A DNA stretch of 64,000 bases. Source: Minicystis rosea (GTDB lineage Bacteria; Myxococcota_A; Polyangia; Polyangiales; Polyangiaceae). Below the pieces are notes generated by a model. It ran no database searches, was not told the origin of the DNA, and saw nothing but the letters and a program-made list of their open reading frames with translations. The position numbers and the translations under genes were made by a program. How positions within the stretch are numbered: position 1 is the first letter of the stretch; the number at the start of each line of letters is the position of its first letter. The stretch lies in the NCBI GenBank assembly GCA_001931535.1, contig CP016211.1, positions 4,311,573 to 4,375,572 on the forward strand. The letters are read 5' to 3'. Positions 1 through 64,000 of this stretch are shown here, one piece after another.

Positions 1-364
1 CCTCGAGCGCGGCGCGGGCGATGGAGACGGGCGCCGCGAAGCCCGCGAGGGCGCACACGGCGCCGGCGCGCAGCGTCTTGCCTTCCATGATGGATGCGTC
101 GTGCTCGATGCGCGCATCCTCGTTGAGGCACGCGCCCGTGCCCGCGTTGAAGAGCGGATCGTCCTCGAGCGCGCGGACGGCGCGCTCCACGGCGTCGAGC
201 GCGGAGCCGCCCCCGCGGAGCATGTCGGCCGCGGCGCGCGCGGCGCGACGGCAGCCTTCGGCATGCAGCGGACGCCGCTCGACGGGCACGTTGCCGGCGC
301 CACCGTGCACCAGAATGGAGAAGCCCTGCGCTCTGCTGCCCTTGGAGACGATCGGCTCGTTCAT
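1..364 (-). CDS. iaaA: isoaspartyl peptidase / L-asparaginase (Ntn-hydrolase), N-terminal 121 codons; the rest runs off the window start
   Basis: Reverse translation from the ATG at 364..362 gives MNEPIVSKGSRAQGFSILVHGGAGNVPVERR...DPLFNAGTGACLNEDARIEHDASIMEGKTLRAG. The ILVHGGAG and NAGTG motifs are typical of plant-type asparaginase/isoaspartyl peptidase. The ATG overlaps the TGA of the upstream gene (ATGA). Confidence 0.8.
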   Translation of the reverse strand, partial: MNEPIVSKGSRAQGFSILVHGGAGNVPVERRPLHAEGCRRAARAAADMLRGGGSALDAVERAVRALEDDPLFNAGTGACLNEDARIEHDASIMEGKTLRAGAVCALAGFAAPVSIARAALE

Positions 365-1218
365 CGTGCGCGCGCACGATAGCGCGCCGCGGCCGCGTCG
401 ATGAGCAGGACCAGCGGCGCCGTCAGCAAGGTCACGGGCGAGAGCCGCCCCGCGGCCACCGCCTGAAACGACGCCAGCGCCGCCACCACCGCCACCACGC
501 CCGCCACCGCCCGCCACCTCGTCGATCCGCCCGCCGCCACCACCCATGCCGGCCCCACGACGGCGGCGACCGCCAGCGCGCCGATCGCGAGCGCCGGCGC
601 CGACGGCGGCAGACCGCTCCCCGCCGACGGCAACGGCGTCTCCAGCGACAGGATCCCGTGCGCGCCCACCCGAATGCCCAGCGTCAGCTCGCGCAGGCCG
701 TCGCCGTCCACGACCCAGTGGCGGGCCGCCGCCGGCCGCGGGAAGAGCGCGGCGAGATCACCGATGCCCAACGCGGCGCCGGCGGGCCCGACGAGGCCGA
801 CCACCGCGCCGCCCGCCATGGCGCCCGCCATGGCTCGCCATGGATCCACGCCGATCGCCGACAGCGCGCGCAGCTCGCCGCGCCCCGCGGCCACGCGCAT
901 CGCTCCCAACGTCCCGAGGAGGCCGGCAAGCGGCGAGAGCGCCGCCAGCATGCCGAGCCGCAACGACCAGGGTCCGCCCTCGTCGGTCGCGGCGGTGACG
1001 ATGGTCGCCACCGCCAGCGCGATCACCGCAATGCCGGCCGCGCGCGCGCCGGTGCGAAGATCGTAGGCCGTGGTCCACGAGGTCATGAGCGACGACAGCG
1101 GCCGTCCCAGATCGACCGCCGCGACGCAAGCACGCAGCGCGGGAAACGAACGATGCGCCGGCTCACGCAGCGGGCGGGGATGAGCGGCCCACGCAGCGAG
1201 CGCGGACGACCGGCTCAT
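361..1218 (-). CDS. polytopic membrane protein, LptF/LptG (YjgP/YjgQ) permease-like; start uncertain (alternatives at 1086)
   Basis: 285-aa ORF with several hydrophobic helices and a GELRALSAIGVDPWR segment resembling the conserved permease motif of the YjgP/YjgQ family. It is 4-bp coupled to the downstream asparaginase gene. Its 5' end overlaps a 37-bp direct-repeat region, so the true start may be internal. Confidence 0.45.
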   Translation of the reverse strand: MSRSSALAAWAAHPRPLREPAHRSFPALRACVAAVDLGRPLSSLMTSWTTAYDLRTGARAAGIAVIALAVATIVTAATDEGGPWSLRLGMLAALSPLAGLLGTLGAMRVAAGRGELRALSAIGVDPWRAMAGAMAGGAVVGLVGPAGAALGIGDLAALFPRPAAARHWVVDGDGLRELTLGIRVGAHGILSLETPLPSAGSGLPPSAPALAIGALAVAAVVGPAWVVAAGGSTRWRAVAGVVAVVAALASFQAVAAGRLSPVTLLTAPLVLLIDAAAARYRARAR

Positions 1219-1232
1219 GCATCGGGCATGGG

Positions 1233-1306
1233 CAGCGAGGGCATGCGCCGGCTCACGTTTCGAGCGCGCGCAGCGAGGGCATGCGCCAGCTCACGTTTCG
1301 AGCGCG
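1233..1306. repeat. two tandem copies of a 37-bp unit (gcagcgagggcatgcgccRgctcacgtttcgagcgcgc), plus a degenerate third copy at about 1153-1200
   Basis: Direct reading of the sequence at 1141-1310. Confidence 0.6.
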
Positions 1307-2006
1307 CTGGCATCGCTCACGGTTGCGCTGACTCGCAGAGATGCGCGGGCTCGCGCAGGGGAGACAAACGAAAAACGGGCCGGGTGCCTGGCACCCGACC
1401 CGTCCGGGCCTCGTCCAGAGGCCTCTGACCCAGTCTCACCGGCTCGGACGCGAATCCTGTTCGTGTCCCTTTCCGGGGAGACGGCGCGGGCGCAGCGTTC
1501 AGCGAGCCTTTCGGCTCCTCACGCCGCCGTCACCACGCCTTGTGATGGTCAGCGGTTCCCAGCCTCCGGTCTAGAGCCACTGGTACTGTGCATGATGCCC
1601 ATCCCTCCTCCGGCGTGCCGGCACCCTGGGCCGGGCTGGGACTTCCAGTCGGCCATCTTGGGTGTTCGATGTCGGTGCGTGAGCACGAGCCTCACGACCA
1701 GGTCACGATCTCGGCGCCGGAGTGCACCCCGGCAGGACCAATCCTGGAGCAAGCTCCTTCCGAAACCATTGCTGAAGATACCATCGCCGCCCGAGACAGC
1801 AAGAGCCCGCACACAACCTTCTGCATGGTCGAGGCTGCGCGCTGTCGTCCGTTGTAGGCCGTTTTCCCGCCTCGTGCGGTGCTCACGGGGTTGCGCTCCG
1901 CCGCGGACGATGTCGTCGTGATGACGATCGCGATGCGACGACGTGTCGTGGACGAGCGTGGGTTGCGGGCGAGAGCGAGCGATGGGCGCGAGGCGATGCG
2001 CCGGCT

Positions 2007-2632
2007 TCAGCCGGGATCGGAGCTGATCCCGGTGCTCGTGGGCGCGTGCGGTCGCAGGGGGACCACGTTCGGCGCGGGCTCGCTCGGCTCGGATTGCGGC
2101 TCCGTCGCGAGGGCGCGCTGCTCGGCGTCGTAGCGCGCGAGGGCGGCTTGCACGTCGACCCTGAGGTGCACGCCGCTGCGGCGAATGTCGTCGGTCTCCC
2201 GCGCGCGCACCGACTCGACGGCGAGCGAGGTGGGGATGCCGAAGCCATGCGAAGCGAGCGTCGCGATGATCACGATCTGCGCGCCGTCTCCGACGCGGCG
2301 GATCAAGAGGGCGCGGCGGACTTGATCCGCGTCCTCGGACCAGCGCTCGATCCACGCGACGGCCTCGTCGGAGAGGCCGGTGATGGCGAGACGAAGCGGC
2401 GCGGGCGCGAGCGGATCGAGCGCCGCCTCGAGCGCCTCGGCGAAGCCGTGAACCTTCTGGCACGACACGCGCGGCGCGCTGCCCGCCTCGATCCAGTAAC
2501 CAGCCTCCACCGCGTCGACCACGGGCGCGGGGGGAAGAAAGAGTCGTGCGACACGACCGCGACCATACACGACCTCGAGGGCGGTTGGGAGCAGGGCATC
2601 GCGGCACGCGACACTAGGAATACGCCGCATGT
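2007..2632 (-). CDS. hypothetical protein (208 aa)
   Basis: The minus-strand ORF starts at the ATG whose last base is 2632 (MRRIPSVACRD...). It is divergent from the aminotransferase gene. The longer 324-aa ORF upstream of this Met is Arg/Pro-rich and looks non-coding. No family recognised. Confidence 0.4.
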
Positions 2633-2979
2633 CCGCATAAGGTGCCCCCGCGCGGGCCGCGAAACCCGCGGACTTTTGCCGCCATGCCTCTCTCGTCCCG
2701 AGCACGCCGCCACGCTTCGCGCCGGTGTGGCGGCGCACCGCGAAGCCGCGATGTCCGATGTTGCCGCGCGCAGCTCGATCGTCGCGAGGATCGTTTGCTG
2801 GTAGGACGGCAGACGCGGGGCGGTCGTCGCGATCTCCATCGCCTTCGCGGACGGTGCGAGCACCGCGCTTCGCCGGAGGGCGGCGCGACGAGGGAGACGC
2901 GATCCTCCGCATGGAAAGTCTTTTTCGCGACGACGGCGCGAGCCGTGGCGGGGCAGCCCCCGCGAGATCGAGGAGCAAC

Positions 2980-4341
2980 ATGAGCGAAGCCGAGACGCAG
3001 GAGCACGAAGAGTTTCCCGATCACGGTGCGGAGGCAGGCGCGACGGACGCCCCGCCCGCGCGTCACGTGAGCGACGAGCGCACGCTCGGTGCGTTCCGCA
3101 AGGTGCCGCGCACCGGCGTCATCTACGTCATGGGCGAGGCCACGAAGCTCGGCTATCGACAAGGCGGCGAGCCGACGGAAGACGGCTGGTGCAACCTCGG
3201 CCAAGGCCAACCGGAGACGGACGCGCTGCCCGGGTCGCCGCCGCGCGTCTCCGACGTTTCGATCGCCGTCGACGATCAGGAGTACGCGCCCGTCGCCGGC
3301 TTGTGGGAGCTGCGCGAGGCGATCGCCGACTTCTACAACCGCGCGTACCGGCGCGGCATGCCCTCGCGCTACAGCGCGGAGAACGTGGCCATCTCCGGCG
3401 GCGGGCGCACCGCGCTCACGCGCGCGGCGGCGGCGCTCGGGCAGATCAACCTCGGACACTTCCTCCCCGACTACACGGCGTACGAAGAGCTGCTCGACGT
3501 CTTCCGCCTCTTCTCGCCGATCCCGATCCTCCTCGAGGCGGAGCGTGGCTACAGCTTCTCCGTCGGCGATCTGCGGCGCGAGATCCAGGGGCGCGGGCTC
3601 TCGGCGATCCTCGCGTCGAACCCATGCAATCCGACGGGCAAGCACGTGCGCGGGGAAGAGCTCGCGGCGTGGGTGCGCACCGCCGAGGAGCTCGACTGCA
3701 CGCTGCTCCTCGACGAGTTCTACTCGCACTACGTCTACGGGATGGGCGGGCCCGCGCCGATGGAGAGCGCGGCGCGCTACGTGGAGGACGTCGATCACAC
3801 GCCGGTCGTGATCTTCGACGGCCTCACCAAGAACTGGCGCTACCCGGGCTGGCGCGTGACCTGGACGGTGGGCCCGCGCGAGGTGATCGACGCGGTGGCC
3901 AGCGCCGGCAGCTTCCTCGACGGCGGCGGGAGCAAGCCGATGCAGCGCGCGGCCGTGCCGCTGCTCGATCTGGATCTGGTGCGCGCCGAGACGGCGGCCA
4001 TCCACGCGACGTTCGCGCGGAAGCGCGAGCTGCTCGTGAACGGGCTCAAGAAGATCGGGGTGACGATCGACTGCGACCCGCAGGGGACGTTCTACGTGTG
4101 GGGGTCCGTGGCCGACCTGCCCGAGGGCCTCAACGATGGGCGCTCGCTCTTCCGCGCAGCGCTCGATCACCGCGTGATCGTGGTGCCCGGCGAGTTCTTC
4201 GACGTGAACCCGGGCAAGCGCCGCGCGCACCGCGCCTCGCGCTTCCGGCATCACGTGCGCTTCTCCTTCGGGCCCAGCGAAGCGGTCATCGAGCGCGCGC
4301 TCGAGCGGCTCGAGAAGCTCGTCGCCTCCCGGCGCAAGTGA
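2980..4341 (+). CDS. PLP-dependent aminotransferase, class I/II (aspartate/aromatic aminotransferase family)
   Basis: ATG at 2980 preceded by GAGGAG. The protein has fold-type I aminotransferase features (NPCNPTG, FDGLTKNWRYPGWRVTW with the Schiff-base Lys). 453 aa. Confidence 0.85.
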   Translation: MSEAETQEHEEFPDHGAEAGATDAPPARHVSDERTLGAFRKVPRTGVIYVMGEATKLGYRQGGEPTEDGWCNLGQGQPETDALPGSPPRVSDVSIAVDDQEYAPVAGLWELREAIADFYNRAYRRGMPSRYSAENVAISGGGRTALTRAAAALGQINLGHFLPDYTAYEELLDVFRLFSPIPILLEAERGYSFSVGDLRREIQGRGLSAILASNPCNPTGKHVRGEELAAWVRTAEELDCTLLLDEFYSHYVYGMGGPAPMESAARYVEDVDHTPVVIFDGLTKNWRYPGWRVTWTVGPREVIDAVASAGSFLDGGGSKPMQRAAVPLLDLDLVRAETAAIHATFARKRELLVNGLKKIGVTIDCDPQGTFYVWGSVADLPEGLNDGRSLFRAALDHRVIVVPGEFFDVNPGKRRAHRASRFRHHVRFSFGPSEAVIERALERLEKLVASRRK

Positions 4342-4485
4342 GCGAAAGCGAAGGCCGCCCGCATCACGCGGCGGCCACCTCACGGAGGGCCCGGCGCGCC
4401 CGCGAGCATCTGCGGCGCGCCGGGAGCCTCCCGGCTCGACACCGAAACAGGGCCGCGGTAGTGCCGCGGTAGCGAGGTATTCCCC

Positions 4486-4989
4486 ATGGGAAAGTTCACC
4501 GTCACCCACGAGATCCACTGCGACGTCGACACGTTCTGGAAGACGTTCCTCGACAAGGAATTCAACACGAAGCTCTACGTGGACGCCCTCGGCTTCCCGG
4601 AGTTCAAGGTCGTCGACCAGTTCGAGGACGACACCCGCGCGTCGCGCAAGGTCAGCGCGCAGCCCAAGATGGAAGTGCCGGCCGCGGTGCAGAAGCTCTT
4701 CGGATCTGGCTTCCGCTACACGGAAGAGGGCTCGATGACCAAGCCGGAGCGCGTCTGGCGGTGGAAGATGACGCCCAGCACGATGGCGGACAAGCTCTTC
4801 ACGGGCGGCCTCATCCGCGTGGAGCGCATCGACGACAACCGCAGCCGCCGCATCGCCGAGATGTCGATCGAAGCGAAGATCTTCGGCGTCGGTGGGCTCA
4901 TCGAGTCCTCGGCGGAGAAGCAGCTCCGCGACGGTTGGGACAAGAGCGCGGTGTACATGAACAAGTACCTGCAGTCGCTCGCCAAGTGA
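4486..4989 (+). CDS. DUF2505-like (SRPBCC-fold) hypothetical protein
   Basis: 167 aa. MGKFTVTHEIHCDVDTFWKTF... and the C-terminal IFGVGGLIESSAEKQLRDGWDKS pattern match the DUF2505 family layout. Confidence 0.7.
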   Translation: MGKFTVTHEIHCDVDTFWKTFLDKEFNTKLYVDALGFPEFKVVDQFEDDTRASRKVSAQPKMEVPAAVQKLFGSGFRYTEEGSMTKPERVWRWKMTPSTMADKLFTGGLIRVERIDDNRSRRIAEMSIEAKIFGVGGLIESSAEKQLRDGWDKSAVYMNKYLQSLAK

Positions 4990-5137
4990 GGCGCACGCGC
5001 GGGGCCGGTGACACCGGCCCCTCCCCGCTCCAGCACGGCATTGCCGCCGGCCGCTGCCTCCCCTAGAGCGGCGGGGCGAGCGCGATCCTCGGCCCGGCCC
5101 ACGGCGCCGCTCGGCGTCGCCCTCGTGAGGGGTTTCC

Positions 5138-6469
5138 ATGAGCGCGACCCGGCAGCACGTCGTGATCATCGGCGGCGGCTTCGGCGGCCTCTACGCGGCG
5201 CGCGCGCTGGCGAAGGCCGACGTCGAGGTGACGCTGATCGATCGGCGCAACCACCACACGTTCCAACCGCTGCTCTATCAGGTGGCCACCGCGGGGCTGA
5301 ACCCGGCGGACATCGCCGTGCCGATCCGGCGCATCCTGCGGCGGCAGAAGAACGTGCGCGTGCTGCTCGCGGAGGCGGAGTCGGTCGACGTGCACCGGCG
5401 GCGCGTGCTGTTCACGGGCGGCGGATCGGTGGCCTACGATCACCTGATCCTCGCCACCGGGGCGACGCATTCGTACTTCGCGCACCCGGAGTGGGAGCGC
5501 TTCGCGCCCGGGCTCAAGACGATCGAAGACGCGCTGGAGATGCGCAAGCGCATCTTCTTTGCGTTCGAGGCGGCGGAGCGCGAAGAGGATCCGGCGCGCT
5601 ACCGCGAGTGGCTCACGTTCGTCATCGTCGGCGCGGGGCCGACCGGGGTCGAGCTGGCGGGGACGCTCGCCGAGATCGCGAAGAAGACGCTGGCCCAGGA
5701 TTTCCGGCGGATCGATCCGACGCGCGCGCGCATCCTGTTGTTGGAAGGGTCGCCCAACTTGCTCGGCGCGTACGTGCCGCCGCTGCGCGACAAGGCCAAG
5801 GCGCAGCTCGAGAGCCTCGGGGTCGAGGTGCGGCTCGACGCGCGCGTGACCGCAATCGACGACGGCGGCGTGATGCTCGGCGACGAGCGGGTGGCGTCGC
5901 GCACGGTGCTGTGGGCCGCAGGCGTGGCGGCGTCGCCAGTGGTGAAGTCGCTGGGCGCGCCGCTCGATCGCGCGGGCCGCGTGTTGGTCGAGCCGGACCT
6001 CAGCATCCCGGGGCATTCGGAGGTGTACGTGATCGGCGACACCGCCGCGCGGATGCAGGATGGGCAGCTCGTGCCGGGCGTGGCGCGCGCGGCCATCGAC
6101 GGCGGACGACACGCGGCGGCCAACATCAAGCGAGCCTTGAAGGGCGAGCCGAGCCTCCCATTCCACTACAAGGATCCAGGGATGCTCGCGACGATCGGTC
6201 GGGGCGCGGCCATCGCCGATTTCGGAAAGCTCAAGGTGAGCGGCTTCACGGCGTGGATGGCGTGGTTGCTCATCCACATCCTCTTCTTGATCGGCTTCCG
6301 TAACCGCTTCGCGGTCATCTTGGAGTGGGCGGCGGCGTACCTGACCTACGATCGCGGCGCACGGCTCATCACGGGGCGGCTGCCGGACACGGGGACGCGC
6401 TCGGTGGCGGCGCCGCCGTCGAAGCGAGGGGTGGAGAAGACCGGCGAGGCGATGCCGGCGGTGGAGTGA
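5138..6469 (+). CDS. ndh: type II NADH:quinone oxidoreductase (NDH-2)
   Basis: N-terminal VVIIGGGFGGLYAARAL Rossmann motif, a second GxGxxG (VIVGAGPTGVELAG), and the C-terminal amphipathic membrane anchor typical of NDH-2. Confidence 0.9.
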   Translation: MSATRQHVVIIGGGFGGLYAARALAKADVEVTLIDRRNHHTFQPLLYQVATAGLNPADIAVPIRRILRRQKNVRVLLAEAESVDVHRRRVLFTGGGSVAYDHLILATGATHSYFAHPEWERFAPGLKTIEDALEMRKRIFFAFEAAEREEDPARYREWLTFVIVGAGPTGVELAGTLAEIAKKTLAQDFRRIDPTRARILLLEGSPNLLGAYVPPLRDKAKAQLESLGVEVRLDARVTAIDDGGVMLGDERVASRTVLWAAGVAASPVVKSLGAPLDRAGRVLVEPDLSIPGHSEVYVIGDTAARMQDGQLVPGVARAAIDGGRHAAANIKRALKGEPSLPFHYKDPGMLATIGRGAAIADFGKLKVSGFTAWMAWLLIHILFLIGFRNRFAVILEWAAAYLTYDRGARLITGRLPDTGTRSVAAPPSKRGVEKTGEAMPAVE

Positions 6470-6692
6470 CGAGGCGAGCAACTCCCTTCGATGTCACCAG
6501 GCACCGCGAAGACTGCCTGGACACGCCTTCGGTGGAACAGCTCCCCCACAACCGTGCCAAGGCAAGCCACGGTGACGCCGGGGCAGAGCGGTGAGGCGCC
6601 GAGGCAGAGCGTGGCGATGCGAAGGTAGGTCCTCTCCCCAGGCGCGAGGGGAGCGTGCTTCCATGACGCTGGGGGCATGCGAGAGGGCGACC

Positions 6693-8861
6693 ATGAGCGA
6701 GGAAGATACGGGGACCGCGCCCAAACAGGCGAAGGACAGGTTCCAGACGCCAGAGCTCGAGTGCGATCTGGTGATGAAGGGCGGCATCGCGAGCGGGGTC
6801 GTGTATCCGGCGGCGATCCTGAAGCTTGCTGAAAAGTATCGCTTTCGCGGCATAGGCGGAGCTTCCGCGGGGGCAATCGCCGCTAGCGTGGCCGCTGCAG
6901 CGGAGTACGGGCGCCACCAGCTCGACAACGAGAACGCCGGCTTTGCGGGCCTCGATCACTATCGAAGAGAGCTCGAGCGCGAAGGGCTGATCCAAACCTT
7001 GTTCGTGCCCGCGATGGAGACCGCGCCCGTCTACCGCTTCCTGATGGGCCTCTACGAAAGCGGGCTCCACGATCCGTCGGAGGAGCGGCCTTCACCGACA
7101 GGCTCGGCGAAGGCCGCATCGAAAGGGCCGGGGCTTTGGACCTGGATTGGGCGCGCAACGCGGGCGCTCGCGGCAGAGGTATCGCCCGGCGAGGGCGCCG
7201 TGTTCAGCGGGGGGCTCGCCGGTGTGATCGCCGCGGCCTTCACGCCAGCTGGGATCGGGCTCGCGTCGGTCATCGCGGCGACCACGGCCGCATCCGTGTA
7301 CCGCATCGCAGGCGTCGTGGGCGGCGCGCTCGAACTCAAGCGAAGCTTCGATGCACTCCGCACGGGTGACCGGACCTTCTACGGGCTCTGCCTCGGGAGC
7401 CGAGGAAAAGAGACGTCGGAGCGGGCTCAGCTCACTGACTGGCTGCACGAGGCTATCAACACATTGGCTGGCTTTAAGGAGACCGACCGACCGCTCACCA
7501 TCGACGAGCTGGCCAAACACGAGCCCTCGATCGCCTTCAAGATGGTTACCACCAACTTGAGCCTCGCGCAGCCCGTGGTCCTCCCGTTCGAAAACGACAA
7601 GCTGTTCTTCAAGCGCGCCGACTTCGAGCGTCTGTTCCCACCGTGGGTGGTCGGCTACCTCGTCGAGCCCCATCCACGACCAGCTTACGCCCATCCACCC
7701 GAAGCACGCGCGCAGCGAGCCGAAGCGCGGAGGCTGAAAAGAGAGAAGCTCTTTCGCCCGCCGAGTGGCTTTTACCCTTTACCGCAAGGTGGCAGGCTGC
7801 CGGTCATCGTCGCAGTGCGCATGAGCTTGAGCTTCCCCATCTTGCTTAGCCAGGTGCGGCTCTATTCGGTCAAGGACGAGACGTGGGAGAGGATCAGTGC
7901 TCGAAGAGAGCAATGGGATGCGGAGGACAAGGAACGGAGGAGAGCGGGACAAGCGTCATCGCCACCTTTCGATCCTGTCGATCTCGCCGAACATGACTTC
8001 GACGAAAGCTGGTTCGGCGACGGGGGCATCGCGGCCAACTTCCCGCTGAGCATCTTCGATCACTGGATGCCAAAGCGGCCCACATTCGGAATCAACCTCT
8101 GCGACGGCCCGCTGCCCGCTTGGTTCGCGAAGATCGCCGACGGAGGGACATCTGTGTTCCGGCACAACGCGAAGGACACACATCTGGCGATGCCGAAACC
8201 GCAGCGGATCGAAGGCTTGTTCCACCTGCTCTACGCCATGCTTAATACAGCGCAGAGCGGCCGCGACAACATGCAGCTCGAGCTCGCGAGCTACCGAGAG
8301 CGCGTCGCCCACGTTTACCTGCAGCCGGGCGAGGGCGGGCTCAACTTGAACATGAAACACGAGACGTTGGTGAAGCTCGGCAAGAAGGGCGAGGATGCTG
8401 CGCGTACGTTCCTCGGGCACAACGAGCAACCCGCGTTCGATTTCGACGAGCACCGCTGGGTGCGGATGCTCCAGCTCATGGATCACCTGGAGCGGCAACT
8501 GTTCGCGGCGCGCGCCGCCGTAGCGCCCGACACCGGCGCCATGGTGGAGATCGACCAGCAGATCAAGGACCTGTTCAACCACCAAGGCAGATCCAAGTGG
8601 TACCGGGCGCACAACAGCGATGAGGAGTGGCGAATCAAGGCCATGGATCGAATCCATCACCTCTTCCGGATGCTCGACACGTGGAGCCCGAAGGGACTCG
8701 CAGTGCCAACGACGAGCGCCGCAGCGGTCGCGAGATTCCAGTTCCCTTCCGGAGGGCAACGGCTCGACGACGTCCCGCACTTTCAAGACGGAGTACCCGA
8801 TCATCTAGAGCACGAGGCGCCCACCCCCGCGGGCGCGCTGCGCGTGACGTCCGAGGTCTGA
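6693..8861 (+). CDS. patatin-like phospholipase family protein with a large C-terminal extension (722 aa)
   Basis: GxSxG nucleophile motif (GIGGASAGAIAAS) and the DGG Asp motif (DGGIAANFPLSIFD) of the patatin catalytic dyad. Start taken at the ATG at 6693 with GAGAGGG upstream; the ORF opens at 6591. Confidence 0.8.
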   Translation: MSEEDTGTAPKQAKDRFQTPELECDLVMKGGIASGVVYPAAILKLAEKYRFRGIGGASAGAIAASVAAAAEYGRHQLDNENAGFAGLDHYRRELEREGLIQTLFVPAMETAPVYRFLMGLYESGLHDPSEERPSPTGSAKAASKGPGLWTWIGRATRALAAEVSPGEGAVFSGGLAGVIAAAFTPAGIGLASVIAATTAASVYRIAGVVGGALELKRSFDALRTGDRTFYGLCLGSRGKETSERAQLTDWLHEAINTLAGFKETDRPLTIDELAKHEPSIAFKMVTTNLSLAQPVVLPFENDKLFFKRADFERLFPPWVVGYLVEPHPRPAYAHPPEARAQRAEARRLKREKLFRPPSGFYPLPQGGRLPVIVAVRMSLSFPILLSQVRLYSVKDETWERISARREQWDAEDKERRRAGQASSPPFDPVDLAEHDFDESWFGDGGIAANFPLSIFDHWMPKRPTFGINLCDGPLPAWFAKIADGGTSVFRHNAKDTHLAMPKPQRIEGLFHLLYAMLNTAQSGRDNMQLELASYRERVAHVYLQPGEGGLNLNMKHETLVKLGKKGEDAARTFLGHNEQPAFDFDEHRWVRMLQLMDHLERQLFAARAAVAPDTGAMVEIDQQIKDLFNHQGRSKWYRAHNSDEEWRIKAMDRIHHLFRMLDTWSPKGLAVPTTSAAAVARFQFPSGGQRLDDVPHFQDGVPDHLEHEAPTPAGALRVTSEV

Positions 8862-8984
8862 AGAAGCGTCGACGCATCTCCATCTCACTCACGAAGCTCC
8901 GCTCGGTAGCATCCACCTTCCCGCAACCCGCGCTCGACGACGTGGACACGCTGCGCCCACGAGCAGCGGGGCTCCATCCGCGCA

Positions 8985-11900
8985 TCAAGCAGCGTTCACC
9001 GTCTCTTGGCGCTTGGGGCCGGCGCAGGGGAGCTCGACGACGAACGAGGAGCCGGAGCCGATGGTGCTGACGGCGCGCACGGAGCCGCCCAACGCGCCGA
9101 CGATCTCGCGGACGATGTAGAGGCCGAGACCGAGGCCGCCGTAGTGCTCGACGGAGACGCCGCGCTCGAAGCGGTCGAAGATGCGCGAGAGCTGCGCGGG
9201 GTCGATGCCGATGCCTTGATCTTCGACGACGAGGCGCGCGGTGCCGGCGTGGGCGTCGACGGTGACGGCGATGGGCTTGCCCTTGCCGAACTTGGCGGCG
9301 TTGGTGAGCAGGTTGGTCGCGACTTGAACGAGGCGCGCGCGATCCCAGAGGCCGGTGACGGGAACGTCGGCGTGCAGCGAGATGGTGCAGCGGGCTCGTT
9401 CGAGATCCGAGCTGAGCCGATCGATGGCGTCGCGGGCGACGCGCGAGAGGTCGACGGGCTCCACGTCGAGCTCCAGGCGGCCTTCGCGGATGCGGGAGAT
9501 GTCGAGCATCTCGCCGACGAGCGTGGCGAGGCGCAGGCCCTGGCGCTCGACGAGGAGGAGCGCGCGGTTGAGGCGCTCGGACGGCGGAGAGATCTTGGAT
9601 CGTGAGAGCGCCTGCACGGCGAGCTGGAGCGAGGTGATGGGCGTGTTGAGCTCGTGCGAGGCGACGGCGACGAAGTCCTCGCGGAGGCGGATGGCCTCCT
9701 GCGCTTGCTGGTAGAGGCGCGCGTTGTCGATGGAGAACGCGGCGCGGCGAGCGAGCTCCTCGGCGAGCGCGACCTCGGTGGGGCCGTAGGTGAGACGGGT
9801 CGAGGCGGTGAAGAAGGTCATCGCGCCGAGGCTGCGATCGCGCGCGATGAGCGGGACGGCGATGAGCGATCGGCTCCCGAGGGCGCGGATGAGCTCGATG
9901 TGGCGCGTGTCCGTGCTGATGGCGGCGAGCAAGGCGTCGCTGAGATCGGCGCAGAGGTACGGGGCGCCGGTGCGGATGGCGACGGCCGCGGGGATGCCGG
10001 ACTCGGGGCGCGGCGGGTAGCGCTCGCAGAGCTCGCGGAGGAGAGGATCCTTCACGGGATCGAAGTGCGCGGCGGCGACGCGCTCCAAGGTGGCGGCCCG
10101 ATCGAAGACGTCGACGACGCACCAGTCGGCGAGGTACGGGACGGCGAGGCGCGCGACCTTGACCAGCGTGGCTTCGTAGTCGAGCGACTCCGAGAGGAGC
10201 GCGCTCGCCTCCGCGAGGAAGCGGAGGGCCTGCTCGGCGCGGGCGCGCTCGCCGATTTCGATCTTGAGCTTCTCGAAGAGGAGGCTGTTGTCGAGGGAGA
10301 CGGCGATCTCCGAGGAGAGCAGCTCGACCACGCGCACGCGGCAGGTGGTGAACGCGCGCGTCGTCAGATCGTTCTCCAGGTAGAGCACGCCGGCCGTGCG
10401 CGCCTGCTTGCGGATGGGGACGGCGAGCACGGAGCGAACGGCGCGCGCTGCGATGTGTGGGTCTCCGGTGAAGCGGCCCTGATGGGCGGCGTCCGCGAGG
10501 ACGACGGAGTCCCCGGTGCGAAAGACATCCTCGATGAGGGTACACGGGAGCTCTCCGGCCGCGGCGAGCGGGGTGGGCGCGACGCTCACGGCCTCGGAGA
10601 CGACGCCCACCGCGCGCACGACACGCGCGCCCTCTTCGTCGAGGATCAAGGCGCCGCGCTGCGCGCCCGCCGCTTCGAGGCACACCGTCATGAGCTTCTC
10701 GAGCAGGCGATCGAGCACGACCTCGCTGGAGAGCGTTTCGGCGGCCTTGAGCAGGCTGATGACGTCGAGCGCCGCGCCGGCGGTCTCGTCGACGATGGGC
10801 CCGGGTGAGGAAGCGGCCTGCGCGGCGAGGAGGCCGCGAAACTCTTCTTCGAGCGCCTCGGCCTTGGCGTTCGCGCCCCAGCGCGCATAGCTCTGGACGG
10901 CGGCTTGGAGATGATACGCCGCGGTGGTGCGCCGGCCGCGCGCGTGCAGGCAACGGCCGGCGAGCTCGCGGGAGAGCGCCTCGTCTTGGAGGAAGCGCTC
11001 GCGGCACGCGCCGTCGATGGCCTGCTCGTAGAGATCGAGCTGCTCGTCGAGCGTGCCGCCGGTGATGCGCGCGAGCTCGGCCGAGACGAGCAGGTGCTTG
11101 TGCCGGTAGCTCTCGGGACAGCGGAGCGCCCAGCGCGCGAGACGCCGCTGGTTCTCGGTGATCGCGGCGACGAGACGCTCGCGCTCCTCGGGCGCGGCGA
11201 AGGCGCAGCTCGCGGCGAGCGCGAGCGACGTGTAGACGTTGTAGTCCACGACGACGATGGTGCCGCGCACGGCCGCGAGGTGCGCGGTCGCGGCGGCCGA
11301 CATGGCCCGCGCGCCGGCGAGATCGCCGAGGAGATAGCGCGCTTGCAAGGCCAGGGTCTCGTACCGACAAACGAGCGCGGGCTTGGTGCGCCGGGCCTCG
11401 TCGAGGAAGCCACACGTGTCGAACTCGTCGTCGTCGAAGGTCAGGCCGCGCGTTCGTCCTTGGAGGCAGCGGACCGCTTGACGTTGCAGGTAGAACGCCA
11501 TGAGCGCGCTGTGGTTCTCGAGCTTGCGCGCGAAGCCGATGGAGTCCTCGATGTCGGCGAGCACCTGATCGAGCTCGGCGCCCATGGCGAAGCGGTGCGG
11601 GACTGCGTACTCGCGCGCGAAGGCGGCGTACTCGAGATCCCCGCACGCGAGCGACGCTTCGAGGGCCCGGCGAAAGTGGTGGAGGGTCGCGCGGAGCGGG
11701 CCGTGCCAGTGGCTCATGAGGAACGAGAAGCCGAACTGCGCGCGGCACTCGTGGCGGAGCGTGCCGTGACGGCGCGCGAGATCGAGGCCGATGCGGCTCA
11801 GCCAATAGCCCGCGGTGAAGTCGTCATGCGTGTCGCCGAGGACCATCCCGAAGCGGGTGAACGCGCCGCCCGACTCGGGCGCCATGCCATGACGGAGCGA

Positions 11901-14687
11901 GAGGCCGACCATGCGCGTCACCACGAACGAGAACAGCCCCGTGCAGACGGCGAGCCACGTGACCGCGGTGAGGTTCGAGAGGATGCGCATGCAGGCGAGG
12001 ACGTCGGGCTCGTGCATGGCCGGCGCGGCGAGGAGATCCTCTTCGGTGAGGTTCTGGAGGAGGCCCTGGATCTCGACGAGCTCGGTGCGCGCGACGATCG
12101 CGGCTTCGCCTTCGTCGGGGAGCACCAGACCGAAGCGCGCGAGCGCCTCGCGCGCCCAGCCGATCGCCCCGGCGCTGTCCTGCGCCACGGTGCTCGTGAT
12201 GATGCGCTGGCAATCCATGTCGACGCGATCGACGGCGGTCGGAGCGAGCGCGATGGCCTCGTCGATGCGCGCGATCGCGCCGGCAAAATCGCCGGTGAGA
12301 TACGCGTCCTCCGCGGCCTCGCGCGTGAGGGCATAGCGCAGCGTCTGGTGCGATCCACCCACCTCGGCCGGAAGCAGCGCGAGCCCCCGCGTCGCGTAGC
12401 GCAGCGCCTGACCGAACGCCGAGGCTCCCCTCGCCTTCACGGCCGCGCGCAGCATGAGCTCGGCCACCCGGGTGCGATCGGGCTCGTCGTGCAGGAGATC
12501 CGCGCCGCGATCGAGCTGATCGACCGCCGCGAAGAGGTGCTCTTCGATCTCGCGCTCCCCACCTTCGAGCAGCAGAAAGCCGGCCCGGAGGTGGAGCTGC
12601 TGCTGCTCCTCGGCGGAGAGCAGCGAGTAGGCGGCCTGCTGCACGCGATCGTGCACGAACCGATAGACGGCGCCCGGCGCGACGGCCGCCTCACCGCCCG
12701 CGTCGTCCAACGACGCGGAGGTCAGCGACGAAGGATCGGGGACGAGCAGCCCCTCGCGGAGCGCGCTCCACAGCTCGTTGGAGACGGCGGCGACGGGCGC
12801 GCGATCGATGGCGGCGAGCAGGCCGATCTCGATCTTGCCGGGCAGACACGACGCGACCATGAGCACGCGCTGGGTGCGCTTCGGCAGCCGGCGGATGGTG
12901 GTGCCCATCAGCTCGAGCACGTTCTCGGTCACGTCCGCGGCGACGGCGCGGCGCGCGTCCCAGATCCACGCGCCGCGCTCGCGATCGAAGGCGATGAGCC
13001 CCGATCGATGGAGATGCCGCAGGAAGCGCTCGACGAAGAACGGGTTGCCCGCCGTCTTCTGCTGCACGATCGCGGCGAGCGGCCGAGCCCGGTCGGGCGA
13101 GCAGCGCAGGACGTCGGCGCAAAGCAGGGTGAGCGCGTCGAGATCGAGCGGCGCGAGGGGCACGCTCTGCACCGCGATCCCCGCGCGCCGGATGGTGTCG
13201 AGCGTGCGCGTGAGCGGGTGCTCCTCGGTGACCTCGTCGGATCGGTAGGAGCCGACGATCAGCACGTGGCGCACCTCGGGGCCGGCCAGCGCGCGGAGGA
13301 GCCGGAGCGACGCGGCGTCGGCCCACTGGAGATCGTCGAGGAACAAGACGAGCGGGCTCCCCTTCGCCGCGAGGGCTTGGACGATCGGATGAATCATCAG
13401 CGCGAGGCGGCTCATCTCGGCGCCCGCCGCGGCGCCTTCGTAGCCGAGCAGCTCGGCGAGCTCGGGCACCAGCGCGGCGGCGATGGGGACCACGCCGCGA
13501 AGGGCCTCGCCGATGCGCCCTCGCCACACGTCCACGACCGCTTTCGGCTCGCGCAAGAGGCGCCGCACGAGATCGCGCGTGGCCTCGACGACGGCCCCGT
13601 GAGGGATGTTGCGGCGCAGCTCGTCGAACTTGACCGAGAGGCAGCGCGCGCCGTGCGCCGAAGGTGACGCGAGCGCGCCGCGCACCAGCGTCGACTTGCC
13701 CACGCCCGCGCTCCCGGTCACGAGGAACAGCTCGATCGCGCCGGCGGCCGCGCGCGAGAGCGCCTCGGCGAGCGCGCTCGTCTCGCGATCGCGCCCGCGG
13801 ATCGTGCCGGGAATGACGAGCTCGCGCTCCCGATCGAGCCGGCCCAGATCGAAAGGATCGATCGCGCCGCTCGCGCGGTGGCGGCGCTCGATCTCGCGCA
13901 GATCCGCGGCCAGCGCTTCGGCGCTCTGGTAGCGCTGCTCGGGCATCTTCGCGAGCAGCTTGAGCACGAGCTCGCCGAGGATGGGCGGCACCGCCCGGTT
14001 GGTGTCGGTCGGCGGCGCCGGCGCGCGCGCCAGGTGCGCGTGCACGAGCTCGGCCGGATCGCTCGCCGAGAACGGCGGGCGCCCGGTGATCATCTCGTAG
14101 AACGTCGCGCCCAACGAGTAGAGGTCGGCGCGGTGATCGACGAGCCGGCTGATGCGACCCGTCTGCTCGGGCGCGATCGCGCGCAACGTGCCCTCGAACT
14201 CCGCGGCCGCGCCCTGCGCGCCGGACGCGCTCGTGGCCAGGCCGAAGTCGATCACCGTGAAGCGATCGCCGTCCTCGCTGACCACGATGTTGGTCGCGTT
14301 GAGATCGCGGTGGATGATGTTCTCGCGGTGGATCCCCGCGATGGTGTCGGCGAGCTGGATGGCGCGCGCGAGGAAGGCGGAGACCCCCAACGGGCGGCGC
14401 CGCAGCCAATCCTTGAGGTTGTGCGAACCGGCGTCCTCGAGGACGAGCGCCGCGACGCCCTCCACCTCGACGCGCCCGAACGATCGAACCACGCCGGGCA
14501 CGGAGGCGAGCGCCTCGATCATCTCCTGCTCGTGATCGAGCAACGCCGCGCTCTGCGCCGCGCGGCGCCCCGAGCGCACGAGCTTGAGGATGCGCGGCGC
14601 GCCGTCGGCATCCGTCACCCGAGCCACGGAGTAGCGACGCCCGCGGTGGATCTCCTGCTGCTCGACGTACGGACCACCCTGGCTCAT
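8985..14687 (-). CDS. multidomain sensor: Hanks-type Ser/Thr protein kinase + AAA/STAND-like P-loop ATPase + TPR-like helical repeats + two GAF domains + histidine kinase (HisKA/HATPase_c), about 1900 aa
   Basis: N-terminus has HRDLNATNIVV and DFGLA kinase motifs. A Walker A (LVTGSAGVGKST) follows, then a long helical repeat region. GAF-like segments come next, then REDFVAVASHELNTPITS (H-box) and a C-terminal DxGxG/GLGLGL ATP-binding box. Start at the ATG at 14687; the ORF opens at 14798. Confidence 0.85.
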   Translation of the reverse strand: MSQGGPYVEQQEIHRGRRYSVARVTDADGAPRILKLVRSGRRAAQSAALLDHEQEMIEALASVPGVVRSFGRVEVEGVAALVLEDAGSHNLKDWLRRRPLGVSAFLARAIQLADTIAGIHRENIIHRDLNATNIVVSEDGDRFTVIDFGLATSASGAQGAAAEFEGTLRAIAPEQTGRISRLVDHRADLYSLGATFYEMITGRPPFSASDPAELVHAHLARAPAPPTDTNRAVPPILGELVLKLLAKMPEQRYQSAEALAADLREIERRHRASGAIDPFDLGRLDRERELVIPGTIRGRDRETSALAEALSRAAAGAIELFLVTGSAGVGKSTLVRGALASPSAHGARCLSVKFDELRRNIPHGAVVEATRDLVRRLLREPKAVVDVWRGRIGEALRGVVPIAAALVPELAELLGYEGAAAGAEMSRLALMIHPIVQALAAKGSPLVLFLDDLQWADAASLRLLRALAGPEVRHVLIVGSYRSDEVTEEHPLTRTLDTIRRAGIAVQSVPLAPLDLDALTLLCADVLRCSPDRARPLAAIVQQKTAGNPFFVERFLRHLHRSGLIAFDRERGAWIWDARRAVAADVTENVLELMGTTIRRLPKRTQRVLMVASCLPGKIEIGLLAAIDRAPVAAVSNELWSALREGLLVPDPSSLTSASLDDAGGEAAVAPGAVYRFVHDRVQQAAYSLLSAEEQQQLHLRAGFLLLEGGEREIEEHLFAAVDQLDRGADLLHDEPDRTRVAELMLRAAVKARGASAFGQALRYATRGLALLPAEVGGSHQTLRYALTREAAEDAYLTGDFAGAIARIDEAIALAPTAVDRVDMDCQRIITSTVAQDSAGAIGWAREALARFGLVLPDEGEAAIVARTELVEIQGLLQNLTEEDLLAAPAMHEPDVLACMRILSNLTAVTWLAVCTGLFSFVVTRMVGLSLRHGMAPESGGAFTRFGMVLGDTHDDFTAGYWLSRIGLDLARRHGTLRHECRAQFGFSFLMSHWHGPLRATLHHFRRALEASLACGDLEYAAFAREYAVPHRFAMGAELDQVLADIEDSIGFARKLENHSALMAFYLQRQAVRCLQGRTRGLTFDDDEFDTCGFLDEARRTKPALVCRYETLALQARYLLGDLAGARAMSAAATAHLAAVRGTIVVVDYNVYTSLALAASCAFAAPEERERLVAAITENQRRLARWALRCPESYRHKHLLVSAELARITGGTLDEQLDLYEQAIDGACRERFLQDEALSRELAGRCLHARGRRTTAAYHLQAAVQSYARWGANAKAEALEEEFRGLLAAQAASSPGPIVDETAGAALDVISLLKAAETLSSEVVLDRLLEKLMTVCLEAAGAQRGALILDEEGARVVRAVGVVSEAVSVAPTPLAAAGELPCTLIEDVFRTGDSVVLADAAHQGRFTGDPHIAARAVRSVLAVPIRKQARTAGVLYLENDLTTRAFTTCRVRVVELLSSEIAVSLDNSLLFEKLKIEIGERARAEQALRFLAEASALLSESLDYEATLVKVARLAVPYLADWCVVDVFDRAATLERVAAAHFDPVKDPLLRELCERYPPRPESGIPAAVAIRTGAPYLCADLSDALLAAISTDTRHIELIRALGSRSLIAVPLIARDRSLGAMTFFTASTRLTYGPTEVALAEELARRAAFSIDNARLYQQAQEAIRLREDFVAVASHELNTPITSLQLAVQALSRSKISPPSERLNRALLLVERQGLRLATLVGEMLDISRIREGRLELDVEPVDLSRVARDAIDRLSSDLERARCTISLHADVPVTGLWDRARLVQVATNLLTNAAKFGKGKPIAVTVDAHAGTARLVVEDQGIGIDPAQLSRIFDRFERGVSVEHYGGLGLGLYIVREIVGALGGSVRAVSTIGSGSSFVVELPCAGPKRQETVNAA

Positions 14688-14910
14688 GCACACGCAGCGG
14701 CGCGCCGATGCGGCGACGCCGAGCTCCCCCGCTCGCGGCGCGCCCTTCGTTCGGGCGCCGCCACGAGGCCCGCGCTCAACATGGCCCTCCTCCTGCAAGG
14801 GCGGGACCCTGCCGCAATCGGATCAAGGCCGGCTCGTCCGGCCGGGGTTTGGGGCCGCTTGCGGCCCCATCGTGATCACGCGTTCGTCGAGATGGGCGAG
14901 CCGAGGAGCG

Positions 14911-15711
14911 CTACTTGATCACGGCCATCGTCTGGTGGTTCCGCGCGACGAGGCGCCCGTCCTCGCCCCACAGCTCGCGCGTCTCCAGCGTGTAGCCGTC
15001 GCGCGCGGCGATGCTCTTCGAGGCGTGGTAGAGCGGCGCCTCCGGATCGAGCCCGGCGAGCGAGCCGATGAGCTCCAGCGTGAAGGTCAACGTCGCGATG
15101 GGCCGCGGGCTCGAGAGCCGCGCGGCGATAGCCGGCCACCACGCATCGATGCACGCCGTGAGGTAGGCCGCGTCGCGCGCCGCGCCCGGGTTGCGCGGCC
15201 TGATCCAACCGGAAGCGATGGCCTCGGCACCGCCGCTGAAAGGCGGCGGCCCGCTCACGCGATACTCGAAGTTCTCCGCGAACACGGGCCCGATCGGCGC
15301 CGCCACCGGGATCACCGGCACGCTTCGCCACGGAGGCATCGGCGTCGGCGCCGGGAGATGACAGAAGTCGGTGTCGTCGCTGCGCTTCTTGGCGAGCACG
15401 CCGACCGCGTGCGCGAGGGCTTCACCTTCAGCCTCGATGCGCGCGGCGATGGTGGAGACGCCGCTGCCCGTGCGCAGCCGCTCGACGCGGATGGTGCACG
15501 GGCCCGGCGGCACGGGGCCGCAACACTCCGCGGTGAGCGAGCGCAGCACGCGCTCCGGCGCCGCGTCGAACGCCTCGATGGCGCGGACGAGGTTCGCGAT
15601 CACGAGCCCGCCGAACGCGCCGCGCCCCTGCTGCCAACCATCGGGGATCTCGGCCTGGAAGCGATCGACGTCGAGGCGCTTCGGGGTCGTGAGGGACTGA
15701 AGATCGGACAT
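14911..15711 (-). CDS. acyl-CoA thioesterase II-like (double hot-dog) protein
   Basis: 266 aa. The GRGAFGGLVIANLVRAIE segment resembles the TesB-family N-terminal hot-dog. Confidence 0.7.
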   Translation of the reverse strand: MSDLQSLTTPKRLDVDRFQAEIPDGWQQGRGAFGGLVIANLVRAIEAFDAAPERVLRSLTAECCGPVPPGPCTIRVERLRTGSGVSTIAARIEAEGEALAHAVGVLAKKRSDDTDFCHLPAPTPMPPWRSVPVIPVAAPIGPVFAENFEYRVSGPPPFSGGAEAIASGWIRPRNPGAARDAAYLTACIDAWWPAIAARLSSPRPIATLTFTLELIGSLAGLDPEAPLYHASKSIAARDGYTLETRELWGEDGRLVARNHQTMAVIK

Positions 15712-15850
15712 GAGCTCCCGTTATGGGGCCGCGTGCGCGGTCGGAAAGATGTCGATCGTAATATGTCGCGCGAGCGCCCCGGCGCCAGGCATCTCTGACG
15801 ACCCCGCGAGCGAGCAATCGCCCCGTGTTCCAATCTCAGAAGGAGAAGGA

Positions 15851-15943
15851 GCGCCAAGGCGCAAGAGACGCAAAGGCGCAAAAAGGCCGGGGGAGATTGA
15901 GCCTCTCTGCCGTTTTGCGTCTTTGCTTCTTGGCGTCTTGGCG
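15851..15943. terminator. imperfect inverted repeat / stem-loop with reiterated CGCCAA/TTGGCG hexamers between two minus-strand genes
   Basis: Left arm gcgccaaggcgcaagagacgcaaaggcgcaaaa, right arm ttttgcgtctttgcttcttggcgtcttggcg. Lies downstream of the TPR gene and upstream of the thioesterase gene. Confidence 0.3.
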
Positions 15944-16054
15944 TTTCTTCCGGCCCGGCTCGAGCGCGCTCGATCGTCGATGCGAGGATCTACGCAGTCA
16001 TCGAAGCGAGGAAAGCCGACGCGACGGGGCTCACGCAGCTTCGTCGGTCACAGC

Positions 16055-17575
16055 TCAGCCGGCGGTGCCCCCGGAAGCCTCGGGCGGCGCTTCATCGATG
16101 GACTTCACCGCGCGCTTGGCGCGCTTGCGGATGTCGACGTGCAGCCGGTCGTCGAAGTTGATGGCCGAGAACGCGCCACGCGCTTCGATCTTCTTGCCGA
16201 GGCCGGCGTAAGCCTCGGCCTCGTTCCAGCGGAGCTTCCAGTCGCGCGAGCTCATGTCGGTGATCTTCTCGGCGTCGGCGAGGATCTCCGTGTAGCGCTG
16301 GTGACGGCCGAGCTCGCTCCAGTACTCGGCGCGCAGCTCGTCGTCGGTGGGCGTGAGCGCGAGGGCCTTCTGGAACAGCTCCATCGCGTCGTCGATGCGC
16401 CCGGTGGCGAGGTACGCGCGCGCCAGCGTCCGCTTCGCGCCCGCGGCCTCCGGGTGCGCGTCGACGAACTTCTGCAGCTCGGGCACGGCGTCGCCGATGC
16501 GCTTGATGTCGTTTTGATCCGAAGGCCAGTAGCGGAACATGAGCGCCGCGAGATCGCCCGGATCGATGGCGAGCGCCTCTTCGACCGCGGCGAGGCTCGC
16601 GTCCACGCTGCCTGCGGCGCCGAGGCTCTTGGCCCGCTCCACGCGCGCACCCGACGACTTCGGCGCCTTCTCGATGTACGCGTCGATCGCGGCGAGCGAC
16701 TCGGTGATGCGCCCCAGCGCGCGGAGCGCGGCCACGCGCGCGAGCTCGGCCCGCTCGTTCCCTGCGTCGCCGGACGCCGTCACCGCGCGCTCGGCGGCGG
16801 CGAGCGCCACGTCGTGGCGGCCCTCGCGCTCGTGGTAAGCGAGCTGCTCGAGGAAGAAGGCCGCGTCGCGCGCCTCCGCATCCCAAAGCTCGCCGAGGTA
16901 CTGCACCACGGCGTCGGTGCGCACGTAGGTGAGCGAGGCCGCATCGCGCGGGTTCTCGTAGATGGCGCGGAGCACGCCGAGCTGGAGGAGCGCGTCGAGC
17001 GCGGGCTGGCAGTCGGGCTTGGCTTCGAGCGCGAGCACCATCTCGTTGAGCGCGTTGTCCTTGTCCTGCTTGCGCAGGTACACGTGGCCGACGGCCACGT
17101 GGTAGTCCGGGTCGCCTTCGAACGACTCGCGGATGGCCTTGAAGTTCTTGAGCGCGCCGTCGTAATCGCCCGTGTTCGCCAGCGCGGAAGCGAGGTTCAG
17201 CTTCGCCGCGTGGTCGTCGGCGTTCATGATCGTGATGCGCTTCAGGACGGTGATGGCGCCCGCGTAGTCATCGGTCGCGAAGGCCTTCTGCGCCTTCTCC
17301 CAGAGCGCGGCGTTGTCGATGAAGCCCTCGAGCTGCGTGACCAGGCCCGAGTTGCGGCGGCGCCACGTGCCGTCCTGACCGGCGGGCGACTCGGTGAGGA
17401 ACGCCTTCACCCACTTGCGCGCCAGATCGATGTTGAGGCCCTTGTCGGCGATGCCCTCGAAGTCGGCCTTGGGCACCGGGATCTGCTGCGGCAGCCCCTG
17501 GCGGCGCGCCATCTTCGGGTCCATGCCGATCATCAGCCAACCGCCTTGGTCCTCGCCGTCCTTGGGCTTGCTCAT
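16055..17575 (-). CDS. TPR-repeat protein
   Basis: Repeated TPR-like helical hairpins (AKLNLASALANTGDYDGALKNFKAI, AVGHVYLRKQDKDNALNEMVLALEA and others). Start taken at the ATG at 17575 (MSKPKDGED...); the ORF opens at 17647. Confidence 0.7.
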   Translation of the reverse strand: MSKPKDGEDQGGWLMIGMDPKMARRQGLPQQIPVPKADFEGIADKGLNIDLARKWVKAFLTESPAGQDGTWRRRNSGLVTQLEGFIDNAALWEKAQKAFATDDYAGAITVLKRITIMNADDHAAKLNLASALANTGDYDGALKNFKAIRESFEGDPDYHVAVGHVYLRKQDKDNALNEMVLALEAKPDCQPALDALLQLGVLRAIYENPRDAASLTYVRTDAVVQYLGELWDAEARDAAFFLEQLAYHEREGRHDVALAAAERAVTASGDAGNERAELARVAALRALGRITESLAAIDAYIEKAPKSSGARVERAKSLGAAGSVDASLAAVEEALAIDPGDLAALMFRYWPSDQNDIKRIGDAVPELQKFVDAHPEAAGAKRTLARAYLATGRIDDAMELFQKALALTPTDDELRAEYWSELGRHQRYTEILADAEKITDMSSRDWKLRWNEAEAYAGLGKKIEARGAFSAINFDDRLHVDIRKRAKRAVKSIDEAPPEASGGTAG

Positions 17576-17668
17576 GGCGAACGACGGTAGCGGGCGGCAA
17601 GGCCCGAGATCAAGCGCCGGCTCGCCCAGCACAGGGCTTCCGGCCATCGTGATCGACCCCGGCGCGGG

Positions 17669-20542
17669 TCACTTCGCCAAGAGCAAGGCCAGCACGATCA
17701 CCAGGAACACCGCCCCGACGGCCATCGCCACGACCAACGAGCTCGGCATCCCCAAGATGGTCGGCTTCAGCCGATCGGGGAGCGCGTCCAGATCGGGGCC
17801 GGTGGCTGCGGCCCGGGCCATGGGGCCGCCCGCGGCGCCATCGTATTCGGGAGCGATCGGCGCGGCCGGCGGCTGCGGCGCCATCGCATACGGAGGCATC
17901 GATGGGATGCTCGGCGTCGCTTGCATGGCCGGCCCCGGCGATGCGGAGATCACGCTCACGCGGCTCGCGGTGTCGTAGCCCGTCGTCGGCGGCGGCGGAG
18001 GGAGCTGCGATATCGGCCCGCCGGGCGGCGGCACCGACGCGGGCACCACGGGCGCGCCCGAGATCGCCATGGCCCGCTGCGCATCGATGCCTGGGAAAGC
18101 AGCGCCCGCGTACATCGGGGCCCCGCGCGGTGCTTCGGGGAACGATGACGGCGCGCGCACGCCGGAGTCTGCGACCGGCGCGCTCGCCTGCGGATCGGGC
18201 ACGGGCTGCGCCGCGTAGGCGCCGCTCGTGTTGGCGGCGCCGCCGGGGAAGCGCCCGGCCACCATGCTCTGCTCGATCGCGTGGGCGTCCTCGAGACGCT
18301 TGGCCGCCGCCGCGATCCCGGCCGTGCGGATCATCTGCACGGCTTCAGCGGCGATCCGCGCCGCGTCGGCCGCCATGCGCGCGGCGGCCGCCTTGCGCTC
18401 GGCGCGGAGCTGCGCGGCGCGCGCCTCTTCCGCGCGGCGCACGGCTTCGATCGCGAGCCGATCCGCCTCCGCGACGACGCCCTCCTCGCTGTGCAGCACC
18501 TGCTGGCGCAGCACGTTGCGATCGATCACCTGCACGTCGTCGGGCTGCGAGGCGCGGCCCGCCTCGAAGGTCGGCGAGACCGGCGGCGCCGACACGGACA
18601 TGGACGCCGTCAGCTCCGCCACGCGCACGCCCGGCACGCTGCCCGTCATCTGCGTCTCCGCGTGCGGCGGCACCGGGCGCGACGACGGTGGTGGCGGCGG
18701 CAGCGGCACCGCGCTCACCGGCGGCTTCGGCATCGTGGGAAAGGGCTGCGGCGGGATGTTCGGCGACGGCGGGATCGCGGGCGGCCGCGGCTGCCCGAGG
18801 CGCGCGCGCGCGCCGGGCGCGGCCGCGAGATCGCTCGCTACGCGCGCCTTCTGCTTCGCTTGCAGCGGCTCCGTCGGCAGCTCCGAGTCGGCGTCGACGA
18901 TGGAGATCACGCCCGGCCCAGCCGCGCGCTGCTCCTCTTTCTTCACCGCGGTGATGCGCTCATCGCTCTCCTCGTCGACGATGAGCCCGGGCGACGTGTA
19001 CGGCGGCTTGGGCACGCGCTTCTGCGCGGCGTGCCTGCGCGCCTCGGCGCGCATCGCCATCAGATCGGCGTTGTCCTTCTGCACGAGGGTCGGGACTTCT
19101 TCTCCCGTCTCGTCGTCGTCGTCCCCGATGAGCCGCGGCAGCGCTTGCGCTCCGCCCACGCGCAGCTCGACGTCGGTCGCGTCACCGTCGCCGTCGTCGA
19201 GCGAAGGCACGCGCCTCTTGGCGCGCGGCGGATCGATGGCGGGCGCCAGCTTCTTGAGCTGCTGCACGGCCGCCTGCGCTCGCAGCGAGCGCGGATCCGG
19301 CGCTTGCCCGGCGCGCGGCGGCACGCGCGGCCGCGAGAGCAGGCCCGGCGGCGGAGGCGGCGGCACCACGCCCGGCGGCGGAGGCGGCGGCGGGATCGCC
19401 GCGGGACGCGGCGGCAGCGGCGTCGCCGGCGGAGGCGGCGCCTCCGAGTCCGATCGGCTCGCACGGCCGCCCTGTGTGTGATCGGTATACGTGGGCACGC
19501 GCGGCGGCTCGCGCCCCACGGGCTGCGGCGAGAGCTCACCGGCGATGGCGCGCTCGAACCAGCGCATCTGGCGCATGGCGTTGCGCCGCACGAAGCGCGC
19601 GAGCGCCTCGTCGTTGCCCTCTTGGTAGCCGTGCACGAGGAGCCACTCGTCGAAGCGATCGGTGATCTCGCGCGCGCTCTGGAAGCGGGCCGCCGGATCC
19701 TTCTCCAGGCAGCGGTTGACCACGTTGACCAGCTCGCGATCGATCTTGGGCCGGAGCTCGCGCAGATCGGCGGGCGGATCGCGGAGGCTCGACTGCACCA
19801 TGTCGATGTCGGTCTTGCCCGTCCACGGCCGCCGACCCGAGAACAGCTCGAAGAGCAGCACGCCGAAGGAGAACAGATCGGCGCGCGCATCGATCACGTC
19901 CGCGCGCGCGGCCTCGGGCGCCATGTACGTCGGCTCGCCCTTGCGCATGCCGGTCAGCGTCTTGGTGAGCCGCTGCTTGGCCTTGGCCAGACCGAAGTCG
20001 GCGATCTTCACCTCGCCGTTGAAGCCGAGGAGCACGTTGCCCGGCGTGAGATCGCGGTGCACCAAGTTGAGGAGCTCGCCGTTGGGCGCGCGGAGCCCGT
20101 GCGCGGCGGCGAGGCCGCGCGTGATGCACGCGCCCAGGTAGACCACCATGCGCTCGGTGAAGGCCTCTCCGGTGTCGAAGATGGTCTTCATCAAGCGCAG
20201 CAGCGACACGCCCTGCACGAGCTCCACCGCGAGGTACGAGCCCTCCACGTCGTTGCCCCAGCCCGCGACCTCGACGACGTTCGGGTGCTTGAGGGCCGCC
20301 GTCATCCACACCTCGTCGAGGAACTGGTTGACGAAGGTGGGGTCCTCCGCGATGTGCGGGTGGAGCCGCTTCACCGCGAGCAGGCGGCCCTGCTGGGGAT
20401 GCGGCGGCGGCACGCGCGCGAGATCCACGCGCGCCGTAGCGCCGACGGCGATCTCCGCGAGCGCTTGGAAAGGGAGCGCGCCCGCGGTGAGCCCCGTCAT
20501 CGGGGCCTGCGACCCCATCGGTGTATCGGGCCCGTGCGGCAT
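17669..20542 (-). CDS. Ser/Thr protein kinase with a long Pro-rich low-complexity region and a C-terminal transmembrane anchor
   Basis: Hanks motifs VHRDLTPGNVLL, DFGLAK, YMAPE. Followed by PPPPPPPGVVPPPPPP tracts and a C-terminal hydrophobic helix VVAMAVGAVFLVIVLALLLAK. Confidence 0.85.
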   Translation of the reverse strand: MPHGPDTPMGSQAPMTGLTAGALPFQALAEIAVGATARVDLARVPPPHPQQGRLLAVKRLHPHIAEDPTFVNQFLDEVWMTAALKHPNVVEVAGWGNDVEGSYLAVELVQGVSLLRLMKTIFDTGEAFTERMVVYLGACITRGLAAAHGLRAPNGELLNLVHRDLTPGNVLLGFNGEVKIADFGLAKAKQRLTKTLTGMRKGEPTYMAPEAARADVIDARADLFSFGVLLFELFSGRRPWTGKTDIDMVQSSLRDPPADLRELRPKIDRELVNVVNRCLEKDPAARFQSAREITDRFDEWLLVHGYQEGNDEALARFVRRNAMRQMRWFERAIAGELSPQPVGREPPRVPTYTDHTQGGRASRSDSEAPPPPATPLPPRPAAIPPPPPPPGVVPPPPPPGLLSRPRVPPRAGQAPDPRSLRAQAAVQQLKKLAPAIDPPRAKRRVPSLDDGDGDATDVELRVGGAQALPRLIGDDDDETGEEVPTLVQKDNADLMAMRAEARRHAAQKRVPKPPYTSPGLIVDEESDERITAVKKEEQRAAGPGVISIVDADSELPTEPLQAKQKARVASDLAAAPGARARLGQPRPPAIPPSPNIPPQPFPTMPKPPVSAVPLPPPPPSSRPVPPHAETQMTGSVPGVRVAELTASMSVSAPPVSPTFEAGRASQPDDVQVIDRNVLRQQVLHSEEGVVAEADRLAIEAVRRAEEARAAQLRAERKAAAARMAADAARIAAEAVQMIRTAGIAAAAKRLEDAHAIEQSMVAGRFPGGAANTSGAYAAQPVPDPQASAPVADSGVRAPSSFPEAPRGAPMYAGAAFPGIDAQRAMAISGAPVVPASVPPPGGPISQLPPPPPTTGYDTASRVSVISASPGPAMQATPSIPSMPPYAMAPQPPAAPIAPEYDGAAGGPMARAAATGPDLDALPDRLKPTILGMPSSLVVAMAVGAVFLVIVLALLLAK

Positions 20543-20578
20543 CGGGCGCGGAGTCTAACAGACCATGGTGCGGAGGGA

Positions 20579-21238
20579 CTATCCGGCGCTGGTGCGCGCC
20601 GCCGCGATGGCCAGCGGCACCCCGGAGAGCGAGGCCTTGAGGTGGACGTCGAGGTGATCGTCCTTGGTCTTGAGGGCGCGCACGCCGAGGACGGGCGTCA
20701 CCACCCCGAGCGCGTGCTTGACCTTGGCGTTCGCCCCGATCTTCGGCACCTTCATGAGGTCGACGACGATGCGATCGTCCTTCGCGTCCACGAGGGCCGC
20801 CGGACGCTTGGGCATGAAAGCCACGAGGTTGCCGGGCTTCGACAGATCGAGCGCGCCCGACTTGAGCAGACCCGCCACCGGCGAAGCCGCGTCGCCGAGC
20901 ACCGTCAACGTGAGCCCCTCGATGCGCACGCCGATGCGGATCTGCTCGGTCCCGATGTCGAGCTCCTCGACATAGATCACGGCCACCGCGCGCACCGGCG
21001 TGCCCATCGCGTCCACCGTCGCGGCGAAGCGAATGCCCGGCGGCGCGGCCTCGATCACGACGTCCTTGGGCGCCTTCGGCCCGCCGCCGAACTCGCGCGC
21101 GAAGTACCGCACCGCGTCCATCGGCACGCCGAAACGGAGACCCAGCGCACCACGCAGGGCACGCAGGATTTCCTCGGGGTGCTGCTTCAGGTAATCGGTC
21201 GCGTGGCGAAGAAGGATTTTGGGGTCGAGGCGCGGCAT
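20579..21238 (-). CDS. hypothetical protein, co-oriented and closely spaced (37 bp) upstream of the Ser/Thr kinase
   Basis: 219-aa ORF from the ATG at 21238 (MPRLDPKILL...). The longer upstream extension is Arg-rich junk. Confidence 0.5.
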   Translation of the reverse strand: MPRLDPKILLRHATDYLKQHPEEILRALRGALGLRFGVPMDAVRYFAREFGGGPKAPKDVVIEAAPPGIRFAATVDAMGTPVRAVAVIYVEELDIGTEQIRIGVRIEGLTLTVLGDAASPVAGLLKSGALDLSKPGNLVAFMPKRPAALVDAKDDRIVVDLMKVPKIGANAKVKHALGVVTPVLGVRALKTKDDHLDVHLKASLSGVPLAIAAARTSAG

Positions 21239-21435
21239 CGTTGAGGACGTACCATCGCCCAACCACAACGGCGGGCGCAAGGTCCGCGGCGCAGGTCGAG
21301 AACATCGCCGCGGCCGACGCACTGCGCCGTCGCGCGTCGCGCCCCTTTGCCTCCGCATCTCGATAGGGCCGCAAGCGGCCGTATCCCCCCGGGCTGGACG
21401 AGCCAGCCCTTGATCTCCGCCTGATCGGACGTCGC

Positions 21436-23163
21436 ATGCAAACCCGCTTTTCCTTTGCAGCCTCCCTCGTCTCCGCGGCGCTCTTTACCGCCGGCTGCCA
21501 TCCGCCGAAGCCCGCGGTCGCCGGCGCCCCCGTCGAGGAGGACGACGACGATGACGTCGGTGAGGGCCCACGCATCCGCGAGATCTCCATCGACGTTCCC
21601 ATCGTCCAATCGAGCGCTCCGCCGACCGACGGTCGTCCCGCGCCGCTGCCTACGGTGCTCAAGCCCGATGCTCGCCTCGTGGCGCCGGCGGGGTTCAGCG
21701 CCGGCGGCTTCACCACGGCGGACGTGTCCGCGCCCACGACGGGTCCCGTCCTCGAGGGTGGCCGGCTCGGTCACGATCCGCAGGTCGCCGCGAGCGATCG
21801 CCACCTCATCGTCTACACGGCGCATCGCTATCGCATGTACGACAAGGCCACGGGCGCGCCGCTCGCCGCGGAGGGCGAGATCACGCCCAACGGCGACTTC
21901 AACGGCCTCTTCTCACCGCTGTGGCTCCCGCGCGATCACACCGGCGCGCCCAGCACGCAGAACATCAACACGCGCCTCAACTTCGCCCTCGAAGATCCCC
22001 TGCGCTGCGACCCCGAGCACCCCACCGCGTCGAACGCGTGCGTGCAGGAGTTCTACGACACGCGCATCCTCTGGGACGCGCACCGGCGCCGCTTCTGGGT
22101 CGAGTCGGCGGCGCGCAATCACCTCTGGTACTGCAAGCCGGGCAACCCGTGCGGGCCGACGCAGTCGCCCACCCAAGCGCGGCGCTACATCGCGATCGCC
22201 GTCTCCAAGACGGAGGATCCGCGCCAGGGCTTCCATCGCTACATCCTCGTCAACCAGTACAGCGACTGGCCCAAGATCGGGATCGACGAGCGGTACTTGA
22301 TCCTCGGTCATCGAGGCACGAGCACCGCCTACGTCTTCGACGCCGACAAGCTCGCCGCGGGCAACCCCGATCATGGTCCGGTGCGCCTCGCCAAGCTCAC
22401 CGCACGCGCGTTCCCAGGCGTGCGTCACCTCGCGCCCGTCACCGCGCACGGGCCCACGGGCGGCGTGACGTACCTGCTCGGCTCCGACGGCTCCGACAGC
22501 ATCCGCGTCTTCGGTTTGTGGAGCCCCGATCCCAACCGCCCGGCGCGACCGAAGGTCCTCATCGGGCCCAAGATCGACATCGACCAGAAGCTCGGCACCA
22601 TCGAAGGCAACGCCGTCTACCGCAACGGGATGCTCCATTGGACGCGGGACCAGTGGGCGCCCGATCACGAGAAGGAGTACCGGCAGGTCCGCGTCACGCG
22701 CATGCCGCTCCGCCTCGCGCCCGCGGAGGGCGAGCGTCCGCCGCACATCTGGGCCACGAACGACGCGCGCTTCGGCTTCCTCGACGTGGTCATCGGCGAG
22801 CGCGAGCGCGACGACGGCCCCGGCGAGATCATGGACTACGAAAAGCCCGCGCTCGACGTGAACGACGTCGGCGACATCGTCGTGGTCTACAGCCGCAAGA
22901 GCTACCGCGCGCGCGTCGCCGTCCCGCCCGAGATGCGATACAGCATCATCTACCACGGCGAGCTCCGCGCCCGCCCCGGCGTCCTCGTGCGCCGCGGCAC
23001 CACCTCCCAGGTGCCCGACATCAACGACAACGCCAAGGCCGGCATCGACCTCGCCTTCGCGCAGGTCGACCCGAGCGACGATCACACCGTGTGGATCACC
23101 CACGCCGTCGCCGACGCCCGCATGCGCTGGTACCGCCAAATCGTCGCCGCCGTGCGCCCCTGA
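21436..23163 (+). CDS. secreted lipoprotein of unknown function (575 aa)
   Basis: Signal peptide with lipobox (LFTAGC), an acidic linker (EEDDDDDVGEG), then a large Trp/Tyr-rich domain with no recognised family. Confidence 0.65.
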   Translation: MQTRFSFAASLVSAALFTAGCHPPKPAVAGAPVEEDDDDDVGEGPRIREISIDVPIVQSSAPPTDGRPAPLPTVLKPDARLVAPAGFSAGGFTTADVSAPTTGPVLEGGRLGHDPQVAASDRHLIVYTAHRYRMYDKATGAPLAAEGEITPNGDFNGLFSPLWLPRDHTGAPSTQNINTRLNFALEDPLRCDPEHPTASNACVQEFYDTRILWDAHRRRFWVESAARNHLWYCKPGNPCGPTQSPTQARRYIAIAVSKTEDPRQGFHRYILVNQYSDWPKIGIDERYLILGHRGTSTAYVFDADKLAAGNPDHGPVRLAKLTARAFPGVRHLAPVTAHGPTGGVTYLLGSDGSDSIRVFGLWSPDPNRPARPKVLIGPKIDIDQKLGTIEGNAVYRNGMLHWTRDQWAPDHEKEYRQVRVTRMPLRLAPAEGERPPHIWATNDARFGFLDVVIGERERDDGPGEIMDYEKPALDVNDVGDIVVVYSRKSYRARVAVPPEMRYSIIYHGELRARPGVLVRRGTTSQVPDINDNAKAGIDLAFAQVDPSDDHTVWITHAVADARMRWYRQIVAAVRP

Positions 23164-23214
23164 TCTCCTGCTCGCTCCGCGGAGAGGATCGCAATCCCCC
23201 ACTTCGGAAATGGG

Positions 23215-24480
23215 TCATCGCTGGCACACGCGGCGGCTGTCGAACGGCAGCAGCCGACAGGTGAGGCCTCGATCGCAGTCCGTGTCGCGGGTGCAAGCGC
23301 GGGTGCAGTAGCCGGGGACGTCCGGCGACGCCGCGCGCAGGCACAGCCTCGATCGGCAATCGCGAGGCCGGCGGCAGGCCTCGCCGGGGCGCCCGCCGCT
23401 GCGGAGGACGAGGACCCCGGCGACGACGAAGACCGCGAGCACGAGGAGGGCAATCGCCGAGCGCGGGCGGGCGGCGGAGCGTCGCGGCAGCGCGCTCGCG
23501 GCGCGGAAGATGTGCGGCGGGGGCCGCGGCACGGCGTCGGAATCGGCCTGGTCGATCACCCATGTGGACCTCGCCGGCACGCGGAGCGTGTGGAGCCCCT
23601 CGAGGTCGACGTGCGCGGCCAAGGTTCCCTCGTCCAGCGCGTCGTGGAGCGCGAAGCCCGGGAGCGTGAGACGGCGCGCCACGCCGTACACGGGCAGCGT
23701 GACGGCATCGACGTACGCAGGCGCGTCCGCAAGCGCGCGTACCACCGCGCCGGCGAGCTCCGCGTGAGGCTCGGCGCGGGCGGCGACGGCCGCGAGGTGC
23801 GCCTCCCAGCCGTCGAGATCGGAGACGTCCGCCATCCAGAACGCGAGCGCGATCTGCGCCGAGTCCGCGAGGCCCTCCGAGGCAGCGGAGACGACGCGAT
23901 CGAGCAGGCGATCGCGCGACTCGACCCCCGCCTGAGCGCGCCCCTCCAACTCCAGGTGCGAAAAGATGGAGTAGAACGCGCCCCCGATCGACGCCAGCGT
24001 CTTGCCCTCGCGCCTCATGTGGAGATGGAAGTAGTCGTCGGCGTTGCGCGCGAAGCCGACCTCCACGATCCGCGCGGAGCCGTCGAGCCGCACGTGCTCC
24101 GCGGGCCCGAGATCCCGGCGGTCGGTGGAGCCCACGAGCAGGAGCCGCGCGCGGGAGAGCAGCTTCACGAGGTGCGGGCGGCGCGGGCCGTCGCCGCGGC
24201 TCATGTGGTGCGAGCGGTACCCCTCTGCGCCGCCCTCGCCTTCGGGGGCCATCGCGGCCCACTCGGCGGCGAGGTGGGGCGCGTAGCGGCAGCGCTCGGC
24301 GAGCGAGAGATCCTCGAGCGCGACGAAGGTGTAGCTGTTCTTCCAGTTGGTGATGTCCTCGCCGAGGAGGTACCCCGCGAGCTCACCGCACAGGATCTCG
24401 TGCTCCGTGCCGACGTCGAGCGGGAGCATCTCGATCGAGCCCGGAACGATGAGGCGCGGACGCGCTTCGGGATCGGCCAT
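23215..24480 (-). CDS. hypothetical membrane protein with a C-terminal Cys-rich extracytoplasmic tail
   Basis: 421 aa. One hydrophobic helix (IALLVLAVFVVAGVLVL) followed by CRRPRDCRSRLCLRAA...CTRACTRDTDCDRGLTC. Confidence 0.5.
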   Translation of the reverse strand: MADPEARPRLIVPGSIEMLPLDVGTEHEILCGELAGYLLGEDITNWKNSYTFVALEDLSLAERCRYAPHLAAEWAAMAPEGEGGAEGYRSHHMSRGDGPRRPHLVKLLSRARLLLVGSTDRRDLGPAEHVRLDGSARIVEVGFARNADDYFHLHMRREGKTLASIGGAFYSIFSHLELEGRAQAGVESRDRLLDRVVSAASEGLADSAQIALAFWMADVSDLDGWEAHLAAVAARAEPHAELAGAVVRALADAPAYVDAVTLPVYGVARRLTLPGFALHDALDEGTLAAHVDLEGLHTLRVPARSTWVIDQADSDAVPRPPPHIFRAASALPRRSAARPRSAIALLVLAVFVVAGVLVLRSGGRPGEACRRPRDCRSRLCLRAASPDVPGYCTRACTRDTDCDRGLTCRLLPFDSRRVCQR

Positions 24481-24559
24481 CGCGCGCGATCATAGAAGAC
24501 CGCGCCGCCCGCGGGCGATCCGTCGACGCGTGCGCGGCGTCTTCACGACCGCGACGCGC

Positions 24560-25492
24560 TCAGCTGCGCTTGACCTCGTCGGAGAATTTCACGGCTTCGC
24601 GGAGGACGTGATCGGCGAGCGCCGGATCGATGATGCTCTTGATCTTTCCAGTGTCGATCCCCTGCTCGGCGGCCGTCTTGAAATCGATGATCTCGTCGGC
24701 CATCGTCACGAGCTCGGCGCGGCTGGGGTGGCCTTCGTGCGCGCGGTGCGCGACCTCGGCCTTGGCCGTCGCCTTGGCGATGAGCGCGCGCTCCTCGGGG
24801 TCGAGCAGGTGCGCGACGAACTCGAGGTGCTCCGCCATGATCTCCGTCCAGAAGCTCGAGACCTCGTCGAGCTGGAGCGCCGCGTTGCCTTGCGCCATCT
24901 GCTGGAGCCGAGTCGCGAAGCGCTCGGCCTCGCGGGCCACATGATCGAAGAAGAGCGGCCAAACCAGGCTCTGGAGGACACCGCTCTCCTGCGCGCGCTG
25001 CATCCGTCGCTTGTAGTCGATCAACTGGCGCACGCTCGATTGCGTCGCGGCGAGGAGCGGCGCGAGCGCGCCGTCACGCCAGGCGTTGTTGCGGGCGTAG
25101 AGGAAATTCTGGGCGAAGAGGAGCTGGAACTGCCGCGCCTCCTGCCGCACCGCGCGCAGGCGATCGCCGGGCATGAGCAGCGTGAAGAAGAGCGCGTGCT
25201 CCATGAGCTGGTCGGTCCAGAAGAGGATCTCCGAGACGGCGTGCGCGGCGAGGCTGGCATCCGCGGCCGGAAGGTAAATCGGCTTCTGCGCCCGCGTATC
25301 GACGCGAATCCCGGGGGTCTGGACAATCCCTTCGGGGAGAGGGATGGGCCCGACGTGCTCGATGGTGTCAGCGCTGGCCTTGGCCGCGCCCGCGAGGCTC
25401 GGCGTGGCGAGCAACGACGTGCCGAGGGCCGCCGTCGCGCCGCCGGCGAACCGGCGACGACCGAATTTCCCGCGCGCAGAATCTTTCTTCAT
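24560..25492 (-). CDS. Tat-signal exported protein with two copies of a helical FWT(D/E)xxMxEHxxF motif (DUF2935-like; assignment tentative)
   Basis: ATG at 25492 with GGAGGGAG upstream. Twin-arginine signal (RRRFAGGATAALG). Internal duplication: EILFWTDQLMEHALFF vs SSFWTEIMAEHLEFV. Confidence 0.65.
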   Translation of the reverse strand: MKKDSARGKFGRRRFAGGATAALGTSLLATPSLAGAAKASADTIEHVGPIPLPEGIVQTPGIRVDTRAQKPIYLPAADASLAAHAVSEILFWTDQLMEHALFFTLLMPGDRLRAVRQEARQFQLLFAQNFLYARNNAWRDGALAPLLAATQSSVRQLIDYKRRMQRAQESGVLQSLVWPLFFDHVAREAERFATRLQQMAQGNAALQLDEVSSFWTEIMAEHLEFVAHLLDPEERALIAKATAKAEVAHRAHEGHPSRAELVTMADEIIDFKTAAEQGIDTGKIKSIIDPALADHVLREAVKFSDEVKRS

Positions 25493-25829
25493 CGCTCCCT
25501 CCCTCGTTCCCGTGCTCCCGGAGCACCTCTGCGCAGAGGTGCACGGGCCGCGCCGAAATCGGTTGGCCGCGCGGTGCCACGGCGGCCCTGGAAGAGCGCG
25601 CGGAACGAGCGTTTCAATGCCGCACGACCGCACGGCGACGCCGACGACCTCCCGTCGCTCGCTGCGATGCGGCGTGCGGTGGCATCCGGGGCGCGCTGAC
25701 CGTGGCGGCGGCGAGGGCGCCGTGCGCAGACGCGGTCGGCGCGTTCCGCAGGGGCACGTGGGATGGGCGACCATCGTGCGGCCTACTTGTTGAGCCGTTC
25801 TTCCCGGGTCGGGGTACAGAAGGACGCCG

Positions 25830-26417
25830 ATGGCCGTTCCCCAGCCCGCACGAAGGCCCGCCGGGCCCTCCGACGCCGCCCTCGTGGTCGCGGTGCGCGC
25901 CAACGAGGGATGGGCTTTCGAGGCGCTCTACCATCGGTACGCCGATCTCGCGTACGGCGTCGCCTTTCGCTTGTTGGGGAGCCCCGAGGACGCCGAGGAC
26001 ATGCTGCAGGAGAGCTTCATCGAGGCGTTCGCCGCCATCCACCGGCTCCAGGAGCCGGCGGCGCTGCGCTCGTGGCTCTGCAGCGTCGTGGTGCGCCGCA
26101 CCTGCAAGCTGCTCCGGCGGCGGCGCCTCTTGAATCGGCTCGGGCTGCGAAGGCGCGAGGGGCCGATCGATTTCGACGGTCTCATCGGCCGCGGGTGCCC
26201 GCCGGACGTCTACACGGAGCTGCGCGCGCTCTACGGGATCCTTGATACGATGCCTGCGGAGGTGCGTGTCGTGCTCGTGTTGCGTCGGGTGGAGGGCGCG
26301 ACGTTGGACGAGATCGCCAAGCTGACGGGCCTGTCGCTGGCGACGGTGAAGCGACGCCTCACCGCCGCCGAGGCCATTCTTCGGGAAGCGTCGCCTACGG
26401 AGGGGGAGGCGTCATGA
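25830..26417 (+). CDS. ECF (sigma-70 family group IV) RNA polymerase sigma factor
   Basis: 195 aa with region-2 (LQESFIEAF) and region-4 HTH (TLDEIAKLTGLSLATVKRRL). Its stop overlaps the start of the next gene (ATGA). Confidence 0.85.
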   Translation: MAVPQPARRPAGPSDAALVVAVRANEGWAFEALYHRYADLAYGVAFRLLGSPEDAEDMLQESFIEAFAAIHRLQEPAALRSWLCSVVVRRTCKLLRRRRLLNRLGLRRREGPIDFDGLIGRGCPPDVYTELRALYGILDTMPAEVRVVLVLRRVEGATLDEIAKLTGLSLATVKRRLTAAEAILREASPTEGEAS

Positions 26418-27553
26418 GCAACAGCCGACCCGCGCGTTATCTGCGGTCCCAGCTCGGCGACGCCCAGCGCGAGCGGAGCTGGGCCGTGATCCGCGCGCGG
26501 CTTCCGCAAACGCGGCGCCGCAGCCTGGCGATCCGCGCCCTCGCCATCGCCGCCATGCTCGCGTTGTTCGCGTGGGTCGGCGTGGCGCTGCGCGCGCGCC
26601 CGACGGAGTTCCAAGCGGCCACGCTGGAGACGCGCGCCAACGAGCAGGAGGCCCTCACGCTCGCGGACGGGTCCCGCATCGTCGTCGGTGGATCCACGCG
26701 CGTGCACCTCGCCGTCGTCTCGAAGACGCGCGTGCTCCTCCAGCTCGATCACGGCGAGATCGACGCCGAGGTGACGCACGTCGACGGTCGATCGTTCGTG
26801 GTCGCCGCGGCCGGGCACGAGGTCGCCGTCATCGGCACGCATTTCCGCGTGCAGGCCGAAGAGGGCGGCGAGTCTCCGCGCGTGAGCGTCTCCGTGACCC
26901 GCGGTCGCGTCGAGGTGACGCGCGTCGCGGACGCCACGCGCCGCCTGGTCGATGCCGGCGAGACGTGGTCGTCCGTCGGCAAGCCCGAGCCCGCGCCTCC
27001 GCCGCCGCCCGTGGAAGAGCCCGCCCCCGCCGACGTCGACGCGGGTCCCGTGCGGCCGGCGCCGACGGTCACCGGCTTCCGCCTCCCGCGGCGCTTCCAC
27101 GATCTCGCGGAGGACGGGCATTACACCGACGCGTACGCCGAGCTCGGCTCGAACGGCGTGGCCCGCGCGACGCGACTGGCGCGCGCGCCGGATCTGTTCA
27201 AGGTTGGCCAAGTGGCACGCTACGACGGGCACCCGCGTGAAGCGGTGGACGCTTTCCAGGCGCTCGTGAAGCGCTACCCCAACGATGGGCGCGCCGGCGT
27301 CGCCGGCCTGGAGGCCGGCCGCCTCCTGCTCACCGAGCTCAACGATCCGGCCGCGGCCGCCGCCGCCTTCGCGGAGGCCATGCGGCTCGCGCCCAACGAT
27401 TCATTCCGCGAGGACGCCCTCGCTCGGCGCGTGCAAGCGCTGGACATCGCCGGCGATCGCTCGGCGTGCGTGGAAGCCAGGCAGCAGTACCTGTCGTCCT
27501 ACCCTCAAGGCACGCACGCCGTGACCGTCGCGCGGCGATGCCCGGTCCGCTGA
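26414..27553 (+). CDS. FecR-family anti-sigma factor
   Basis: N-terminal cytoplasmic segment, a TM helix (LAIRALAIAAMLALFAWVGV), and a FecR-like periplasmic domain (GSRIVVGGSTRVHL...GEIDAEVTH...). Translationally coupled to the sigma factor gene. Confidence 0.8.
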   Translation: MSNSRPARYLRSQLGDAQRERSWAVIRARLPQTRRRSLAIRALAIAAMLALFAWVGVALRARPTEFQAATLETRANEQEALTLADGSRIVVGGSTRVHLAVVSKTRVLLQLDHGEIDAEVTHVDGRSFVVAAAGHEVAVIGTHFRVQAEEGGESPRVSVSVTRGRVEVTRVADATRRLVDAGETWSSVGKPEPAPPPPPVEEPAPADVDAGPVRPAPTVTGFRLPRRFHDLAEDGHYTDAYAELGSNGVARATRLARAPDLFKVGQVARYDGHPREAVDAFQALVKRYPNDGRAGVAGLEAGRLLLTELNDPAAAAAAFAEAMRLAPNDSFREDALARRVQALDIAGDRSACVEARQQYLSSYPQGTHAVTVARRCPVR

Positions 27554-28470
27554 GCCGGCGCGCGCGCGCGGTCCTCGCGGTGGCGGCGGCGGTCCTCGTG
27601 CCGGCGCGCGCCGCGGCCCAACCGAGCCCGTGCGGGCCCGCGGCCACGGTGCGCGTGGACATCGAGCCGGGCATCGATCCGCCGGGCACGCGCCGCGTGG
27701 TGGAGCAGATCCTCGCCGAGGTCAGCGCCTCGGCGGAGAGCGACTGCGAGGCGCGCAGCAAGACGCAGATCGAGGTGCACTGGGTCTCGAACGATCGCGT
27801 GCGCCTCACGGTCACCGTCCAGCATCGCAACGCCACCGAGCGCGCCGAGCGCGATCTCGACGTCGCCGCCGTCAGCGCCGATGGGCGATCGCTCGCCATC
27901 GCCATCGCCGCCGACGAGCTGCTCACCGAAGCCCGCGCGCGCCTCAGGCTCGCGGAGGCCACGCCCGAGGCCCCCGCCCCCGTCGCCTCGGCCCCGAAGC
28001 GCGCGCCCCGCGCCGCGCGCCGCGCCGGCATCGCGCGCGCCTTCGGCCCTGCGCTCGCGATCGACGTCCTCGGCAAGGACGTGCTCCTCGGCCCCGACGC
28101 GCGCGCAGCCTTCTGGCTCACGCCCCACGTGTCGCTCACCGCGCGGCTCGGCCTCCGCGTCGCCGCGACCACGTCGCCGTCCGATCCGTGGGCCGCGATC
28201 ATCGGCGGCGCGCGCGTGCAGCTCTCGCCCATCGCGTGGGACATCCGCCGCGGCGTGGCCTTCACCGTCGGCGCCGACGTGCTCGCGCTGCGCCCGCGCG
28301 AGACGCCGGCCCTCACCGCGCGCGCCCTCCCCTCCGCGGGCCTCGCGGGATGGTTGCGTGTCGGCCCGCGGATCGTGCTCACCGGTGACCTCGGTGCCGG
28401 CGCCGTGCTCGGCGGTGGTCAGCGGAGCTTCGCGCTCACCGGCGGCGTCGGCTTCGCCGTGCCGTTTTGA
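27538..28470 (+). CDS. secreted protein, possible outer-membrane beta-barrel (C-terminal Phe)
   Basis: Signal peptide (AVLAVAAAVLVPARAAAQ). C-terminal half shows alternating hydrophobic strands and ends ...GGVGFAVPF. It overlaps the anti-sigma gene 3' end. Confidence 0.5.
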   Translation: MPGPLSRRARAVLAVAAAVLVPARAAAQPSPCGPAATVRVDIEPGIDPPGTRRVVEQILAEVSASAESDCEARSKTQIEVHWVSNDRVRLTVTVQHRNATERAERDLDVAAVSADGRSLAIAIAADELLTEARARLRLAEATPEAPAPVASAPKRAPRAARRAGIARAFGPALAIDVLGKDVLLGPDARAAFWLTPHVSLTARLGLRVAATTSPSDPWAAIIGGARVQLSPIAWDIRRGVAFTVGADVLALRPRETPALTARALPSAGLAGWLRVGPRIVLTGDLGAGAVLGGGQRSFALTGGVGFAVPF

Positions 28471-28505
28471 AACGACATCGGCGACGACCACCGGTGCGGC
28501 GCGCG

Positions 28506-28844
28506 CTAATGCTTCTCGCGCGCGAAGATCCGGTTCGCCTCCGGCTCGTCGACGCACGCCATGGTGTTGTCGCTCTTCACGTTGCAGCGCTTGATGCGAG
28601 AGTCTCCCAACGTGCAGCCGCGCCCGAGCCCGGCGATGCCCGAGGAGCAGGAGCCCTCCCAGTACGTGAGGTAGAACGTGCGCCCGTCATCCGCCGCGGC
28701 CTGAGCCGCGCCGGCGGCCGGTGCTCCGCCCGGATGCGTCTCGATCCAGCGCGCCGCGGTCATGTGACGGACGGTGTTGGAGCAGCCCGTCGTGGCGAGG
28801 GAGAGCACGCTGAAGGCGAGCGCGTACAGAGTACCGTTCTTCAT
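28506..28844 (-). CDS. small Cys-containing lipoprotein (112 aa), member A of a tandem paralog array
   Basis: ATG at 28844 with GGAGG 8 nt upstream. Lipobox LATTGC. C-terminal K/R-C motif (IKRCNVKSDNTMACVDE). Local GC is lower than the surrounding genes. Confidence 0.7.
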   Translation of the reverse strand: MKNGTLYALAFSVLSLATTGCSNTVRHMTAARWIETHPGGAPAAGAAQAAADDGRTFYLTYWEGSCSSGIAGLGRGCTLGDSRIKRCNVKSDNTMACVDEPEANRIFAREKH

Positions 28845-28858
28845 CGGTCGAAACCTCC

Positions 28859-29130
28859 TCAGTAGACGGTGCCGGGGACGACGTTCTGGAGGACCGTGGT
28901 GTCCTTGCACTTCGATTCGTTGTTCTTCGGATCGATGTCGCAGATGCGCACGTAGACGTTGAAGAGCCTCTGCTTCGTGCTCGGATCCACCTGTCCGCCG
29001 TCGAGGATCAGCGTCTTCGCCACCTTGTCGTCGCCGCTGAAGCCGTTCGCGACCATGACCTTGGACGGCGCGGCGCACGCCGGGAGCGAGAGCGCGGCGA
29101 GCACCGCGAGAAACCGCATGTTCGAGCTCA
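28859..29130 (-). CDS. small Cys-containing lipoprotein (90 aa), member B
   Basis: ATG at 29130 with AAAGGAG upstream. Lipobox LSLPAC. Contains ...VRICDIDPKNNESKCKD. Sits 14 bp upstream of member A. Confidence 0.7.
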
Positions 29131-29145
29131 TCGATGTCGCTCCTT

Positions 29146-29445
29146 TCAGCGGACGTTGCTCGCCCGCCCGTTCTGGGTGGCGATCTCGTTCGGGCATCTG
29201 ACGTCGAGGTTGCCGCCGCAGGCGCGCTTGCAGAGCAGCTTGTCGCCCGTGTCGGTGCACGAGAAGAACTTGTGCTCGCGCTCGCCCCAGAAGAAGTACG
29301 ACCGCGACTCGAAGACCTCGAGGGTCGTGAGCGCATGCTTCGGGTGATCGTCGAACGCGACGATGGTGCGCGAGACGCAGCCCGTGCTCGCCGTCCCGAG
29401 CACGGCGACGACGGCGGCGCCGAGGATGTGGTTCCACGTGTTCAT
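29146..29445 (-). CDS. small Cys-containing lipoprotein (99 aa), member C
   Basis: ATG at 29445 with GAAGGAG upstream. Lipobox TASTGC. Contains ...FSCTDTGDKLLCKRACGGNLDVRCPNE. Confidence 0.7.
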   Translation of the reverse strand: MNTWNHILGAAVVAVLGTASTGCVSRTIVAFDDHPKHALTTLEVFESRSYFFWGEREHKFFSCTDTGDKLLCKRACGGNLDVRCPNEIATQNGRASNVR

Positions 29446-29458
29446 GGTGCGCGCTCCT

Positions 29459-29689
29459 TCAATCCTCGAGGGAAACGGCCATCTCGCGACACTGCGTGAG
29501 CGCGCCGCCCGGCCCCACGGCGCATTTGACGATCCCCTGCGAGGGGCCTTGGACGTAGAGGAACTTGATCTGATCGTGGCTGTTCGTGATCGCGGTGACG
29601 AACTTGGCCGGCGGCGCGCAGCCACCGGCCAGAAGGCCGATCCCTGCGATGGTCACGGCCACCGCGGTCCTTGCGAGCAATCGTTGCAT
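29459..29689 (-). CDS. small Cys-containing lipoprotein (76 aa), member D
   Basis: ATG at 29689 with GGAGAAGGAGG upstream. Lipobox LLAGGC. Contains ...GIVKCAVGPGGALTQCREM. Confidence 0.7.
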   Translation of the reverse strand: MQRLLARTAVAVTIAGIGLLAGGCAPPAKFVTAITNSHDQIKFLYVQGPSQGIVKCAVGPGGALTQCREMAVSLED

Positions 29690-29797
29690 GGCGATTCGTG
29701 CGCCTCCTTCTCCCCACCGCCGAAGCTTGGGAAGGAGGCCCAACTGCAAGCGCGAGACCAGGCGAAGACCGGCGACGACACGCGCGCGGCGCGGCCT

Positions 29798-29918
29798 GCG
29801 TCAGCGATTTCTGACGCCGAAGCGAGCGCGTTCCTCGACGCACCGGCCTCCAACGCTCTCGCCGCGCGCGGGCAGAACTTTCTGACGCCCACGAGCCCCA
29901 GTCAGATAGTTCTGACCG
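29798..29918. promoter_or_regulatory. three palindromic operator-like sites (consensus about CAGTCAG-N6-CTGACGC) in the divergent promoter region
   Basis: gcgtcag-cgattt-ctgacgc (29798-29817, perfect 7-bp inverted repeat); cgggcag-aactttc-tgacgcc (about 29869-29889); cagtcag-atagtt-ctgaccg (29899-29918). Confidence 0.4.
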
Positions 29919-30021
29919 GCGCCTCCTCGGCTCCCCTGCGTCTTCCGGCATTCGCGCGCGAACACCGCATGCGCCCCCGCGGCACGTCGCTTGCGGAAAG
30001 GCGACGCGGGAGGTTCATGAA

Positions 30022-30654
30022 ATGATGCTTCGTCGTGCCGGTGTCGCAGTGATCTTCGGGATGATGGCCGTTCAGGGGGCGACCGCCTGCAAGGGGGATG
30101 GGTCGGACGGTGGTGGTGGCAGCGGTGGAACGGCCAACGCTCCGGTCGTGCTCCCGCCGAGCAACGGCCAGAGCTGCCAGACGGGGAGCGGCACCTGCGA
30201 CGACCAGGCGGCCATCGATGCTTACAGCACGTGCATCGTCGACACGTGCGACGCCGAGTACAAGCAGTGCTTCGGGGAAAACTACGCGAGCGGCACCTTC
30301 GGCGGCGCCTGCAAGGAGCTGATGGATTGCTCGAGCAAGTGCGAGAGCTGCGATCAGACCTGTCTGCAAGCGTGCTCGAACCAGCACTTCACGGGCGCGT
30401 GCAAGGAGTGCATCACCGGCCCGATCGCGAGCTGCGCGGTGAGCGCCATCTCGAGCGGCACGTGCAAGCTCCCCTGCGTGTCGGTAGGCGGCGGCTCGGG
30501 CGGCGCGTGCGACGATCTGGAGACGTGCTGCAACAGCCTCGATGCCGACGACAAGACGACGTGCCTGTCGCAGTACACGCAGGTGAAGCTCGGCGGCGAC
30601 TTCGCGTGCAGCGCGGCGCTCGGCACCTACAAGAGCGGCGGCCTCTGCCAGTAG
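30022..30654 (+). CDS. Cys-rich secreted lipoprotein (210 aa, more than 25 Cys)
   Basis: GGGAGG RBS. Signal peptide with lipobox (VQGATAC). Gly/Ser linker, then Cys-rich modules (CDAEYKQCFGENY..., CKELMDCSSKCESCDQTCLQACS...). Confidence 0.7.
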   Translation: MMLRRAGVAVIFGMMAVQGATACKGDGSDGGGGSGGTANAPVVLPPSNGQSCQTGSGTCDDQAAIDAYSTCIVDTCDAEYKQCFGENYASGTFGGACKELMDCSSKCESCDQTCLQACSNQHFTGACKECITGPIASCAVSAISSGTCKLPCVSVGGGSGGACDDLETCCNSLDADDKTTCLSQYTQVKLGGDFACSAALGTYKSGGLCQ

Positions 30655-30896
30655 CAACAGCGATGCGAAGGGTGACGGCGCCCTCGATGCGCGCCGTCGC
30701 TCCGCGGTGGATGGGCTCCGATACGTGACGTCATGACGGGGCCGCCCACAGCCTCGGGCTTCGGACGACGCGGCCCCGATCGATCCCCGCGAACACCGCA
30801 AAGAGTGCGCGAAGAGGCCGCGACACGGGTCAGGAAGATCCTGCACCGGCGAGCGGCGTTCGGAAGAAACTGACCCGCGCCGCCTCATTCGATACG

Positions 30897-33800
30897 GTGC
30901 ACGATCGCGTGCCCTGCATCCTCCGTCGTTCTGGAACGGCGCTCGTCCTCGCGTCGATCGTGCTCTCGGGCTGTGCGCCGGAGCCCCATCGGGTCGCTGC
31001 GGGCGCGGGGCCCGAGCTGCGTTGGTACCGCGCGCTGGCCATCGACGCGGCCGGCGGTGACGTGCCGGCGATGCTCGGCGATCCCGGCGGAGGCTTATGG
31101 GCTGCGGTGCCCGGCCTGCCCGATCCCAAAGGGCGGAGCCGCCTCTTCTATCGGCCTCCGGGCGGCACGTTTCGCACGCTCTACGAGGGGCCGTTCGCGA
31201 CCGAGCTCAGCCTCTCGTCGCTGCACGCCGGCGAGGTTTACTTCGGCCACAACCGCCCGCTCGATGCGTTCCGACCGACCTGGCTCCGCGTCTCGGAGAC
31301 GGGCGTGACGCCGCTGCCCGCGCCCGCGGAGCGCCTCGACGAGCTGGAGCTCCTCCAGATGGGCGGGTACGTGGTGCGCGCGCCCGACGACGGCTTCGCC
31401 TGCGGGCAGCACGGGCGCGTGTTCCACTTCGACGGCGCACAGTGGACGCCGGTGGCCGGCGGCCTGCCGTGGGCGCCGGGCGATCCCGCGGGCGTGAGCT
31501 TCTGCGCGGGCATCCACTTCGCGGCGCGCGACGGGCTCATCGTCGACACGCGCGGGCGCGCCGCGAGCTGGGACGGCACGTCGTTCCGGCCGATCCCCGA
31601 CGCGCAGGGCTTCTCGTTCCTCGCATCGGCGAACGGGCTCGCGCGATCGGGCGCGACGCTCGCGCGCTTCGAGGGTGGCGCCTTCGTGCGCCTCGAGGGC
31701 GCGATCCCGGAGAGCGCCCCGCTCATCGGCGACGCCGACGGCAAGTGGGTCGCGTTCCCCGGCGGCGTGGTGGAGATCGGCCCGCGCACGGCGCGCCTCG
31801 TGCCGAGCGCGCTGCCCTTCAGCCCGCGCGCGATCGCGGAGGCCGACGGCGCGCTCTGGGCGCTCGGCGCCGATGGGATCTACCGGGCCACCCGCCGCGA
31901 CGTTCCCACCTTCGTGCCGGCGGGGCCCGAGGCGCCGGCGCCTGGCCTGCTCTACGCGATCGCCGTCGACATCGATCAGGACGGCGACGAGGATCTCCTC
32001 GGCCTGCGCGCGCCGGCCGGCGAGAGCGAGGGCGCGCGCGCTTCGATGTTCGTCGCCGTCAACGACGGCGCCGGTCGGTTCACGGAGGCTTCGCTCGGCC
32101 TGCCGGACGACGTCGCCGTGTGGCGCGATCGCTTCGACGCCGGCGACGTGGACGGCGACGGCGACGTCGACGTGGTGACCGTGTCGAGCAGCGGCCGCGT
32201 GGAGCTGTGGCTCCAAGAGGGCGGCCGCTTCGTGCGCGTGATGAGCCGCGAGGCGCACGGCGCCACCGTCGGCTTCGCCGACGTGGACGGCGACGGCGAC
32301 CTGGATTTGAGCCTGCTCCCGGCCTCGCCCGCCCTCTTGTTGAACGACGGCGCGGGCCATTTCCGCGAGGGCCCGGCGCTTCCCCTCCCGGCCTCGCGGG
32401 TCGAGCGCGCGCTGTGGGCCGACGTCGACGGCGACGGTCGCGTGGACGCGATCCTCCAGCACTGGCGCGACCCGGCGCACCTGCTGCACAACACCGGCCA
32501 CGGCTTCGAGCTCGTGAGCCTCCCCGTCGTCGCCGAGGGCGCGCTGGTGGCCGACCTCGAGCGCGAGGGTCGGCCGACGATCCTCGCGCAGAAGATCCAC
32601 GTGCGCGGTGTGGCCCTGCCCTTCGCGCGCTGCCGCTGCACCGAGAGCGGCTGCGCGTTGGTCGAGGACGCGCCCATTCCGGCCGGGGTGATCGCCGATC
32701 TCAACCTCGATGGCCGGCCCGACATCATCGGCACCGATCTGCGCGGTGACGAGGCCATCGCCGGCGACGGCGAGGTGCACCTCGCCGGCCCGGAGGGCTT
32801 CGAGCGCGTGACCGACGTGGCCGGCGCCCTGCCCCGCCCCACGCCGATCGACGCCGACGGCGACGGCGACGGCGATGTCTACACGCCCGCCCTCGGCCTG
32901 CGCGTCAACACCGGCGCGGCGCCGCGCTTCCTGCGCGTGCGCCCGCGGGCGAGCCGCAGCGATCGGCTCTCGCGCGGCGCGGTGGTGGTCGCGCGCCGCG
33001 CGGGAGACGCCACCATCGTCGCCACCGGCCGCGCCGATCATGGCGTGCTCACCTTGGGCCTGCCCGATGCGACGGCGCGCTACGACGTGGAAGTGCGCTT
33101 CCCCGCAGGCGAGCGGCGCATCGTGACGGGCCTCGCCGCCGGCACGGAGCTGACCGTCCGCGATTGCGATACGCCGCTCTTCTCCGCGCACCTCGCTGCG
33201 CTCTGGCTGCAGGGCACGTGGCAGCGCGCGTCGCTCGTTCGTGACTTGCTCCTCCCCGCGCTGGCCGCCGCGCTCGCGACGGTCGCCTTTCCGCGCCGGG
33301 CCCGCGCGGCGTTGCTCGTGTTCGCGGCCGCGTGGCTCGGGCTGGCCGGCGTCTTCGTGCGCGCCCGCGGCGCCGTCCCCTGGTTGCTCGCGCCCACGGC
33401 GTTCGCGGTCACGGCGACCGCGCACGGCCTCGATGTCGTGCGCATCCGCCGCCGCGCCGGGCGCGTGGCCGGCCCCTACCTGCTCGAAGAACGGCTCGGC
33501 GCCGGCGCCGCCGCGACCGTGTGGCGCGCGCGCGCGGGCCGGCAGGTCGTGGCCCTCAAGCTCTTCGCCGCCGAGGCCATGGGATCGCCCGAGGCCCGCG
33601 AGCGCTTCTTCCGTGAAGCGCGCGTCGGCAGCGAGATTCGTCACCCCAACGTCGTCCGCATCCGCGAGGCCGGCACGCTCGAAGACGGCCGCTGCTTCCT
33701 CGCCATGGATCTCGTCGAGGGCCGTCCGCTCTCCGAGATCCTGCGCGTGGAGGGCCGCCTCGCGCCGGCCACCGTGACTGCCATCGGCGCCGACGTGGCC

Positions 33801-34274
33801 CGCGCGCTCGCGGTGCTGCACGAAGCCGGCATCGTCCATCGCGACGTCAAGCCGGAGAACATCTTGGTGCGCCCCGACGGCGCCGCCGTGCTCACCGATC
33901 TGGGGCTCGCGCGCAGCACTTTGTTCCGCACGCTCACGCGCCACGACGTGGCCGTCGGCACCCTCGCCTACATGAGCCCGGAGCAATGCGTGGGCCGCCC
34001 GCTCGACGGACGCAGCGACATCTGGTCGCTCGGGGTGACGCTCTACGAGGCCCTCACGGGCGCTCGTGCCTTCGATGGCAAGCACGAGCTCGAGCTCGTC
34101 TACCTCATCCACAACGTGGACCCGAAGCGCCCTTCGCAGCTCGTGCCCGATCTCCCCGAGGCGCTCGAAGCGGCCGTCCTCCGTTGTCTCTCGCGCGACC
34201 CCGAAGCGCGCTTCGCCGGCGCGGCCGATCTCTTGGCGGCGCTCGGCGTCCCACGCGAAGCGCGGGCGGCATGA
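30897..34274 (+). CDS. receptor-type Ser/Thr protein kinase: lipoprotein signal + extracellular FG-GAP/integrin-alpha-like repeat domain + TM segments + C-terminal Hanks kinase
   Basis: GTG start (uncertain). Repeated DxDxDGxxD calcium-binding-like motifs (DIDQDGDEDLLG, DVDGDGDVDVVT, DVDGDGDLDLSL, DVDGDGRVDAIL, DLNLDGRPDIIG, DADGDGDGDVYT). Hydrophobic helices around residues 770-830. C-terminal kinase has VHRDVKPENILV, DLGLA, YMSPE. Confidence 0.8.
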   Translation: MHDRVPCILRRSGTALVLASIVLSGCAPEPHRVAAGAGPELRWYRALAIDAAGGDVPAMLGDPGGGLWAAVPGLPDPKGRSRLFYRPPGGTFRTLYEGPFATELSLSSLHAGEVYFGHNRPLDAFRPTWLRVSETGVTPLPAPAERLDELELLQMGGYVVRAPDDGFACGQHGRVFHFDGAQWTPVAGGLPWAPGDPAGVSFCAGIHFAARDGLIVDTRGRAASWDGTSFRPIPDAQGFSFLASANGLARSGATLARFEGGAFVRLEGAIPESAPLIGDADGKWVAFPGGVVEIGPRTARLVPSALPFSPRAIAEADGALWALGADGIYRATRRDVPTFVPAGPEAPAPGLLYAIAVDIDQDGDEDLLGLRAPAGESEGARASMFVAVNDGAGRFTEASLGLPDDVAVWRDRFDAGDVDGDGDVDVVTVSSSGRVELWLQEGGRFVRVMSREAHGATVGFADVDGDGDLDLSLLPASPALLLNDGAGHFREGPALPLPASRVERALWADVDGDGRVDAILQHWRDPAHLLHNTGHGFELVSLPVVAEGALVADLEREGRPTILAQKIHVRGVALPFARCRCTESGCALVEDAPIPAGVIADLNLDGRPDIIGTDLRGDEAIAGDGEVHLAGPEGFERVTDVAGALPRPTPIDADGDGDGDVYTPALGLRVNTGAAPRFLRVRPRASRSDRLSRGAVVVARRAGDATIVATGRADHGVLTLGLPDATARYDVEVRFPAGERRIVTGLAAGTELTVRDCDTPLFSAHLAALWLQGTWQRASLVRDLLLPALAAALATVAFPRRARAALLVFAAAWLGLAGVFVRARGAVPWLLAPTAFAVTATAHGLDVVRIRRRAGRVAGPYLLEERLGAGAAATVWRARAGRQVVALKLFAAEAMGSPEARERFFREARVGSEIRHPNVVRIREAGTLEDGRCFLAMDLVEGRPLSEILRVEGRLAPATVTAIGADVARALAVLHEAGIVHRDVKPENILVRPDGAAVLTDLGLARSTLFRTLTRHDVAVGTLAYMSPEQCVGRPLDGRSDIWSLGVTLYEALTGARAFDGKHELELVYLIHNVDPKRPSQLVPDLPEALEAAVLRCLSRDPEARFAGAADLLAALGVPREARAA

Positions 34275-34394
34275 CGAAGCGCCGTCCCGATCCGATCACC
34301 AACTCCCGGCTGCTCGCGGCCGGAACTTTTCGGTGTGCGCCATCCACGAACCGTGGCGCCGCGACCGATCGCCTGTCCGCACGCAGCGCTCGCC

Positions 34395-36074
34395 ATGACT
34401 GAAGACCTCTTCGCCGTGCTCAAGCAGACGCTCACCTCCGTCACCGCCTTGGAGCGGCTCGCTGCCGCGGGGCCGGCGCCTCCCGAAGCGGTCCGCGCCG
34501 CCGCGCGGGAGCTGTTCCAGCGCCTCATCGCCGCCGAGCACGCCGCCCGCGCCGAGGCGCGTGCTGCAGCGAAGACACCCGCGCCGGCACCTACCGCTCC
34601 CGATGTCGGCGCGCGCCTCCTTCGCTCGGTCGAGGAGGTCGGCGCCGCTGGACAGGCCGAGTCGGTGGCGGTGGCCCTCGGCGAGCTGCTCAAGCTCACC
34701 GGCGCGCAGCGCGGCTTCATCGCCCTCCGCGAGCCCGACGGCGGCCTCTCGTTCCCCGCCGCACGCGCCTTCGGCTCGCTCGACGTGAGCGCGCCCGAAG
34801 CACAGCTCTCGCGCAGCATCCTCTCCGCCGCGCTGGCTTCACCGGATGCCCTCGTCGTCGACGACGCGCTCGCCGACGCGCGCTTCGGCGCGCAGGGCAG
34901 CGTGCAGGCGCTCTCCCTCCGCGCCGTGCTCGTGGTCCCGCTCGCCCCCGCGCGGGGCGCGCCCTTCGGCGTGCTCTACCTCGACAACCCCGCACGCGCC
35001 TCGTCCTTCGACGACGCCGCGAGGCGCGCCGCCGAGTCCTTCGCGCGCGCGGTCGCGCCGCTCCTCGCCCGCGATCTCGAGCTCACCGAGCTGCGCCGCC
35101 AGCGCGACGCCCGCCTCGCCGAGCTGCGCGAGCGCCGCCACCTCGACGCCATCCTCGGCCAGAGCCCGCCGATGGTGGAGCTCCTCGAGCTGTGCGCCAA
35201 GGTGGCCCCGCGCAACGCCACCGTGCTCGTCACCGGCGAGACGGGCACCGGCAAGGAGCTCGTCGCCACCGCGCTGCACGAGGGCTCGCCGCGCGCGAAC
35301 GCGCCGCTCGTGATCGTCAACTGCGGCGCCCTGCCCGCCGAGCTCGTGGAGTCGGAGCTGTTCGGCCACGAGAAGGGCGCGTTCACCGGCGCGCACGTCG
35401 CACGCATGGGCCGCTTCGAGGCCGCCCACCGCGGCACGCTCTTCCTCGATGAGATCGGCGAGCTCCCGCTCGCCGCGCAGGCGAAGCTCCTGCGCGTGCT
35501 GGAGACGGGATCGTTCGAGCGCGTGGGCGCGACGCGACCGCAGAAGTGCGACGTGCGCGTGGTCGCCGCGACCAACCGCGACCTCGACGCCGAGGTCGCC
35601 GCGGGCCGCTTCCGAGGCGATTTGCTCTTCCGGCTCAAGGTCATCGAGATGCGCCTCCCGCCGCTCCGCGCGCGGGGCAACGACGTGGAGATGCTCGCCG
35701 CCGTCTTCGTGAAGAGGCTCGCGCAGGAGCACGGCGCGCGCGTGCGGCGCATCCACCCGGCGGCGCTCGCGTCCCTGCGCGCGTACCCGTGGTCCGGCAA
35801 CGTGCGCGAGCTCCGCAACGTGCTCGAGCGGGCCGTCATCCTCGCACCGGGCGAAGAGATCACCCTGGACCTGCTGCCTCCGGAGATCGGCGGCGCCGCG
35901 CAGAGCCTCCCCGAAGACCAGGGCTTGAAGCACGCGGTGCGCGCCTTCCGGCGGCGCTTCGTGGCGCAGGCCTTCGCCGCGGAGGGCGGTGATCACGCAG
36001 CCGCGGCGCGGCGGCTGGGCGTGAACCCGAAGTACCTCTACCAGCTCCTGAAGGACGTGGACGAGGACGACTGA
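34395..36074 (+). CDS. sigma-54-dependent transcriptional activator with N-terminal GAF domain and C-terminal Fis-type HTH
   Basis: AAA+ sigma-54 interaction domain ([36 protein letters not shown]) and a C-terminal HTH ([19 protein letters not shown]). Start at the ATG at 34395. Confidence 0.85.
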
Positions 36075-36174
36075 TCCGAGCCGCGCACCTCGGCGCGATC
36101 CCTTGGGAGCCACGCGCGCTCCCTCGCAACGACATCGGCGGCGTCGATCGCGCACGTTGCATTCTCGCGATGCA

Positions 36175-36189
36175 TGGCTCGCGAGCTGC
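36175..36189 (+). promoter_or_regulatory. candidate sigma-54 (-24/-12) promoter element TGGCTCGCGAGCTGC
   Basis: Matches the TGGC-N8-TGC spacing of the sigma-54 consensus. Lies between the sigma-54 activator gene and the GT2 gene but about 200 bp upstream of its ATG, so weak. Confidence 0.2.
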
Positions 36190-36386
36190 GGCTCGCGCTA
36201 CGCGCTCATCGCTCTCGCGCCGCCGCTTCGTGGTCATCGTCGCGACGCAGATTTTTACGCTATTTGTCGAAGCCTTTTGCCGCGTGTCAGGCCGCGCCCC
36301 ACGCGCGTCATTGCATTTTCGAAACGGCGCCTCTCTTCGTCGCGTTCGTGAGCTGGTCTGGGCTCCTCGGGGTACCCAGGCGAACG

Positions 36387-37730
36387 ATGAACGACCCCAA
36401 TGCCGACCCGCTCTCGCGCGGCACGCAACCCACGCGGGCCGATCTCTTCTGGAAGAGCGGGATCCTCCTCGCGCTCGTGGCCACGCTGATCGCCTCGCTG
36501 CGCGGAGGCCTGCCTCGCATGGTCGCCGGGCTGTGGCTCCAGGCCGCCGTCCCGAACCTCGCCGTCGTCGGCCTCGCGATGGCCGCGGGCAGCGTGCTCT
36601 ACGGTGCCATCTGCTTCTACCACGCGCTCCGTTACCGGCCGCTGCCCCCGCCGGACGACGCCGGCCTCCCGACCTGCACCGTCATCGTGCCGGCCTTCAA
36701 CGAAGGCCCCATGGTGCGCATCTCGCTCCTCTCGGCGCTCGCCAGCGACTACCCCGCGGACAAGCTCGAGGTCATCGCCATCGACGACGGCTCCACCGAC
36801 GACACCTGGGCGCACATCGAGGCCGTGGCCGCGGCGCACCCGGGCCGGGTGAAGGCGCTGCGGCAGCCGCAGAACCGCGGCAAGCGCGAGGCGCTGCGTC
36901 GCGGCTTCCTCAACGCCAAGGGCGACGTCGTGGTCACGGTCGACTCCGACTCGCAGCTCGAGCCGGGTGCGCTCCGCGCCGCCGCCGCGCCGCTCGTCGC
37001 CGATCCCGACGTCTCGGCCGTCGCCGGCAAGGTCGTGGTGCTGAACCGCTACGAGAGCCTGCTCACGCGGCTCCTCGCGGCGCGGTTCTTCCTCACCTTC
37101 GATTTCTCGCGCGCGGTGCAGTCGCGCTTCGGCGCCGTCCTCTGCTGCCCGGGCGCGCTCACCGCGTACCGGCGCGCCGCCGTCATGCGCGTCCTCGATC
37201 GCTGGTCGGCGCAGACCTTCCTCGGCACGCCTTGCACCATCGGCGAGGACCGCGCCCTCACGACCTGGCTCCTCCGCGAAGGCGGCCGCGCCGTCTACCA
37301 AGGGAACGCCGTCGTGCGCACGCTCGTGCCCGCGCACCTCCGCGGCGTGGTCCGCATGCTCATCCGCTGGGAGCGCGGCAACGTGCGCGAGAACCTGGTC
37401 ATGTTCCCCGTCTTCTTCACGCCGTGGCGCTCGCGTGATCGCCTCTGGCCGATGCTGGACGTGACGCTCGATCTCCTCCAGTTCCCCATCGGCCTCGCGA
37501 TGTCGGCGGCGGCCATCATCCACTTCACGGCCCACCCGGTGGCCATCCTCGGCAGCCTCTCCATGATGGGGCTCGTGGCCTTCGTGCAGTCGCTCTACTG
37601 CCTGCGCTCGGAGGGCGGGACGGACTTCCTCTACAACGTCGGCTACGTGTTCTTCGCGGCCTTCGGGCTCGCGTGGGTGTTCCCGTACTCGTGCGTCACG
37701 CTCCGCAACGGTGCGTGGCTGACCCGCTGA
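36387..37730 (+). CDS. family-2 glycosyltransferase (processive, NodC/chitin-/cellulose-synthase-like) with integral membrane C-terminus
   Basis: CTVIVPAFNE, DDGSTDDT, TVDSDS (DxD-like) and a C-terminal RW motif (LIRWERGNV), followed by TM helices. 447 aa. Confidence 0.8.
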   Translation: MNDPNADPLSRGTQPTRADLFWKSGILLALVATLIASLRGGLPRMVAGLWLQAAVPNLAVVGLAMAAGSVLYGAICFYHALRYRPLPPPDDAGLPTCTVIVPAFNEGPMVRISLLSALASDYPADKLEVIAIDDGSTDDTWAHIEAVAAAHPGRVKALRQPQNRGKREALRRGFLNAKGDVVVTVDSDSQLEPGALRAAAAPLVADPDVSAVAGKVVVLNRYESLLTRLLAARFFLTFDFSRAVQSRFGAVLCCPGALTAYRRAAVMRVLDRWSAQTFLGTPCTIGEDRALTTWLLREGGRAVYQGNAVVRTLVPAHLRGVVRMLIRWERGNVRENLVMFPVFFTPWRSRDRLWPMLDVTLDLLQFPIGLAMSAAAIIHFTAHPVAILGSLSMMGLVAFVQSLYCLRSEGGTDFLYNVGYVFFAAFGLAWVFPYSCVTLRNGAWLTR

Positions 37731-39589
37731 CGGGAGCGCGCGCGTTGCTCGCGCTGCTCGTCGCAGCTCCCGTCCATCTCGCAGGCGCGGCCGTCGTGGC
37801 CGCGCGCCTCCTCCCGAGCCCGCGGCCCACGCGTGATCGCTTGGCCGCAGCTGCGCTCCTCGCGCTGGCCTGTCCCATCCTCCTGGTGCGCGTGCTCGGC
37901 GCGGCGGGCGCGCTCACCGCCCCTGCGCTCACCGTCGCGACGATCGCCCTCGGGCTCGCCGCCGTCGCCGCGAGCGGCCGCGCCGCGCGAGCGTCGGCGC
38001 GCGCAGACCTCACCGCGATCGCAGCGACGGTGCTGCTCACGTTCACGCACGGCGCCACGCTGGCAAGCGCGTGGATCGGTCTCTTCGCGCTCGGCCTCGC
38101 CGCGCTCGCGGCGTATCTGCTCCCGCCGTGGGCATGGGACGCGCTCGGCTATCACCTGCCCGTCGTCTACGACGCGCTGCAGACGCACGCGCTCCGCGAA
38201 GTGCCCACGCACATCCCGTACGTCAACGCGTACCCGCATGCCGTCGAGCACTTCTTCATCGCCTGCCGCCTGCTCCTCGGCTCCGACGCGCTCCTCGACT
38301 TCTGCCAGGCGCCCTTCGCCCTCGCCGCCTGCATCGGCATCGCGGCGCTCGCTCGTCGCGCCGGCGCGCCGGCTGCGCGCGCCGCGGCCTTCGGCGCGCT
38401 CTTCCTCGCCCTCCCGCTCGTGATGTTGCAGCTCGCCTCGAGCTACGTCGACGTCGCGGTGGCCGCGCTGCTCGTGCTCACCGTCTACTTCGCCACCGGC
38501 CCGCTCGCGAAGGCCGACCTCGCGCTCTTCGCCGTGGCCGCGGGCCTCCTCCTCGACAGCAAGCCCTCCGCGCCGCCCGCGGTGGCCGTCGTCGGCCTCG
38601 TGGTCCTCGTGCGCGCCTACCGCGCCCGCGTCGCCGGCCTCGCGCTCGCCGCCTCGCTGCTCGCGCTCGTGATCGGCGGGCAGACCTATGCAGTGAACCT
38701 GCTTCACCACCACAACCCCGTGTGGCCGGTGAGCCTCCGCCTCGGGCCCATCGCGCTGCCCGGCCTCCACGACGCCGGACCGATGTTCGTGCTCGGCCTC
38801 CCCGAGCCGTACAAGCACTACGGCTGGCTGCACCGGCTCCTCGCCTCCCTCGTCGCCCTGCCCGATCGCTACATCTACGACATGCGCATCGGCGGCCTCG
38901 GTCCCCTCGTCGCGGCGGGCCTCGTGCCGGTCGCCGTCGTCACCGCGCGCCACGCGCGTCGCGCGGCGCTCCCGTTGCTCGTGCTCGCGGTGGCGGCAGT
39001 CGCCTCACCGGCGGCGCATTGGATGCGCTACACGCTCGCGCTCCCCGCCGCGCTGCTCGCGCATGTCGCGGCCACGACCGCGCGCCTCGCACCGCGCCCG
39101 CGCGCCGCGGTCGATCTCGCGCTCGCCGCGCTCGCCGCCCTCGGCATCGCGCAGGCCGCGCCCGGCTTCACCGACGGCGGCCCCTCGATCGCAAAGCTCC
39201 TCGCCATGCCCGCCGCCGCACGAGCCTCCGCGGTGAGCGTCGACGGCCACGAAGCCGAGTGGCAAAAGGCCCGCGCGCTCGTCCGCGACGGCGAAGCCTT
39301 CGCCTACGACGCGTCCTTCTCGTTCCCCGGCCAGCTCTGGCGCGGTGATCCCGCCGCCTCCGTGCACTTCCTCGGCGACGCATCCGGCGACGTCGACGAA
39401 GCCCTCGATCGCGCGCGCGTCCGCATCCTCGTCGCCGGCGACGACCTCCCCGCCGCCGCGGCCGTCACGCGCCATCCCGCGCGCTACCGGCTCCTCTTCC
39501 GCTGCCCCATCGATCGCTGCAACGTCTACGAGCGACGCGAAAGCGAAGCGGCGAGCGCGGACCGGTCGGCCCAAAGCTCGCCGCGATGA
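37673..39589 (+). CDS. polytopic integral membrane protein (at least 12 TM) downstream of and overlapping the GT2 gene; possible polysaccharide export/polymerase partner
   Basis: Highly hydrophobic, Ala/Leu-rich helices throughout. Start uncertain (GTG at 37673 or 37715). It overlaps the GT2 stop at 37730. Confidence 0.55.
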   Translation: MGVPVLVRHAPQRCVADPLTGARALLALLVAAPVHLAGAAVVAARLLPSPRPTRDRLAAAALLALACPILLVRVLGAAGALTAPALTVATIALGLAAVAASGRAARASARADLTAIAATVLLTFTHGATLASAWIGLFALGLAALAAYLLPPWAWDALGYHLPVVYDALQTHALREVPTHIPYVNAYPHAVEHFFIACRLLLGSDALLDFCQAPFALAACIGIAALARRAGAPAARAAAFGALFLALPLVMLQLASSYVDVAVAALLVLTVYFATGPLAKADLALFAVAAGLLLDSKPSAPPAVAVVGLVVLVRAYRARVAGLALAASLLALVIGGQTYAVNLLHHHNPVWPVSLRLGPIALPGLHDAGPMFVLGLPEPYKHYGWLHRLLASLVALPDRYIYDMRIGGLGPLVAAGLVPVAVVTARHARRAALPLLVLAVAAVASPAAHWMRYTLALPAALLAHVAATTARLAPRPRAAVDLALAALAALGIAQAAPGFTDGGPSIAKLLAMPAAARASAVSVDGHEAEWQKARALVRDGEAFAYDASFSFPGQLWRGDPAASVHFLGDASGDVDEALDRARVRILVAGDDLPAAAAVTRHPARYRLLFRCPIDRCNVYERRESEAASADRSAQSSPR

Positions 39590-39605
39590 TGGAGGGACGA
39601 GAAGC

Positions 39606-40427
39606 TCAGCCGCGATCGGACGCTTCGTTCGCCGGCGCGTCGCTCGCGCCCTTCTCGGGGGCTCCGGTGTCGCCTTCCGGAGCGATCGAGCCGCCGAGCG
39701 AGAGGAGCAGCTCCTTCACCGCCGCGTGGGAGCGCTCGCGGAGATCGTTCACGCGCGGCCCCTCGCGCCCTTCGGGGATCGCTTGGATGGGCGCGCCGAT
39801 CTTGATGAGCACCTTGCGCATCGACCCGTCGCCGGTGTCGATCGCGCCCTTCTTCATCAGCTTGTGCGTGCCCTCGAGGGCCACCGGCACCACGGGCACG
39901 CCCGCGCGCAGCGCCGCGTAGAAGCCGCCGTTCTTGAAGCTGCGGAGGAGCCCGTCCTCGCTGCGCGTCCCCTCGGGGAACACGAGCAGCGGCTTGCCCT
40001 CCTTGAGCACCGTGACGAACCGATCGATCACGTGCGCCGCCGCGCGCGATCCCGCGCCGCGATCCACGGGCACGTGCCCCGCGAGCTGGAGGTGCCAGCC
40101 GAGGAACGGGATCTTCATCAGCTCCCGCTTCGCCGCCCACTTGTAGTCGCCGGGGAGCACCGACCCGAGCACCAGGATGTCGAGGAGGCTCTGGTGGTTC
40201 GAGCAATAGACGAACGGCCCCGAAGGCACGTTGTCGAGCCCCGTCGCCTCGACCTCGATGTCGAGCCCGCGCGCGCTGGTGCGACACCACTGCCGCATCG
40301 CCCAAAGGCTGGCGCGGCGGTCTCGCGTGAGCGGGCCGAGGGTGAGCGACACAGTCCCGTACGCGATCGTGCGCGCGGTGAACGGGACCCACTGTCGCGT
40401 GGCGCGGAGGGCGCTGTGGAGGTCCAT
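39606..40427 (-). CDS. plsC: 1-acyl-sn-glycerol-3-phosphate acyltransferase
   Basis: HxxxxD motif (NHQSLLD), FPEGTR, and a PVVPVAL block. Start at the ATG at 40427 (MDLHSALRAT...). Confidence 0.8.
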   Translation of the reverse strand: MDLHSALRATRQWVPFTARTIAYGTVSLTLGPLTRDRRASLWAMRQWCRTSARGLDIEVEATGLDNVPSGPFVYCSNHQSLLDILVLGSVLPGDYKWAAKRELMKIPFLGWHLQLAGHVPVDRGAGSRAAAHVIDRFVTVLKEGKPLLVFPEGTRSEDGLLRSFKNGGFYAALRAGVPVVPVALEGTHKLMKKGAIDTGDGSMRKVLIKIGAPIQAIPEGREGPRVNDLRERSHAAVKELLLSLGGSIAPEGDTGAPEKGASDAPANEASDRG

Positions 40428-40688
40428 GCGATGCCGGCGTACCACCGCCGGACGACGTTGAAAACGCGTACCGAATTGCGCAGTGAGCACGCTGGGCTCG
40501 GCGGGATGCTCGCTGACAGATCGCGGCCTGCGCGCGCGGATCTCGGCGCGCACCGCCGTTCGAAACCTTCCGTGATCGCAGAATCAATCGACGCGACACG
40601 CATGGGCCGAGCGGACGCCGCGAAGCGCTGCCCGACACAATCGTGCTCATCGGCTGCGCCTGCTCACCGGGTCTGTTCGCCTCCCCGC

Positions 40689-42356
40689 ATGAGACACACG
40701 CTCACCGGCGGCACCTTCGCCTTCTTCTTGTCTGCGGCCGTGCTCGTCGTCGGCGCTTGCTCCTCGGGAGGAGACGCGACGTCCACCGGCGGGAGCACCG
40801 CCGCGACAGGCGGCAGCACCAGCACGGATGCGAGCACCGCGAGCAACGGTGGCGCCACCACCGGCAGCACGAGCACCGGCAGCACGAGCACAGGCAGCAC
40901 GAGCACAGGCAGCACGAGCACCGCGAGCAGCGGGGGCGCGGGCGGCGGCTCGAGCACCGGAGCGACGTGCGAAGACGCCATCGACATCACCAACCTGCTC
41001 GGCCCCGGCGGCTTGCTCTATCACGGCGACGCCACGGCGCAGGGCACGGTGGCCGCGTCCTGCACGACGAAGACAGGCCCGATCCGACACCTCAAATTCA
41101 AGGTCCCCCAGGCTGGCAACTACGAGGTCCAACTCGACACGCCATCCGTGGATCAAAAGGCCGCGCTCGTCGTGAGCACCGGCTGCGCGCCGGCCGGCGT
41201 CGAGCTCGGGTGTGACGACAGCAGCGCCGCGGACGCGAGCGTCGGGCTCGAAGCCGCGGGCGAGTACGTCTACATCGCGCTCGGGGGCGACGTGCTTTCG
41301 GGAGGCTACGATCTCGTCGTCTCCTCGGCCTCGGCGTGCACCTCGTCGGATTGGTGCGAGTACCTCCTCGACCTTCCCCTCTGCTCCGCCAACGGCACCT
41401 GCGTGCCGTGCACGACCGACGCGCACTGCACCGTGGGAGATTGCCAGACGCCGTGGCTCACCTGCACGCCGTGCACGGCAGCGGCGTGTGCCACCGATCC
41501 TCGTGGCGCCGTCTGCGATCCGGTCACCAAGAAATGCGGGTGCGCCACCGACGGCGACTGCCCCGCCGGTCTCGTCTGCGACGATCACGTCTGCGCCGAG
41601 GCGAAGCCGGAGACGCTGGTGAAAGAGGACGCGATCTCGGTCCGGTGCATCGCCGCCGACGACACGACCGTGTACTTCACCACGGGTGGGAACGCATCGC
41701 TGATGAGCATCCCCGTCGGCGGTGGCACGGCCACATCGCACGGCGGCGGCCCCTCGCAGGGCCTCGCGATCGGCGCGTCGCACGTCTACCTGGTCGACAG
41801 CGCCGGCGTGCGGCGGATGCCGCTCGGCGGAGGCCCGCTCGAGACCCTCTACGAAGGCTCGATCGGGTTCGGCGGAACGTGCAACCGGATCGCCGTCGAC
41901 GACACGCACGCGTACGTAGCCTCGGACACCGGCGTCCTCGCGATCCCGCTCGCGGGCGGGCCGCCCGACGTCCTCGCTCCCGGGATCACGGTGACGAGCC
42001 TCGCCCTCGGTAGCAACGCTGTGTTCTTCATCGACGACACCGCTCGCGAGGCCCTCTCCGTCCCGAAGGTCGGAGGCGCCCGAGCGCGCTCGCCGACGCG
42101 CTGCCGCGCCACGTGCTCGTGGACGGCACCCACGCGTTCTACATCTGGTACTCGGGCAACGCCGAGAACCTCATGCGCGTGCCCGTCGCGGGCGGCGCGC
42201 CCACGAAGCTGTTCGACACCGCGCCGCTCGCCCCGCTCAACTTCAACGGGTGGTCGATGGTCCAGAGCGCGAGCCACATCTACACCGCCGTCGACGACCT
42301 CGATCTGCAGTCGTCCACCATCTACGCGGTCCCCAAGGCGGGCGGCGCGGCGGTGA
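40689..42356 (+). CDS. lipoprotein with Thr/Ser/Gly-rich linker, a Cys-rich module and seven roughly 40-aa beta-propeller-like repeats; apparently frameshifted near 42080, with the true C-terminus continuing in the -1 frame to 42463
   Basis: Signal and lipobox (LVVGAC). GSTSTG x4 encoded by a 15-bp tandem repeat at 40861-40920. Blades have the pattern H(V/A)Y...PL(G/A)GG(P)..L. After ...SVPKVGGA the sensible blade sequence (PSALADALPRHVLVDGTHAFYIWYSG...HVFWSNGNLERVAK) is in the frame of ORF 42113..42463. Confidence 0.65.
   Translation: MRHTLTGGTFAFFLSAAVLVVGACSSGGDATSTGGSTAATGGSTSTDASTASNGGATTGSTSTGSTSTGSTSTGSTSTASSGGAGGGSSTGATCEDAIDITNLLGPGGLLYHGDATAQGTVAASCTTKTGPIRHLKFKVPQAGNYEVQLDTPSVDQKAALVVSTGCAPAGVELGCDDSSAADASVGLEAAGEYVYIALGGDVLSGGYDLVVSSASACTSSDWCEYLLDLPLCSANGTCVPCTTDAHCTVGDCQTPWLTCTPCTAAACATDPRGAVCDPVTKKCGCATDGDCPAGLVCDDHVCAEAKPETLVKEDAISVRCIAADDTTVYFTTGGNASLMSIPVGGGTATSHGGGPSQGLAIGASHVYLVDSAGVRRMPLGGGPLETLYEGSIGFGGTCNRIAVDDTHAYVASDTGVLAIPLAGGPPDVLAPGITVTSLALGSNAVFFIDDTAREALSVPKVGGARARSPTRCRATCSWTAPTRSTSGTRATPRTSCACPSRAARPRSCSTPRRSPRSTSTGGRWSRARATSTPPSTTSICSRPPSTRSPRRAARR
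40861..40920. repeat. four tandem copies of a 15-bp unit (cMggcagcacgagca) encoding a GSTST linker
   Basis: Direct reading of the sequence. Confidence 0.7.
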
Positions 42357-42505
42357 AGAAGGCCACCGCCGCGCCGGCCGACAACTACTCCGTGCGCAGC
42401 ATGGCGAGCAACGCGACGCACGTCTTCTGGTCGAACGGGAACCTCGAACGCGTCGCGAAGTGAGAGTCTGTGCGGCCGGCGCGGGCCGGTCGCTCCGATC
42501 GTCGC

Positions 42506-43801
42506 TCAATGCACGAGCGCGCGCACCTTCTTCACGAAGTCGCCGAACTGATACTCGCGCTGGTCACCCTCGCCTTCGCGGAAGCGGCGCATGCGCACGG
42601 CGACGAGGTGCTTCTCGGGGAAGACGACCACGACTTGGCCGAGGTAGCCATCCATCCGGAACCCGATCTGGTGCTTGTCGATCGCGCGCGCATCGGGGAG
42701 GCCGCGGCGCCAGGTGTGGTCGTACCAGGACTCCAGCGCGACCTTCTTCTCACCGCCGATCGCCGCGGCGATGGCGCCGAAGAAGTCGTCGTTCGGAGCG
42801 AACACGCGATCCTTGAGCGGGAGGATCTTGGCGATGAACGCAGGCTCGAGCCCCGCCTTCTTCCAGGCGTCGAACACGCTGTCGTCGAGCACGAACGACG
42901 CGTCGTGCTCGATCCACGTGAGGAAGCCGTACCGATCGTTCTTGGCCGACGGCGTCGTGGTGCGGCGGATCCAGTCCGCGCTCACGATCTGCCGGCCCTG
43001 GTAGCGGCCGCCGTCGAGCATCATCTGCCCGACCTTCGCGAGGTCGAGCGGGCGGAGCTGGATCCCGGACATGGCGTGCGGGTTCCCGGCCTTGTCGTGA
43101 TCCCAGCCCACCTCGTCGATGCCGAGCGGGCCGAAGAGCTCTTCGCGCGCGAGCAAGTCGAGGGGCTTCTTGCCGGCGATCTGCGCGATGCCCGCGAGCA
43201 GGTTCACCGCCTTGTTGTTGTAGAAGAAGGTCGTGCCCGGATCGGTCGTGAGCTCGGCGGAGAGCGCGAGGTGCACGAAGTCCGGGCTCGCATAGATCTC
43301 TTCCGTGGTGCGGTTCGCCTGGAGGCCCGAGGTCTGCTCGAGCAGATGCCGGACGGTGACGTGCTCCTTCTTTCCCTGCTTCCACTCGGGATAGAAGCGG
43401 TGCACGGGCTCGTCGATCGAGCGGATGCGCCCGGTGTCGACGAGGCGCCCCACGACCAGCGCGACGAGCGACTTCGACACGCTCATCGTCTCGATGGGCC
43501 CGTCCTCGTGACCGTAGCGCTCATCGAGGACGAGCTTGCCGTCGCGGAGCACGATGACCGCATCGGACCGCGTCTCCGCGCCGCGACGGCGCAGCACCTC
43601 GAGCGCGGCCGCGTCGACGCCCGCCTCCGCGGCTGTGATGCGCTCGAAGGGTGGCGGCTTCGCGATCGGCGGCGCCTCGACGACGGCCGCGCGCGACGCA
43701 CCGGACGAAGCCGGCACCTCGGCGCGGGGAGCCGCGCATCCAGTGACGAACGAGATCACACCGACGGCGGCGCAGCACGCGCCCCTCGTGAGACGGCACA
43801 T
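42506..43801 (-). CDS. beta-lactamase-family serine hydrolase lipoprotein
   Basis: SxxK motif (SVSKS), lipobox (FVTGCAAP), strong GGAGGA RBS. 431 aa. Confidence 0.85.
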   Translation of the reverse strand: MCRLTRGACCAAVGVISFVTGCAAPRAEVPASSGASRAAVVEAPPIAKPPPFERITAAEAGVDAAALEVLRRRGAETRSDAVIVLRDGKLVLDERYGHEDGPIETMSVSKSLVALVVGRLVDTGRIRSIDEPVHRFYPEWKQGKKEHVTVRHLLEQTSGLQANRTTEEIYASPDFVHLALSAELTTDPGTTFFYNNKAVNLLAGIAQIAGKKPLDLLAREELFGPLGIDEVGWDHDKAGNPHAMSGIQLRPLDLAKVGQMMLDGGRYQGRQIVSADWIRRTTTPSAKNDRYGFLTWIEHDASFVLDDSVFDAWKKAGLEPAFIAKILPLKDRVFAPNDDFFGAIAAAIGGEKKVALESWYDHTWRRGLPDARAIDKHQIGFRMDGYLGQVVVVFPEKHLVAVRMRRFREGEGDQREYQFGDFVKKVRALVH

Positions 43802-43816
43802 GGAAGATCCTCCAGG

Positions 43817-45217
43817 TCAGGGCGTCGTGTCGACGCGCTCGAAATCGAGATCGATCGGCGCCGCGGCGTCCGGCCGCGCGGCCTTCGGGGGCACGGCGCG
43901 CGAGGGATCGGTGACGGGCACGCTCGCGTCGACCTCCTCGAAGGTCACGTCATCGAGCCAGAGGCGCCCGGGGCCGTCGATGCCGCTGCCGATCTGCACC
44001 CACGCGGCCTCGCGGGGCACGTCGAACACCACCGAGCAAGGCAGCCAGTCGAAGGTGCCGCGGAGCGCGCAGCGCCCGCCGCCGAGACCGGGCCCGTCGG
44101 CCGGCGAGCCCGCGGCCTGCACGCGCATCCACACGTCGCCGCGCGCGGTCACGCCCTCGCCCTTCGACCACGCGGTCACGCGGAGCCGCTTGCCGCGGTA
44201 GAGCGCCGCATCGACGCCTTGGAGAAGGGTCCCGTAGCCCTTCGGTTGGACGCCGGCCTTGGGCGCGAGCCGAACGCTCGCCGCCCCGCCATGCCGCTCG
44301 CCGCGATCGATGACGGCCTCGTAGGACGCGTGGGCGAAGCCCGAGATCATCCAGCCCGAAGGCGTGTCGCCCGCGCGCTCGAAGTCGCCGTTCTCCAGCG
44401 TGCTCGGCGTCGGCTTCCAGACCGCGAGCGGCGTCGCGGCGTCGACGGGCTCGAGCGTGACGTCGTCGACCCAGGCGGTGCCCGGACCGCCGAGGCCGAG
44501 GCCGAGCTCGATCGCATCGGCGCGCGCGCCCACGTCGAGGACCATTTCGCACATGCGGTACGCGAAGGTCCCGGAGAGCTTGCACGCGCCGTAGCCGAGG
44601 CCGGGCCCGTCGCCGGGCGAGTCGGCGGCTTGCACGCGCGCCCAGAAATCACCACGTCCCGTGATGCTCTCGCCCCGGACCCACGCGCGCAGGCGGAGGC
44701 GCTGGCCGCGCACGTGCTCGGCCCGCATCGCGTGCATGAGCACGCCGTAGCCCTTCGGCGCAGGGACGATCGCCGTGATTCGCGCGCTCGCGGCGCCGCC
44801 GTGCGGCGCGACCCGATCGATCGAAGGGGCGAACTGCTCGCGCGCGCCGCCCGACATGAACCAGCCGGCCTGGCCGAGATCGCCGCGCTCGAAGCCGCCG
44901 TCGGCGAGCGTCACCGGCCTCGCGTCCGCCGTGGTCACGGGGACGTCATCGGCGACGGGCTCGAAGCGCGCGTCGTCGATCCACGTGCGCCCCGGGCCGT
45001 CCTGCAGGATCCCGAGGCGGATCGAGGTCGCGTCCTCGGGCACGGCGAGCACCACGGCGTGCTCGGCCCAGGCATGCGTCCCCCGAAGGGGACGCGCCTG
45101 CATGTTGTCGAACGGCGCGCGGCCGTGCATGCGATCGACGCGCATGAAGAGCCCGTGAAGCCGCGGACGTCGTCGGTCTTCACGAACGCGGAGAAGCGCA
45201 CCTTGCGCCCGCGCCAC
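43817..45217 (-). CDS. C-terminal part of an anti-sigma factor: three-plus copies of a roughly 150-aa extracytoplasmic repeat module; reads as a continuation of the 45180..45992 gene after two frame changes
   Basis: Repeated motif GW...HGGAAS.RL...KGYG...RGKRLR..AW.KGE..T.RGD.W.RVQAA.SP.DGPGLG.G.C.L.GTF.W..C..V.DVP..A.W.......DGPG..W.DDVT.EPVD. Stop lies 16 nt upstream of the beta-lactamase-family gene start. Confidence 0.6.
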   Translation of the reverse strand: MARAQGALLRVREDRRRPRLHGLFMRVDRMHGRAPFDNMQARPLRGTHAWAEHAVVLAVPEDATSIRLGILQDGPGRTWIDDARFEPVADDVPVTTADARPVTLADGGFERGDLGQAGWFMSGGAREQFAPSIDRVAPHGGAASARITAIVPAPKGYGVLMHAMRAEHVRGQRLRLRAWVRGESITGRGDFWARVQAADSPGDGPGLGYGACKLSGTFAYRMCEMVLDVGARADAIELGLGLGGPGTAWVDDVTLEPVDAATPLAVWKPTPSTLENGDFERAGDTPSGWMISGFAHASYEAVIDRGERHGGAASVRLAPKAGVQPKGYGTLLQGVDAALYRGKRLRVTAWSKGEGVTARGDVWMRVQAAGSPADGPGLGGGRCALRGTFDWLPCSVVFDVPREAAWVQIGSGIDGPGRLWLDDVTFEEVDASVPVTDPSRAVPPKAARPDAAAPIDLDFERVDTTP

Positions 45218-45992
45218 GCCTCAGCGCCGAACACCTGCTGCACCACGCCTGCGCCCTCGGGCGCCGCGGCCTGCGACGAGAGCAGCGCGCTCGCCGCGCC
45301 GCCGTGGCGCTCGTGATCATCGCGCGCGAGCGTGTACGCCTGCGCCTCGGGCCCGACCAGCGACCAGCCGATCGCGCTCGGCCCTCGAAGCGAGGCGCGC
45401 CCGCGCGCGACGGATACGCGACGAAGAGACCGTGCCGGTGCGCGCGCGCGACGCATCCTTCCTGCGCGGGTCCATCGGGGCAGACCGCATTCGGGATCGG
45501 CCCGCTCGCCTCCGCCGACGGCGCCCGATGCACGAACGCCGCCCACACCGCGGCCGCCGCCGCCACCAGCGGCAACAGGCGCACGAACCGCAGCGGCTGC
45601 AGGCCCGGCCGCGCGCCTCCCGCGCGCGCTGCAACATTCGGCGCCACGGTCTCCACAATGCGATTCGCATCCGAGCGCGCCGCCGTGCTCGACGCCGCCA
45701 CCTCCGCGATAGCGGCAACCTCGGTGCCCGATGCCGGCATCGCCGCGGCATCAGCGCTCTCCGCGCGCACCGCCGCGCCCGACACCTCCATTGCCTCCGC
45801 TCGGGCCACGTCGGCGAGCGCGAGCTCGAGCGTCGCCTCGCGCGCGAGCCGCGACGTGCATGCATCGCAGCGCGCGACGTGCGCCTCGAAGGCAAGCGCT
45901 TCGGCCGGCGAGGCCGCGCCCATCACGAAGTCGGCGAACGCCTGCTCGGGCAGGTGCTCGTCGGGTGCCGGCCCGTTCCTGTGCTCACTCAT
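45180..45992 (-). CDS. anti-sigma factor N-terminal region (zinc-finger HxxxCxxC + TM helix); its downstream sequence is frameshifted into the 43817..45217 ORF
   Basis: MSEHRNGPAPDEHLPEQAFADFVMGAASPAEALAFEAHVARCDACTSRL (ChrR/RsrA-like zinc-binding anti-sigma N-domain). TM helix LRFVRLLPLVAAAAAVWAAFV. Start overlaps the sigma-factor stop (ATGA). Confidence 0.65.
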   Translation of the reverse strand: MSEHRNGPAPDEHLPEQAFADFVMGAASPAEALAFEAHVARCDACTSRLAREATLELALADVARAEAMEVSGAAVRAESADAAAMPASGTEVAAIAEVAASSTAARSDANRIVETVAPNVAARAGGARPGLQPLRFVRLLPLVAAAAAVWAAFVHRAPSAEASGPIPNAVCPDGPAQEGCVARAHRHGLFVAYPSRAGAPRFEGRARSAGRWSGPRRRRTRSRAMITSATAARRARCSRRRPRRPRAQAWCSRCSALRRGAGARCASPRS

Positions 45993-46587
45993 CGGAGCCC
46001 TCCAGCGCGCGGCGGAGCCGGCCCCGCACCTCGCACAGCGTCTGCCGCACGCGCTGAACGCTGAGGCCGAGCTTTTCGGCGGCCTCCGCGTGCGGCGCGT
46101 CCGGATCCTCGTAGACCGCTTGGAACACCCGGCGCGCCGCGGGCGAGCAGCGCGCGAGCTCCATCCGCGCCCGCTCGAGCTGCTCGCGCGCCACCATCGT
46201 CGTCTCGGCGTCCGCCGTCCGGTCCGCGATCGCCGCGAGCCGTCCGTCGTCCTCCACCGGCGTCTCCGTGTGCCTTCGCCGCGCGTCCTCGCGCGCGAAG
46301 AACGCCGCCTGGGCCACCGCCAGCCCCGGCAGCTCCAGCCGTTCGAGCTTCCCCGCGCGCTGCTGCTCGATGAGCCGCGCCCACGTCTCCTGCGCGATCT
46401 CGCGCGCCCGATCGATGCGCACCCCGCGCGCGAGCAGCGACAGCACGACCCGCCGATCGTGCCGCGCGATCAGCTCCTCCCATCCGCGCCGCTCCCCCGC
46501 GAGCGCGAGCGCGGCCGCCGCATGGCTGCCACGCGACGCGTCCTCAGCGTCCGGCAAGATGTCCCCCCACGCGGGAGCCGCGATCAT
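45985..46587 (-). CDS. ECF RNA polymerase sigma factor
   Basis: Region 2 (VLSLLARGVRIDRAREIAQETWARL) and region 4 HTH (EAAEKLGLSVQRVRQTLCEVRGRLRRAL). Coupled to the downstream anti-sigma gene. Confidence 0.85.
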   Translation of the reverse strand: MIAAPAWGDILPDAEDASRGSHAAAALALAGERRGWEELIARHDRRVVLSLLARGVRIDRAREIAQETWARLIEQQRAGKLERLELPGLAVAQAAFFAREDARRRHTETPVEDDGRLAAIADRTADAETTMVAREQLERARMELARCSPAARRVFQAVYEDPDAPHAEAAEKLGLSVQRVRQTLCEVRGRLRRALEGSDE

Positions 46588-46731
46588 GTCGCCAAGAACG
46601 GGGGACCCCGTCCGACATATCGGCCGGCCTCGTCGATTTTCGCGAAGGCCGTGTTCGTCCCGGAATCGCGCGCCCTCCGGCCCGACGGCTCGAGGCGCCC
46701 CGCATCGATCTCCCGCCCACGCCCGCGTTCA

Positions 46732-48342
46732 TCAGAAGCCCGGGACGATCCGCCCGAGGCGCCGCAGGAGCGCCTCCACGGGTGCCCACGCCGCGGCCTC
46801 CTTCGCGGTGGGATCACGCTCGATCTCGAGCGCCAGCCGGTGGAGGTGCCCCGCCAGCGCGCGCTCGGCGTCGCTGAGCGCGCCGTCGTAGCGCGCGTCG
46901 AGGAGGTGCTCCGTGGTCCCGCTCTGCGCGAGCACCGCGTCGAGGAAGATGGCGAGCCGGCGCGCGCTCGCCGCCCACGCGGCACGCCCGCCGCCCTGGG
47001 GCGGCGCGTTGGGATCCATCGTCACCCAGCCGAGATCCGTCCCCCACAAGGCCTGCGCCATCGGATCCGAGAAGAGCTCGAGCGCGGTGCCGAAGCGATC
47101 GCCGTCGACCGTCGGATCGCCGGGCTTCCGCCACGGCGTCCGCGCGCGCCGCACGGCGTCCGCGATGCGATGGAAGTTGTCGTCCTTGAGCGAGAACCCG
47201 ATGAACAGCATGTGCCGCGTCATCAGGAGCGCTTGCACGATGCCGGCGAGCGCCTGCCGCCGCTGGTCGTAACGGAGATAGTCCTCGCGCGTGAGCACGA
47301 TGTGATCGGGATCGGTCACGCACCCGTGCATCTTGAGAAGCCAGCGCCCGCGCCCGGCGATGGGCGCGTGCGGGAGGATGGCGAGCTCCTTCCCGATCGC
47401 GCGCGACGCCCGCTCGAAGAGCTCGTCGTAGTTGGTGGTCACGACCTCGCCGACCGGCAGCGCCGCGAGCAGCGCGTGCGCCATCGGCACCTCGATGCGC
47501 TCCGCGAACGCCTTGGCGATGGCCTGCCCGAGGTGCCGCCCTTCGGCCGGCGCGCGCCGCTCGAGGTGCATCTCCACGATGCGCGCCCGATCGAGCACGT
47601 GGAGCCGCGCGAGCCCCGCGATCTCCGCGTCGCCCATGCCCGCCTCCACCGCCAATTCGCTGAGCAGCGCCTCCCACCCCGGGAGCCCCGCGCCCATGCT
47701 CACGCCCGCGCCGAGGAACAGCGTGAGCCCGCCGCCCCGCGCCATCGCCGCGAGGCGCCCGCTCTCGGCCCAGAGCGTGTCGTCGAGCTCGGGCCACGCG
47801 CTCCGCGCCGCGCCTCGCTGCGCCTCCGCGGCCGCGAACGTCAGCGCCTCGTTGGTGACGAGCGCGATGTCGACGTCGAGCCTCTCCGCCTGCCGCCGCA
47901 GCACGGGGATGAGCTCGCGCACGATCTCGCCCGCCCGCCTGCGCGCGCCGCCGTGCCCGGTGCCCACCACGGGCAGCGCGAGCAACCGCTTCGCCCGATC
48001 GTGGCGCGGCGGCCGCCCACTCTTCGCGAGATCGTCGACGGCCCGCTCCAGGAACTCGACGGCGCCGCCGACGTACCACCCGGCCCCCGTCGTCGACGGC
48101 GCCCCCACGTTCACGAGCCACGGCCGCGGCAGATCGTCGGGCCACGCATCGACGCGCATCGCCCGCTGCTGCCCGGCGCGCCACTCCACCGTGTGCCGCG
48201 GCCAGCGCGGCGTCCCAACGCGCGCGCCGAGCGCCGCGAGCCACCGCCGCCCCGGCTGCGCGCGCATGTCGCAGGGCAGGAGCCACGCGTCGCACGCGAG
48301 CTGCGTGAGGTCACCGTGCACGATGAAGACGTGGCCGCTCAC
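46732..48342 (-). CDS. two-domain protein: N-terminal macro-like domain fused to a C-terminal SIR2_2 (defence-associated sirtuin-like, ThsA-type) domain
   Basis: C-terminal SIR2_2 motifs: LTLFLGAGVSMGAGLPGWEALL, VVTTNYDELFERA, LLKMHGCVTDPDHIVLTREDYLRY, FIGFSLKDDNF. N-terminal roughly 190 aa has HVFIVHGDLTQLACDAWLLPCD and LPVVGTGHGGARRRAGEIVRELIPVL, resembling macro-domain GDIT...DAIVNAAN and the P-loop-like Gly-rich segment. GTG start. Confidence 0.75.
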   Translation of the reverse strand: MSGHVFIVHGDLTQLACDAWLLPCDMRAQPGRRWLAALGARVGTPRWPRHTVEWRAGQQRAMRVDAWPDDLPRPWLVNVGAPSTTGAGWYVGGAVEFLERAVDDLAKSGRPPRHDRAKRLLALPVVGTGHGGARRRAGEIVRELIPVLRRQAERLDVDIALVTNEALTFAAAEAQRGAARSAWPELDDTLWAESGRLAAMARGGGLTLFLGAGVSMGAGLPGWEALLSELAVEAGMGDAEIAGLARLHVLDRARIVEMHLERRAPAEGRHLGQAIAKAFAERIEVPMAHALLAALPVGEVVTTNYDELFERASRAIGKELAILPHAPIAGRGRWLLKMHGCVTDPDHIVLTREDYLRYDQRRQALAGIVQALLMTRHMLFIGFSLKDDNFHRIADAVRRARTPWRKPGDPTVDGDRFGTALELFSDPMAQALWGTDLGWVTMDPNAPPQGGGRAAWAASARRLAIFLDAVLAQSGTTEHLLDARYDGALSDAERALAGHLHRLALEIERDPTAKEAAAWAPVEALLRRLGRIVPGF

Positions 48343-48780
48343 GGAGCCAGACTAATGCGAGGAGCAGGCGCCCCGCACGGTGAGAAGAGGCAACCGAGGG
48401 CGCGACGACGTGACGATGCGGAAAGGCAGGCCGCGTAGGCATCCCGCCGCGGTGCTTGGAGTCACCTCGCCGCACTGCGCGCTCCCGCTCGTGGACGCAC
48501 GCGGGCAAGCGACCGCCGGCCCGCGCGCCAGCCTCTCGTCAAAAGGAGCACTGCGTCTGCATCGCCGAGCCTTCGTTTCACCCTCGACGGCTCTCCGGAA
48601 AGGCGTCCGGGCTCCGCGCATCGCGCCCCGAGCGCTCGCCATGTCTGGGCTCCGGCCGGCAGCGCCACCGACGGAGCCGTGACGCCGGCCGCGCCGTGCG
48701 CCGCTCGCGCCGAGGCATCACCCGTGCGCAGCGGCAAACAACGCGCCCTCCCAGAGCAGCCCACCCCGACCTGTGCTCCC

Positions 48781-49181
48781 CGAGCCACTTCCCTCGTCGT
48801 AAATCCCCGATCCTGCGCGCCCGCCACCACTTCCACCGTCGTAAGCGCCCAATCCCCTGCTCCCGCGACCACTTCCACCGTCGTAAGCGCCCAATCCCCT
48901 GCTCCCGCGACCACTTCCACCGTCGTAAACGCCCAATCCCCCGCTCCTCGGGCCGCTGCCCTCGTTGGAAGTCCGCGCGCCTCGACTCCTGCAGCGACTT
49001 CCAACGTCGCAAGTGCCGATTCGCGTGCTCGCCCAAACCCTTCCATCGTTGAACGTGCCGATCCCTCAGCGCTCTCGCCGACTTTCACCGTTGTAGGCGC
49101 CGACACCCGCGCTCCTCCGAGCACTTCCATCGTTGGAAGCGCTCGCGCCTCGACACATCGACCAACGCACCTCGTCCGACG
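48781..49181. repeat. about 9.5 tandem copies of a degenerate 42-bp unit (consensus cgcccaatcccctgctcccgcgaccacttccaccgtcgtaag), a minisatellite
   Basis: Unit boundaries at 48804, 48846, 48888, 48930, 48972, 49014, 49056, 49098, 49140. Units diverge progressively and there are no unique spacers. Open in 5 of 6 frames because 42 = 14 codons. Confidence 0.75.
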
Positions 49182-49577
49182 CGCCCGATCTCTCGCGAAG
49201 GCAGCGCCGAGCACCGGCGCAGGTCGCCGGCGGCGTGCCCTGCATGCAACCTCCCACCATGGGAACATCGCCCGAGCGGCATCCGCACGCGATGCGCTGC
49301 GCGGTCGTGGGCCGGCTCGCGCGCGCGGTGCGGGTTCCATCGCCGCGCGCCGTGTGATCCGCTACGACCGCGGGAGCACCGGCCTCGGACTTCGTCGCCG
49401 GGGCCCGCATCGTCGCTCCATGCTTCACGTACCTGCCCTGCTCCCTGCCCTTGCGCCCGGTCACGGCGTGCTCGCCTTCGCACGGCGCGAGGAGCGCACC
49501 GTTCTCGTCGGTGTGCGCGCCGCGAGCCCGCTCAAGATCCTCACGCCCAAGAACCACGGTCACGGCGCGTGGGCGAT
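48841..49577. repeat. copy 1 of a 737-bp perfect tandem duplication (copy 2 = 49578..50314)
   Basis: Six-frame ORFs 48462..49340 vs 49541..50077, 49133..49357 vs 49870..50094, and 49085..49483 vs 49822..50220 translate identically, with a constant +737 offset. Junction is gggcgat|gtaagc at 49577/49578. Confidence 0.75.
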
Positions 49578-49581
49578 GTAA
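49420..49581 (+). pseudogene. ureD: truncated duplicate of the ureD 5' end (53 codons), terminated at the duplication junction
   Basis: [52 protein letters not shown], then M and a stop. Identical to the N-terminus of the intact ureD in copy 2. Confidence 0.5.
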
Positions 49582-50314
49582 GCGCCCAATCCCCTGCTCC
49601 CGCGACCACTTCCACCGTCGTAAGCGCCCAATCCCCTGCTCCCGCGACCACTTCCACCGTCGTAAACGCCCAATCCCCCGCTCCTCGGGCCGCTGCCCTC
49701 GTTGGAAGTCCGCGCGCCTCGACTCCTGCAGCGACTTCCAACGTCGCAAGTGCCGATTCGCGTGCTCGCCCAAACCCTTCCATCGTTGAACGTGCCGATC
49801 CCTCAGCGCTCTCGCCGACTTTCACCGTTGTAGGCGCCGACACCCGCGCTCCTCCGAGCACTTCCATCGTTGGAAGCGCTCGCGCCTCGACACATCGACC
49901 AACGCACCTCGTCCGACGCGCCCGATCTCTCGCGAAGGCAGCGCCGAGCACCGGCGCAGGTCGCCGGCGGCGTGCCCTGCATGCAACCTCCCACCATGGG
50001 AACATCGCCCGAGCGGCATCCGCACGCGATGCGCTGCGCGGTCGTGGGCCGGCTCGCGCGCGCGGTGCGGGTTCCATCGCCGCGCGCCGTGTGATCCGCT
50101 ACGACCGCGGGAGCACCGGCCTCGGACTTCGTCGCCGGGGCCCGCATCGTCGCTCCATGCTTCACGTACCTGCCCTGCTCCCTGCCCTTGCGCCCGGTCA
50201 CGGCGTGCTCGCCTTCGCACGGCGCGAGGAGCGCACCGTTCTCGTCGGTGTGCGCGCCGCGAGCCCGCTCAAGATCCTCACGCCCAAGAACCACGGTCAC
50301 GGCGCGTGGGCGAT
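49578..50314. repeat. copy 2 of the 737-bp tandem duplication (includes a second partial 42-bp array at 49578..49918 and the intact ureD start)
   Basis: See copy 1. Confidence 0.75.
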
Positions 50315-50987
50315 CGTGGCCACGTTCGGCGGTGGGCTCGTCGACGGCGACAGCATCCACCTCGACGTCGAGCTGGCGGAGGGCACGGCGGCGCTGCTCG
50401 GTACGCAGGCCTCGACCAAGGTCTATCGCTGCCCGACGAGCACGTGCCACCAAGCGCTCGACGCGCGGGTCGGCGAGGGCGCGCTCCTCGTGAGCGTCCC
50501 CGATCCGGTCGCGTGCTTCGCCACCGCGCGCTACGAGCAGGTGAACCGCGTCGCGCTGGCGAAGACGGCGTCACTCGTCCTCCTCGACACGTTCACGTCG
50601 GGCCGCGCCGCGCGCGGTGAGCGCTGGGATTTTCATCGCTACGCCGCGCGCACCCTCATCGACCGCGACGGCACGCCCTGGCTGCGCGACTCCATCGTCC
50701 TCGACCCCGAGCAAGGCGATCTCCACGCGCGCATGGGGCGCTTCGACGCGTATGCGACGCTCGTGATGGTGGGGCCGCGTGTCGCGCCCCTCGTCGAAGC
50801 GGCGCGGGTGTCTCCGGCGCCGGCACGGCGCGGCGGCATCGCGCACGCCGCGAGCGCGCTCGGCGACGATGGCATCGTGGTCCGCATCGCAGGCACGTCG
50901 GTCGAGGACGTGACGCGCGCCGCCCGCGGCGTTCTCGCTGGCCTCCCAAGCATTCTCGGAGACGATCCCTTCGCACGAAAGTGGTGA
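50157..50987 (+). CDS. ureD: urease accessory protein UreD (UreH)
   Basis: ...[26 protein letters not shown]...[39 protein letters not shown] matches the UreD family. Start taken at the ATG at 50157; the ORF is open from 49569 through the repeat array. Confidence 0.8.
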
Positions 50988-51024
50988 CTTCGTTGACGCG
51001 TCGCGACAGGATCCATCGCGGACG

Positions 51025-51807
51025 ATGCGACTATCACCACGCGAAGTCGACAAGCTCCTCCTCCACAACGCCGGCTTCCTCGCCCAGAAGCGGCTCGCGC
51101 GCGGGCTGCGCCTCAACCATCCGGAGGCGATCGCGCTCATCGCCACCCAGATCCTCGAGCTGATTCGCGACGGGCGGCGCGTCGCCGAGCTCATGGATCT
51201 CGGCCGGCGCATGCTCGGCCGCCGGCAGGTGATGAGCGGCGTCGCGGAGATGATTCACGAGGTCCAGGTCGAGGGCACCTTCCCCGACGGGACCAAGCTC
51301 GTGACCGTGCACGATCCCATCAGCGCCGAGGACGGCGATCTCGACCTCGCGCTCTACGGGAGCTTCCTCCCCGTGCCCTCGCTCGATCGCTTCGCCGCGC
51401 CCGAGCACGGGAAGCCGGTGGTGCCCGGCGAGCGCTTCATCGCGCCCGGTGAGATCGTGCTCAACGAGGGGCGCCGCGAGCTGTCGCTGACGGTGACGAA
51501 CCGCGGCGACCGTCCCATCCAGGTCGGGAGCCACTACCCGTTCACCGAGACCAACCGCGCCCTCGACTTCGATCGCGCGCAGGCGGCGGGCATGCGGCTC
51601 GACATTCCCGCGGGCGCGGCGGTGCGCTTCGAGCCGGGCGAGAGCAAGACCGTGCGCCTCATCGCGGTGTCGGGCAGGGCGTGGCGCGAGACGCCGGGCG
51701 ACGAGCGCGCCGAGCTGCTGGCGCACGCGGTCCCGCACGCGCTCGATGGGGGCGGCTACGCCGAGCGAGCGAGCGCCCCGACCCACCGCAAGGGAGGAGC
51801 CTCGTGA
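51025..51807 (+). CDS. ureAB: urease gamma/beta fused subunit
   Basis: N-terminus [39 protein letters not shown] (gamma, UreA). C-terminal half [43 protein letters not shown] (beta, UreB). Confidence 0.9.
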
Positions 51808-53519
51808 GCCATCGCATCCGACGCCAGCACTACGCCGACATGTACGGGCCCACCAAGGGCGACCGCGTGCGGCTCGGCGACACCGGCCTCATCCTCGAGA
51901 TCGAGCACGATCACACGACCTACGGCGACGAGTGCAAGTTCGGCGGCGGCAAGGTGCTCCGCGATCGCATGGGCCAGATGGGCGGGCTCGACGACAGCCG
52001 CGCGCTCGACGTGGTCATCACCAACGCGCTCGTGGTCGATTGGTCCGGCATCTACAAGGCCGACATCGGCATCAAGAACGGGCGCATCGTCGGCATCGGC
52101 AAGGCCGGCAACCCGGACGTGATGGGCGGCGTCTACTCGCGCATGCTGATCGGCGTGACCACGGAGGCCATCGCGGGCGAGGGCTTGATCCTCACCGCCG
52201 GCGGCGTCGACACGCACGTGCACTTCATCTGCCCGCAGCAGGCCTACGAGGCGATCGCCAGCGGCGTCACCACCTTCGTCGGCGGCGGCACCGGCCCCGC
52301 CACGGGCACGTGCGCCACCACGTGCACGCCCGGCGCGCGCCACATCGAGCTGATGCTCCAAGCCACCGACGCGCTGCCCATCAACATCGGCCTCACCGGC
52401 AAGGGCAACACCTCGATGTCGAACGGCCTCCGCGATCAGATCCGCGCGGGCGCCGTGGGCCTCAAGCTCCACGAGGATTGGGGCACCACGCCGGCCGCGA
52501 TCGACTGCTGCCTCGGCATCGCCGAGGAAGAGGACGTGCAGGTCACCATCCACACCGACACGCTCAACGAGTCGGGCTACGTGGACGACTCCATCGCCGC
52601 CTTCAAGGGCCGCACCATCCACACGTACCACACGGAGGGCGCCGGCGGCGGCCACGCGCCCGACATCATCCGCGTGTGCGGCGAGCCCAACGTCATCCCG
52701 AGCTCGACCAACCCCACGCGCCCGCACACGGTGAACACGCTCGACGAGCACCTCGACATGCTCATGGTGTGTCACCACCTCGATCGCGAGATCCCCGAGG
52801 ACGTGGCCTTCGCCGAGAGCCGCATCCGCGGCGAGACCATCGCCGCCGAGGACGTGCTCCACGATCTCGGCGCCATCAGCATCATCTCCAGCGACAGCCA
52901 GGCGATGGGCCGCGTCGGCGAGGTCATCACCCGCACGTGGCAGACCGCCGACAAGATGCGCGGGCAGCGCGGCCGCCTCGCCCTGGAGCGCGGCGACAAC
53001 GACAACCTCCGCATCCGCCGCTACATCGCGAAATACACGGTGAACCCCGCCGTCGCGCACGGGCTCTCGCACGAGATCGGCTCGATCGAGATCGGCAAGT
53101 GGGCCGACCTCGTGCTGTGGCGGCCGGACATGTTCGGCATCAAACCCGAGATGGTGCTGAAGGGCGGCTTCGTGGCCTGGTCGCAGATGGGCGACGCCAA
53201 CGCGTCCATCCCCACGCCCGAGCCCGTGATCATGCGGCCGATGTTCGGCGCGCTCGGCCGCGCCACCGGCGCGACCAGCATCGCCTTCGTGTCGCAGCGC
53301 GCGTTCGAGGAAGGGAACATCCGCGCCCTCGGGCTCGGCAAGCGGATCTCCCCCGTCTCGCGCTGCCGCGGCATCGGCAAGCGCGACATGCGTCTCAACG
53401 ACGCCTTGCCGAAGATCACGGTCGACCCGGAGACGTACGAGGTCCGCGCCGACGGCGAGCTGCTCCGGCACGAGCCCGTCGCCTTCCTCCCGCTCGCGCA
53501 ACGCTACAGCCTCTTCTGA
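51804..53519 (+). CDS. ureC: urease alpha subunit
   Basis: GTG start overlapping the ureAB stop (GTGA), with AGGGAGGAG upstream. [52 protein letters not shown] nickel-site motifs. Confidence 0.9.
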
Positions 53520-53521
53520 TC

Positions 53522-54265
53522 GTGAGCGCGTGGCTCCTGCTCCAGCTCGCCGACTCGGCGTTCCCGGCCGGCGGCTTCGCGCACTCCGCGGGCCTCGAAG
53601 CCGCCGCCCAGCTCGGTGAGGTGAGCGGCGCCGCCGGGCTGCGTCGCTTCTGCGAAGAGTCCCTCTGGCAGGCGGGCCTCGGCGCGCTCCCCTTCGTGCG
53701 CGCGGCCCACGCCGCCGCCGTCGAGCCCCCGCGGGCCGACGGCGACACGCCGCTCGCTCCAACACCGCCGCGACCGTCGGAGAGCGGGCCTCTCCGCGCG
53801 GCACGCGTCGCCGGCATCGACGTCCACTGCCACGCCTTCCTCGCGAACCACGTCGCCAACCGCGCGAGCCGCACGCAGGGTCGCGCCTTCGCGGCGACGG
53901 TGGCGCGCGTGTTCCCGCGGCCCGAGGTCACCTGGATCGAAGAGGCGGTCCGCGCCCGCACGCTGCACGGACACCACGCGCCCGTTTACGGCGCGGCGCT
54001 CGCGTCGCTCGGCGTGAGCGCCTCGGAAGCGCAGCGCCTCTTCCTCCACCAGGGTCTGCGCGGCGTCACCTCGGCGGCGGTGCGGCTCGGGCTCCTCGGC
54101 CCGCACGAAGCGCAGCGCATGCAGCACGATCTCGGCTCCCTCGCGGACGACGTGCTTTCGCGCTGCGCGCACCTCTCCTTGGATGAAGCGGCGCAGCCGG
54201 CACCGCTCCTCGATCTGTTCGGCGCCATGCACGACCGGCTCTACGCACGTCTCTTCCAGAGTTGA
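53522..54265 (+). CDS. ureF: urease accessory protein UreF
   Basis: GTG 2 nt after the ureC stop. [21 protein letters not shown] signature. Confidence 0.85.
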
Positions 54266-54300
54266 GATCCAGGCTGTCTCGATCACGCTCCGAGGTCCCC

Positions 54301-55092
54301 ATGCCCCCGCACGATCCTCCCCACGGCCACCCGCACGATCACGACCACGCGCACGCTCACGATCACCCGCACGACCATCACGACCACGATCACCCGCACG
54401 ACCACGAGCACGAGCACTGGACGCACCCGGGCCTGTTCCGCGAGCGCGACCGCCCGCTCGCGCGGGACTACGCGGCGCGCTCGTTCACCATCGGGATCGG
54501 CGGGCCCGTAGGCAGCGGGAAGACGGCGCTCGTCCTCGCGCTCTGCCGCGCGCTCCGCGACACGTATCGCCTGGGCGTCGTGACCAACGACATCTTCACG
54601 CGCGAAGACGCCGAGTTCCTCCACCGGAACCAGGCCCTGCCGGCGCCGCACATCCGCGCGGTGGAGACAGGCGGCTGCCCGCACGCGGCCATCCGCGAGG
54701 ACATCAGCCACAACCTGCTCGCGCTCGAGCAGCTCATGGAGGAGGTGAAGCCCGAGCTGTTGTTCGTGGAGAGCGGCGGCGACAACCTGGCGGCGCAGTA
54801 CAGCCGCGAGCTCGTCGACTACACCATCTACGTCATCGACGTGGCCGGCGGCGACAAGGTCCCGCGCAAGGGCGGGCCGGGGATCACGCAGAGCGACCTG
54901 CTCGTGATCAACAAGATCGATCTCGCGCCCCACGTCGGCGCCGATCTCGGCGTCATGGATCGCGACGCCCGCCGCATGCGCGGCGACGGCCCCACCGTGT
55001 TCGCCCAGGTGAACGGCGGCAAGGGCGTGCCCGAGATCGCGGAGCATGTGCTCGCCGCCTGGCGCGAAGCGCTGGCCGAGCGCAGCACCTGA
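54301..55092 (+). CDS. ureG: urease accessory GTPase UreG with a His-rich N-terminal extension
   Basis: [36 protein letters not shown] tract, then a P-loop ([13 protein letters not shown]), ESGGDNL, and NKIDL motifs. Confidence 0.9.
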
Positions 55093-55254
55093 TCTCCTCG
55101 GCCGCTCTTCACGTCCGCGGCGGCATAGGGACTTCGACGAGCCGGCCGCGAGAGCGGCGGCGGGAGCGCTCTCCGCTCCTTGCCTCCCGCGGCACCGAAG
55201 CCCGTTCTCCATCGGCGCGCACCACACGCGAACGCACCTGATACCCTCGCGGCG

Positions 55255-56310
55255 ATGCCGCGCATCCTCGTCGCCTACGACATCCGAGCCGCTGCCGTCG
55301 TGGCCCGCCACGATCCCGCGCATCCCATGGTCTCGAGGCTCGCGGAGCTCGAGGCGCTCTCGACCGATGCCCACGACGTCGTGCGCGCGCTCTCCGCGCT
55401 CGGTCACGAGGCCGCGCTGCTCCCCATCGGTCGCGACGGAGAGGCGTTCGCGCGCATCGATCGCGAGCGTCCCGATCTCGTGCTCGATCTCTGCGACACG
55501 CTCGGAGGGCGCGGGGAGCTCGCCTGCGCGCTGCCTGCCTTCTGCGATTTCCTGGGCGTGCCCGTCGCCGGTGCGACCGGCGCCGGCAAGGCGCTCGGGC
55601 GGCGCAAGCACGACGTGAAGGCTGCGCTTTGTCGCGCGGGCGTGCCCACGCCGCGCTACCAAGTCATCGACGCGGAGGCGCGGCTCGAGAGCTTCACGCT
55701 CGATCTCGAGCCGCCGGTGATCGTGAAGCCCACCGGCGAGCACGCGTCGGTGGGCATCGGCCCCGCCTCGGTCGCCTGGGATCGAGACGCCGCCACCGCT
55801 CGCGCCCGGTGGTTGTTCGAGCACGGCATGGGCCCGGTGCTGGTCGAAGAGTACGTCGAAGGCGTCGAGCGCGAGCTCCTCCTCGCCGGCGATCCACCGC
55901 GCGTCTTCACGCCCATCGACGCCCCGCTCGCCGTCGTCCCCGCGGGCTACCCGCGCATCCGCACCTTCGACATCAAGTGGTTCAGCGATCCCGCCTTCAG
56001 CGGCGAGCTCCCACCGAAGGACCCGCGCTTTCTCGGTCCCCTCCCCGTCCGCGCGCCCGCCGTGCCCGCGCTCGCCGACGATCTCCCCACCATCGCGCGG
56101 GCCGCGTTCCACGCCGCGGGCTGCCGCGATTGGGGTCGCATCGACTTCCGTGTCGACGCGGGCGGCATTCCGCTCGTCATCGACGTCACCCCGAACGCGT
56201 ACCTCTCGACGACCTCGTCCGCGGCGGACTCCGCCGCCGAGGCCGGGGTCGGCTACGCCGAGCTGCTCACGATCATCCTGGAGGGCGCGCTCGCGCGCCG
56301 GAGCGCATGA
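55255..56310 (+). CDS. ATP-grasp enzyme of the D-alanine-D-alanine ligase family
   Basis: MPRILVAYD N-domain, ATP-grasp core (VIVKPTGEHASVGI, LVEEYVEGVERELL). Start at the ATG at 55255; stop overlaps the next gene (ATGA). Confidence 0.7.
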   Translation: MPRILVAYDIRAAAVVARHDPAHPMVSRLAELEALSTDAHDVVRALSALGHEAALLPIGRDGEAFARIDRERPDLVLDLCDTLGGRGELACALPAFCDFLGVPVAGATGAGKALGRRKHDVKAALCRAGVPTPRYQVIDAEARLESFTLDLEPPVIVKPTGEHASVGIGPASVAWDRDAATARARWLFEHGMGPVLVEEYVEGVERELLLAGDPPRVFTPIDAPLAVVPAGYPRIRTFDIKWFSDPAFSGELPPKDPRFLGPLPVRAPAVPALADDLPTIARAAFHAAGCRDWGRIDFRVDAGGIPLVIDVTPNAYLSTTSSAADSAAEAGVGYAELLTIILEGALARRSA

Positions 56311-57557
56311 CCGACATCTTCGATCGCCTCATCGAGCGCGTCCTCGAGCCCAAGAACCGCGAGGTCCGCGACCTCGTCGCGCGCGGCGGTCTCTACGACA
56401 ACGTCACGACCGGCATCCGCGGAAGGAAGGTCGAAATCGGCGGCCGCTGGTTCCTCGATTTCGCCTCGTGCAACTACTTGGGCCTCGACCTCGATCCGCG
56501 CATCATCGCCGCCGTCGAGCCCGAGCTCCGCCGCTGGGGCACGCACCCGAGCTGGGCGCGCCTCTGTTGCAGCCCCGATCTCTACGAAGCGCTGGAGCGC
56601 CGCCTCGCCGATCTCGTCGGCACCGAGGACGCGCTCGTGCTGCCCACCATCAGCCTCATCGCGGTGGGCCTCATCCCCGCGGTCACGTGCAAGGGTGCTC
56701 TCATCGCGGCCGACAAGTTCGTGCACAAGGTCAACCACGACGGCTGCCGCCTCGCCCGCGACATGAACGGCGCCGTGCTCGCGAGCTTCCGCCACGACGA
56801 TCCCGCGAGCCTCGACGCCCTCCTCGATGCCCATCGCGATGCCCCGATGCGCCTCGTGGTGATCGACGGCGTCCTCTCCGTCACGGGCCGCGTGCCCAAC
56901 CTCCGCGCCATCGTCGACGTCTGTCGCAAGCACGACGCGCTCGTCTACATCGACGACGCCCACGGGTTCGGCGTGCTCGGCGAAGGGCCGACGCCGGAGC
57001 GCCCCTTCGGCCGCCGCGGCAACGGCGTCATCCGTCACCTCGATCTCGGCTACGACAACGTGCTCTACGTGTCCGGCCTCTCCAAGGCGTACTCGTCGCT
57101 CGCCGCCTTCATCGCCTGCCCGCGCAAGCTGAAGACGTTCCTCAAGTGCACGGTCACGTCGTACGCCGTCTCCGGCCCCGTGCCGACCGCGGCGCTCGCC
57201 ACCGCGCTCGCCGGCCTCGCGCTCAACGACGTCGAAGGCGACACGTGGCGCGACACGCTGCACGCGTACACGACCGCGATCCTCGAAGGCTACCGCGCGC
57301 TCGGGATCCCGACCGACAACGACAACGGCTTCCCGATCGTCTCGGCGTACGTGGGATCGGCGGAGCGCGTGCGGCGCGGCGGCGAGCTGCTCTGCGAGGC
57401 CGGCATCAACGTGACGCTCCAGGGCTATCCGCTCGTGCCGCGCGACAAGGGCGTGCTCCGCGCCACGCCCACCGCGGCCAACACCTGGGACGAGGTCCAC
57501 ACGCTCATCCGCGTGATGGGCGACGTCCACGCGCGCCTCGCTGCCGAGGGCGTGTGA
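56307..57557 (+). CDS. alpha-oxoamine synthase family PLP enzyme (BioF / serine palmitoyltransferase / CqsA-like)
   Basis: Fold-type I PLP enzyme with DDAHGFGVLG and the SGLSKAYSS Lys motif characteristic of the 8-amino-7-oxononanoate synthase/SPT family. 416 aa. Confidence 0.85.
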   Translation: MTDIFDRLIERVLEPKNREVRDLVARGGLYDNVTTGIRGRKVEIGGRWFLDFASCNYLGLDLDPRIIAAVEPELRRWGTHPSWARLCCSPDLYEALERRLADLVGTEDALVLPTISLIAVGLIPAVTCKGALIAADKFVHKVNHDGCRLARDMNGAVLASFRHDDPASLDALLDAHRDAPMRLVVIDGVLSVTGRVPNLRAIVDVCRKHDALVYIDDAHGFGVLGEGPTPERPFGRRGNGVIRHLDLGYDNVLYVSGLSKAYSSLAAFIACPRKLKTFLKCTVTSYAVSGPVPTAALATALAGLALNDVEGDTWRDTLHAYTTAILEGYRALGIPTDNDNGFPIVSAYVGSAERVRRGGELLCEAGINVTLQGYPLVPRDKGVLRATPTAANTWDEVHTLIRVMGDVHARLAAEGV

Positions 57558-59218
57558 GCGTCACGCCGCTCGCCGAGCGCTTCGCGATCGTCGGTGCCTC
57601 GTGCTTCGCCGCCGTGGAGGGCGATCGCGATGCGGTGCCGCCCTTCTCGCGCGAGCGCTTTCGCGCGTTGGGTGCGACCGGGCTCTTCCGGCTCGCGATC
57701 GAAGGCCACGGCCTCGCGGGCGCCACCCTCGCGCTCGCCGGCTTCGCCGAGGGCAGCTTCGATCTCGGGCTCGCCACCAGCGCGCTCGCGCAGATGGTCG
57801 CCGTGGTCATCCTCGCGCGCCATGCGTCCGGCCCCGTCGCCGATCGCTGGCTCGCGCGCCTCGCATCCGGCGAGGCCATCGCGACCATCGCCAACGCCGA
57901 GCCGGGCGCCGGCACCAACATCCTCGGCCTGCGCGCCCGCGCCCGCGCGGTACCGGACGGAGGCTTCCTCCTCTCCGCCCGCAAACGCTGCATCACCAAC
58001 GCGCCCGCCGCCGACGTCGCCATCGTCTCGGCGCGCGTAGCCGGTGCCGATCCGCGCCGCGCCATCACCTGCTTCGCCGTCGAGCTGCCCGCGCCGCGCG
58101 TCTACAGCCGGCCGCGTCTCGATCTCGCCGGCCTCACCAGCTCGCCCACGGGCGATCTCCTGCTCTTCCGCGCCGAGGTGCCGCACGCCGCCGCCGTCGG
58201 CGACATCGGCAGCGGCGTCGCTTTGTTCAGAGAGGTCTTCGCCTTGGAGCGGCTCTTTGCCGGCGCGCTCTTCCTGGCCACGCTGCGTCGCTGCCAGCGC
58301 CGCGCGCTCGACATCGCCGAAGCGCGCGACGCCTTCCGCGATCCCATCGGCGTCCACCAGCACGTGCAAGAGCGCGTGCTCCAGATGCGCGTCGCCGCCG
58401 ATCTCCTCGACGGTCATCTTCGTGAGACCGCGCGCCGCATGGACGCCGGAGAGGACGTCGGCCCCGCGCTCGCGGCCATCAAGATCCACGGCCTCGACGC
58501 CGCCCACGACGCGCTCACCGGCCTCCGCCGCCTGCTCGGGGCGCGCGGCCTCTCACGCGCCGACTGGACTGCGCGCGTCTCCGAGGACCTCGCCGTGCTC
58601 GCGGTCTTCGGCGGCACCGTCGAGCTCCACAAGCGCGCGCTCTACGCCGATCTCGTGCGCGAGCGCGAGGCCCGCGTCGACATCACGATCGCGGCTCCTC
58701 CGCCCGCGGGCAGCGCGCTCGAGCGCGATCTCGTCGCCCTCGTCGCGCGCGCCATGCCCGCCTTCGATCACCTGCACGGGCGCTACACGTACGACGCGCC
58801 CGCGACGCATCTCGCGCTGGCCCATGCGGGCGCGAAGCTCGCCGGCTTCCGCGCGATGTTCTCCCGCGAGGTTCGTGTCGGCGACGCGCGCGTGCGTGCG
58901 CTCGGGATGGGCATCGCCGTGGACCCCGCGTTTCAGCGGCGCGGGCTCGGGCGTCGCCTCACCGCCGCCGCGCTCGCCTGGGCCCGCGCGAGCGGGCACC
59001 GCCTCGGCATCGCCTTCCTCGCCACCACGAATGCCGAGCCCCTCCTGCGCGAGAACGGCTTCCGCCCGCTTCGGGCCCGCGTCACGTACCACGACGCCCA
59101 AGGCAACCGCCGCGAGGAAGAAGAAGCGCCCTGCTGGGTCGCCGCGCTCGACGGGAGCGCGGTGGTCTTGGAGATCGAAGCCCACGGCGAGCTCGATCTC
59201 GGCGACCGCACGTTCTGA
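57554..59218 (+). CDS. fusion of an acyl-CoA dehydrogenase-like domain and a C-terminal GNAT acetyltransferase domain
   Basis: GTG overlapping the previous stop (GTGA). N-terminal roughly 380 aa shows the ACAD-like fold pattern (ANAEPGAGTNILGL..., C-terminal helical bundle). The C-terminus has the GNAT motif (VDPAFQRRGLGRRLTAAAL). Confidence 0.65.
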   Translation: MSVTPLAERFAIVGASCFAAVEGDRDAVPPFSRERFRALGATGLFRLAIEGHGLAGATLALAGFAEGSFDLGLATSALAQMVAVVILARHASGPVADRWLARLASGEAIATIANAEPGAGTNILGLRARARAVPDGGFLLSARKRCITNAPAADVAIVSARVAGADPRRAITCFAVELPAPRVYSRPRLDLAGLTSSPTGDLLLFRAEVPHAAAVGDIGSGVALFREVFALERLFAGALFLATLRRCQRRALDIAEARDAFRDPIGVHQHVQERVLQMRVAADLLDGHLRETARRMDAGEDVGPALAAIKIHGLDAAHDALTGLRRLLGARGLSRADWTARVSEDLAVLAVFGGTVELHKRALYADLVREREARVDITIAAPPPAGSALERDLVALVARAMPAFDHLHGRYTYDAPATHLALAHAGAKLAGFRAMFSREVRVGDARVRALGMGIAVDPAFQRRGLGRRLTAAALAWARASGHRLGIAFLATTNAEPLLRENGFRPLRARVTYHDAQGNRREEEEAPCWVAALDGSAVVLEIEAHGELDLGDRTF

Positions 59219-59248
59219 TCTGGAAAACCTGCGCCGCGCGGGCCTTCG

Positions 59249-60202
59249 TCACCCCTCCGCGGGCTTCATCACGAGGCCCCAGCCCACCGTCGACGGGCGG
59301 CCGGCGCGCTCGAACTTCACCAGGAAGATGCCGCGATCGTCGGCGCTCTGCACCGTCGCGCGCCGCATCTTCCCGCCCGACTCGGCCCAGATGATCGCGC
59401 CGACCTTGAGCTCGAGCCTCACGGGGATGGGCGCGAGCTCGCTCTCGTTCACCACCATCGCCGCACCGCCGAAGCCGAGCGCGAGCCACTTGCGCCCCTC
59501 GCCGTCGCCGAAGCCGGAGATGAGCTGCACGTGCAGCCAATCCTCCCCTTGGTGGAGCGCGGCGTAGTTGCCGGGTTGAAGGCCTTCGGTCTGCTTCACG
59601 AAGCGCGCGGCCTTCGAAGGGCCCGTCGCGGTAGGCTTGCCGGAGCCGCCGAGGAGCAGCACCTCCTGCGAGCGGCCTTCGAGGTCGGTGTAGCGCACGC
59701 CCACGCGATCGCGGATGAACTTGGTGACCACCGCGTGTCGCATCACACCGCCCTGCTCGGTGAGCACCGGATCGCCGGGCTTGAGGCGCGGATCGTCGGG
59801 CACCGCGATGACGTAGCCCGGATGGATGCGGTACGACGGGCTGCCGCGGGACTCGACGACGAGATCATCGCCATCCATCCCGGTCACGGTGCCGGCCTGG
59901 AGGATGAAGGTCGAGCCCGGCTTCGCGCCCTTGAGCATCGCCTCGGGGATGGTGAAGATGCGCCGGTTGGGCTGGAGGTTGTTGCGCATCGGCGGAAGGC
60001 CGAGCGGATTGTGCTGCGAGGACGAGCCCGCCTCGGGCCGCACGCGCGCCGCGGGCGCAGCAGACGGAGGCGACGCATCCGCCGAAGGCGACGACGAAGT
60101 CGTGGAAGCCGAGGCGGACGTCCCCGAGGGCGCGCCGCGGTTGCCGCAGGCGCAGACGGCCGCGAGCGCGAGCGGGAGGAACGCGGGGCGAAGGGCGCGC
60201 AT
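59249..60202 (-). CDS. lipoprotein of unknown function (317 aa)
   Basis: Signal and lipobox (LALAAVCACG), then an S/T/A/P-rich linker and a globular domain. Start at the ATG at 60202. Confidence 0.6.
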   Translation of the reverse strand: MRALRPAFLPLALAAVCACGNRGAPSGTSASASTTSSSPSADASPPSAAPAARVRPEAGSSSQHNPLGLPPMRNNLQPNRRIFTIPEAMLKGAKPGSTFILQAGTVTGMDGDDLVVESRGSPSYRIHPGYVIAVPDDPRLKPGDPVLTEQGGVMRHAVVTKFIRDRVGVRYTDLEGRSQEVLLLGGSGKPTATGPSKAARFVKQTEGLQPGNYAALHQGEDWLHVQLISGFGDGEGRKWLALGFGGAAMVVNESELAPIPVRLELKVGAIIWAESGGKMRRATVQSADDRGIFLVKFERAGRPSTVGWGLVMKPAEG

Positions 60203-60245
60203 CGGGCCTACTCTCGCGCGCGCGAGGCCGTAGTACAAGGCGGCG

Positions 60246-60707
60246 ATGAGCGACGACCGGACCTTCACCACCGCCGACCTGAAGAAGGCGACCTCCGTAC
60301 GCTTCGCCGAGACCCGCCTCGTGCGCTTCCAGGACGTGGATGCAGCGGGGATCATCTTCTACCCGCGCGTGCTCGAATACATGAGCGACGTGTACATCGC
60401 GATGGTCATGCAATCCGGCTGGGACCTGCCGAAGGAGCTCGGGCAGAGCTCGGTCGGCACGCCGCTCGTGCACGCCGAGGCGGACTACCTTTCGCCGCTC
60501 CGCTTCGGCGACGACGTGCACGTGGAGATCGTGGGCGTGCGCCTGGGCGCGACGTCGTTCACCGTCGGCTACCGCGTGCGCACGAAGGGCGGCGTGGTCG
60601 CCGCCGTGGGCCAGACGGTGCACGTCTGCTTGGATCGGGCGACGTTCAAGCCGCAGCCCATCCCCGACTCGCTGCGCGAAATCCTCACGGGCGGCGCGCC
60701 GGGTTGA
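60246..60707 (+). CDS. 4HBT/YbgC-family hot-dog acyl-CoA thioesterase (possibly DHNA-CoA thioesterase given the men context)
   Basis: 153 aa. RFQDVDAAGIIFYPRVLEYM and the hot-dog fold pattern. Converges on and overlaps the menE 3' end. Confidence 0.8.
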   Translation: MSDDRTFTTADLKKATSVRFAETRLVRFQDVDAAGIIFYPRVLEYMSDVYIAMVMQSGWDLPKELGQSSVGTPLVHAEADYLSPLRFGDDVHVEIVGVRLGATSFTVGYRVRTKGGVVAAVGQTVHVCLDRATFKPQPIPDSLREILTGGAPG

Positions 60708-62139
60708 ACGGGCGGAGCAGCGCCGCGTAGCGATCGACGACGCGCGTGCGATCGAGCTTGCCCGATCCGGTGAGCGGGAGCGCCGCGACCACGCACGCGA
60801 GGCGCGGGCGCTTGTGCGGCGCGAGGCTCTGCGCCGCGGCCTCCGCGATGTCGTCGAGATCGACAGAGGGCTCCGTCTCCAACGCGGCGGCGACGATCTG
60901 CCCCCAGCGCTCGTCGGGCACGCCGAAGACGAGCGCGCGCCGCACGCCGGCGATGGCTTCGAGGCGCTGCTCGACCTCGACGGGATAGACGTTCTCGCCG
61001 CCCGTGACGATGAGATCGTTCCTGCGCGCATGCACGTGCAGTGCGCCGTCGTCGTCACGCTCGCCGAGATCCCCGGTGTCGAAGAACCCTTCCGCATCGA
61101 CGCGCGCCTCGGGCGCGCAGTCCGGGCCGCGGAAGTATCCATCCATGAGCGTCGGCCCGCGCACTTGGATGCGCCCGACCTCACCGCGCGGCGCTTCCGA
61201 TCCATCGGCGCGCGCGATGCGGATCTCGACGCCCGCGAGCGGCACGCCCGAGCCCGGCGCGGCGCGATGGGGAACCGCCGGCCGCTGCACGGTGACCTGT
61301 GAGCAAGCCTCGGTGAGCCCATACGTCGTGAGCGCAGGCACGCCGCGTCGCGCGCACGCTTCGAGGAGCGACGCCGGCGCCGCCGCACCACCGACGAGGA
61401 CCGCGCGGAGGCGTGCGAGCACGTTGCCATCATCACGCTCCAGCAAAGCCTGCAGCATGGTGGGGACGACGGAGAGCAACGTCGCCCGCTCGCGATCGAT
61501 GGCTGCGAGGATGGCCTCCGGATCGAAGCGCGGCACGAGGATCACCGCGCGCCGCGCGATGAGGCAGCGCGTGAGGATCGAGAGGCCGCCGACGTGACAG
61601 AGCGGCATGCAGCAGAGCCAGCGGTCCGCGTCGATCCATCCGAGGTTCACCGTACTGCCGGCCGCGCTCGCGAGGAACGCGCGCCGCGAAAGGACGGCGC
61701 CCTTGGGCCGGCCGGTCGTGCCGGAGGTGTAGACGATCGCGAGCGGCGCGTCGGCGCGCGGTGCCTCCGTGGTGGGCGAGGCGCTCGGGCTGCGTGTTGC
61801 CGCGAGCCTGCCGAGGTCAGCCTCGCACAGCACCAAAAGCGGCTTCGCATCGGCGAGGATCACCGCGGCCTCCGCCGCCGTGAGGCGCGGGTGGATGGGG
61901 ACGATGGTAGCGCCGAGATCGAGCAGCGCGTGGATGGCCACCACGGTGTCCACGCCGTTCGGCGCCAGCAACGCGACCCGTGATCCGAGAGACACGCCGG
62001 CCTCGCGCAGCGCCGCGCCCATCACGGAAGCCCGCTCCGCGAGCGCCGCGAACGAGAACGTCGCGCCGCCTACGATCAGCGCCGGTCTCCCCGCCACCTC
62101 CGGATCGGCGGCGGCCCGAGCGAGGCTCAGCTCATCCAT
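60685..62139 (-). CDS. menE: o-succinylbenzoate-CoA ligase-like AMP-dependent synthetase
   Basis: AMP-binding motif (IVYTSGTTGRPKGAV), TYGLTEA, and a GSGKLDR C-terminal Lys motif. Start at the ATG at 62139 (MDELSLA...). Confidence 0.8.
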   Translation of the reverse strand: MDELSLARAAADPEVAGRPALIVGGATFSFAALAERASVMGAALREAGVSLGSRVALLAPNGVDTVVAIHALLDLGATIVPIHPRLTAAEAAVILADAKPLLVLCEADLGRLAATRSPSASPTTEAPRADAPLAIVYTSGTTGRPKGAVLSRRAFLASAAGSTVNLGWIDADRWLCCMPLCHVGGLSILTRCLIARRAVILVPRFDPEAILAAIDRERATLLSVVPTMLQALLERDDGNVLARLRAVLVGGAAAPASLLEACARRGVPALTTYGLTEACSQVTVQRPAVPHRAAPGSGVPLAGVEIRIARADGSEAPRGEVGRIQVRGPTLMDGYFRGPDCAPEARVDAEGFFDTGDLGERDDDGALHVHARRNDLIVTGGENVYPVEVEQRLEAIAGVRRALVFGVPDERWGQIVAAALETEPSVDLDDIAEAAAQSLAPHKRPRLACVVAALPLTGSGKLDRTRVVDRYAALLRPFNPARRP

Positions 62140-63217
62140 GCCCTTCGCAGCTCCACGTCGAATGCACGCCGAGGCCCGGCCCGCCGCTCGATCGCACGGC
62201 GAAGCGCTCCGCGAGCTGTGGGATGGCAACGCCCCCGAAGCTCGCCGAGAACACCGCGAGGTCACCATGCGCCGCGAGGCCGCACGCGAGCGGCGCGCGC
62301 GGGAGCGAGAGCGCGAGCTCCGCCGCCGCGGCCAGCGCGAACGGCCCATCGAAGAAGTGCGTCACCACCACGTCGATGCCAGCCTCCTGCGCGCGCACCG
62401 CGAGCGCCCGCGCGCGCACGAGGCCGCCCAGCACCGCGGGCTTGATCACGAACGCCGCGCACCCGCGCGACGACGCGAGCCGATCCACCATCTGCGGGTC
62501 CACGAGCGACTCGTCGGCGGCCCACGGCACCGCGCACGCACCGAGCCGATGCAATGCATCCGCGGCCACCGGCTGCTCCACGAAGCTCGGCGCGATGGGG
62601 GCGAGCGCCAGGAGCCGGCGGCGCGCGTCCTCCTCGGGCCAGGCCGCGTTGGGATCGAGCCGGATTTCGTACGGCAGCGGAAGCCGCGCCCGCACCTCGA
62701 GAAGCGCGTCGAGCTCTCGCGCGAAGCCCTCCTCGTCCGCGGCCTTCAGCTTGATCTTGAGCGCCGAATATCCCTCGGCAGCGAGCGCCGCCGCGCGCTC
62801 GGCAAGCGTCTCCACGGGAGGCGCCACGAGCAGCGCGTTCACCGGCACGCGATCGTAGGCGCCCGTCCCCCCGAGGCACGCAGCCACCGACCTTCCGCTG
62901 CGCTGCCCGAGCAGATCGAAGAGCGCCGTCTCCAACGCGAACCGCGCCGACGGCACCGCTTCGAGCGCGCGCCCGAACGGCCGCAGCGCATGAGTCACCG
63001 CCTCGACGAGCACCGCGCTTTCATCGATCGCATCGATGCGCTCATGCGCCTGCGCGAGGACGCTCGCGCACGCATCCGCATCCTCGCGCGAGAACGGTGG
63101 CAAGGGCGCGGCCTCGCCATGACCGATGTGCCCATCGTCGTCGACGAGGTCGAGAAGAATGCTGGGTCTCGGCCGCGAACCGCGTTGGATGCGAGAGGCG
63201 ACGAGACGCATCGCCAT
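62132..63217 (-). CDS. menC: o-succinylbenzoate synthase (enolase superfamily)
   Basis: KIKLK motif and enolase-superfamily metal ligands (...IRLDPNAAW..., ...DESL...). 361 aa from the ATG at 63217; overlaps the menE start by 8 nt. Confidence 0.8.
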   Translation of the reverse strand: MAMRLVASRIQRGSRPRPSILLDLVDDDGHIGHGEAAPLPPFSREDADACASVLAQAHERIDAIDESAVLVEAVTHALRPFGRALEAVPSARFALETALFDLLGQRSGRSVAACLGGTGAYDRVPVNALLVAPPVETLAERAAALAAEGYSALKIKLKAADEEGFARELDALLEVRARLPLPYEIRLDPNAAWPEEDARRRLLALAPIAPSFVEQPVAADALHRLGACAVPWAADESLVDPQMVDRLASSRGCAAFVIKPAVLGGLVRARALAVRAQEAGIDVVVTHFFDGPFALAAAAELALSLPRAPLACGLAAHGDLAVFSASFGGVAIPQLAERFAVRSSGGPGLGVHSTWSCEGHG

Positions 63218-63222
63218 CACCG

Positions 63223-64000
63223 CTACCGCGCCACCAGGCCGAGCGAGAAGAGCACGCCGTAGAGCAGGAGCAGCTTCGCCGTCGACACCAGGCAGTCGTT
63301 GAGCGGCCGCCCTTCCGTCGAGGCCAGCGTTCGCACGAGCCGCGCCGCCCGCGGCACCGTCACGATGGGCAGGAGCACCCATCGTCGCTGCCCGAGCGCG
63401 AGCACCGCGACGATGGGCGCCGCGTACGCGATCACGAAGAGCGTCGCATACTCGATCACGCCCGCCTGCCGCCCGAAGCGCACCGCGAGCGTGCGCTTGC
63501 CTGCCTTCACGTCGGTCTCCCGATCGCGGACGTTGTTGACCACGAGCACCGCGGTCGCGATCGCGCCCACCGGCACCGACGCGAGCCACGCCAGCGGCGG
63601 CACCGTCCCCGTCTGCACGAACACCGTCCCGCACACGGCCACGAACCCGAAGAAGATCATCACGAAGAGATCCCCGAGCCCGTGATACCCGAGCGGATAC
63701 GGCCCGCCCGTGTACGCGACCGCCGAGAGCACCGACGCGATGCCGATGGCGACGATCGGCCACCCGCCCACGAACGCGAGGTACACGCCGCTGAGCACGG
63801 CGAGCGCGATCGTCACCATCAACCCGGCGCGCACCTGTTTCGCCGTGAGCAGCCCCGCCTGCACCGCGCGCGTCGGCCCGAGCCGCTCGCTCGTGTCGGC
63901 GCCCTTCTCGTGATCGAAGACGTCGTTGGCGAAGTTCGACGTGATCTGGAGCATGAACGCGCCGAACAACGCCGCGAGCGCCGGCCCGGGACGCACGCCG
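63223..64000 (-). CDS. menA: 1,4-dihydroxy-2-naphthoate prenyltransferase (UbiA family), C-terminal about 258 codons; N-terminus lies beyond the window end
   Basis: UbiA-family Asp-rich motif [11 protein letters not shown] and multiple TM helices. The ORF runs to the window edge. Confidence 0.8.

What the first reader, a model, noticed from the sequence alone, without database searches (positions are those of the whole stretch)
46732..48342. Macro-like domain fused to a SIR2_2 (ThsA/DSR-type) NADase-like domain
The C-terminal 300 aa carry the diagnostic SIR2_2 motifs (LFLGAGVS...GLPGW, TTNYD, LKMHGCV, FIGFSLKDDNF). These define the sirtuin-like NAD+-cleaving effector domain of antiphage systems such as Thoeris ThsA, DSR and SIR2-HerA, and are distinct from canonical deacetylase sirtuins. 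It is fused here to a roughly 190-aa N-terminal domain that looks macro-like (GDLT...DAWLLPCD; LPVVGTGHGG), a fold that binds or processes ADP-ribose and NAD-derived nucleotides. A nucleotide-sensing domain plus a SIR2 NADase is the logic of ThsA (SLOG + SIR2), but I do not recognise a macro-SIR2_2 combination as a described system. It may be a single-gene abortive-infection or NAD-signalling module, or half of a pair with an unrecognised partner. It sits next to a hypervariable repeat and duplication region and just upstream of an ECF sigma operon.
Basis: partly seen in the sequence, partly recalled or inferred. Interest (0 to 1): 0.8.

Follow-up and report, generated by a model that had tools for sequence, protein, structure and literature searches.

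The report
Orphan macro-domain–SIR2 NADase-like protein
This Minicystis rosea gene encodes a protein that joins an ADP-ribose-binding "macro" fold to a ThsA-type NAD-cleaving SIR2 domain; it belongs to a large, widespread bacterial family that nobody has tested and that has no fixed partner gene, so it is probably a ligand-switched NAD-destroying enzyme of still unproven (possibly antiviral) purpose.

Summary

The macro type defines a large family: 1,504 clusters at 50% identity, across many phyla, almost always in this architecture. In 78 loci no partner gene is conserved: no TIR/ThsB, and little sign of defence islands. No full-length copy occurs on 72,556 plasmids or 50,697 phages.

My best reading is a stand-alone, autoinhibited NADase gated by an ADP-ribose-type ligand. 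It combines the type I Thoeris effector with a type II Thoeris-like sensor, without ThsB. A defence role is plausible but unproven. SIR2_2-Macro fusions have been mentioned in the literature (eukaryotic SIRim clade C; a sirtuin tree), but I found no characterisation. Verdict: new variant of a known kind, moderate interest.

The parts
46732..48342 (-). Complete gene for the 536-aa Macro-SIR2_2 protein (GTG start at 48342, stop 46732-46734); = Minicystis rosea A7982_03723
   Evidence: ORF list. GC3 0.95. Translation. 100% identical database protein P0001. The start agrees with the M-[SPA]-G-H-[VL]-F N-termini of homologues.
47803..48342 (-). N-terminal macro-fold domain (aa 1-180): six-stranded beta sheet with flanking helices; predicted ligand-binding (sensor) module
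48310..48312 (-). Asp11 of the GD[ILV]T motif, equivalent to the adenine-contacting Asp of macrodomains (Af1521 D20, from established knowledge)
   Evidence: Invariant in 60/60 sequences. GD[ILV] is present in 59/60. It aligns with 'GDLT' of macroH2A1.1 and 'GDIT' of TTHA0132.
47947..47976 (-). LPVVGTGHGG (aa 123-132): equivalent of macrodomain loop 2, the diphosphate-binding loop
   Evidence: P124, G127, G131 are invariant and G132 nearly so. G[TI]xxGG is present in 59/60.
47734..47802 (-). Linker with conserved W183/L186 and a helix (aa 188-202) joining macro and SIR2
   Evidence: Secondary structure of the model. Conservation.
46918..47733 (-). SIR2_2 (SIRim) Rossmann-type NAD+-binding/cleaving domain (aa ~204-475), ThsA-like
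   Evidence: Pfam PF13289 E 1e-27. PADLOC ThsA1 E 1.8e-35, covering only the SIR2 part of the model. PDB sequence hits ThsA 6lhx E 2e-16, DSR2, KomC. Foldseek BcThsA 8bto E 2e-13; TM 0.70 to 277-aa KomC/DSR2 SIR2 domains.
47431..47433 (-). Asn304 (TTNYD), equivalent to catalytic N112 of Bacillus cereus ThsA
   Evidence: Counted from the HMMER alignment to 6lhx. Invariant in 60 sequences. Codon checked.
47326..47328 (-). His339 (LKMHG), equivalent to catalytic H152 of B. cereus ThsA
   Evidence: Counted from the HMMER alignment to 6lhx. Invariant. K[ML]HG is present in 60/60.
46735..46917 (-). Conserved C-terminal helical extension (aa 476-536) with invariant L489, W519, G530; no recognised family; possible oligomerisation or regulatory surface (inference)
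   Evidence: No Pfam hit at E 10. Helices 483-528 at pLDDT ~95. Conservation.

Best explanation
The gene encodes a soluble, single-polypeptide, ThsA-like NAD+ glycohydrolase. An N-terminal, non-catalytic macro domain keeps its SIR2_2 catalytic domain in check. The macro domain binds an ADP-ribose-containing ligand (free ADPR or a derivative, or an ADP-ribosylated macromolecule). Ligand binding changes the macro-SIR2 packing and/or the oligomeric state, and this switches on NAD+ hydrolysis. The result is NAD+ depletion and growth arrest.

In logic it is the type I Thoeris effector (SIR2) driven by a sensor of the type II Thoeris kind (Macro). It is encoded as an orphan: no ThsB/TIR or other fixed partner sits beside it. 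The ligand must therefore come from elsewhere: an unlinked host enzyme, an invader's NAD/ADP-ribose chemistry, or the enzyme's own product.

Shown:
- the gene is real;
- the domain identities and folds;
- the catalytic N304/H339 are intact and invariant;
- the adenine-Asp and diphosphate loop of the macro domain are conserved, while all known macro hydrolase motifs are absent;
- the family is large and spread across many phyla, with no conserved neighbour.

Inferred:
- NADase activity;
- ligand gating;
- the identity of the ligand;
- a conflict/defence role.
For: SIR2 side:
- Pfam SIR2_2 E 1e-27.
- The best PADLOC and PDB matches are the NADase effectors ThsA, DSR1/2, KomC and LmuA-SIR2.
- N304/H339 align with ThsA N112/H152 and are invariant in 60 homologues down to 42% identity.
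- There are only three Cys and no Zn tetrad, as in NADase-type SIR2_2 rather than deacylase sirtuins (PMC12700824).

Macro side:
- The best sequence relative is the non-catalytic binder macroH2A1.1.
- GD[ILV]T Asp is present in 59-60/60 and the G[TI]xxGG diphosphate loop in 59/60.
- NAAN is 0/60, the Gly-rich catalytic loop 1/60 and the Zn loop Cx4HxC 0/60. The motif definitions come from PMC11490716.

Coupling of the two domains:
- The full-length AF2 model has pTM 0.94 and pLDDT 93.3, so the two domains are predicted to pack rigidly.
- A search with the macro-only profile against 1.84 billion representatives finds 1,504 clusters (1,120 at E<=1e-10). The top 150 are all this architecture, fragments of it, or tandem repeats of it. 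This macro type therefore appears dedicated to SIR2.

Precedent:
- SLOG-gated SIR2 in ThsA, and ligand-binding Macro (His-ADPR, ADPR) in type II ThsA (PMC11204291; bioRxiv 10.1101/2024.01.03.573942; 10.64898/2025.12.03.692087).

Accessory character:
- The family is present in at least 260 of 185,579 species genomes, scattered over Myxococcota, Planctomycetota, Rokubacteria, Chloroflexota, Actinomycetota and others.
- Each locus has a different neighbourhood.
Against: - No biochemical data exist for any member.
- No signal-producing partner (TIR/ThsB, cyclase) is linked in 78 loci, so the ligand source is unknown.
- Defence-island context is weak. Among 260 nearest neighbour proteins, only a handful hit PADLOC models (McrBC x2, PDC-M61A/B, mad6, MkoA, SngA, MzaA), and several hits are generic kinase or sigma-54-activator matches. 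I could not compute a background rate.
- No full-length copy is found on plasmids or phages.
- In the window itself the neighbours are a urease operon, a sigma-like gene and a beta-lactamase-family gene.
- Loop 1 of the macro domain is replaced by a different, conserved element (P30, W34). Conserved R60, R116 and D158 could form an unrecognised catalytic site, so 'binder only' is not proven.
- I could not inspect model coordinates to see whether the macro pocket faces the SIR2 active site.
Confidence: 0.55

Rival explanations
1. Writer-eraser fusion. The SIR2 domain is an ADP-ribosyltransferase acting on a protein or nucleic-acid target, and the fused macro domain removes that mark. This would parallel SirTM/Zn-Macro operons and the fungal macrodomain-fused SirTM Mfs1, or a fused DarT/DarG-like toxin-antitoxin.
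For: - Sirtuin-macro pairings of this logic are established (PMC11490716; PMC9503650).
- Rigid predicted packing of the two domains (pTM 0.94) would suit substrate hand-over.
- Conserved polar residues of unknown role (H4, R60, R116, D158, R176) could form a non-canonical active site.
Against: - The SIR2 domain is SIR2_2/ThsA-like, not SirTM. It keeps the catalytic His, which SirTMs have replaced by Gln (PMC11490716).
- The macro domain lacks NAAN, the Gly-rich catalytic loop, Dx3H-type motifs and the Zn loop: 0-1 of 60 sequences.
- There is no GcvH-L/LplA2 neighbourhood.
Confidence: 0.13
2. Physiological (non-immune) NAD+/ADP-ribose regulator. The protein would be a chromosomal accessory enzyme that adjusts NAD+ pools or triggers dormancy in response to endogenous ADP-ribose levels (product feedback or stress signalling) in large-genome soil bacteria.
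For: - Neighbourhoods are dominated by metabolic, transport and regulatory genes (MFS, hydrolases, oxidoreductases, response regulators).
- No copies on plasmids or phages.
- Within Polyangium the gene has stable synteny in five genomes, suggesting vertical inheritance.
- In the window it lies between a urease operon and a sigma-factor gene.
Against: - Distribution across phyla is rare and patchy: at least 260 of 185,579 species.
- No conserved functional neighbourhood points to a pathway.
- Every characterised close relative of the SIR2 domain is an immune NADase.
Confidence: 0.2
3. Effector of a dispersed Thoeris-like pathway. The protein would be a true ThsA-type receptor for a TIR-made ADPR conjugate, but the TIR gene is encoded elsewhere in the genome.
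For: - One close homologue (71% identity) has an 866-aa TIR_2 protein 3.1 kb away on the opposite strand.
- Macro domains are the receptors of TIR-made His-ADPR in type II Thoeris (10.64898/2025.12.03.692087).
Against: - TIR did not appear as a recurrent neighbour family: no shared cluster in 78 loci, and it is not among the families found in at least 2 of 260 neighbours.
- Thoeris is defined by thsA-thsB adjacency.
Confidence: 0.1

Closest known systems
Type I Thoeris effector ThsA (SIR2-SLOG), e.g. Bacillus cereus MSX-D12 ThsA (PDB 6lhx, 8bto)
   Same: It has the closest SIR2 domain by sequence and structure: PADLOC ThsA1 E 1.8e-35, PDB E 2e-16, Foldseek E 2e-13. The catalytic Asn/His are the same. 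The overall logic is also shared: a nucleotide-sensing domain fused to a SIR2 NADase.
   Different: The sensor is an N-terminal macro domain instead of a C-terminal SLOG; the ThsA models match only their SIR2 part (positions 20-210 of 478). There is no adjacent ThsB/TIR gene. There is an extra conserved C-terminal helical extension.
Type II Thoeris effector ThsA (TM-Macro), e.g. E. coli CFT073 EcThsA (PDB 8v6q)
   Different: There are no transmembrane helices here (maximum 19-residue hydropathy 1.51). The output domain is a SIR2 NADase, not a membrane-disrupting module. No ThsB is present. The macro domain is structurally closer to the MacroD, macroH2A and PARP14 types than to EcThsA.
Eukaryotic SIRim clade C (SIRim domain fused to Macro) and 'Macro'-labelled SIR2_2 proteins in published sirtuin trees
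   Same: The two-domain combination is the same (SIR2_2/SIRim + Macro). Clade C is reported to branch with ThsA-like prokaryotic sirims (bioRxiv 10.1101/2024.09.18.613514; PMC12700824 Extended Data Fig. 2).
   Different: Those reports only note the architecture, for eukaryotes or for individual tree leaves. I could not test whether they are orthologous to this bacterial family, or whether the domain order is the same. Neither has been characterised.
SirTM / Zn-Macro pairs and the fused Mfs1 of fungi (PDB 8rsn)
   Different: SirTM is a separate sirtuin subfamily, with Gln in place of the catalytic His and pure ADP-ribosyltransferase activity. Its macro partner is a Zn-dependent hydrolase with NAAN and Cx4HxC motifs (PMC11490716). 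Here the His is kept, the domain is SIR2_2, and those macro motifs are absent.
Single-protein SIR2 defence effectors DSR1/DSR2, and KomC of the Kongming system
   Same: They share the SIR2_2 NADase core. Like DSR1/DSR2 (but unlike KomC, which works in a multi-gene system), this protein has no dedicated signalling partner gene.
   Different: DSR1/2 are ~1,000-1,250 aa with large C-terminal protein-sensing domains. NCBIfam Dsr1/Dsr2 scores here are 34-39 bits against cut-offs of 1,400. KomC works in a KomABC complex. None of them has a macro domain.

Membership tests
SIR2_2 / SIRim (Pfam PF13289) NADase-type sirtuin-like domains | Significant match to the family profile above the curated threshold | tested here: met
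   97.4 bits against a gathering score of 24.5, E 1e-27, residues 299-402. All 120 listed homologues carry precomputed PF13289.
SIR2_2 / SIRim (Pfam PF13289) NADase-type sirtuin-like domains | Catalytic Asn and His of the NAD+ pocket (ThsA N112/H152) | tested here: met
   N304 and H339 align to N112/H152 in the HMMER alignment with 6lhx. Both are invariant in 60 homologues.
SIR2_2 / SIRim (Pfam PF13289) NADase-type sirtuin-like domains | Absence of the four-Cys zinc module of canonical deacylase sirtuins | tested here: met
   The whole protein has only three Cys (17, 24, 341). The criterion is from PMC12700824 and 10.1101/2024.09.18.613514.
SIR2_2 / SIRim (Pfam PF13289) NADase-type sirtuin-like domains | NAD+ glycohydrolase activity | not testable with these tools
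   Requires an enzyme assay.
Macro domain superfamily | Macro fold (three-layer alpha/beta/alpha with mixed six-stranded sheet) | tested here: met
Macro domain superfamily | Match to Pfam Macro (PF01661) or related sequence models | tested here: not met
   No Pfam family at E <= 10 for residues 1-204. The only sequence evidence is a family-profile hit to macroH2A1.1 at E 0.0028.
Macro domain superfamily | ADP-ribose-binding elements: adenine-contacting Asp (GD[IL]T) and diphosphate loop 2 | tested here: met
   D11 is invariant. The loop LPVVGTGHGG aligns to loop 2 of TTHA0132 and Af1521. The motifs occur in 59/60 and 59/60 sequences. Actual binding was not tested.
Catalytic MacroD-type / Zn-Macro hydrolases | NAAN motif plus catalytic loop 1 (GGGxDx3H, HGGG, GxGxC, or Zn loop Cx4HxC) | tested here: not met
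   NAAN 0/60, GGG in the loop-1 region 1/60, Cx4HxC 0/60. Motif definitions are from PMC11490716.
Thoeris type I (ThsA SIR2-SLOG + ThsB) | C-terminal SLOG domain on the SIR2 protein | tested here: not met
   PADLOC ThsA1 models match only positions 20-210 of 478. The C-terminal 128 aa has no family hit.
Thoeris type I (ThsA SIR2-SLOG + ThsB) | Adjacent thsB gene encoding a TIR-domain protein | tested here: not met
   None among the window's neighbours. No TIR cluster is shared among 78 loci, and TIR is not among the recurrent neighbour families. One locus has a TIR_2 gene 3.1 kb away.
Thoeris type II (ThsA TM-Macro + ThsB) | N-terminal transmembrane helices fused to Macro | tested here: not met
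   The maximum Kyte-Doolittle 19-residue mean is 1.51. The macro domain starts at residue 1.
SirTM / Zn-Macro system (including fused Mfs1) | SirTM-type sirtuin with Gln replacing the catalytic His; GcvH-L/LplA2 operon | tested here: not met
   H339 is invariant. The domain is PF13289, not SirTM. No such neighbours occur.
DSR1 / DSR2 | Full-length equivalog match (about 1,200 aa with a C-terminal sensor) | tested here: not met
   NCBIfam Dsr2 scores 38.9 bits and Dsr1 34.5 bits against cut-offs of 1,400. The protein is 536 aa.

The most novel reading that the evidence does not exclude
The family may be a widespread, partner-less 'ADP-ribose alarm'. In this reading a stand-alone immune NADase uses its dedicated macro domain to detect NAD-derived molecules that appear only during conflict. 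Candidates are ADPR released by other NADase defences, TIR-made ADPR conjugates produced in trans, ADP-ribosylation by phage transferases, or phage NAD-reconstitution intermediates such as ADPR-PP. Detection would then amplify NAD+ collapse. The family could also be the bacterial source of the eukaryotic SIRim-Macro clade C. The tandem two-unit fusions, with one canonical and one divergent unit, would then resemble the FAM118A/FAM118B hetero-pairing of human SIR2_2 proteins.
Probability: 0.2. Interest if true: 0.8.

Novelty: new variant of a known kind. Interest (0 to 1): 0.55.

Why it matters
SIR2_2 NADases are central effectors of bacterial immunity (Thoeris, DSR, SIR2-HerA, pAgo, Kongming) and have human relatives (FAM118A/B). 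Macro domains were recently shown to be receptors for TIR-made ADPR conjugates.

This family joins those two modules in one soluble protein with no signal-making partner. It forms more than 1,000 clusters at 50% identity in environmental phyla that defence catalogues under-sample.

If the macro domain gates the NADase, the identity of its ligand would show what a partner-less NADase senses. It would also test whether NAD-derived signals are shared in trans between systems. Finally, it would give a tractable bacterial model for the uncharacterised eukaryotic SIRim-Macro proteins.

If instead the protein is a physiological NAD regulator, it would be a rare non-immune role for a ThsA-like SIR2.

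Tried and rejected
1. Pfam on the isolated N-terminal (1-204) and C-terminal (410-536) pieces at E 10 gave nothing. The macro call therefore had to come from structure.
2. NCBIfam has no dedicated family, only sub-threshold Dsr1/Dsr2 hits. PADLOC hits cover only the SIR2 core, and PDC-S25 matches with a different domain order.
3. I searched for a conserved partner. Eight individual contig look-ups were followed by all-against-all clustering of ORFs within +/-8 kb in 78 loci. Apart from antisense shadow ORFs, the only recurring clusters were Ser/Thr kinases at varying positions (12 loci) and a Polyangium-specific patatin gene. Pfam and PADLOC scans of 110 immediate and 150 second/third neighbours gave no recurrent family; the maximum was 4 members. 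None of the window's own neighbours recurs next to any homologue. I rejected 'half of a two-gene system' as a general description.
4. Plasmid and phage collections contain only SIR2-core matches, at 45% coverage or less.
5. Rfam on 45.9-50.3 kb gave no RNA family. The promoter/terminator scan was uninformative.
I used it only as support for loop-2 equivalence.
7. The patatin partner in Polyangium was checked for a sensor domain. It has an N-terminal multi-pass membrane region and no PDB relatives, so there is no evidence that it reads a SIR2-made signal.
8. A Foldseek search of AFDB50, to find eukaryotic full-length matches, was unavailable.
9. Model coordinates are not exposed, so the orientation of the macro pocket relative to the SIR2 site could not be examined.
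10. Literature searches for Macro-SIR2/SIR2-Macro fusions found only SirTM-type pairings and passing mentions.
Full report
**Origin and reality of the gene.** The window is about 72% G+C. At that composition long spurious ORFs occur in every frame. A codon-position test separates real genes from these. ORF 46732-48342 on the minus strand has GC1/2/3 of 0.77/0.53/0.95, like the other credible genes of the window. Its 536-aa product is 100% identical to 'Hypothetical protein A7982_03723' of the myxobacterium Minicystis rosea, from a 16-Mb contig.

**The SIR2 half.**
- Pfam SIR2_2 (PF13289) matches residues 299-402 at E 1e-27, 97 bits against a cut-off of 24.5.
- PADLOC's best models are ThsA1 (E 1.8e-35 and 4.5e-25), but only over their SIR2 part (model positions 20-210 of 478). 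Weaker hits follow to PDC-S25, Dsr1/2 and LmuA-SIR2.
- NCBIfam gives only far-sub-threshold Dsr1/Dsr2 hits.
- Against PDB sequences the best matches are ThsA (6lhx E 2e-16; 7uxt; 8bto), DSR2 and KomC.
- The full-length AlphaFold2 model is very confident (pLDDT 93.3, pTM 0.94).
- Foldseek against the PDB returns BcThsA filaments (8bto, E 2e-13), KomC and DSR2. The TM-score is about 0.70 relative to the 271-285-residue SIR2-only chains of KomC and DSR2. Residues ~204-475 are therefore a complete NADase-type SIR2 domain.
- Counting along the HMMER alignment to 6lhx, ThsA N112 and H152 correspond to N304 (TTNYD) and H339 (KMHG). Both are invariant in an alignment of 60 homologues down to 42% identity.
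- The protein has only three cysteines, so it lacks the zinc module of deacylase sirtuins. That absence is typical of the SIR2_2/SIRim class (PMC12700824; 10.1101/2024.09.18.613514).

**The macro half.** Residues 1-204 give no Pfam hit even at E 10. It is rescued by three lines of evidence.
1. The single sequence weakly hits macroH2A1.1 (E 0.057). A 24-sequence family profile improves this to E 0.0028 and also picks up the macro protein TTHA0132. The alignments cover exactly the two signature elements: 'GDLT...CDA' and 'ALPvvGTGxGG'.
3. Foldseek against viral predicted structures again returns macro domains.

The fold assignment is secure.

**Binder or enzyme?** Established macrodomain knowledge, with motif definitions taken from PMC11490716, says catalytic MacroD-type domains carry a NAAN motif and a catalytic loop 1 (GGGxDx3H, HGGG, GxGxC, or the Zn loop Cx4HxC). 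Across 60 family members:
- NAAN occurs 0 times, a Gly-rich loop 1 once, and Cx4HxC 0 times.
- The GD[ILV] Asp (the adenine contact) occurs in 59-60 sequences.
- The G[TI]xxGG loop, equivalent to the diphosphate-binding loop 2, occurs in 59.

The loop-1 region is replaced by a different but conserved element (P30, W34). Several polar residues of unknown role are invariant (H4, R60, R116, D158, R176). The simplest reading is a ligand-binding macro domain that recognises an adenine-diphosphate-containing molecule, with altered specificity at the distal-ribose end. A non-canonical catalytic site cannot be excluded.

**Family size and architecture.** The full-length search returned at least 120 homologues of 505-565 aa covering 98-100% of the query. 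All three regions are conserved: macro, SIR2 and a C-terminal helical extension with invariant L489, W519 and G530. A profile of the macro domain alone, run exhaustively against 1.84 billion cluster representatives, finds 1,504 proteins at E<=1e-3 and 1,120 at E<=1e-10. Of the best 150:
- about 90 are 480-650 aa with the macro domain at the N-terminus;
- the shorter ones look like fragments;
- five are 1,028-1,693 aa.

The long ones are tandem fusions of two or three complete Macro-SIR2 units. One unit is 32-39% identical to the query. In P0123, P0144 and P0179 a complete second unit is only 24-27% identical, and P0122's further segments are 27-29% identical. P0164 gave only one full-length match. 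By strict pattern matching the second units lack TTNYD/K[ML]HG. No other effector domain was seen with this macro type, so the pairing appears obligate.

**Taxonomic spread and mobility.** A scan of one genome per species (185,579 species) found at least 260 encoded relatives. They occur in Myxococcota (Polyangium, Bradymonadia, Sandaracinaceae), Planctomycetota (Gemmata and relatives), Rokubacteria, Chloroflexota, Gemmatimonadota, Acidobacteriota, Vulcanimicrobiota/Xenobia, and Actinomycetota (Actinomycetospora, Mycobacterium kyorinense, Nocardioides and others). Identity does not track taxonomy cleanly: Rokubacteria at 50-51% are closer to Minicystis than Bradymonadia at 38-45%. That is consistent with some horizontal transfer. 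In contrast, none of 72,556 plasmids or 50,697 phage genomes carries a match covering 80% or more of the protein; only SIR2 cores match.

**Genomic context.** In the window the gene is flanked as follows.
- Upstream lies a ~1.7-kb apparently non-coding stretch with 42-bp tandem repeats and a 610-bp exact direct duplication. Beyond it is a divergently oriented urease operon.
- Downstream, after 144 bp, lie a sigma-70/ECF-like gene (below NCBIfam cut-offs), a 466-aa protein with no family, and a beta-lactamase-family gene.
- None of these has a PADLOC hit.
- None has a homologue near any other family member.

Across 78 loci, clustering all ORFs within +/-8 kb found no conserved neighbour. Pfam and PADLOC scans of 110 immediate and 150 second/third neighbours gave 107 and 128 different Pfam families respectively, none present in more than four proteins. 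Defence-model hits were sporadic: McrBC x2, PDC-M61A/B, mad6, MkoA, SngA, MzaA, and generic kinase hits.

There are three lineage-specific links.
- In Polyangium a membrane-anchored patatin-like phospholipase follows immediately (overlapping, or 12 bp away). In three loci (two distinct genomes, since L006 and L030 are the same contig) a 1,298-aa Ser/Thr-kinase-AAA_16 protein precedes with a 4-bp overlap.
- In three unrelated MAGs a DAGK/YegS-like kinase overlaps the start by 9 nt.
- One close homologue has a TIR_2 gene 3.1 kb away.

The family is therefore best described as a stand-alone gene. Context supports a defence role only weakly.

**Mechanism.** A constitutively active ThsA-like NADase would be toxic, so the enzyme must be held off. 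The only other conserved modules are the macro domain, which is predicted to pack rigidly on the SIR2 domain, and the C-terminal helices. ThsA offers a precedent: SLOG-bound 3'cADPR drives tetramer-to-filament activation. Type II ThsA offers another: its Macro domain binds ADPR or His-ADPR (PMC11204291; 10.1101/2024.01.03.573942; 10.64898/2025.12.03.692087). From these I infer that an ADP-ribose-type ligand bound by the macro domain releases or assembles the active NADase. The ligand's source is the open question, because no signal synthase is linked.

I give this ligand-gated NADase model 0.55. Within it, an immune role is more likely than not, but it is not established. The rivals are:
- a transferase/eraser fusion of the SirTM/Mfs1 kind (0.13), disfavoured by the SIR2 subtype, the retained His and the absent macro hydrolase motifs;
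- a physiological NAD/ADPR regulator (0.20);
- an effector of a dispersed Thoeris-like pathway with an unlinked TIR (0.10).

**Comparison with what is known, and novelty.** The protein works most like ThsA but is not a Thoeris member: it has no SLOG, no TM-Macro architecture and no ThsB. It is not DSR1/2 and not SirTM/Zn-Macro. The membership table lists which defining features were tested. The architecture itself has been noticed before. [quoted passage not shown] A sirtuin tree in PMC12700824 labels some SIR2_2 members 'Macro'. I found no paper that characterises a bacterial Macro-SIR2_2 protein or lists it as a defence system. Neither PADLOC 2023 nor NCBIfam 2026 has a dedicated model. I therefore rate it a new variant of a known kind: real, large, uncharacterised and mechanistically suggestive, but built from familiar parts and with no experimental or strong contextual evidence of function. 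Interest 0.55.

Noticed in passing
window 48343-50190: The ~1.7-kb stretch upstream of the gene has no coding-like frame. It contains 42-bp tandem repeats (48774-48947, 4.1 copies; 49578-49684, 2.5 copies). It also contains a 610-bp exact direct duplication (48841-49450 = 49578-50187), whose second copy runs into the start of the UreD-like coding region. No Rfam family matches. Origin and function are unknown.
   Followed up: partly
window 50100-53519 (+): This is a urease operon: a UreD/UreH-like coding region from about 50100 to 50987, a fused gamma-beta subunit gene (51025-51807) and the alpha subunit (ending at 53519). It is oriented divergently from the Macro-SIR2 gene.
   Followed up: partly
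window 45985-46587 (-) and 43817-45217 (-): The 200-aa sigma-70/ECF-like protein scores below NCBIfam and Pfam ECF thresholds (sigma70-ECF 38.3 bits against 42.9; region 4 only in Pfam). It is followed by a 466-aa protein with no family match in Pfam, NCBIfam or PADLOC, possibly its anti-sigma partner. Neither recurs next to other Macro-SIR2 genes.
   Followed up: partly
L006 4108-11905 (Polyangium sp. 15x6); also L001, L011, L030: In Polyangium the Macro-SIR2 gene sits in an apparent operon. A 727-779-aa protein with an N-terminal multi-pass membrane region and a patatin-like phospholipase domain follows directly (overlapping, or 12 bp away). In three loci (two distinct genomes, since L006 and L030 are the same contig) a 1,298-aa Ser/Thr kinase-AAA_16 protein precedes with a 4-bp overlap. 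This could be a lineage-specific multi-effector conflict module.
   Followed up: partly
L031 712-1614, L041 1638-2540, L048 7087-7992: In three unrelated MAGs (Burkholderiales, Xenobia, Vulcanimicrobiota) a 301-aa DAGK_cat + YegS_C (NAD-kinase-fold lipid/small-molecule kinase) gene lies immediately upstream of the Macro-SIR2 gene, with a 9-nt overlap. It may be a subfamily-specific partner.
   Followed up: partly
proteins P0122 (1693 aa), P0123 (1112), P0144 (1170), P0164 (1082), P0179 (1028): These are natural tandem fusions of two or three complete Macro-SIR2 units. One unit is canonical (32-39% identical to the query). In P0123, P0144 and P0179 a complete second unit is divergent (24-27%), and P0122's further segments are 27-29% identical. 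The second units lack the strict TTNYD/K[ML]HG patterns. This is reminiscent of the active/auxiliary pairing of human FAM118A/B and hints that the functional form is an oligomer.
   Followed up: partly
L002 2300-4900 (-): On a soil metagenome contig that carries a 71%-identical homologue, an 866-aa TIR_2-domain protein lies 3.1 kb upstream on the opposite strand. It is the only TIR neighbour I saw in the loci whose gene tables I read individually, and TIR did not recur in the neighbour scans.
   Followed up: no
L004 6711-11303: Next to one homologue (P0116) lie DUF2779, WYL/WCX and DnaB_C/AAA_25 genes. This mobile-element or defence-island-like setting contrasts with the mostly metabolic contexts elsewhere.
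   Followed up: no

Follow-up and report, generated by a model that had tools for sequence, protein, structure and literature searches.

A 737-bp segment that reaches into the 5' end of the urease accessory gene ureD is present as two identical, adjacent copies in the type-strain genome of Minicystis rosea DSM 24000 (CP016211; one circular chromosome, 16,040,666 bp). With moderate confidence, the structure was attributed to a real tandem segmental duplication that arose very recently in the culture that was sequenced, and we infer that the duplicated molecule was present in the cells. All features are listed in Table 1, with positions counted along the window (the whole 64-kb stretch of DNA that was analysed).

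Table 1. Features of the ureD-upstream locus and its neighbours, in window positions.
Feature	Positions	Strand	Remarks
Protein with sigma-70 region 4, 200 aa	45985-46587	-	next after the SIR2 gene, same strand
SIR2-domain gene, divergent from ureD	46732-48342	-	536 aa, SIR2_2 domain
Original 42-bp minisatellite, 9 units	48788-49165		per unit, 16-bp quasi-palindromic core CTTCCAnCGTnGnAAG and more variable 26-bp remainder
Duplication copy 1	48841-49577	+	737 bp; array units 3-9, ureD upstream region, first 158 nt of ureD
74-aa ORF, hypothetical protein A7982_03724 (APR78377.1)	49133-49357	+	no Pfam match, no coding GC3 signal
GATCCGCTACGACC motif, copy 1	49356-49369	+	candidate promoter/operator element
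Truncated ureD 5' fragment	49420-49581	+	52 native codons, Met and TAA
37-aa 'Urease accessory protein UreD' (APR78378.1)	49468-49581		between the 74-aa twins
New junction GGGCGAT/GTAAGCG	49571-49584	+	break at 49577/49578; creates the ATG-TAA that ends the ureD stub
Sequence marking the junction between the copies			GCGTGGGCGATGTAAGCGCCCAAT
Duplication copy 2	49578-50314	+	737 bp; uninterrupted into the rest of ureD
Second array copy	49578-49902		5-nt core remnant and 7 complete units
Identical 74-aa twin, A7982_03726 (APR78379.1)	49870-50094		found by exact-sequence look-up
GATCCGCTACGACC motif, copy 2	50093-50106	+	~64 nt 5' of the intact ureD ATG
Intact ureD	50157-50987	+	276 aa; first gene of ureD-ureAB-ureC-ureF-ureG; 100% identical to APR78380.1 (Minicystis rosea)
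Quasi-palindrome in ureD	50300-50331	+	right breakpoint 50314/50315 in the 4-nt hairpin loop

Structure of the duplicated segment

The two blocks, which a preliminary description had reported as apparently identical, were compared base by base; 737 of 737 bases were the same, with 0 mismatches and hence no divergence. Identity over this length cannot have arisen by chance. The copies are contiguous, on the same strand and head to tail, as in a tandem segmental duplication, and the overall layout is flank-D-D-flank. The run of positions at which w[i] equals w[i+737] was exactly 737 bases long, so that the ends of the copies are unambiguous and both the overlap and the microhomology are 0. Self-BLAST of the surrounding 20 kb returned the same pair (100% across 737 bp) as the sole long repeat there, and no second repeat of at least 40 bp with comparable identity was found within the window. 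Open reading frames in the six-frame translation recurred at an offset of +737, as noted earlier (for example 49133-49357 and 49870-50094, or 49085-49483 and 49822-50220). The junction, read exactly as first reported (GGGCGAT/GTAAGC), is unique and is the single new junction in the duplication. A 24-mer spanning it had no match in metagenome contigs.

Each unit extends from within the core of array unit 2 up to and including the second position of ureD codon 53. It carries a portion of the minisatellite (7 complete 42-bp units out of 9, plus 5 nt), the clade-conserved motif GATCCGCTACGACC and 158 nt of ureD, that is, 52 2/3 codons; the preliminary description had given the first 53 codons and part of the array, in agreement with these measurements. 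The sole coding sequence in the unit is this 5' end of ureD.

The ureD start codon at 50157 has its counterpart in copy 1 at 49420. Translation of copy 1 upheld the earlier claim that its ureD fragment is truncated by a stop at the junction: codon 53 reads ATG (Met) in place of ATC (Ile) and stands directly before a TAA (49579-49581) supplied by the array unit, leaving a stub of 53 aa (MLHVP...GHGAWAM, then stop). The stub lacks the UreD domain, since its native part stops at residue 52 and the domain (PF01774, residues 55-250 of the intact protein; Pfam UreD E=1e-56) begins at 55, and it is presumed to be non-functional. Copy 2 continues into the intact gene, as had also been stated, and the operon is there preceded by 579 bp of native upstream sequence. 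Translation of copy 2 across 50314/50315 agrees with that of the single-copy relative L061, which crosses the site unbroken. A longer UreD, extended N-terminally across the array (ORF 49569-50987), was considered and rejected; GC3 in the extension is non-coding, and the homologues and the GenBank entry start at the ATG at 50157.

The deposited annotation is already doubled. It lists two 74-aa hypothetical proteins of identical sequence, a 'UreD' stub of 37 aa, and then the 276-aa UreD (APR78380) and UreAB (APR78381). APR78377/APR78379 and APR78378 are products of the duplication and probably not real genes.

The ureD upstream region in Minicystis rosea and its relatives

After deletion of one copy, the layout was a minus-strand SIR2-domain gene, a spacer of ~1.08 kb and ureD-ureAB-ureC-ureF-ureG. 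The divergent gene (A7982_03723, APR78376) encodes a protein whose best matches were Thoeris ThsA-type SIR2 models (PADLOC E=2e-35), from which its N-terminal 200 aa differ; it may encode a defence-related or NAD-consuming enzyme beside a sigma factor. In the operon, the gamma and beta subunits of urease form a single fused protein of 260 aa (51025-51807), likewise in the relatives L061 and L062, and UreG (54262-55092) has a His-rich N-terminus arising from an imperfect CACGAC-type repeat (54306-54417). No ureE gene was evident between ureC/ureF and ureG.

The spacer lacks the coding-type GC3 signal, unlike the flanking genes. Searches of its long ORFs against Pfam gave no match, and the six-frame translation of the array gave none at E<=1e-3 against 5.8 billion proteins, which therefore offers no evidence of coding or of dispersal in annotated ORFs. 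These results indicate that the spacer, including the array, is non-coding. A search against Rfam at a permissive threshold (48000-50600) returned nothing, and no dispersed copies of the array were found in the window.

The core of the array was matched 22 times in the window against 0.85 matches expected by chance, and all matches lie at the ureD-upstream locus. Array units 2 and 3 are identical and units 5-9 have decayed. Mean pairwise identity among the units was 0.76 for the core and 0.51 for the remainder; clustering of conserved columns as strong as that observed was obtained in 653 of 10,000 shuffles (p ~0.065), which is suggestive of a core conserved more tightly than the rest of the unit. 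The nine cores (CTTCCAnCGTnGnAAG) stand at an exact 42-bp spacing, equal to four helical turns, and so would all face one side of the helix. Core conservation and phasing hint that the array may be bound by a protein. A strong hairpin is predicted for the DNA of array unit 9 (-10.3 kcal/mol, z = -3.5).

Like the mycobacterial MIRUs (VNTR loci), the array is a non-coding intergenic tandem repeat adjoining an operon, although no sequence relationship between the two is expected; as in other intergenic minisatellites (VNTR), its most recent units are identical and its older units decayed. Metagenome and viral sequences were scanned with a pattern for a two-core array (TTCCAnCGTnGnAA, gap 26-30, repeated). 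None of the 51 metagenome matches was a high-GC 42-bp array, and there were 0 viral matches; the 51 are unrelated repeats (arrays with a 20-22-bp period, a 41-bp satellite and spaced direct repeats). Unrelated metagenome arrays built on the perfect palindrome TTCCAACGTTGGAA were seen in the contigs L063 (3283-3340), L085 (5911-5968) and L068 (434-1196); some have a 22-bp period and lie on contigs of 56-64% GC, and one is a satellite of 41-bp period that has ~40 cores within a contig of 1.4 kb.

The comparison set consisted of 60 GTDB loci, which do not include M. rosea itself, and two closer contigs (L061 and L062), for a total of 62. The best GTDB locus was from a Byssovorax MAG (62% UreD identity); the closest relatives retrieved were L061 (83%) and L062, a Minicystis sp. 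MAG (72%). A repeat across the 5' end of ureD was found in 0 of the 62 related loci and the minisatellite core motif likewise in 0 of 62, so that the comparison with relatives proposed in the preliminary description gave a single copy throughout. In L061, the 405 bp upstream of ureD hold hexamer runs and no 42-bp array, and in L062 the upstream spacer is only ~150 bp. Since both the array and the duplication are missing in the relatives, both are specific to the M. rosea lineage, and the duplication is younger than any substitution. Some related Polyangiaceae contigs carry unrelated minisatellites of their own (L026 5221-5589, L012 1-250 and L061 120-210; a 42-bp unit in 8.8 copies, a 21-bp unit in 12 copies and (GTCAGC)n(GTCCAC)n runs), and arrays of short period, in multiples of 3 or 21, seem to be a common feature of these genomes.

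The 14-mer GATCCGCTACGACC was found exactly upstream of ureD in L061 (362-375) and L062 (10015-10028) within diverged surrounding DNA, its distance to the ATG varying between ~28 and 64 nt among the three Minicystis-clade sequences. It is taken as a candidate promoter or operator element for the urease operon. A scan for sigma-70 promoters found none. Between the copies, the plus strand has no predicted terminator-like site (the single such site is on the minus strand and scored no better than shuffles), and therefore a transcript starting in copy 1 could read through into the operon. Altered urease expression through doubling of this likely promoter region is possible.

Breakpoints and origin of the duplication

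The left breakpoint (48840/48841) falls within the core of array unit 2 (CTTCCACCGTC/GTAAG), 3 nt 3' of the dyad, in sequence without a fold of its own (-0.5 kcal/mol). The quasi-palindrome that holds the right breakpoint has a DNA fold of -12 kcal/mol (z = -2.3), and 2.6% of random window positions lie in a comparable hairpin loop, a post hoc observation that weakly favours a biological break. When the breakpoint flanks were set in register, 13 of 80 bases matched. The best local match within +/-40 nt of the breakpoints was a 7-mer away from them, and a TCGT near both flanks cannot yield the observed junction. Two candidate origins were rejected. Microhomology-mediated duplication requires an overlap of a few to ~15 bp at the breakpoints, against the 0 bp found here, and the unit has neither the terminal inverted repeats nor the transposase of a transposable element.

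The genome had been sequenced on three PacBio RSII SMRT cells (P6C4; 441,539 reads, mean 7.9 kb, 217x) and assembled with HGAP (SMRT Analysis 2.3.0) and Quiver polishing (PMC8436480). At that depth and read length, many reads would span the 1.5-kb structure, and same-orientation chimeric reads joining points 737 bp apart are very unlikely; both considerations favour a real event. So do the complete identity and sharp ends of the copies, the identity of array units 2 and 3, which marks the locus as independently unstable, and the clean coding signal of the neighbouring genes, which bear no sign of a poor consensus. The structure-prone breakpoints agree better with a break of biological origin than with an arbitrary contig end, and the relatives are single-copy with sequence continuous across the right breakpoint. 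A real event is further favoured by the frequency of tandem duplications in finished bacterial genomes (4-53 per genome across eight of them; bioRxiv 10.64898/2026.05.22.727201) and by the position of the locus in the interior of the record, away from untrimmed circular overlaps at its ends. The last source of error was rejected, the locus tags A7982_03723-03728 being interior among ~14,018 CDS, though this does not bear on a rotated or merged join.

In the event that we propose, one break would have fallen inside unit 2 of the minisatellite and the other at ureD codon 53, in the loop of the small quasi-palindrome, and the ends would have been joined independently of homology, by end joining between sister chromatids or by a template switch. 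Many myxobacteria encode Ku/LigD end joining, which would permit blunt joins. The upstream copy would be a dead end, made up of the array, the candidate promoter motif and the 53-aa ureD stub cut short at the junction; downstream, the second copy would keep the native upstream region and the intact operon, with at most an extra upstream promoter reading through.

RecA-independent short-junction duplications of Salmonella and E. coli resemble the present one in several respects. They too consist of identical head-to-tail copies with a single new junction, are sub-kilobase to kilobase in size, have endpoints near repeats or quasi-palindromes, are frequent in finished genomes and are expected to be unstable and recent; they differ in that no complete gene is duplicated here. 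In Salmonella, all experimentally confirmed spontaneous duplications had direct repeats of at least 11 bp at their ends (PMC3411829), in contrast to the 0 bp of junction homology found here, which indicates either an event of the end-joining type or an artefact.

The latter is the main rival and is considered unlikely, though it carries appreciable weight. The ends of HGAP contigs, or of the circular contig before rotation, could have overlapped by 737 bp and been concatenated instead of merged, with polishing then equalising the copies. Duplications from untrimmed overlaps or contig joins in PacBio HGAP assemblies likewise appear as perfect tandem repeats with an arbitrary homology-free junction, and the blunt join and perfect identity seen here would be expected of them. 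Zero microhomology, which is also the outcome of a cut-and-paste join of contig ends, accordingly counts against a real event, as does the behaviour of low-homology junctions in Salmonella, which resembled artificial chimeras and bear their signature (PMC3411829). The genome paper mentions neither the locus, nor any tandem duplication, nor a urease gene, and does not describe contig merging, trimming, circularisation or joining (PMC8436480); the undescribed finishing also weighs on the side of an artefact. The failure of the left breakpoint to fold and the post hoc nature of the right-breakpoint hairpin further weaken the case for a biological break. Against an artefact, the locus is interior (A7982_03724-03727 stand at about a quarter, ~26%, of the gene list), and HGAP artefacts are normally found at record ends. 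HGAP end overlaps are usually several kb long, not 737 bp. With reads averaging 7.9 kb at 217x, a contig break at a 400-bp minisatellite would be unexpected, and an artefact would need random ends to have fallen inside a 16-bp repeat core and inside a hairpin loop, both of them structure-prone motifs.

A bolder interpretation is improbable. The phased array might act as a fragile site, bound by protein or forming a structure, and provoke homology-independent sister-chromatid joins of the Ku/LigD type, the duplication being a live snapshot of the inflation that made the M. rosea genome the largest known in bacteria, or the doubled array and promoter might have been selected for re-tuning of urease. 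The authors of the genome credit duplication for the genome size of M. rosea (PMC8436480).

Still less probable is an older duplication retained as useful, in which a doubled regulatory array or promoter re-tunes urease and gene conversion has kept the copies identical. Each copy does carry the clade-conserved GATCCGCTACGACC and at least 7 phased core sites, and the predicted absence of a plus-strand terminator-like site between the copies would allow read-through. Zero differences in 737 bp, the lack of both duplication and array in the closest relative (83% UreD identity), the absence of the duplication from 62 of 62 related loci and the fact that no complete gene was added speak against it. 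Direct repeats of 737 bp are, moreover, expected to be readily lost by RecA-dependent recombination. Given this instability of tandem duplications, the culture, if the event was real, is likely to be mixed, and the allele may vary between stocks.

Least probable of all are the mechanisms named in the preliminary description, slippage inside the 42-bp array or unequal homologous crossing-over of repeats: the left end does lie in a tandem array where identical units 2 and 3 show that slippage happens, but 737 (17 x 42 + 23) cannot be divided evenly by the unit length, the right end lies outside the array in ureD sequence that is unique, the breakpoints share no sequence and no R-D-R-D-R structure is present. 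Length, right end and lack of breakpoint homology thus effectively exclude both, provided that the sequence at the junction is correct; the preliminary choice between a recent event and an artefact stands. What remains as origin is an illegitimate event (end joining or template switch) or a cut-and-paste assembly join.

Consequences for the urease operon and the reference genome

Since copy 2 combines the native upstream region with an intact operon, urease function should be preserved, and the duplication is probably near-neutral; for the same reason, the practical consequence is small either way. The duplication is a previously uncommented example of a well-known type of event, or else of a well-known type of error. 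If an artefact, it would be a 737-bp error in a reference genome, and would account for three CDS entries that are spurious or fragments (APR78377, APR78378 and one member of the pair APR78377/APR78379); the CP016211 annotation could be corrected at APR78377/APR78379 and APR78378.

The phased 42-bp quasi-palindromic array is a more curious object at the locus than the duplication, although the metagenome, viral and protein searches gave neither relatives of it nor evidence of function. If real, the duplication would be a clean and datable case of homology-free tandem duplication from the largest bacterial genome sequenced, and would mark a locus, immediately upstream of the urease operon, that is probably heterogeneous and unstable.

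Follow-up and report, generated by a model that had tools for sequence, protein, structure and literature searches.

A small conserved enzyme cassette of Minicystis rosea with an alpha-oxoamine synthase, an acyl-CoA dehydrogenase/GNAT fusion and an ATP-grasp ligase

Genes and domains of the cassette

The analysed window is a stretch of 64,000 nucleotides from contig CP016211.1 of Minicystis rosea, and within it lies a small, conserved set of enzyme genes (g1, g2 and g3) with the following features, given in window coordinates.

55255..56310, forward strand: g1, ATP-grasp ligase of Ddl-like fold, 351 aa (ORF, Pfam, NCBIfam, AlphaFold/Foldseek)
56307..56310, forward strand: g1/g2 start-stop overlap, ATGA
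56307..57557, forward strand: g2, PLP-dependent alpha-oxoamine synthase (AOS), 416 aa (ORF, Pfam, NCBIfam)
57554..57557, forward strand: g2/g3 start-stop overlap, GTGA
57554..59218, forward strand: g3, whole ORF, ACAD/GNAT fusion
57554..58675, forward strand: N-terminal part of g3, acyl-CoA-dehydrogenase-like (ACAD) flavoenzyme domain, about residues 1-374
58676..59218, forward strand: C-terminal part of g3, GNAT N-acyltransferase domain, about residues 375-554 and the stop codon

The initial annotation had described three genes joined by ATGA and GTGA overlaps, with which the ORF coordinates agreed exactly, and its assignment of the products to the ATP-grasp, AOS and ACAD-GNAT families was confirmed using Pfam and NCBIfam. 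The N-termini of the proteins were consistent with those of their homologs, and catalytic or cofactor residues were kept in the alignments of all four domains (ATP-grasp, AOS, ACAD and GNAT). In the public annotation the genes are named 8-amino-7-oxononanoate synthase, D-alanine--D-alanine ligase and short-chain acyl-CoA dehydrogenase, and no published account of the cassette was found.

g1 matched Dala_Dala_lig_C/ATP-grasp (Pfam, 4.8e-12), and the top Foldseek matches of its AlphaFold model (pLDDT 89.7) were all Ddl structures (TM about 0.68, about 20% identity). The ATP-binding lysines, Gly-rich loop and acidic/Asn Mg2+ ligands of the ATP-grasp superfamily are present; in an alignment of 16 family members, K118, K122, K158, E198, E205, R295 and D310 were invariant, as were S165 and G167, N314 was nearly invariant, and position 297 was D or E. 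Identity as a Ddl or Van ligase was rejected: the fold is Ddl-like, but g1 reached 84.6 bits with the top NCBIfam Ddl model, whose cut-off is 243, Pfam gave no match to the Ddl N-terminal domain PF01820 at E ≤ 0.01, and IDVTPN replaces the E-x-N Mg2+ motif in the family alignment. The N-terminal Ddl motif GGxSxE also appears to be absent from the same alignment. g1 is an ATP-grasp superfamily protein and not a D-alanine--D-alanine ligase.

g2 matched Aminotran_1_2 (Pfam), and its top NCBIfam models were bioF, Kbl and SPT. None of the cut-offs of the NCBIfam AOS models (BioF, KBL, SPT, ALAS and CqsA) was reached: the scores were 198.3 bits (cut-off 426.45) for bioF (TIGR00858), 161 (640; SPT-CFB), 141 (500) and 115 (670) for the SPT models, 151 (460) for Kbl, 120 (339) for ALAS and 91.1 (428) for the CqsA-type model (NF005526). 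The best PDB match was Thermus ThAOS (6.6e-40), and no CqsA structure occurred among the matches at E < 1e-20. The residues that define the AOS superfamily (PLP fold type I), namely the PLP-binding Lys, the stacking His, the Asp/His pair of DDAHG and the C-terminal Arg for the substrate carboxylate, were all found; H140, D216/D217, H219, K260 (PLP lysine) and R385 align with the catalytic residues of ThAOS, KBL and SPT, and are invariant across 22 subfamily members. g2 belongs to a separate AOS subfamily, which carries the marker motifs DFASCNYL and GTHPSWAR, is monophyletic in an NJ tree against KBL, SPT and ThAOS references, and occurs in no fewer than 595 species-level genomes. Within clade A the AOS proteins are 65-88% identical and their active-site loop is remodelled, features that speak for a dedicated, specific reaction.

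A BioF function was rejected, with the score below the cut-off of TIGR00858 and with urease and men genes, but no bio genes, among those annotated around the cassette at about 49.5-64 kb; the initial annotation had likewise held that the trio does not match the biotin pathway. It had also set the trio apart from a classic sphingolipid cluster, and this was borne out by the SPT scores and by the lack of a linked ACP, acyl-ACP synthetase (Aas) or reductase at any related locus examined, on which grounds an SPT or bacterial ceramide enzyme was rejected. CqsA/LqsA was rejected by score and since no sensor gene adjoins the cassette in the window.

In g3, Acyl-CoA_dh_N/M/1 domains are followed by GNAT at residues 411-508 (Pfam/NCBIfam). 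The ACAD domain has the three-domain fold, the catalytic Glu base and the flavin-contact motifs of its family, and the GNAT domain has the fold and the Q/R-x-x-G-x-G/A acyl-CoA pyrophosphate-binding motif. Loss of catalytic residues from both domains had been named in the initial annotation as decisive against it; both the catalytic Glu of the ACAD and the CoA motif of the GNAT are conserved. The ACAD base belongs to the isovaleryl-CoA-DH/prolyl-carrier-protein-DH type and not to the MCAD type. PigA was both the top sequence model and the top structure, and PigA and ColB1 were the closest structural relatives; similarity to the catabolic isovaleryl- and glutaryl-CoA dehydrogenases was as high as that to biosynthetic ACADs. 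An L-prolyl-carrier-protein dehydrogenase (PigA/RedW/AnaB) was rejected, because the score (134 bits) was below the equivalog cut-offs (500 and 650) and no adenylation enzyme or carrier protein is present to partner the domain. The structures nearest to the GNAT domain were small-molecule amine acetyltransferases (AAC(2')).

Conservation and genomic surroundings

At every related locus with an AOS identity of 56% or more (Myxococcota, one Gemmataceae MAG and soil contigs), an orthologous ACAD adjoined the AOS, usually with a 4-nt overlap and usually fused to GNAT. AOS and ACAD orthologs were adjacent in all 16 clade-A loci and in L089 and L094, mostly with a 4-nt overlap, which occurred in at least 8 independent loci (L002/L003, contigs P0003 and P0004, L007/L008, L015, L016, L089 and L094). 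Orthologs of g1 (38-46% identical) adjoined the AOS in L009, L010, L011, L014, L015, L017 and L089, overlapping it by 4 nt in L009 and 8 nt in L014. Orthologs of all four domains occurred together in Archangium, Vitiosangium and several Myxococcota MAGs. GNAT was fused to ACAD in most loci, and in L015 it stood alone, adjoining the ATP-grasp gene; beside more distant ATP-grasp relatives, a GNAT gene was next in L090 and a GNAT domain was fused in P0193. These patterns of fusion and shuffling link all four activities.

The trio is a genuine functional unit, and the recurring overlaps and co-localization show that its grouping is no accident. The ATP-grasp gene, which the initial annotation had counted as one of the trio, is co-localized in about half of the related loci, with varying gene order; it is facultative, and the conserved core is AOS plus ACAD(-GNAT). 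In Archangium minus (L001) and one Archangium MAG (L004) the fusion is retained although no AOS lies nearby, so it may also have an AOS-independent role, and no GNAT was detectable at L006/L013 and L016 although ACAD was present, so N-acylation would not be universal. That BioF, Ddl and a FadE-type ACAD paralogue of housekeeping function were grouped by chance is scarcely credible: the public annotation carries those names, but all three proteins fall far under the curated cut-offs, g1 shows no PF01820 at the threshold used, and co-localization, overlaps and fusions conserved across suborders exclude chance, so that the context data effectively refute this reading.

Directly upstream of the cassette lie ureD, a fused ureA/B, ureC, ureF and ureG, the last ending at 55092, and a 162-nt gap (55093-55254) precedes g1. 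The adjacency to the urease operon reported in the initial annotation is real but incidental: among related loci it was found in Minicystis only, flanks being lineage-specific (urease and men genes in Minicystis, FGE-sulfatase in L002, RsfS and NAPRTase in L094), and the cassette is unrelated to the urease genes. No conserved carrier protein, adenylating enzyme, reductase, transporter or regulator was found near the cassette across related loci; the first four of these absences make it likely that the enzymes use free CoA thioesters and amino acids.

In Archangium, the neighbours include ceramidase, carboxylesterase and ABHD18 hydrolases, and in Archangium and Vitiosangium a neutral ceramidase lies between the AOS and the ACAD-GNAT gene; in L016, a membrane fatty-acid-hydroxylase-family gene comes next after ACAD. 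The neutral ceramidase, the hydroxylase-family gene and the presence of SPT among the closest solved relatives of the AOS are consistent with a sphingolipid-like product or aminolipid, for which an SPT-like AOS would use a long-chain acyl-CoA, GNAT would act like a ceramide synthase on the 3-keto base, and ACAD would supply a 2-enoyl chain, giving delta-4-type unsaturation. Bacterial ceramide synthesis in the Caulobacter pathway N-acylates the keto intermediate, with reduction later. Myxobacteria produce sphingolipids (PMC9386255). This reading is nevertheless unlikely: the SPT models gave 115-161 bits against 500-670, myxobacterial SPTs fall in the CFB-type group, no conserved ketoreductase, ACP or acyl-ACP synthetase was found, and the ATP-grasp protein is left without a role. 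The ceramidase-linked copies, moreover, are 80-86% identical and represent one closely related lineage, in which the same flanks occur with or without the ATP-grasp/AOS pair, and the window contains no ceramidase.

The Archangium hydrolases (ceramidase, carboxylesterase and ABHD18) look degradative and, with KBL as a close solved relative of the AOS and the equal nearness of the ACAD to isovaleryl-/glutaryl-CoA dehydrogenases, would suit a catabolic or detoxifying system in which the AOS, working in the KBL direction, cleaves an alpha-amino-beta-keto compound with CoA, ACAD oxidises the freed acyl-CoA and GNAT detoxifies the amine. We regard this as very unlikely, for there is no conserved upstream Tdh-like dehydrogenase to supply the keto substrate, an ATP-consuming ligase and an ACAD-GNAT fusion fit it poorly, and the high identity and remodelled loop of the clade A AOS argue against it.

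In sister clades of the AOS subfamily, sensory proteins are closely associated with the AOS. Of about 52 loci of the actinobacterial sister clade, practically every one encodes a multi-pass membrane PAS-GGDEF-EAL protein 3-200 nt away from the AOS, and most add an MFS transporter; in a Saccharimonadales genome a MASE6-PAS histidine kinase follows the AOS, and the Saccharimonadia AOS is associated with both an acyl-adenylating enzyme and a histidine kinase. A synthase beside its sensor is the arrangement of cqsA-cqsS and lqsA-lqsS, and the AOS might, like CqsA or LqsA, make an alpha-amino- or alpha-hydroxy-ketone as a diffusible signal, tailored by ACAD-GNAT and ATP-grasp. Such a role is possible, though on balance doubtful: no conserved sensor, regulator or exporter adjoins the myxobacterial cassettes, the AOS is outside the CqsA/LqsA family by score and by PDB matches, and the clade B sensor association is one of gene context. 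The signal reading addresses what the product does, and it can be reconciled with the chemistry proposed below.

Proposed pathway and significance

We consider the chances about even that the cassette is a self-contained, NRPS/PKS-independent module converting an amino acid and an acyl-CoA to an N-acylated alpha-aminoketone, which would probably be desaturated. In favour of it are the residues kept in all four domains, the conserved AOS-ACAD adjacency, the fusions, the nearness of the GNAT domain to enzymes that acetylate small-molecule amines, and the precedents of alaremycin, ketomemicin and Ngg described below. Our inferences are which substrates are used, in what sequence the steps occur, and what the product is and does (signal, lipid or inhibitor). 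In the first step, the AOS would join the amino acid and the acyl-CoA into an alpha-aminoketone through a PLP-dependent Claisen reaction, and the GNAT domain would then place an acyl group from an acyl-CoA donor on the reactive free amine. The fused ACAD domain would make an alpha,beta double bond; it may work on the acyl-CoA before this is condensed or transferred, in the manner of MbtN, which acts ahead of MbtK, or alternatively oxidise Calpha-Cbeta beside the carbonyl in the portion derived from the amino acid, much as PigA and ColB1 treat aminoacyl thioesters. Optionally, the Ddl-fold ATP-grasp protein, working with GNAT, would form one ATP-dependent amide bond between the carboxylate of an amino acid or N-acyl amino acid and the amine. 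The product classes suggested in the initial annotation (aminoketone, N-acyl compound, lipid or signal) are plausible. ACADs normally need a thioester, and a ketone would be an unusual target; a secreted metabolite might also call for an exporter or regulator, neither of which is present. Both points count against the pathway.

If the model is true, two or three genes suffice to turn primary metabolites into an N-acyl aminoketone that may bear an enone or enamide, and such reactive scaffolds are known among protease inhibitors, porphobilinogen-synthase inhibitors and quorum-sensing signals. The module is missed by NRPS/PKS-centred genome mining, being annotated at present as BioF, Ddl and FadE, and is small enough to be expressed directly in a heterologous host. 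The wider AOS subfamily is a candidate source of ligands, both for the sensor kinases of CPR bacteria and for actinobacterial membrane c-di-GMP enzymes that are still orphans. It is an improbable but broader proposition that the AOS represents a large family, so far unrecognised, of enzymes that synthesise small-molecule signals and that the Minicystis cassette makes a new signal class or a mimic. For that proposition, the actinobacterial AOS would be hard-wired to the membrane PAS-GGDEF-EAL enzyme and MFS exporter, and in Myxococcota ACAD-GNAT, with or without ATP-grasp, would convert the same aminoketone scaffold to an N-acylated, desaturated derivative.

Comparison with known systems

The MBC branch of prodigiosin and undecylprodigiosin also has an ACAD (PigA/RedW) and an AOS domain (PigH/RedN) in one pathway, whereas the cassette is without adenylation enzyme, carrier protein and ketosynthase, and its ACAD stays below the dehydrogenase cut-offs. 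Mycobactin lipidation pairs the acyl-ACP dehydrogenase MbtN with the GNAT-type N-acyltransferase MbtK, but is ACP-dependent (MbtL, MbtM) and involves no AOS; MbtK probably belongs to a different GNAT subfamily from that of g3. CqsA/CqsS and LqsA/LqsS resemble the system in having a dedicated AOS for a small aminoketone-derived molecule and in the sensors adjoining sister clades of the g2 subfamily; the differences are the family of g2 (91 bits against 428) and the lack of an adjacent sensor in the myxobacterial cassette.

N-acetylglutaminylglutamine synthetase (Ngg) contains an ATP-grasp domain. As a single enzyme performing both N-acetylation and peptide-bond formation (PMC8070244), it is comparable to the pairing of ATP-grasp with GNAT and to the fusion in P0193, although the NCBIfam matches listed for g1 and P0193 were D-Ala-D-Ala/D-Lac/D-Ser ligases, cyanophycin synthetase and similar, none of them Ngg-named.

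Ketomemicin is formed independently of NRPS by an AOS-type C-acyltransferase, an ATP-grasp ligase and a dehydrogenase, and the actinomycetotal ktmA-F genes encode aldolase, AOS, dehydratase, ATP-grasp ligase, amidinotransferase and dehydrogenase (PMC11943689). Compared by description, the pathway requires aldolase, dehydratase and amidinotransferase, and GNAT occurs only in the cassette. None of these three of the six required enzymes was found in the window flanks or related loci, and a ktm-type cluster was therefore rejected.

In alaremycin biosynthesis of Streptomyces sp. A012304, AlmA (AOS), AlmB (N-acetyltransferase) and AlmC (oxidoreductase, enamide) act in succession (PMC12006855). AlmA is an ALA-synthase homolog, whereas g2 scored far below the ALAS cut-off; AlmC is described just as an oxidoreductase, whereas the redox partner in the cassette is an ACAD fused to GNAT; and the cassette has an ATP-grasp protein in place of none and lacks a counterpart of the MFS exporter AlmE. 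The two systems are alike in being minimal NRPS/PKS-independent sets that combine AOS condensation, GNAT-type N-acylation and redox unsaturation beside the carbonyl (PMC12006855).

Organization of the cassette and its surroundings

The cassette is composed of three genes on the plus strand, g1, g2 and g3, encoding an ATP-grasp protein with a Ddl fold, an alpha-oxoamine synthase (AOS), and a fusion of an acyl-CoA-dehydrogenase domain (ACAD) with a GNAT domain, respectively. The coordinates and start-stop overlaps claimed for this trio in the initial annotation matched the ORFs of the window exactly (g1 and g2 are joined by an ATGA overlap, g2 and g3 by a GTGA overlap), and the family assignments proposed for the three proteins were correct. 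The genes of the cassette and the features downstream of it are as follows.

55255-56310, plus strand: g1, ATP-grasp protein, 351 aa
56307-57557, plus strand: g2, AOS, 416 aa
57554-59218, plus strand: g3, ACAD-GNAT fusion, 554 aa
59249-60355, minus strand: lipoprotein-like ORF (signal MRALRPAFLPLALAAVCACG..., no Pfam match; no homolog noticed among the related loci), convergent to g3
60246-63996, genes on both strands: men-type gene group

The GC content was about 72%, and a promoter and terminator scan of positions 54800-59600, which is uninformative at such a GC content in a myxobacterial genome, found none. The cassette is preceded by ureD, a fused ureA/B, ureC, ureF, and ureG (54262-55092), and no ureE was seen within this cluster. 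The same 42-bp tandem repeat was present in two arrays (48774-48947, 4.1 copies, and 49578-49684, 2.5 copies; 86-96% matches), one upstream of the long ureD ORF and the other at its start, and mechanical ORF translation over these repeats yielded repetitive 'SAQSPAPATTSTVV' peptides. An imperfect 6/18/24-bp repeat at 54306-54417 encodes an extension at the N-terminus of UreG that is rich in His and Asp. The men-type group comprises a plus-strand gene for a 4HBT thioesterase and three minus-strand genes, whose products are a menA-like UbiA prenyltransferase (the gene continues past the end of the window), a menC-like MR_MLE enzyme, and a menE-like AMP-binding enzyme; the last of these is probably MenE and not a partner of the cassette.

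Assignment of the three proteins

A complete AOS catalytic set (H140, D216/D217, H219, K260, and R385) was found in g2, which scored below the cut-off on all eleven curated AOS models (bits/cut-off: bioF, 198/426; BioF/Kbl-related, 174/535; SPT, 161/640; Kbl, 151/460; ALAS, 120/339; CqsA-type, 91/428). Its closest solved relative was the broad-specificity ThAOS of Thermus. The loop GTHPSWAR stands in place of the usual GxGxxGSR, HKV in place of HAS, and a 10-residue insertion follows DDAHGFGVLGE.

In g1, Pfam matched Dala_Dala_lig_C and did not detect the Ddl N-terminal domain, and the best score on a Ddl model, 84.6 bits, fell well short of the 243 required. The predicted structure (pLDDT 89.7) had structural matches only to Ddl (TM about 0.68, about 20% identity), and the ATP- and Mg2+-binding residues were kept across 16 relatives. 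Since the N-terminal domain was undetected, IDVTPN replaces the ExN of Ddl, and the structure matches Ddl only, g1 was assigned a Ddl fold without being a Ddl. Ngg membership of the ATP-grasp/GNAT pair was rejected as lacking NCBIfam support.

The predicted model of the g3 fusion was of moderate confidence (pLDDT 76), and sequence search of the GNAT domain alone against the PDB returned marginal matches (E about 0.01 or weaker). A metagenome scan with an alignment of the fusion recovered 3 true relatives among 44 loci, the remainder being generic ACADs. Housekeeping annotation of the trio as BioF, Ddl, and FadE was excluded by the curated cut-offs and the gene context. A catabolic role, with the AOS running in the KBL direction, leaves the ligase and the ACAD-GNAT fusion unexplained.

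Conservation of the cassette and of the AOS subfamily

Species-representative genomes were scanned with an alignment built from close relatives of the AOS, by which the AOS subfamily was found in at least 595 genomes; neighbours were surveyed by targeted tblastn at 88 loci, which fell into sharply distinct groups, with genes called by a GC3-based caller. Every locus with an AOS at least 56% identical to g2 (four Archangium, Vitiosangium, three Myxococcota/"delta" MAGs, one Gemmataceae MAG, and several soil contigs) carried an ACAD ortholog (39-68% identical) near it by tblastn, usually starting 0-132 nt past the AOS and frequently with a 4-nt overlap. The ACAD and GNAT are normally fused; one locus (L015) has a separate GNAT gene adjoining the ATP-grasp gene, and in some ACAD-linked loci no GNAT was detectable by tblastn. 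ATP-grasp orthologs (38-46% identical) were present in about half of the ACAD-linked loci in varying gene order. In Minicystis, L009, and L014 the gene lies immediately upstream of the AOS and overlaps it, whereas its upstream distance is 25 nt in L017 and 0.8-0.9 kb in A. gephyra and Vitiosangium; L015 has a divergent and L089 a convergent arrangement. More distant ATP-grasp relatives have a stand-alone GNAT after them (L090) or a GNAT fused to them (P0193). The translationally coupled trio of the initial annotation is real and its co-localisation recurs in related loci; it is a unit, and in two suborders of myxobacteria the four activities are tied to one another by adjacency, translational coupling, and domain fusion.

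The flanking genes vary by locus (urease/men, FGE-sulfatases, AlkZ-like, or RsfS/NAPRTase). The module is self-contained and its urease neighbourhood incidental; no urease genes were found near the cassette in any related locus examined, which indicates that this adjacency is specific to Minicystis. A conserved carrier protein, adenylating enzyme, ketoreductase, exporter, or regulator was not found among the related loci.

In one Myxococcota MAG, a membrane fatty-acid-hydroxylase-family protein is encoded directly after a stand-alone ACAD (L016:6945-7799), and in a second one an HTTM (gamma-carboxylase-like) membrane protein is encoded before the ATP-grasp protein (L089:4713-5981); each is an isolated hint that the substrate may be lipophilic. 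A sphingolipid-like role is suggested by the L016 hydroxylase-family gene, by the similarity of g2 to SPT, and by the presence of a neutral ceramidase within the Archangium/Vitiosangium region, but g2 missed the SPT cut-offs by a wide margin, and a reductase and an ACP are absent. The ceramidase was downgraded as evidence, being confined by tblastn to the closely related Archangium/Vitiosangium lineage, in which one and the same set of flanking genes occurs with or without the ATP-grasp/AOS pair; its association looks like pre-existing flanking DNA. Archangium minus (L001) and an Archangium sp. MAG (L004) keep the ACAD-GNAT fusion at the syntenic position, and the ATP-grasp and AOS genes of the A. 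gephyra/Vitiosangium position are missing within 10 kb of it; either these two genes are located elsewhere in the genome or the fusion serves a function of its own.

In an NJ tree, the AOS subfamily was monophyletic relative to KBL, SPT, and ThAOS (only three outside references) and was divided into an ACAD-linked clade, an actinobacterial clade, and a clade of CPR bacteria, Alphaproteobacteria, Bdellovibrionales, and Obscuribacterales; its presence in reduced CPR genomes was unexpected. With the proteins of the window as tblastn queries over the 88 loci, ACAD, GNAT, and ATP-grasp homologs were undetected in the two non-ACAD clades. Essentially all of the approximately 52 actinobacterial loci (L036-L088; carriers include Solirubrobacterales, Thermoleophilia, Acidimicrobiia, Gaiellaceae, Streptomyces, and Micromonosporaceae) encode a multi-pass membrane PAS-GGDEF-EAL protein of about 1070 aa, 3-200 nt from the AOS on the same strand (e.g. 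L051:9944-15745, L037:6416-11260), and most also an MFS transporter, a layout of AOS, sensor, and exporter resembling cqsA-cqsS. Possible counterparts of the Streptomyces sensor are CdgF or its 6-TM paralogue (PMC6205966). Members of the third clade have an AMP-binding enzyme encoded directly 5' of the AOS as partner (L018, L019, L020-L022, and L035; e.g. L021:8380-11801). In one Saccharimonadales genome (L019:7050-13090) this enzyme has 980 aa, its gene shows translational coupling with that of the AOS, and a gene for a MASE6-PAS histidine kinase comes next. In Obscuribacterales the AMP-binding enzyme and AOS, in this order, have a methyltransferase-like gene nearby, with a small GNAT after the AOS in L020, L021, and L035. 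These sensors linked to the sister clades suggest a signalling role for the cassette product, but in Myxococcota the cassette is without a linked sensor. The wider subfamily thus revealed adds to the significance of the cassette.

Proposed pathway and comparison with known systems

The simplest scheme giving each conserved domain a role would have four steps, of which we infer the substrates, order, and product. The AOS would form an alpha-aminoketone by condensation of an amino acid and an acyl-CoA, and the GNAT would N-acylate the unstable free amine of this product. The ACAD would introduce an alpha,beta unsaturation, either into the acyl-CoA before its use (MbtN/MbtK logic) or at Calpha-Cbeta of the amino-acid-derived part beside the carbonyl; the latter would parallel PigA and ColB1, whose substrates are aminoacyl thioesters, and would give an alaremycin-like enamide. 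Where present, the ATP-grasp protein may form one further amide bond jointly with the GNAT (Ngg-like logic).

No relevant publication on this gene combination was found in the open-access library searched. Characterised pathways show that minimal sets of this kind work: alaremycin is made with AlmA (AOS), AlmB (N-acetyltransferase), and AlmC (oxidoreductase) (PMC12006855), ketomemicin without NRPS with an AOS-type enzyme, an ATP-grasp ligase, and a dehydrogenase (PMC11943689), and N-acetylation is coupled to peptide-bond formation in Ngg (PMC8070244). The cassette represents a mini-pathway that is conserved although still orphan, and a novel form of the known AOS-based routes to small molecules.
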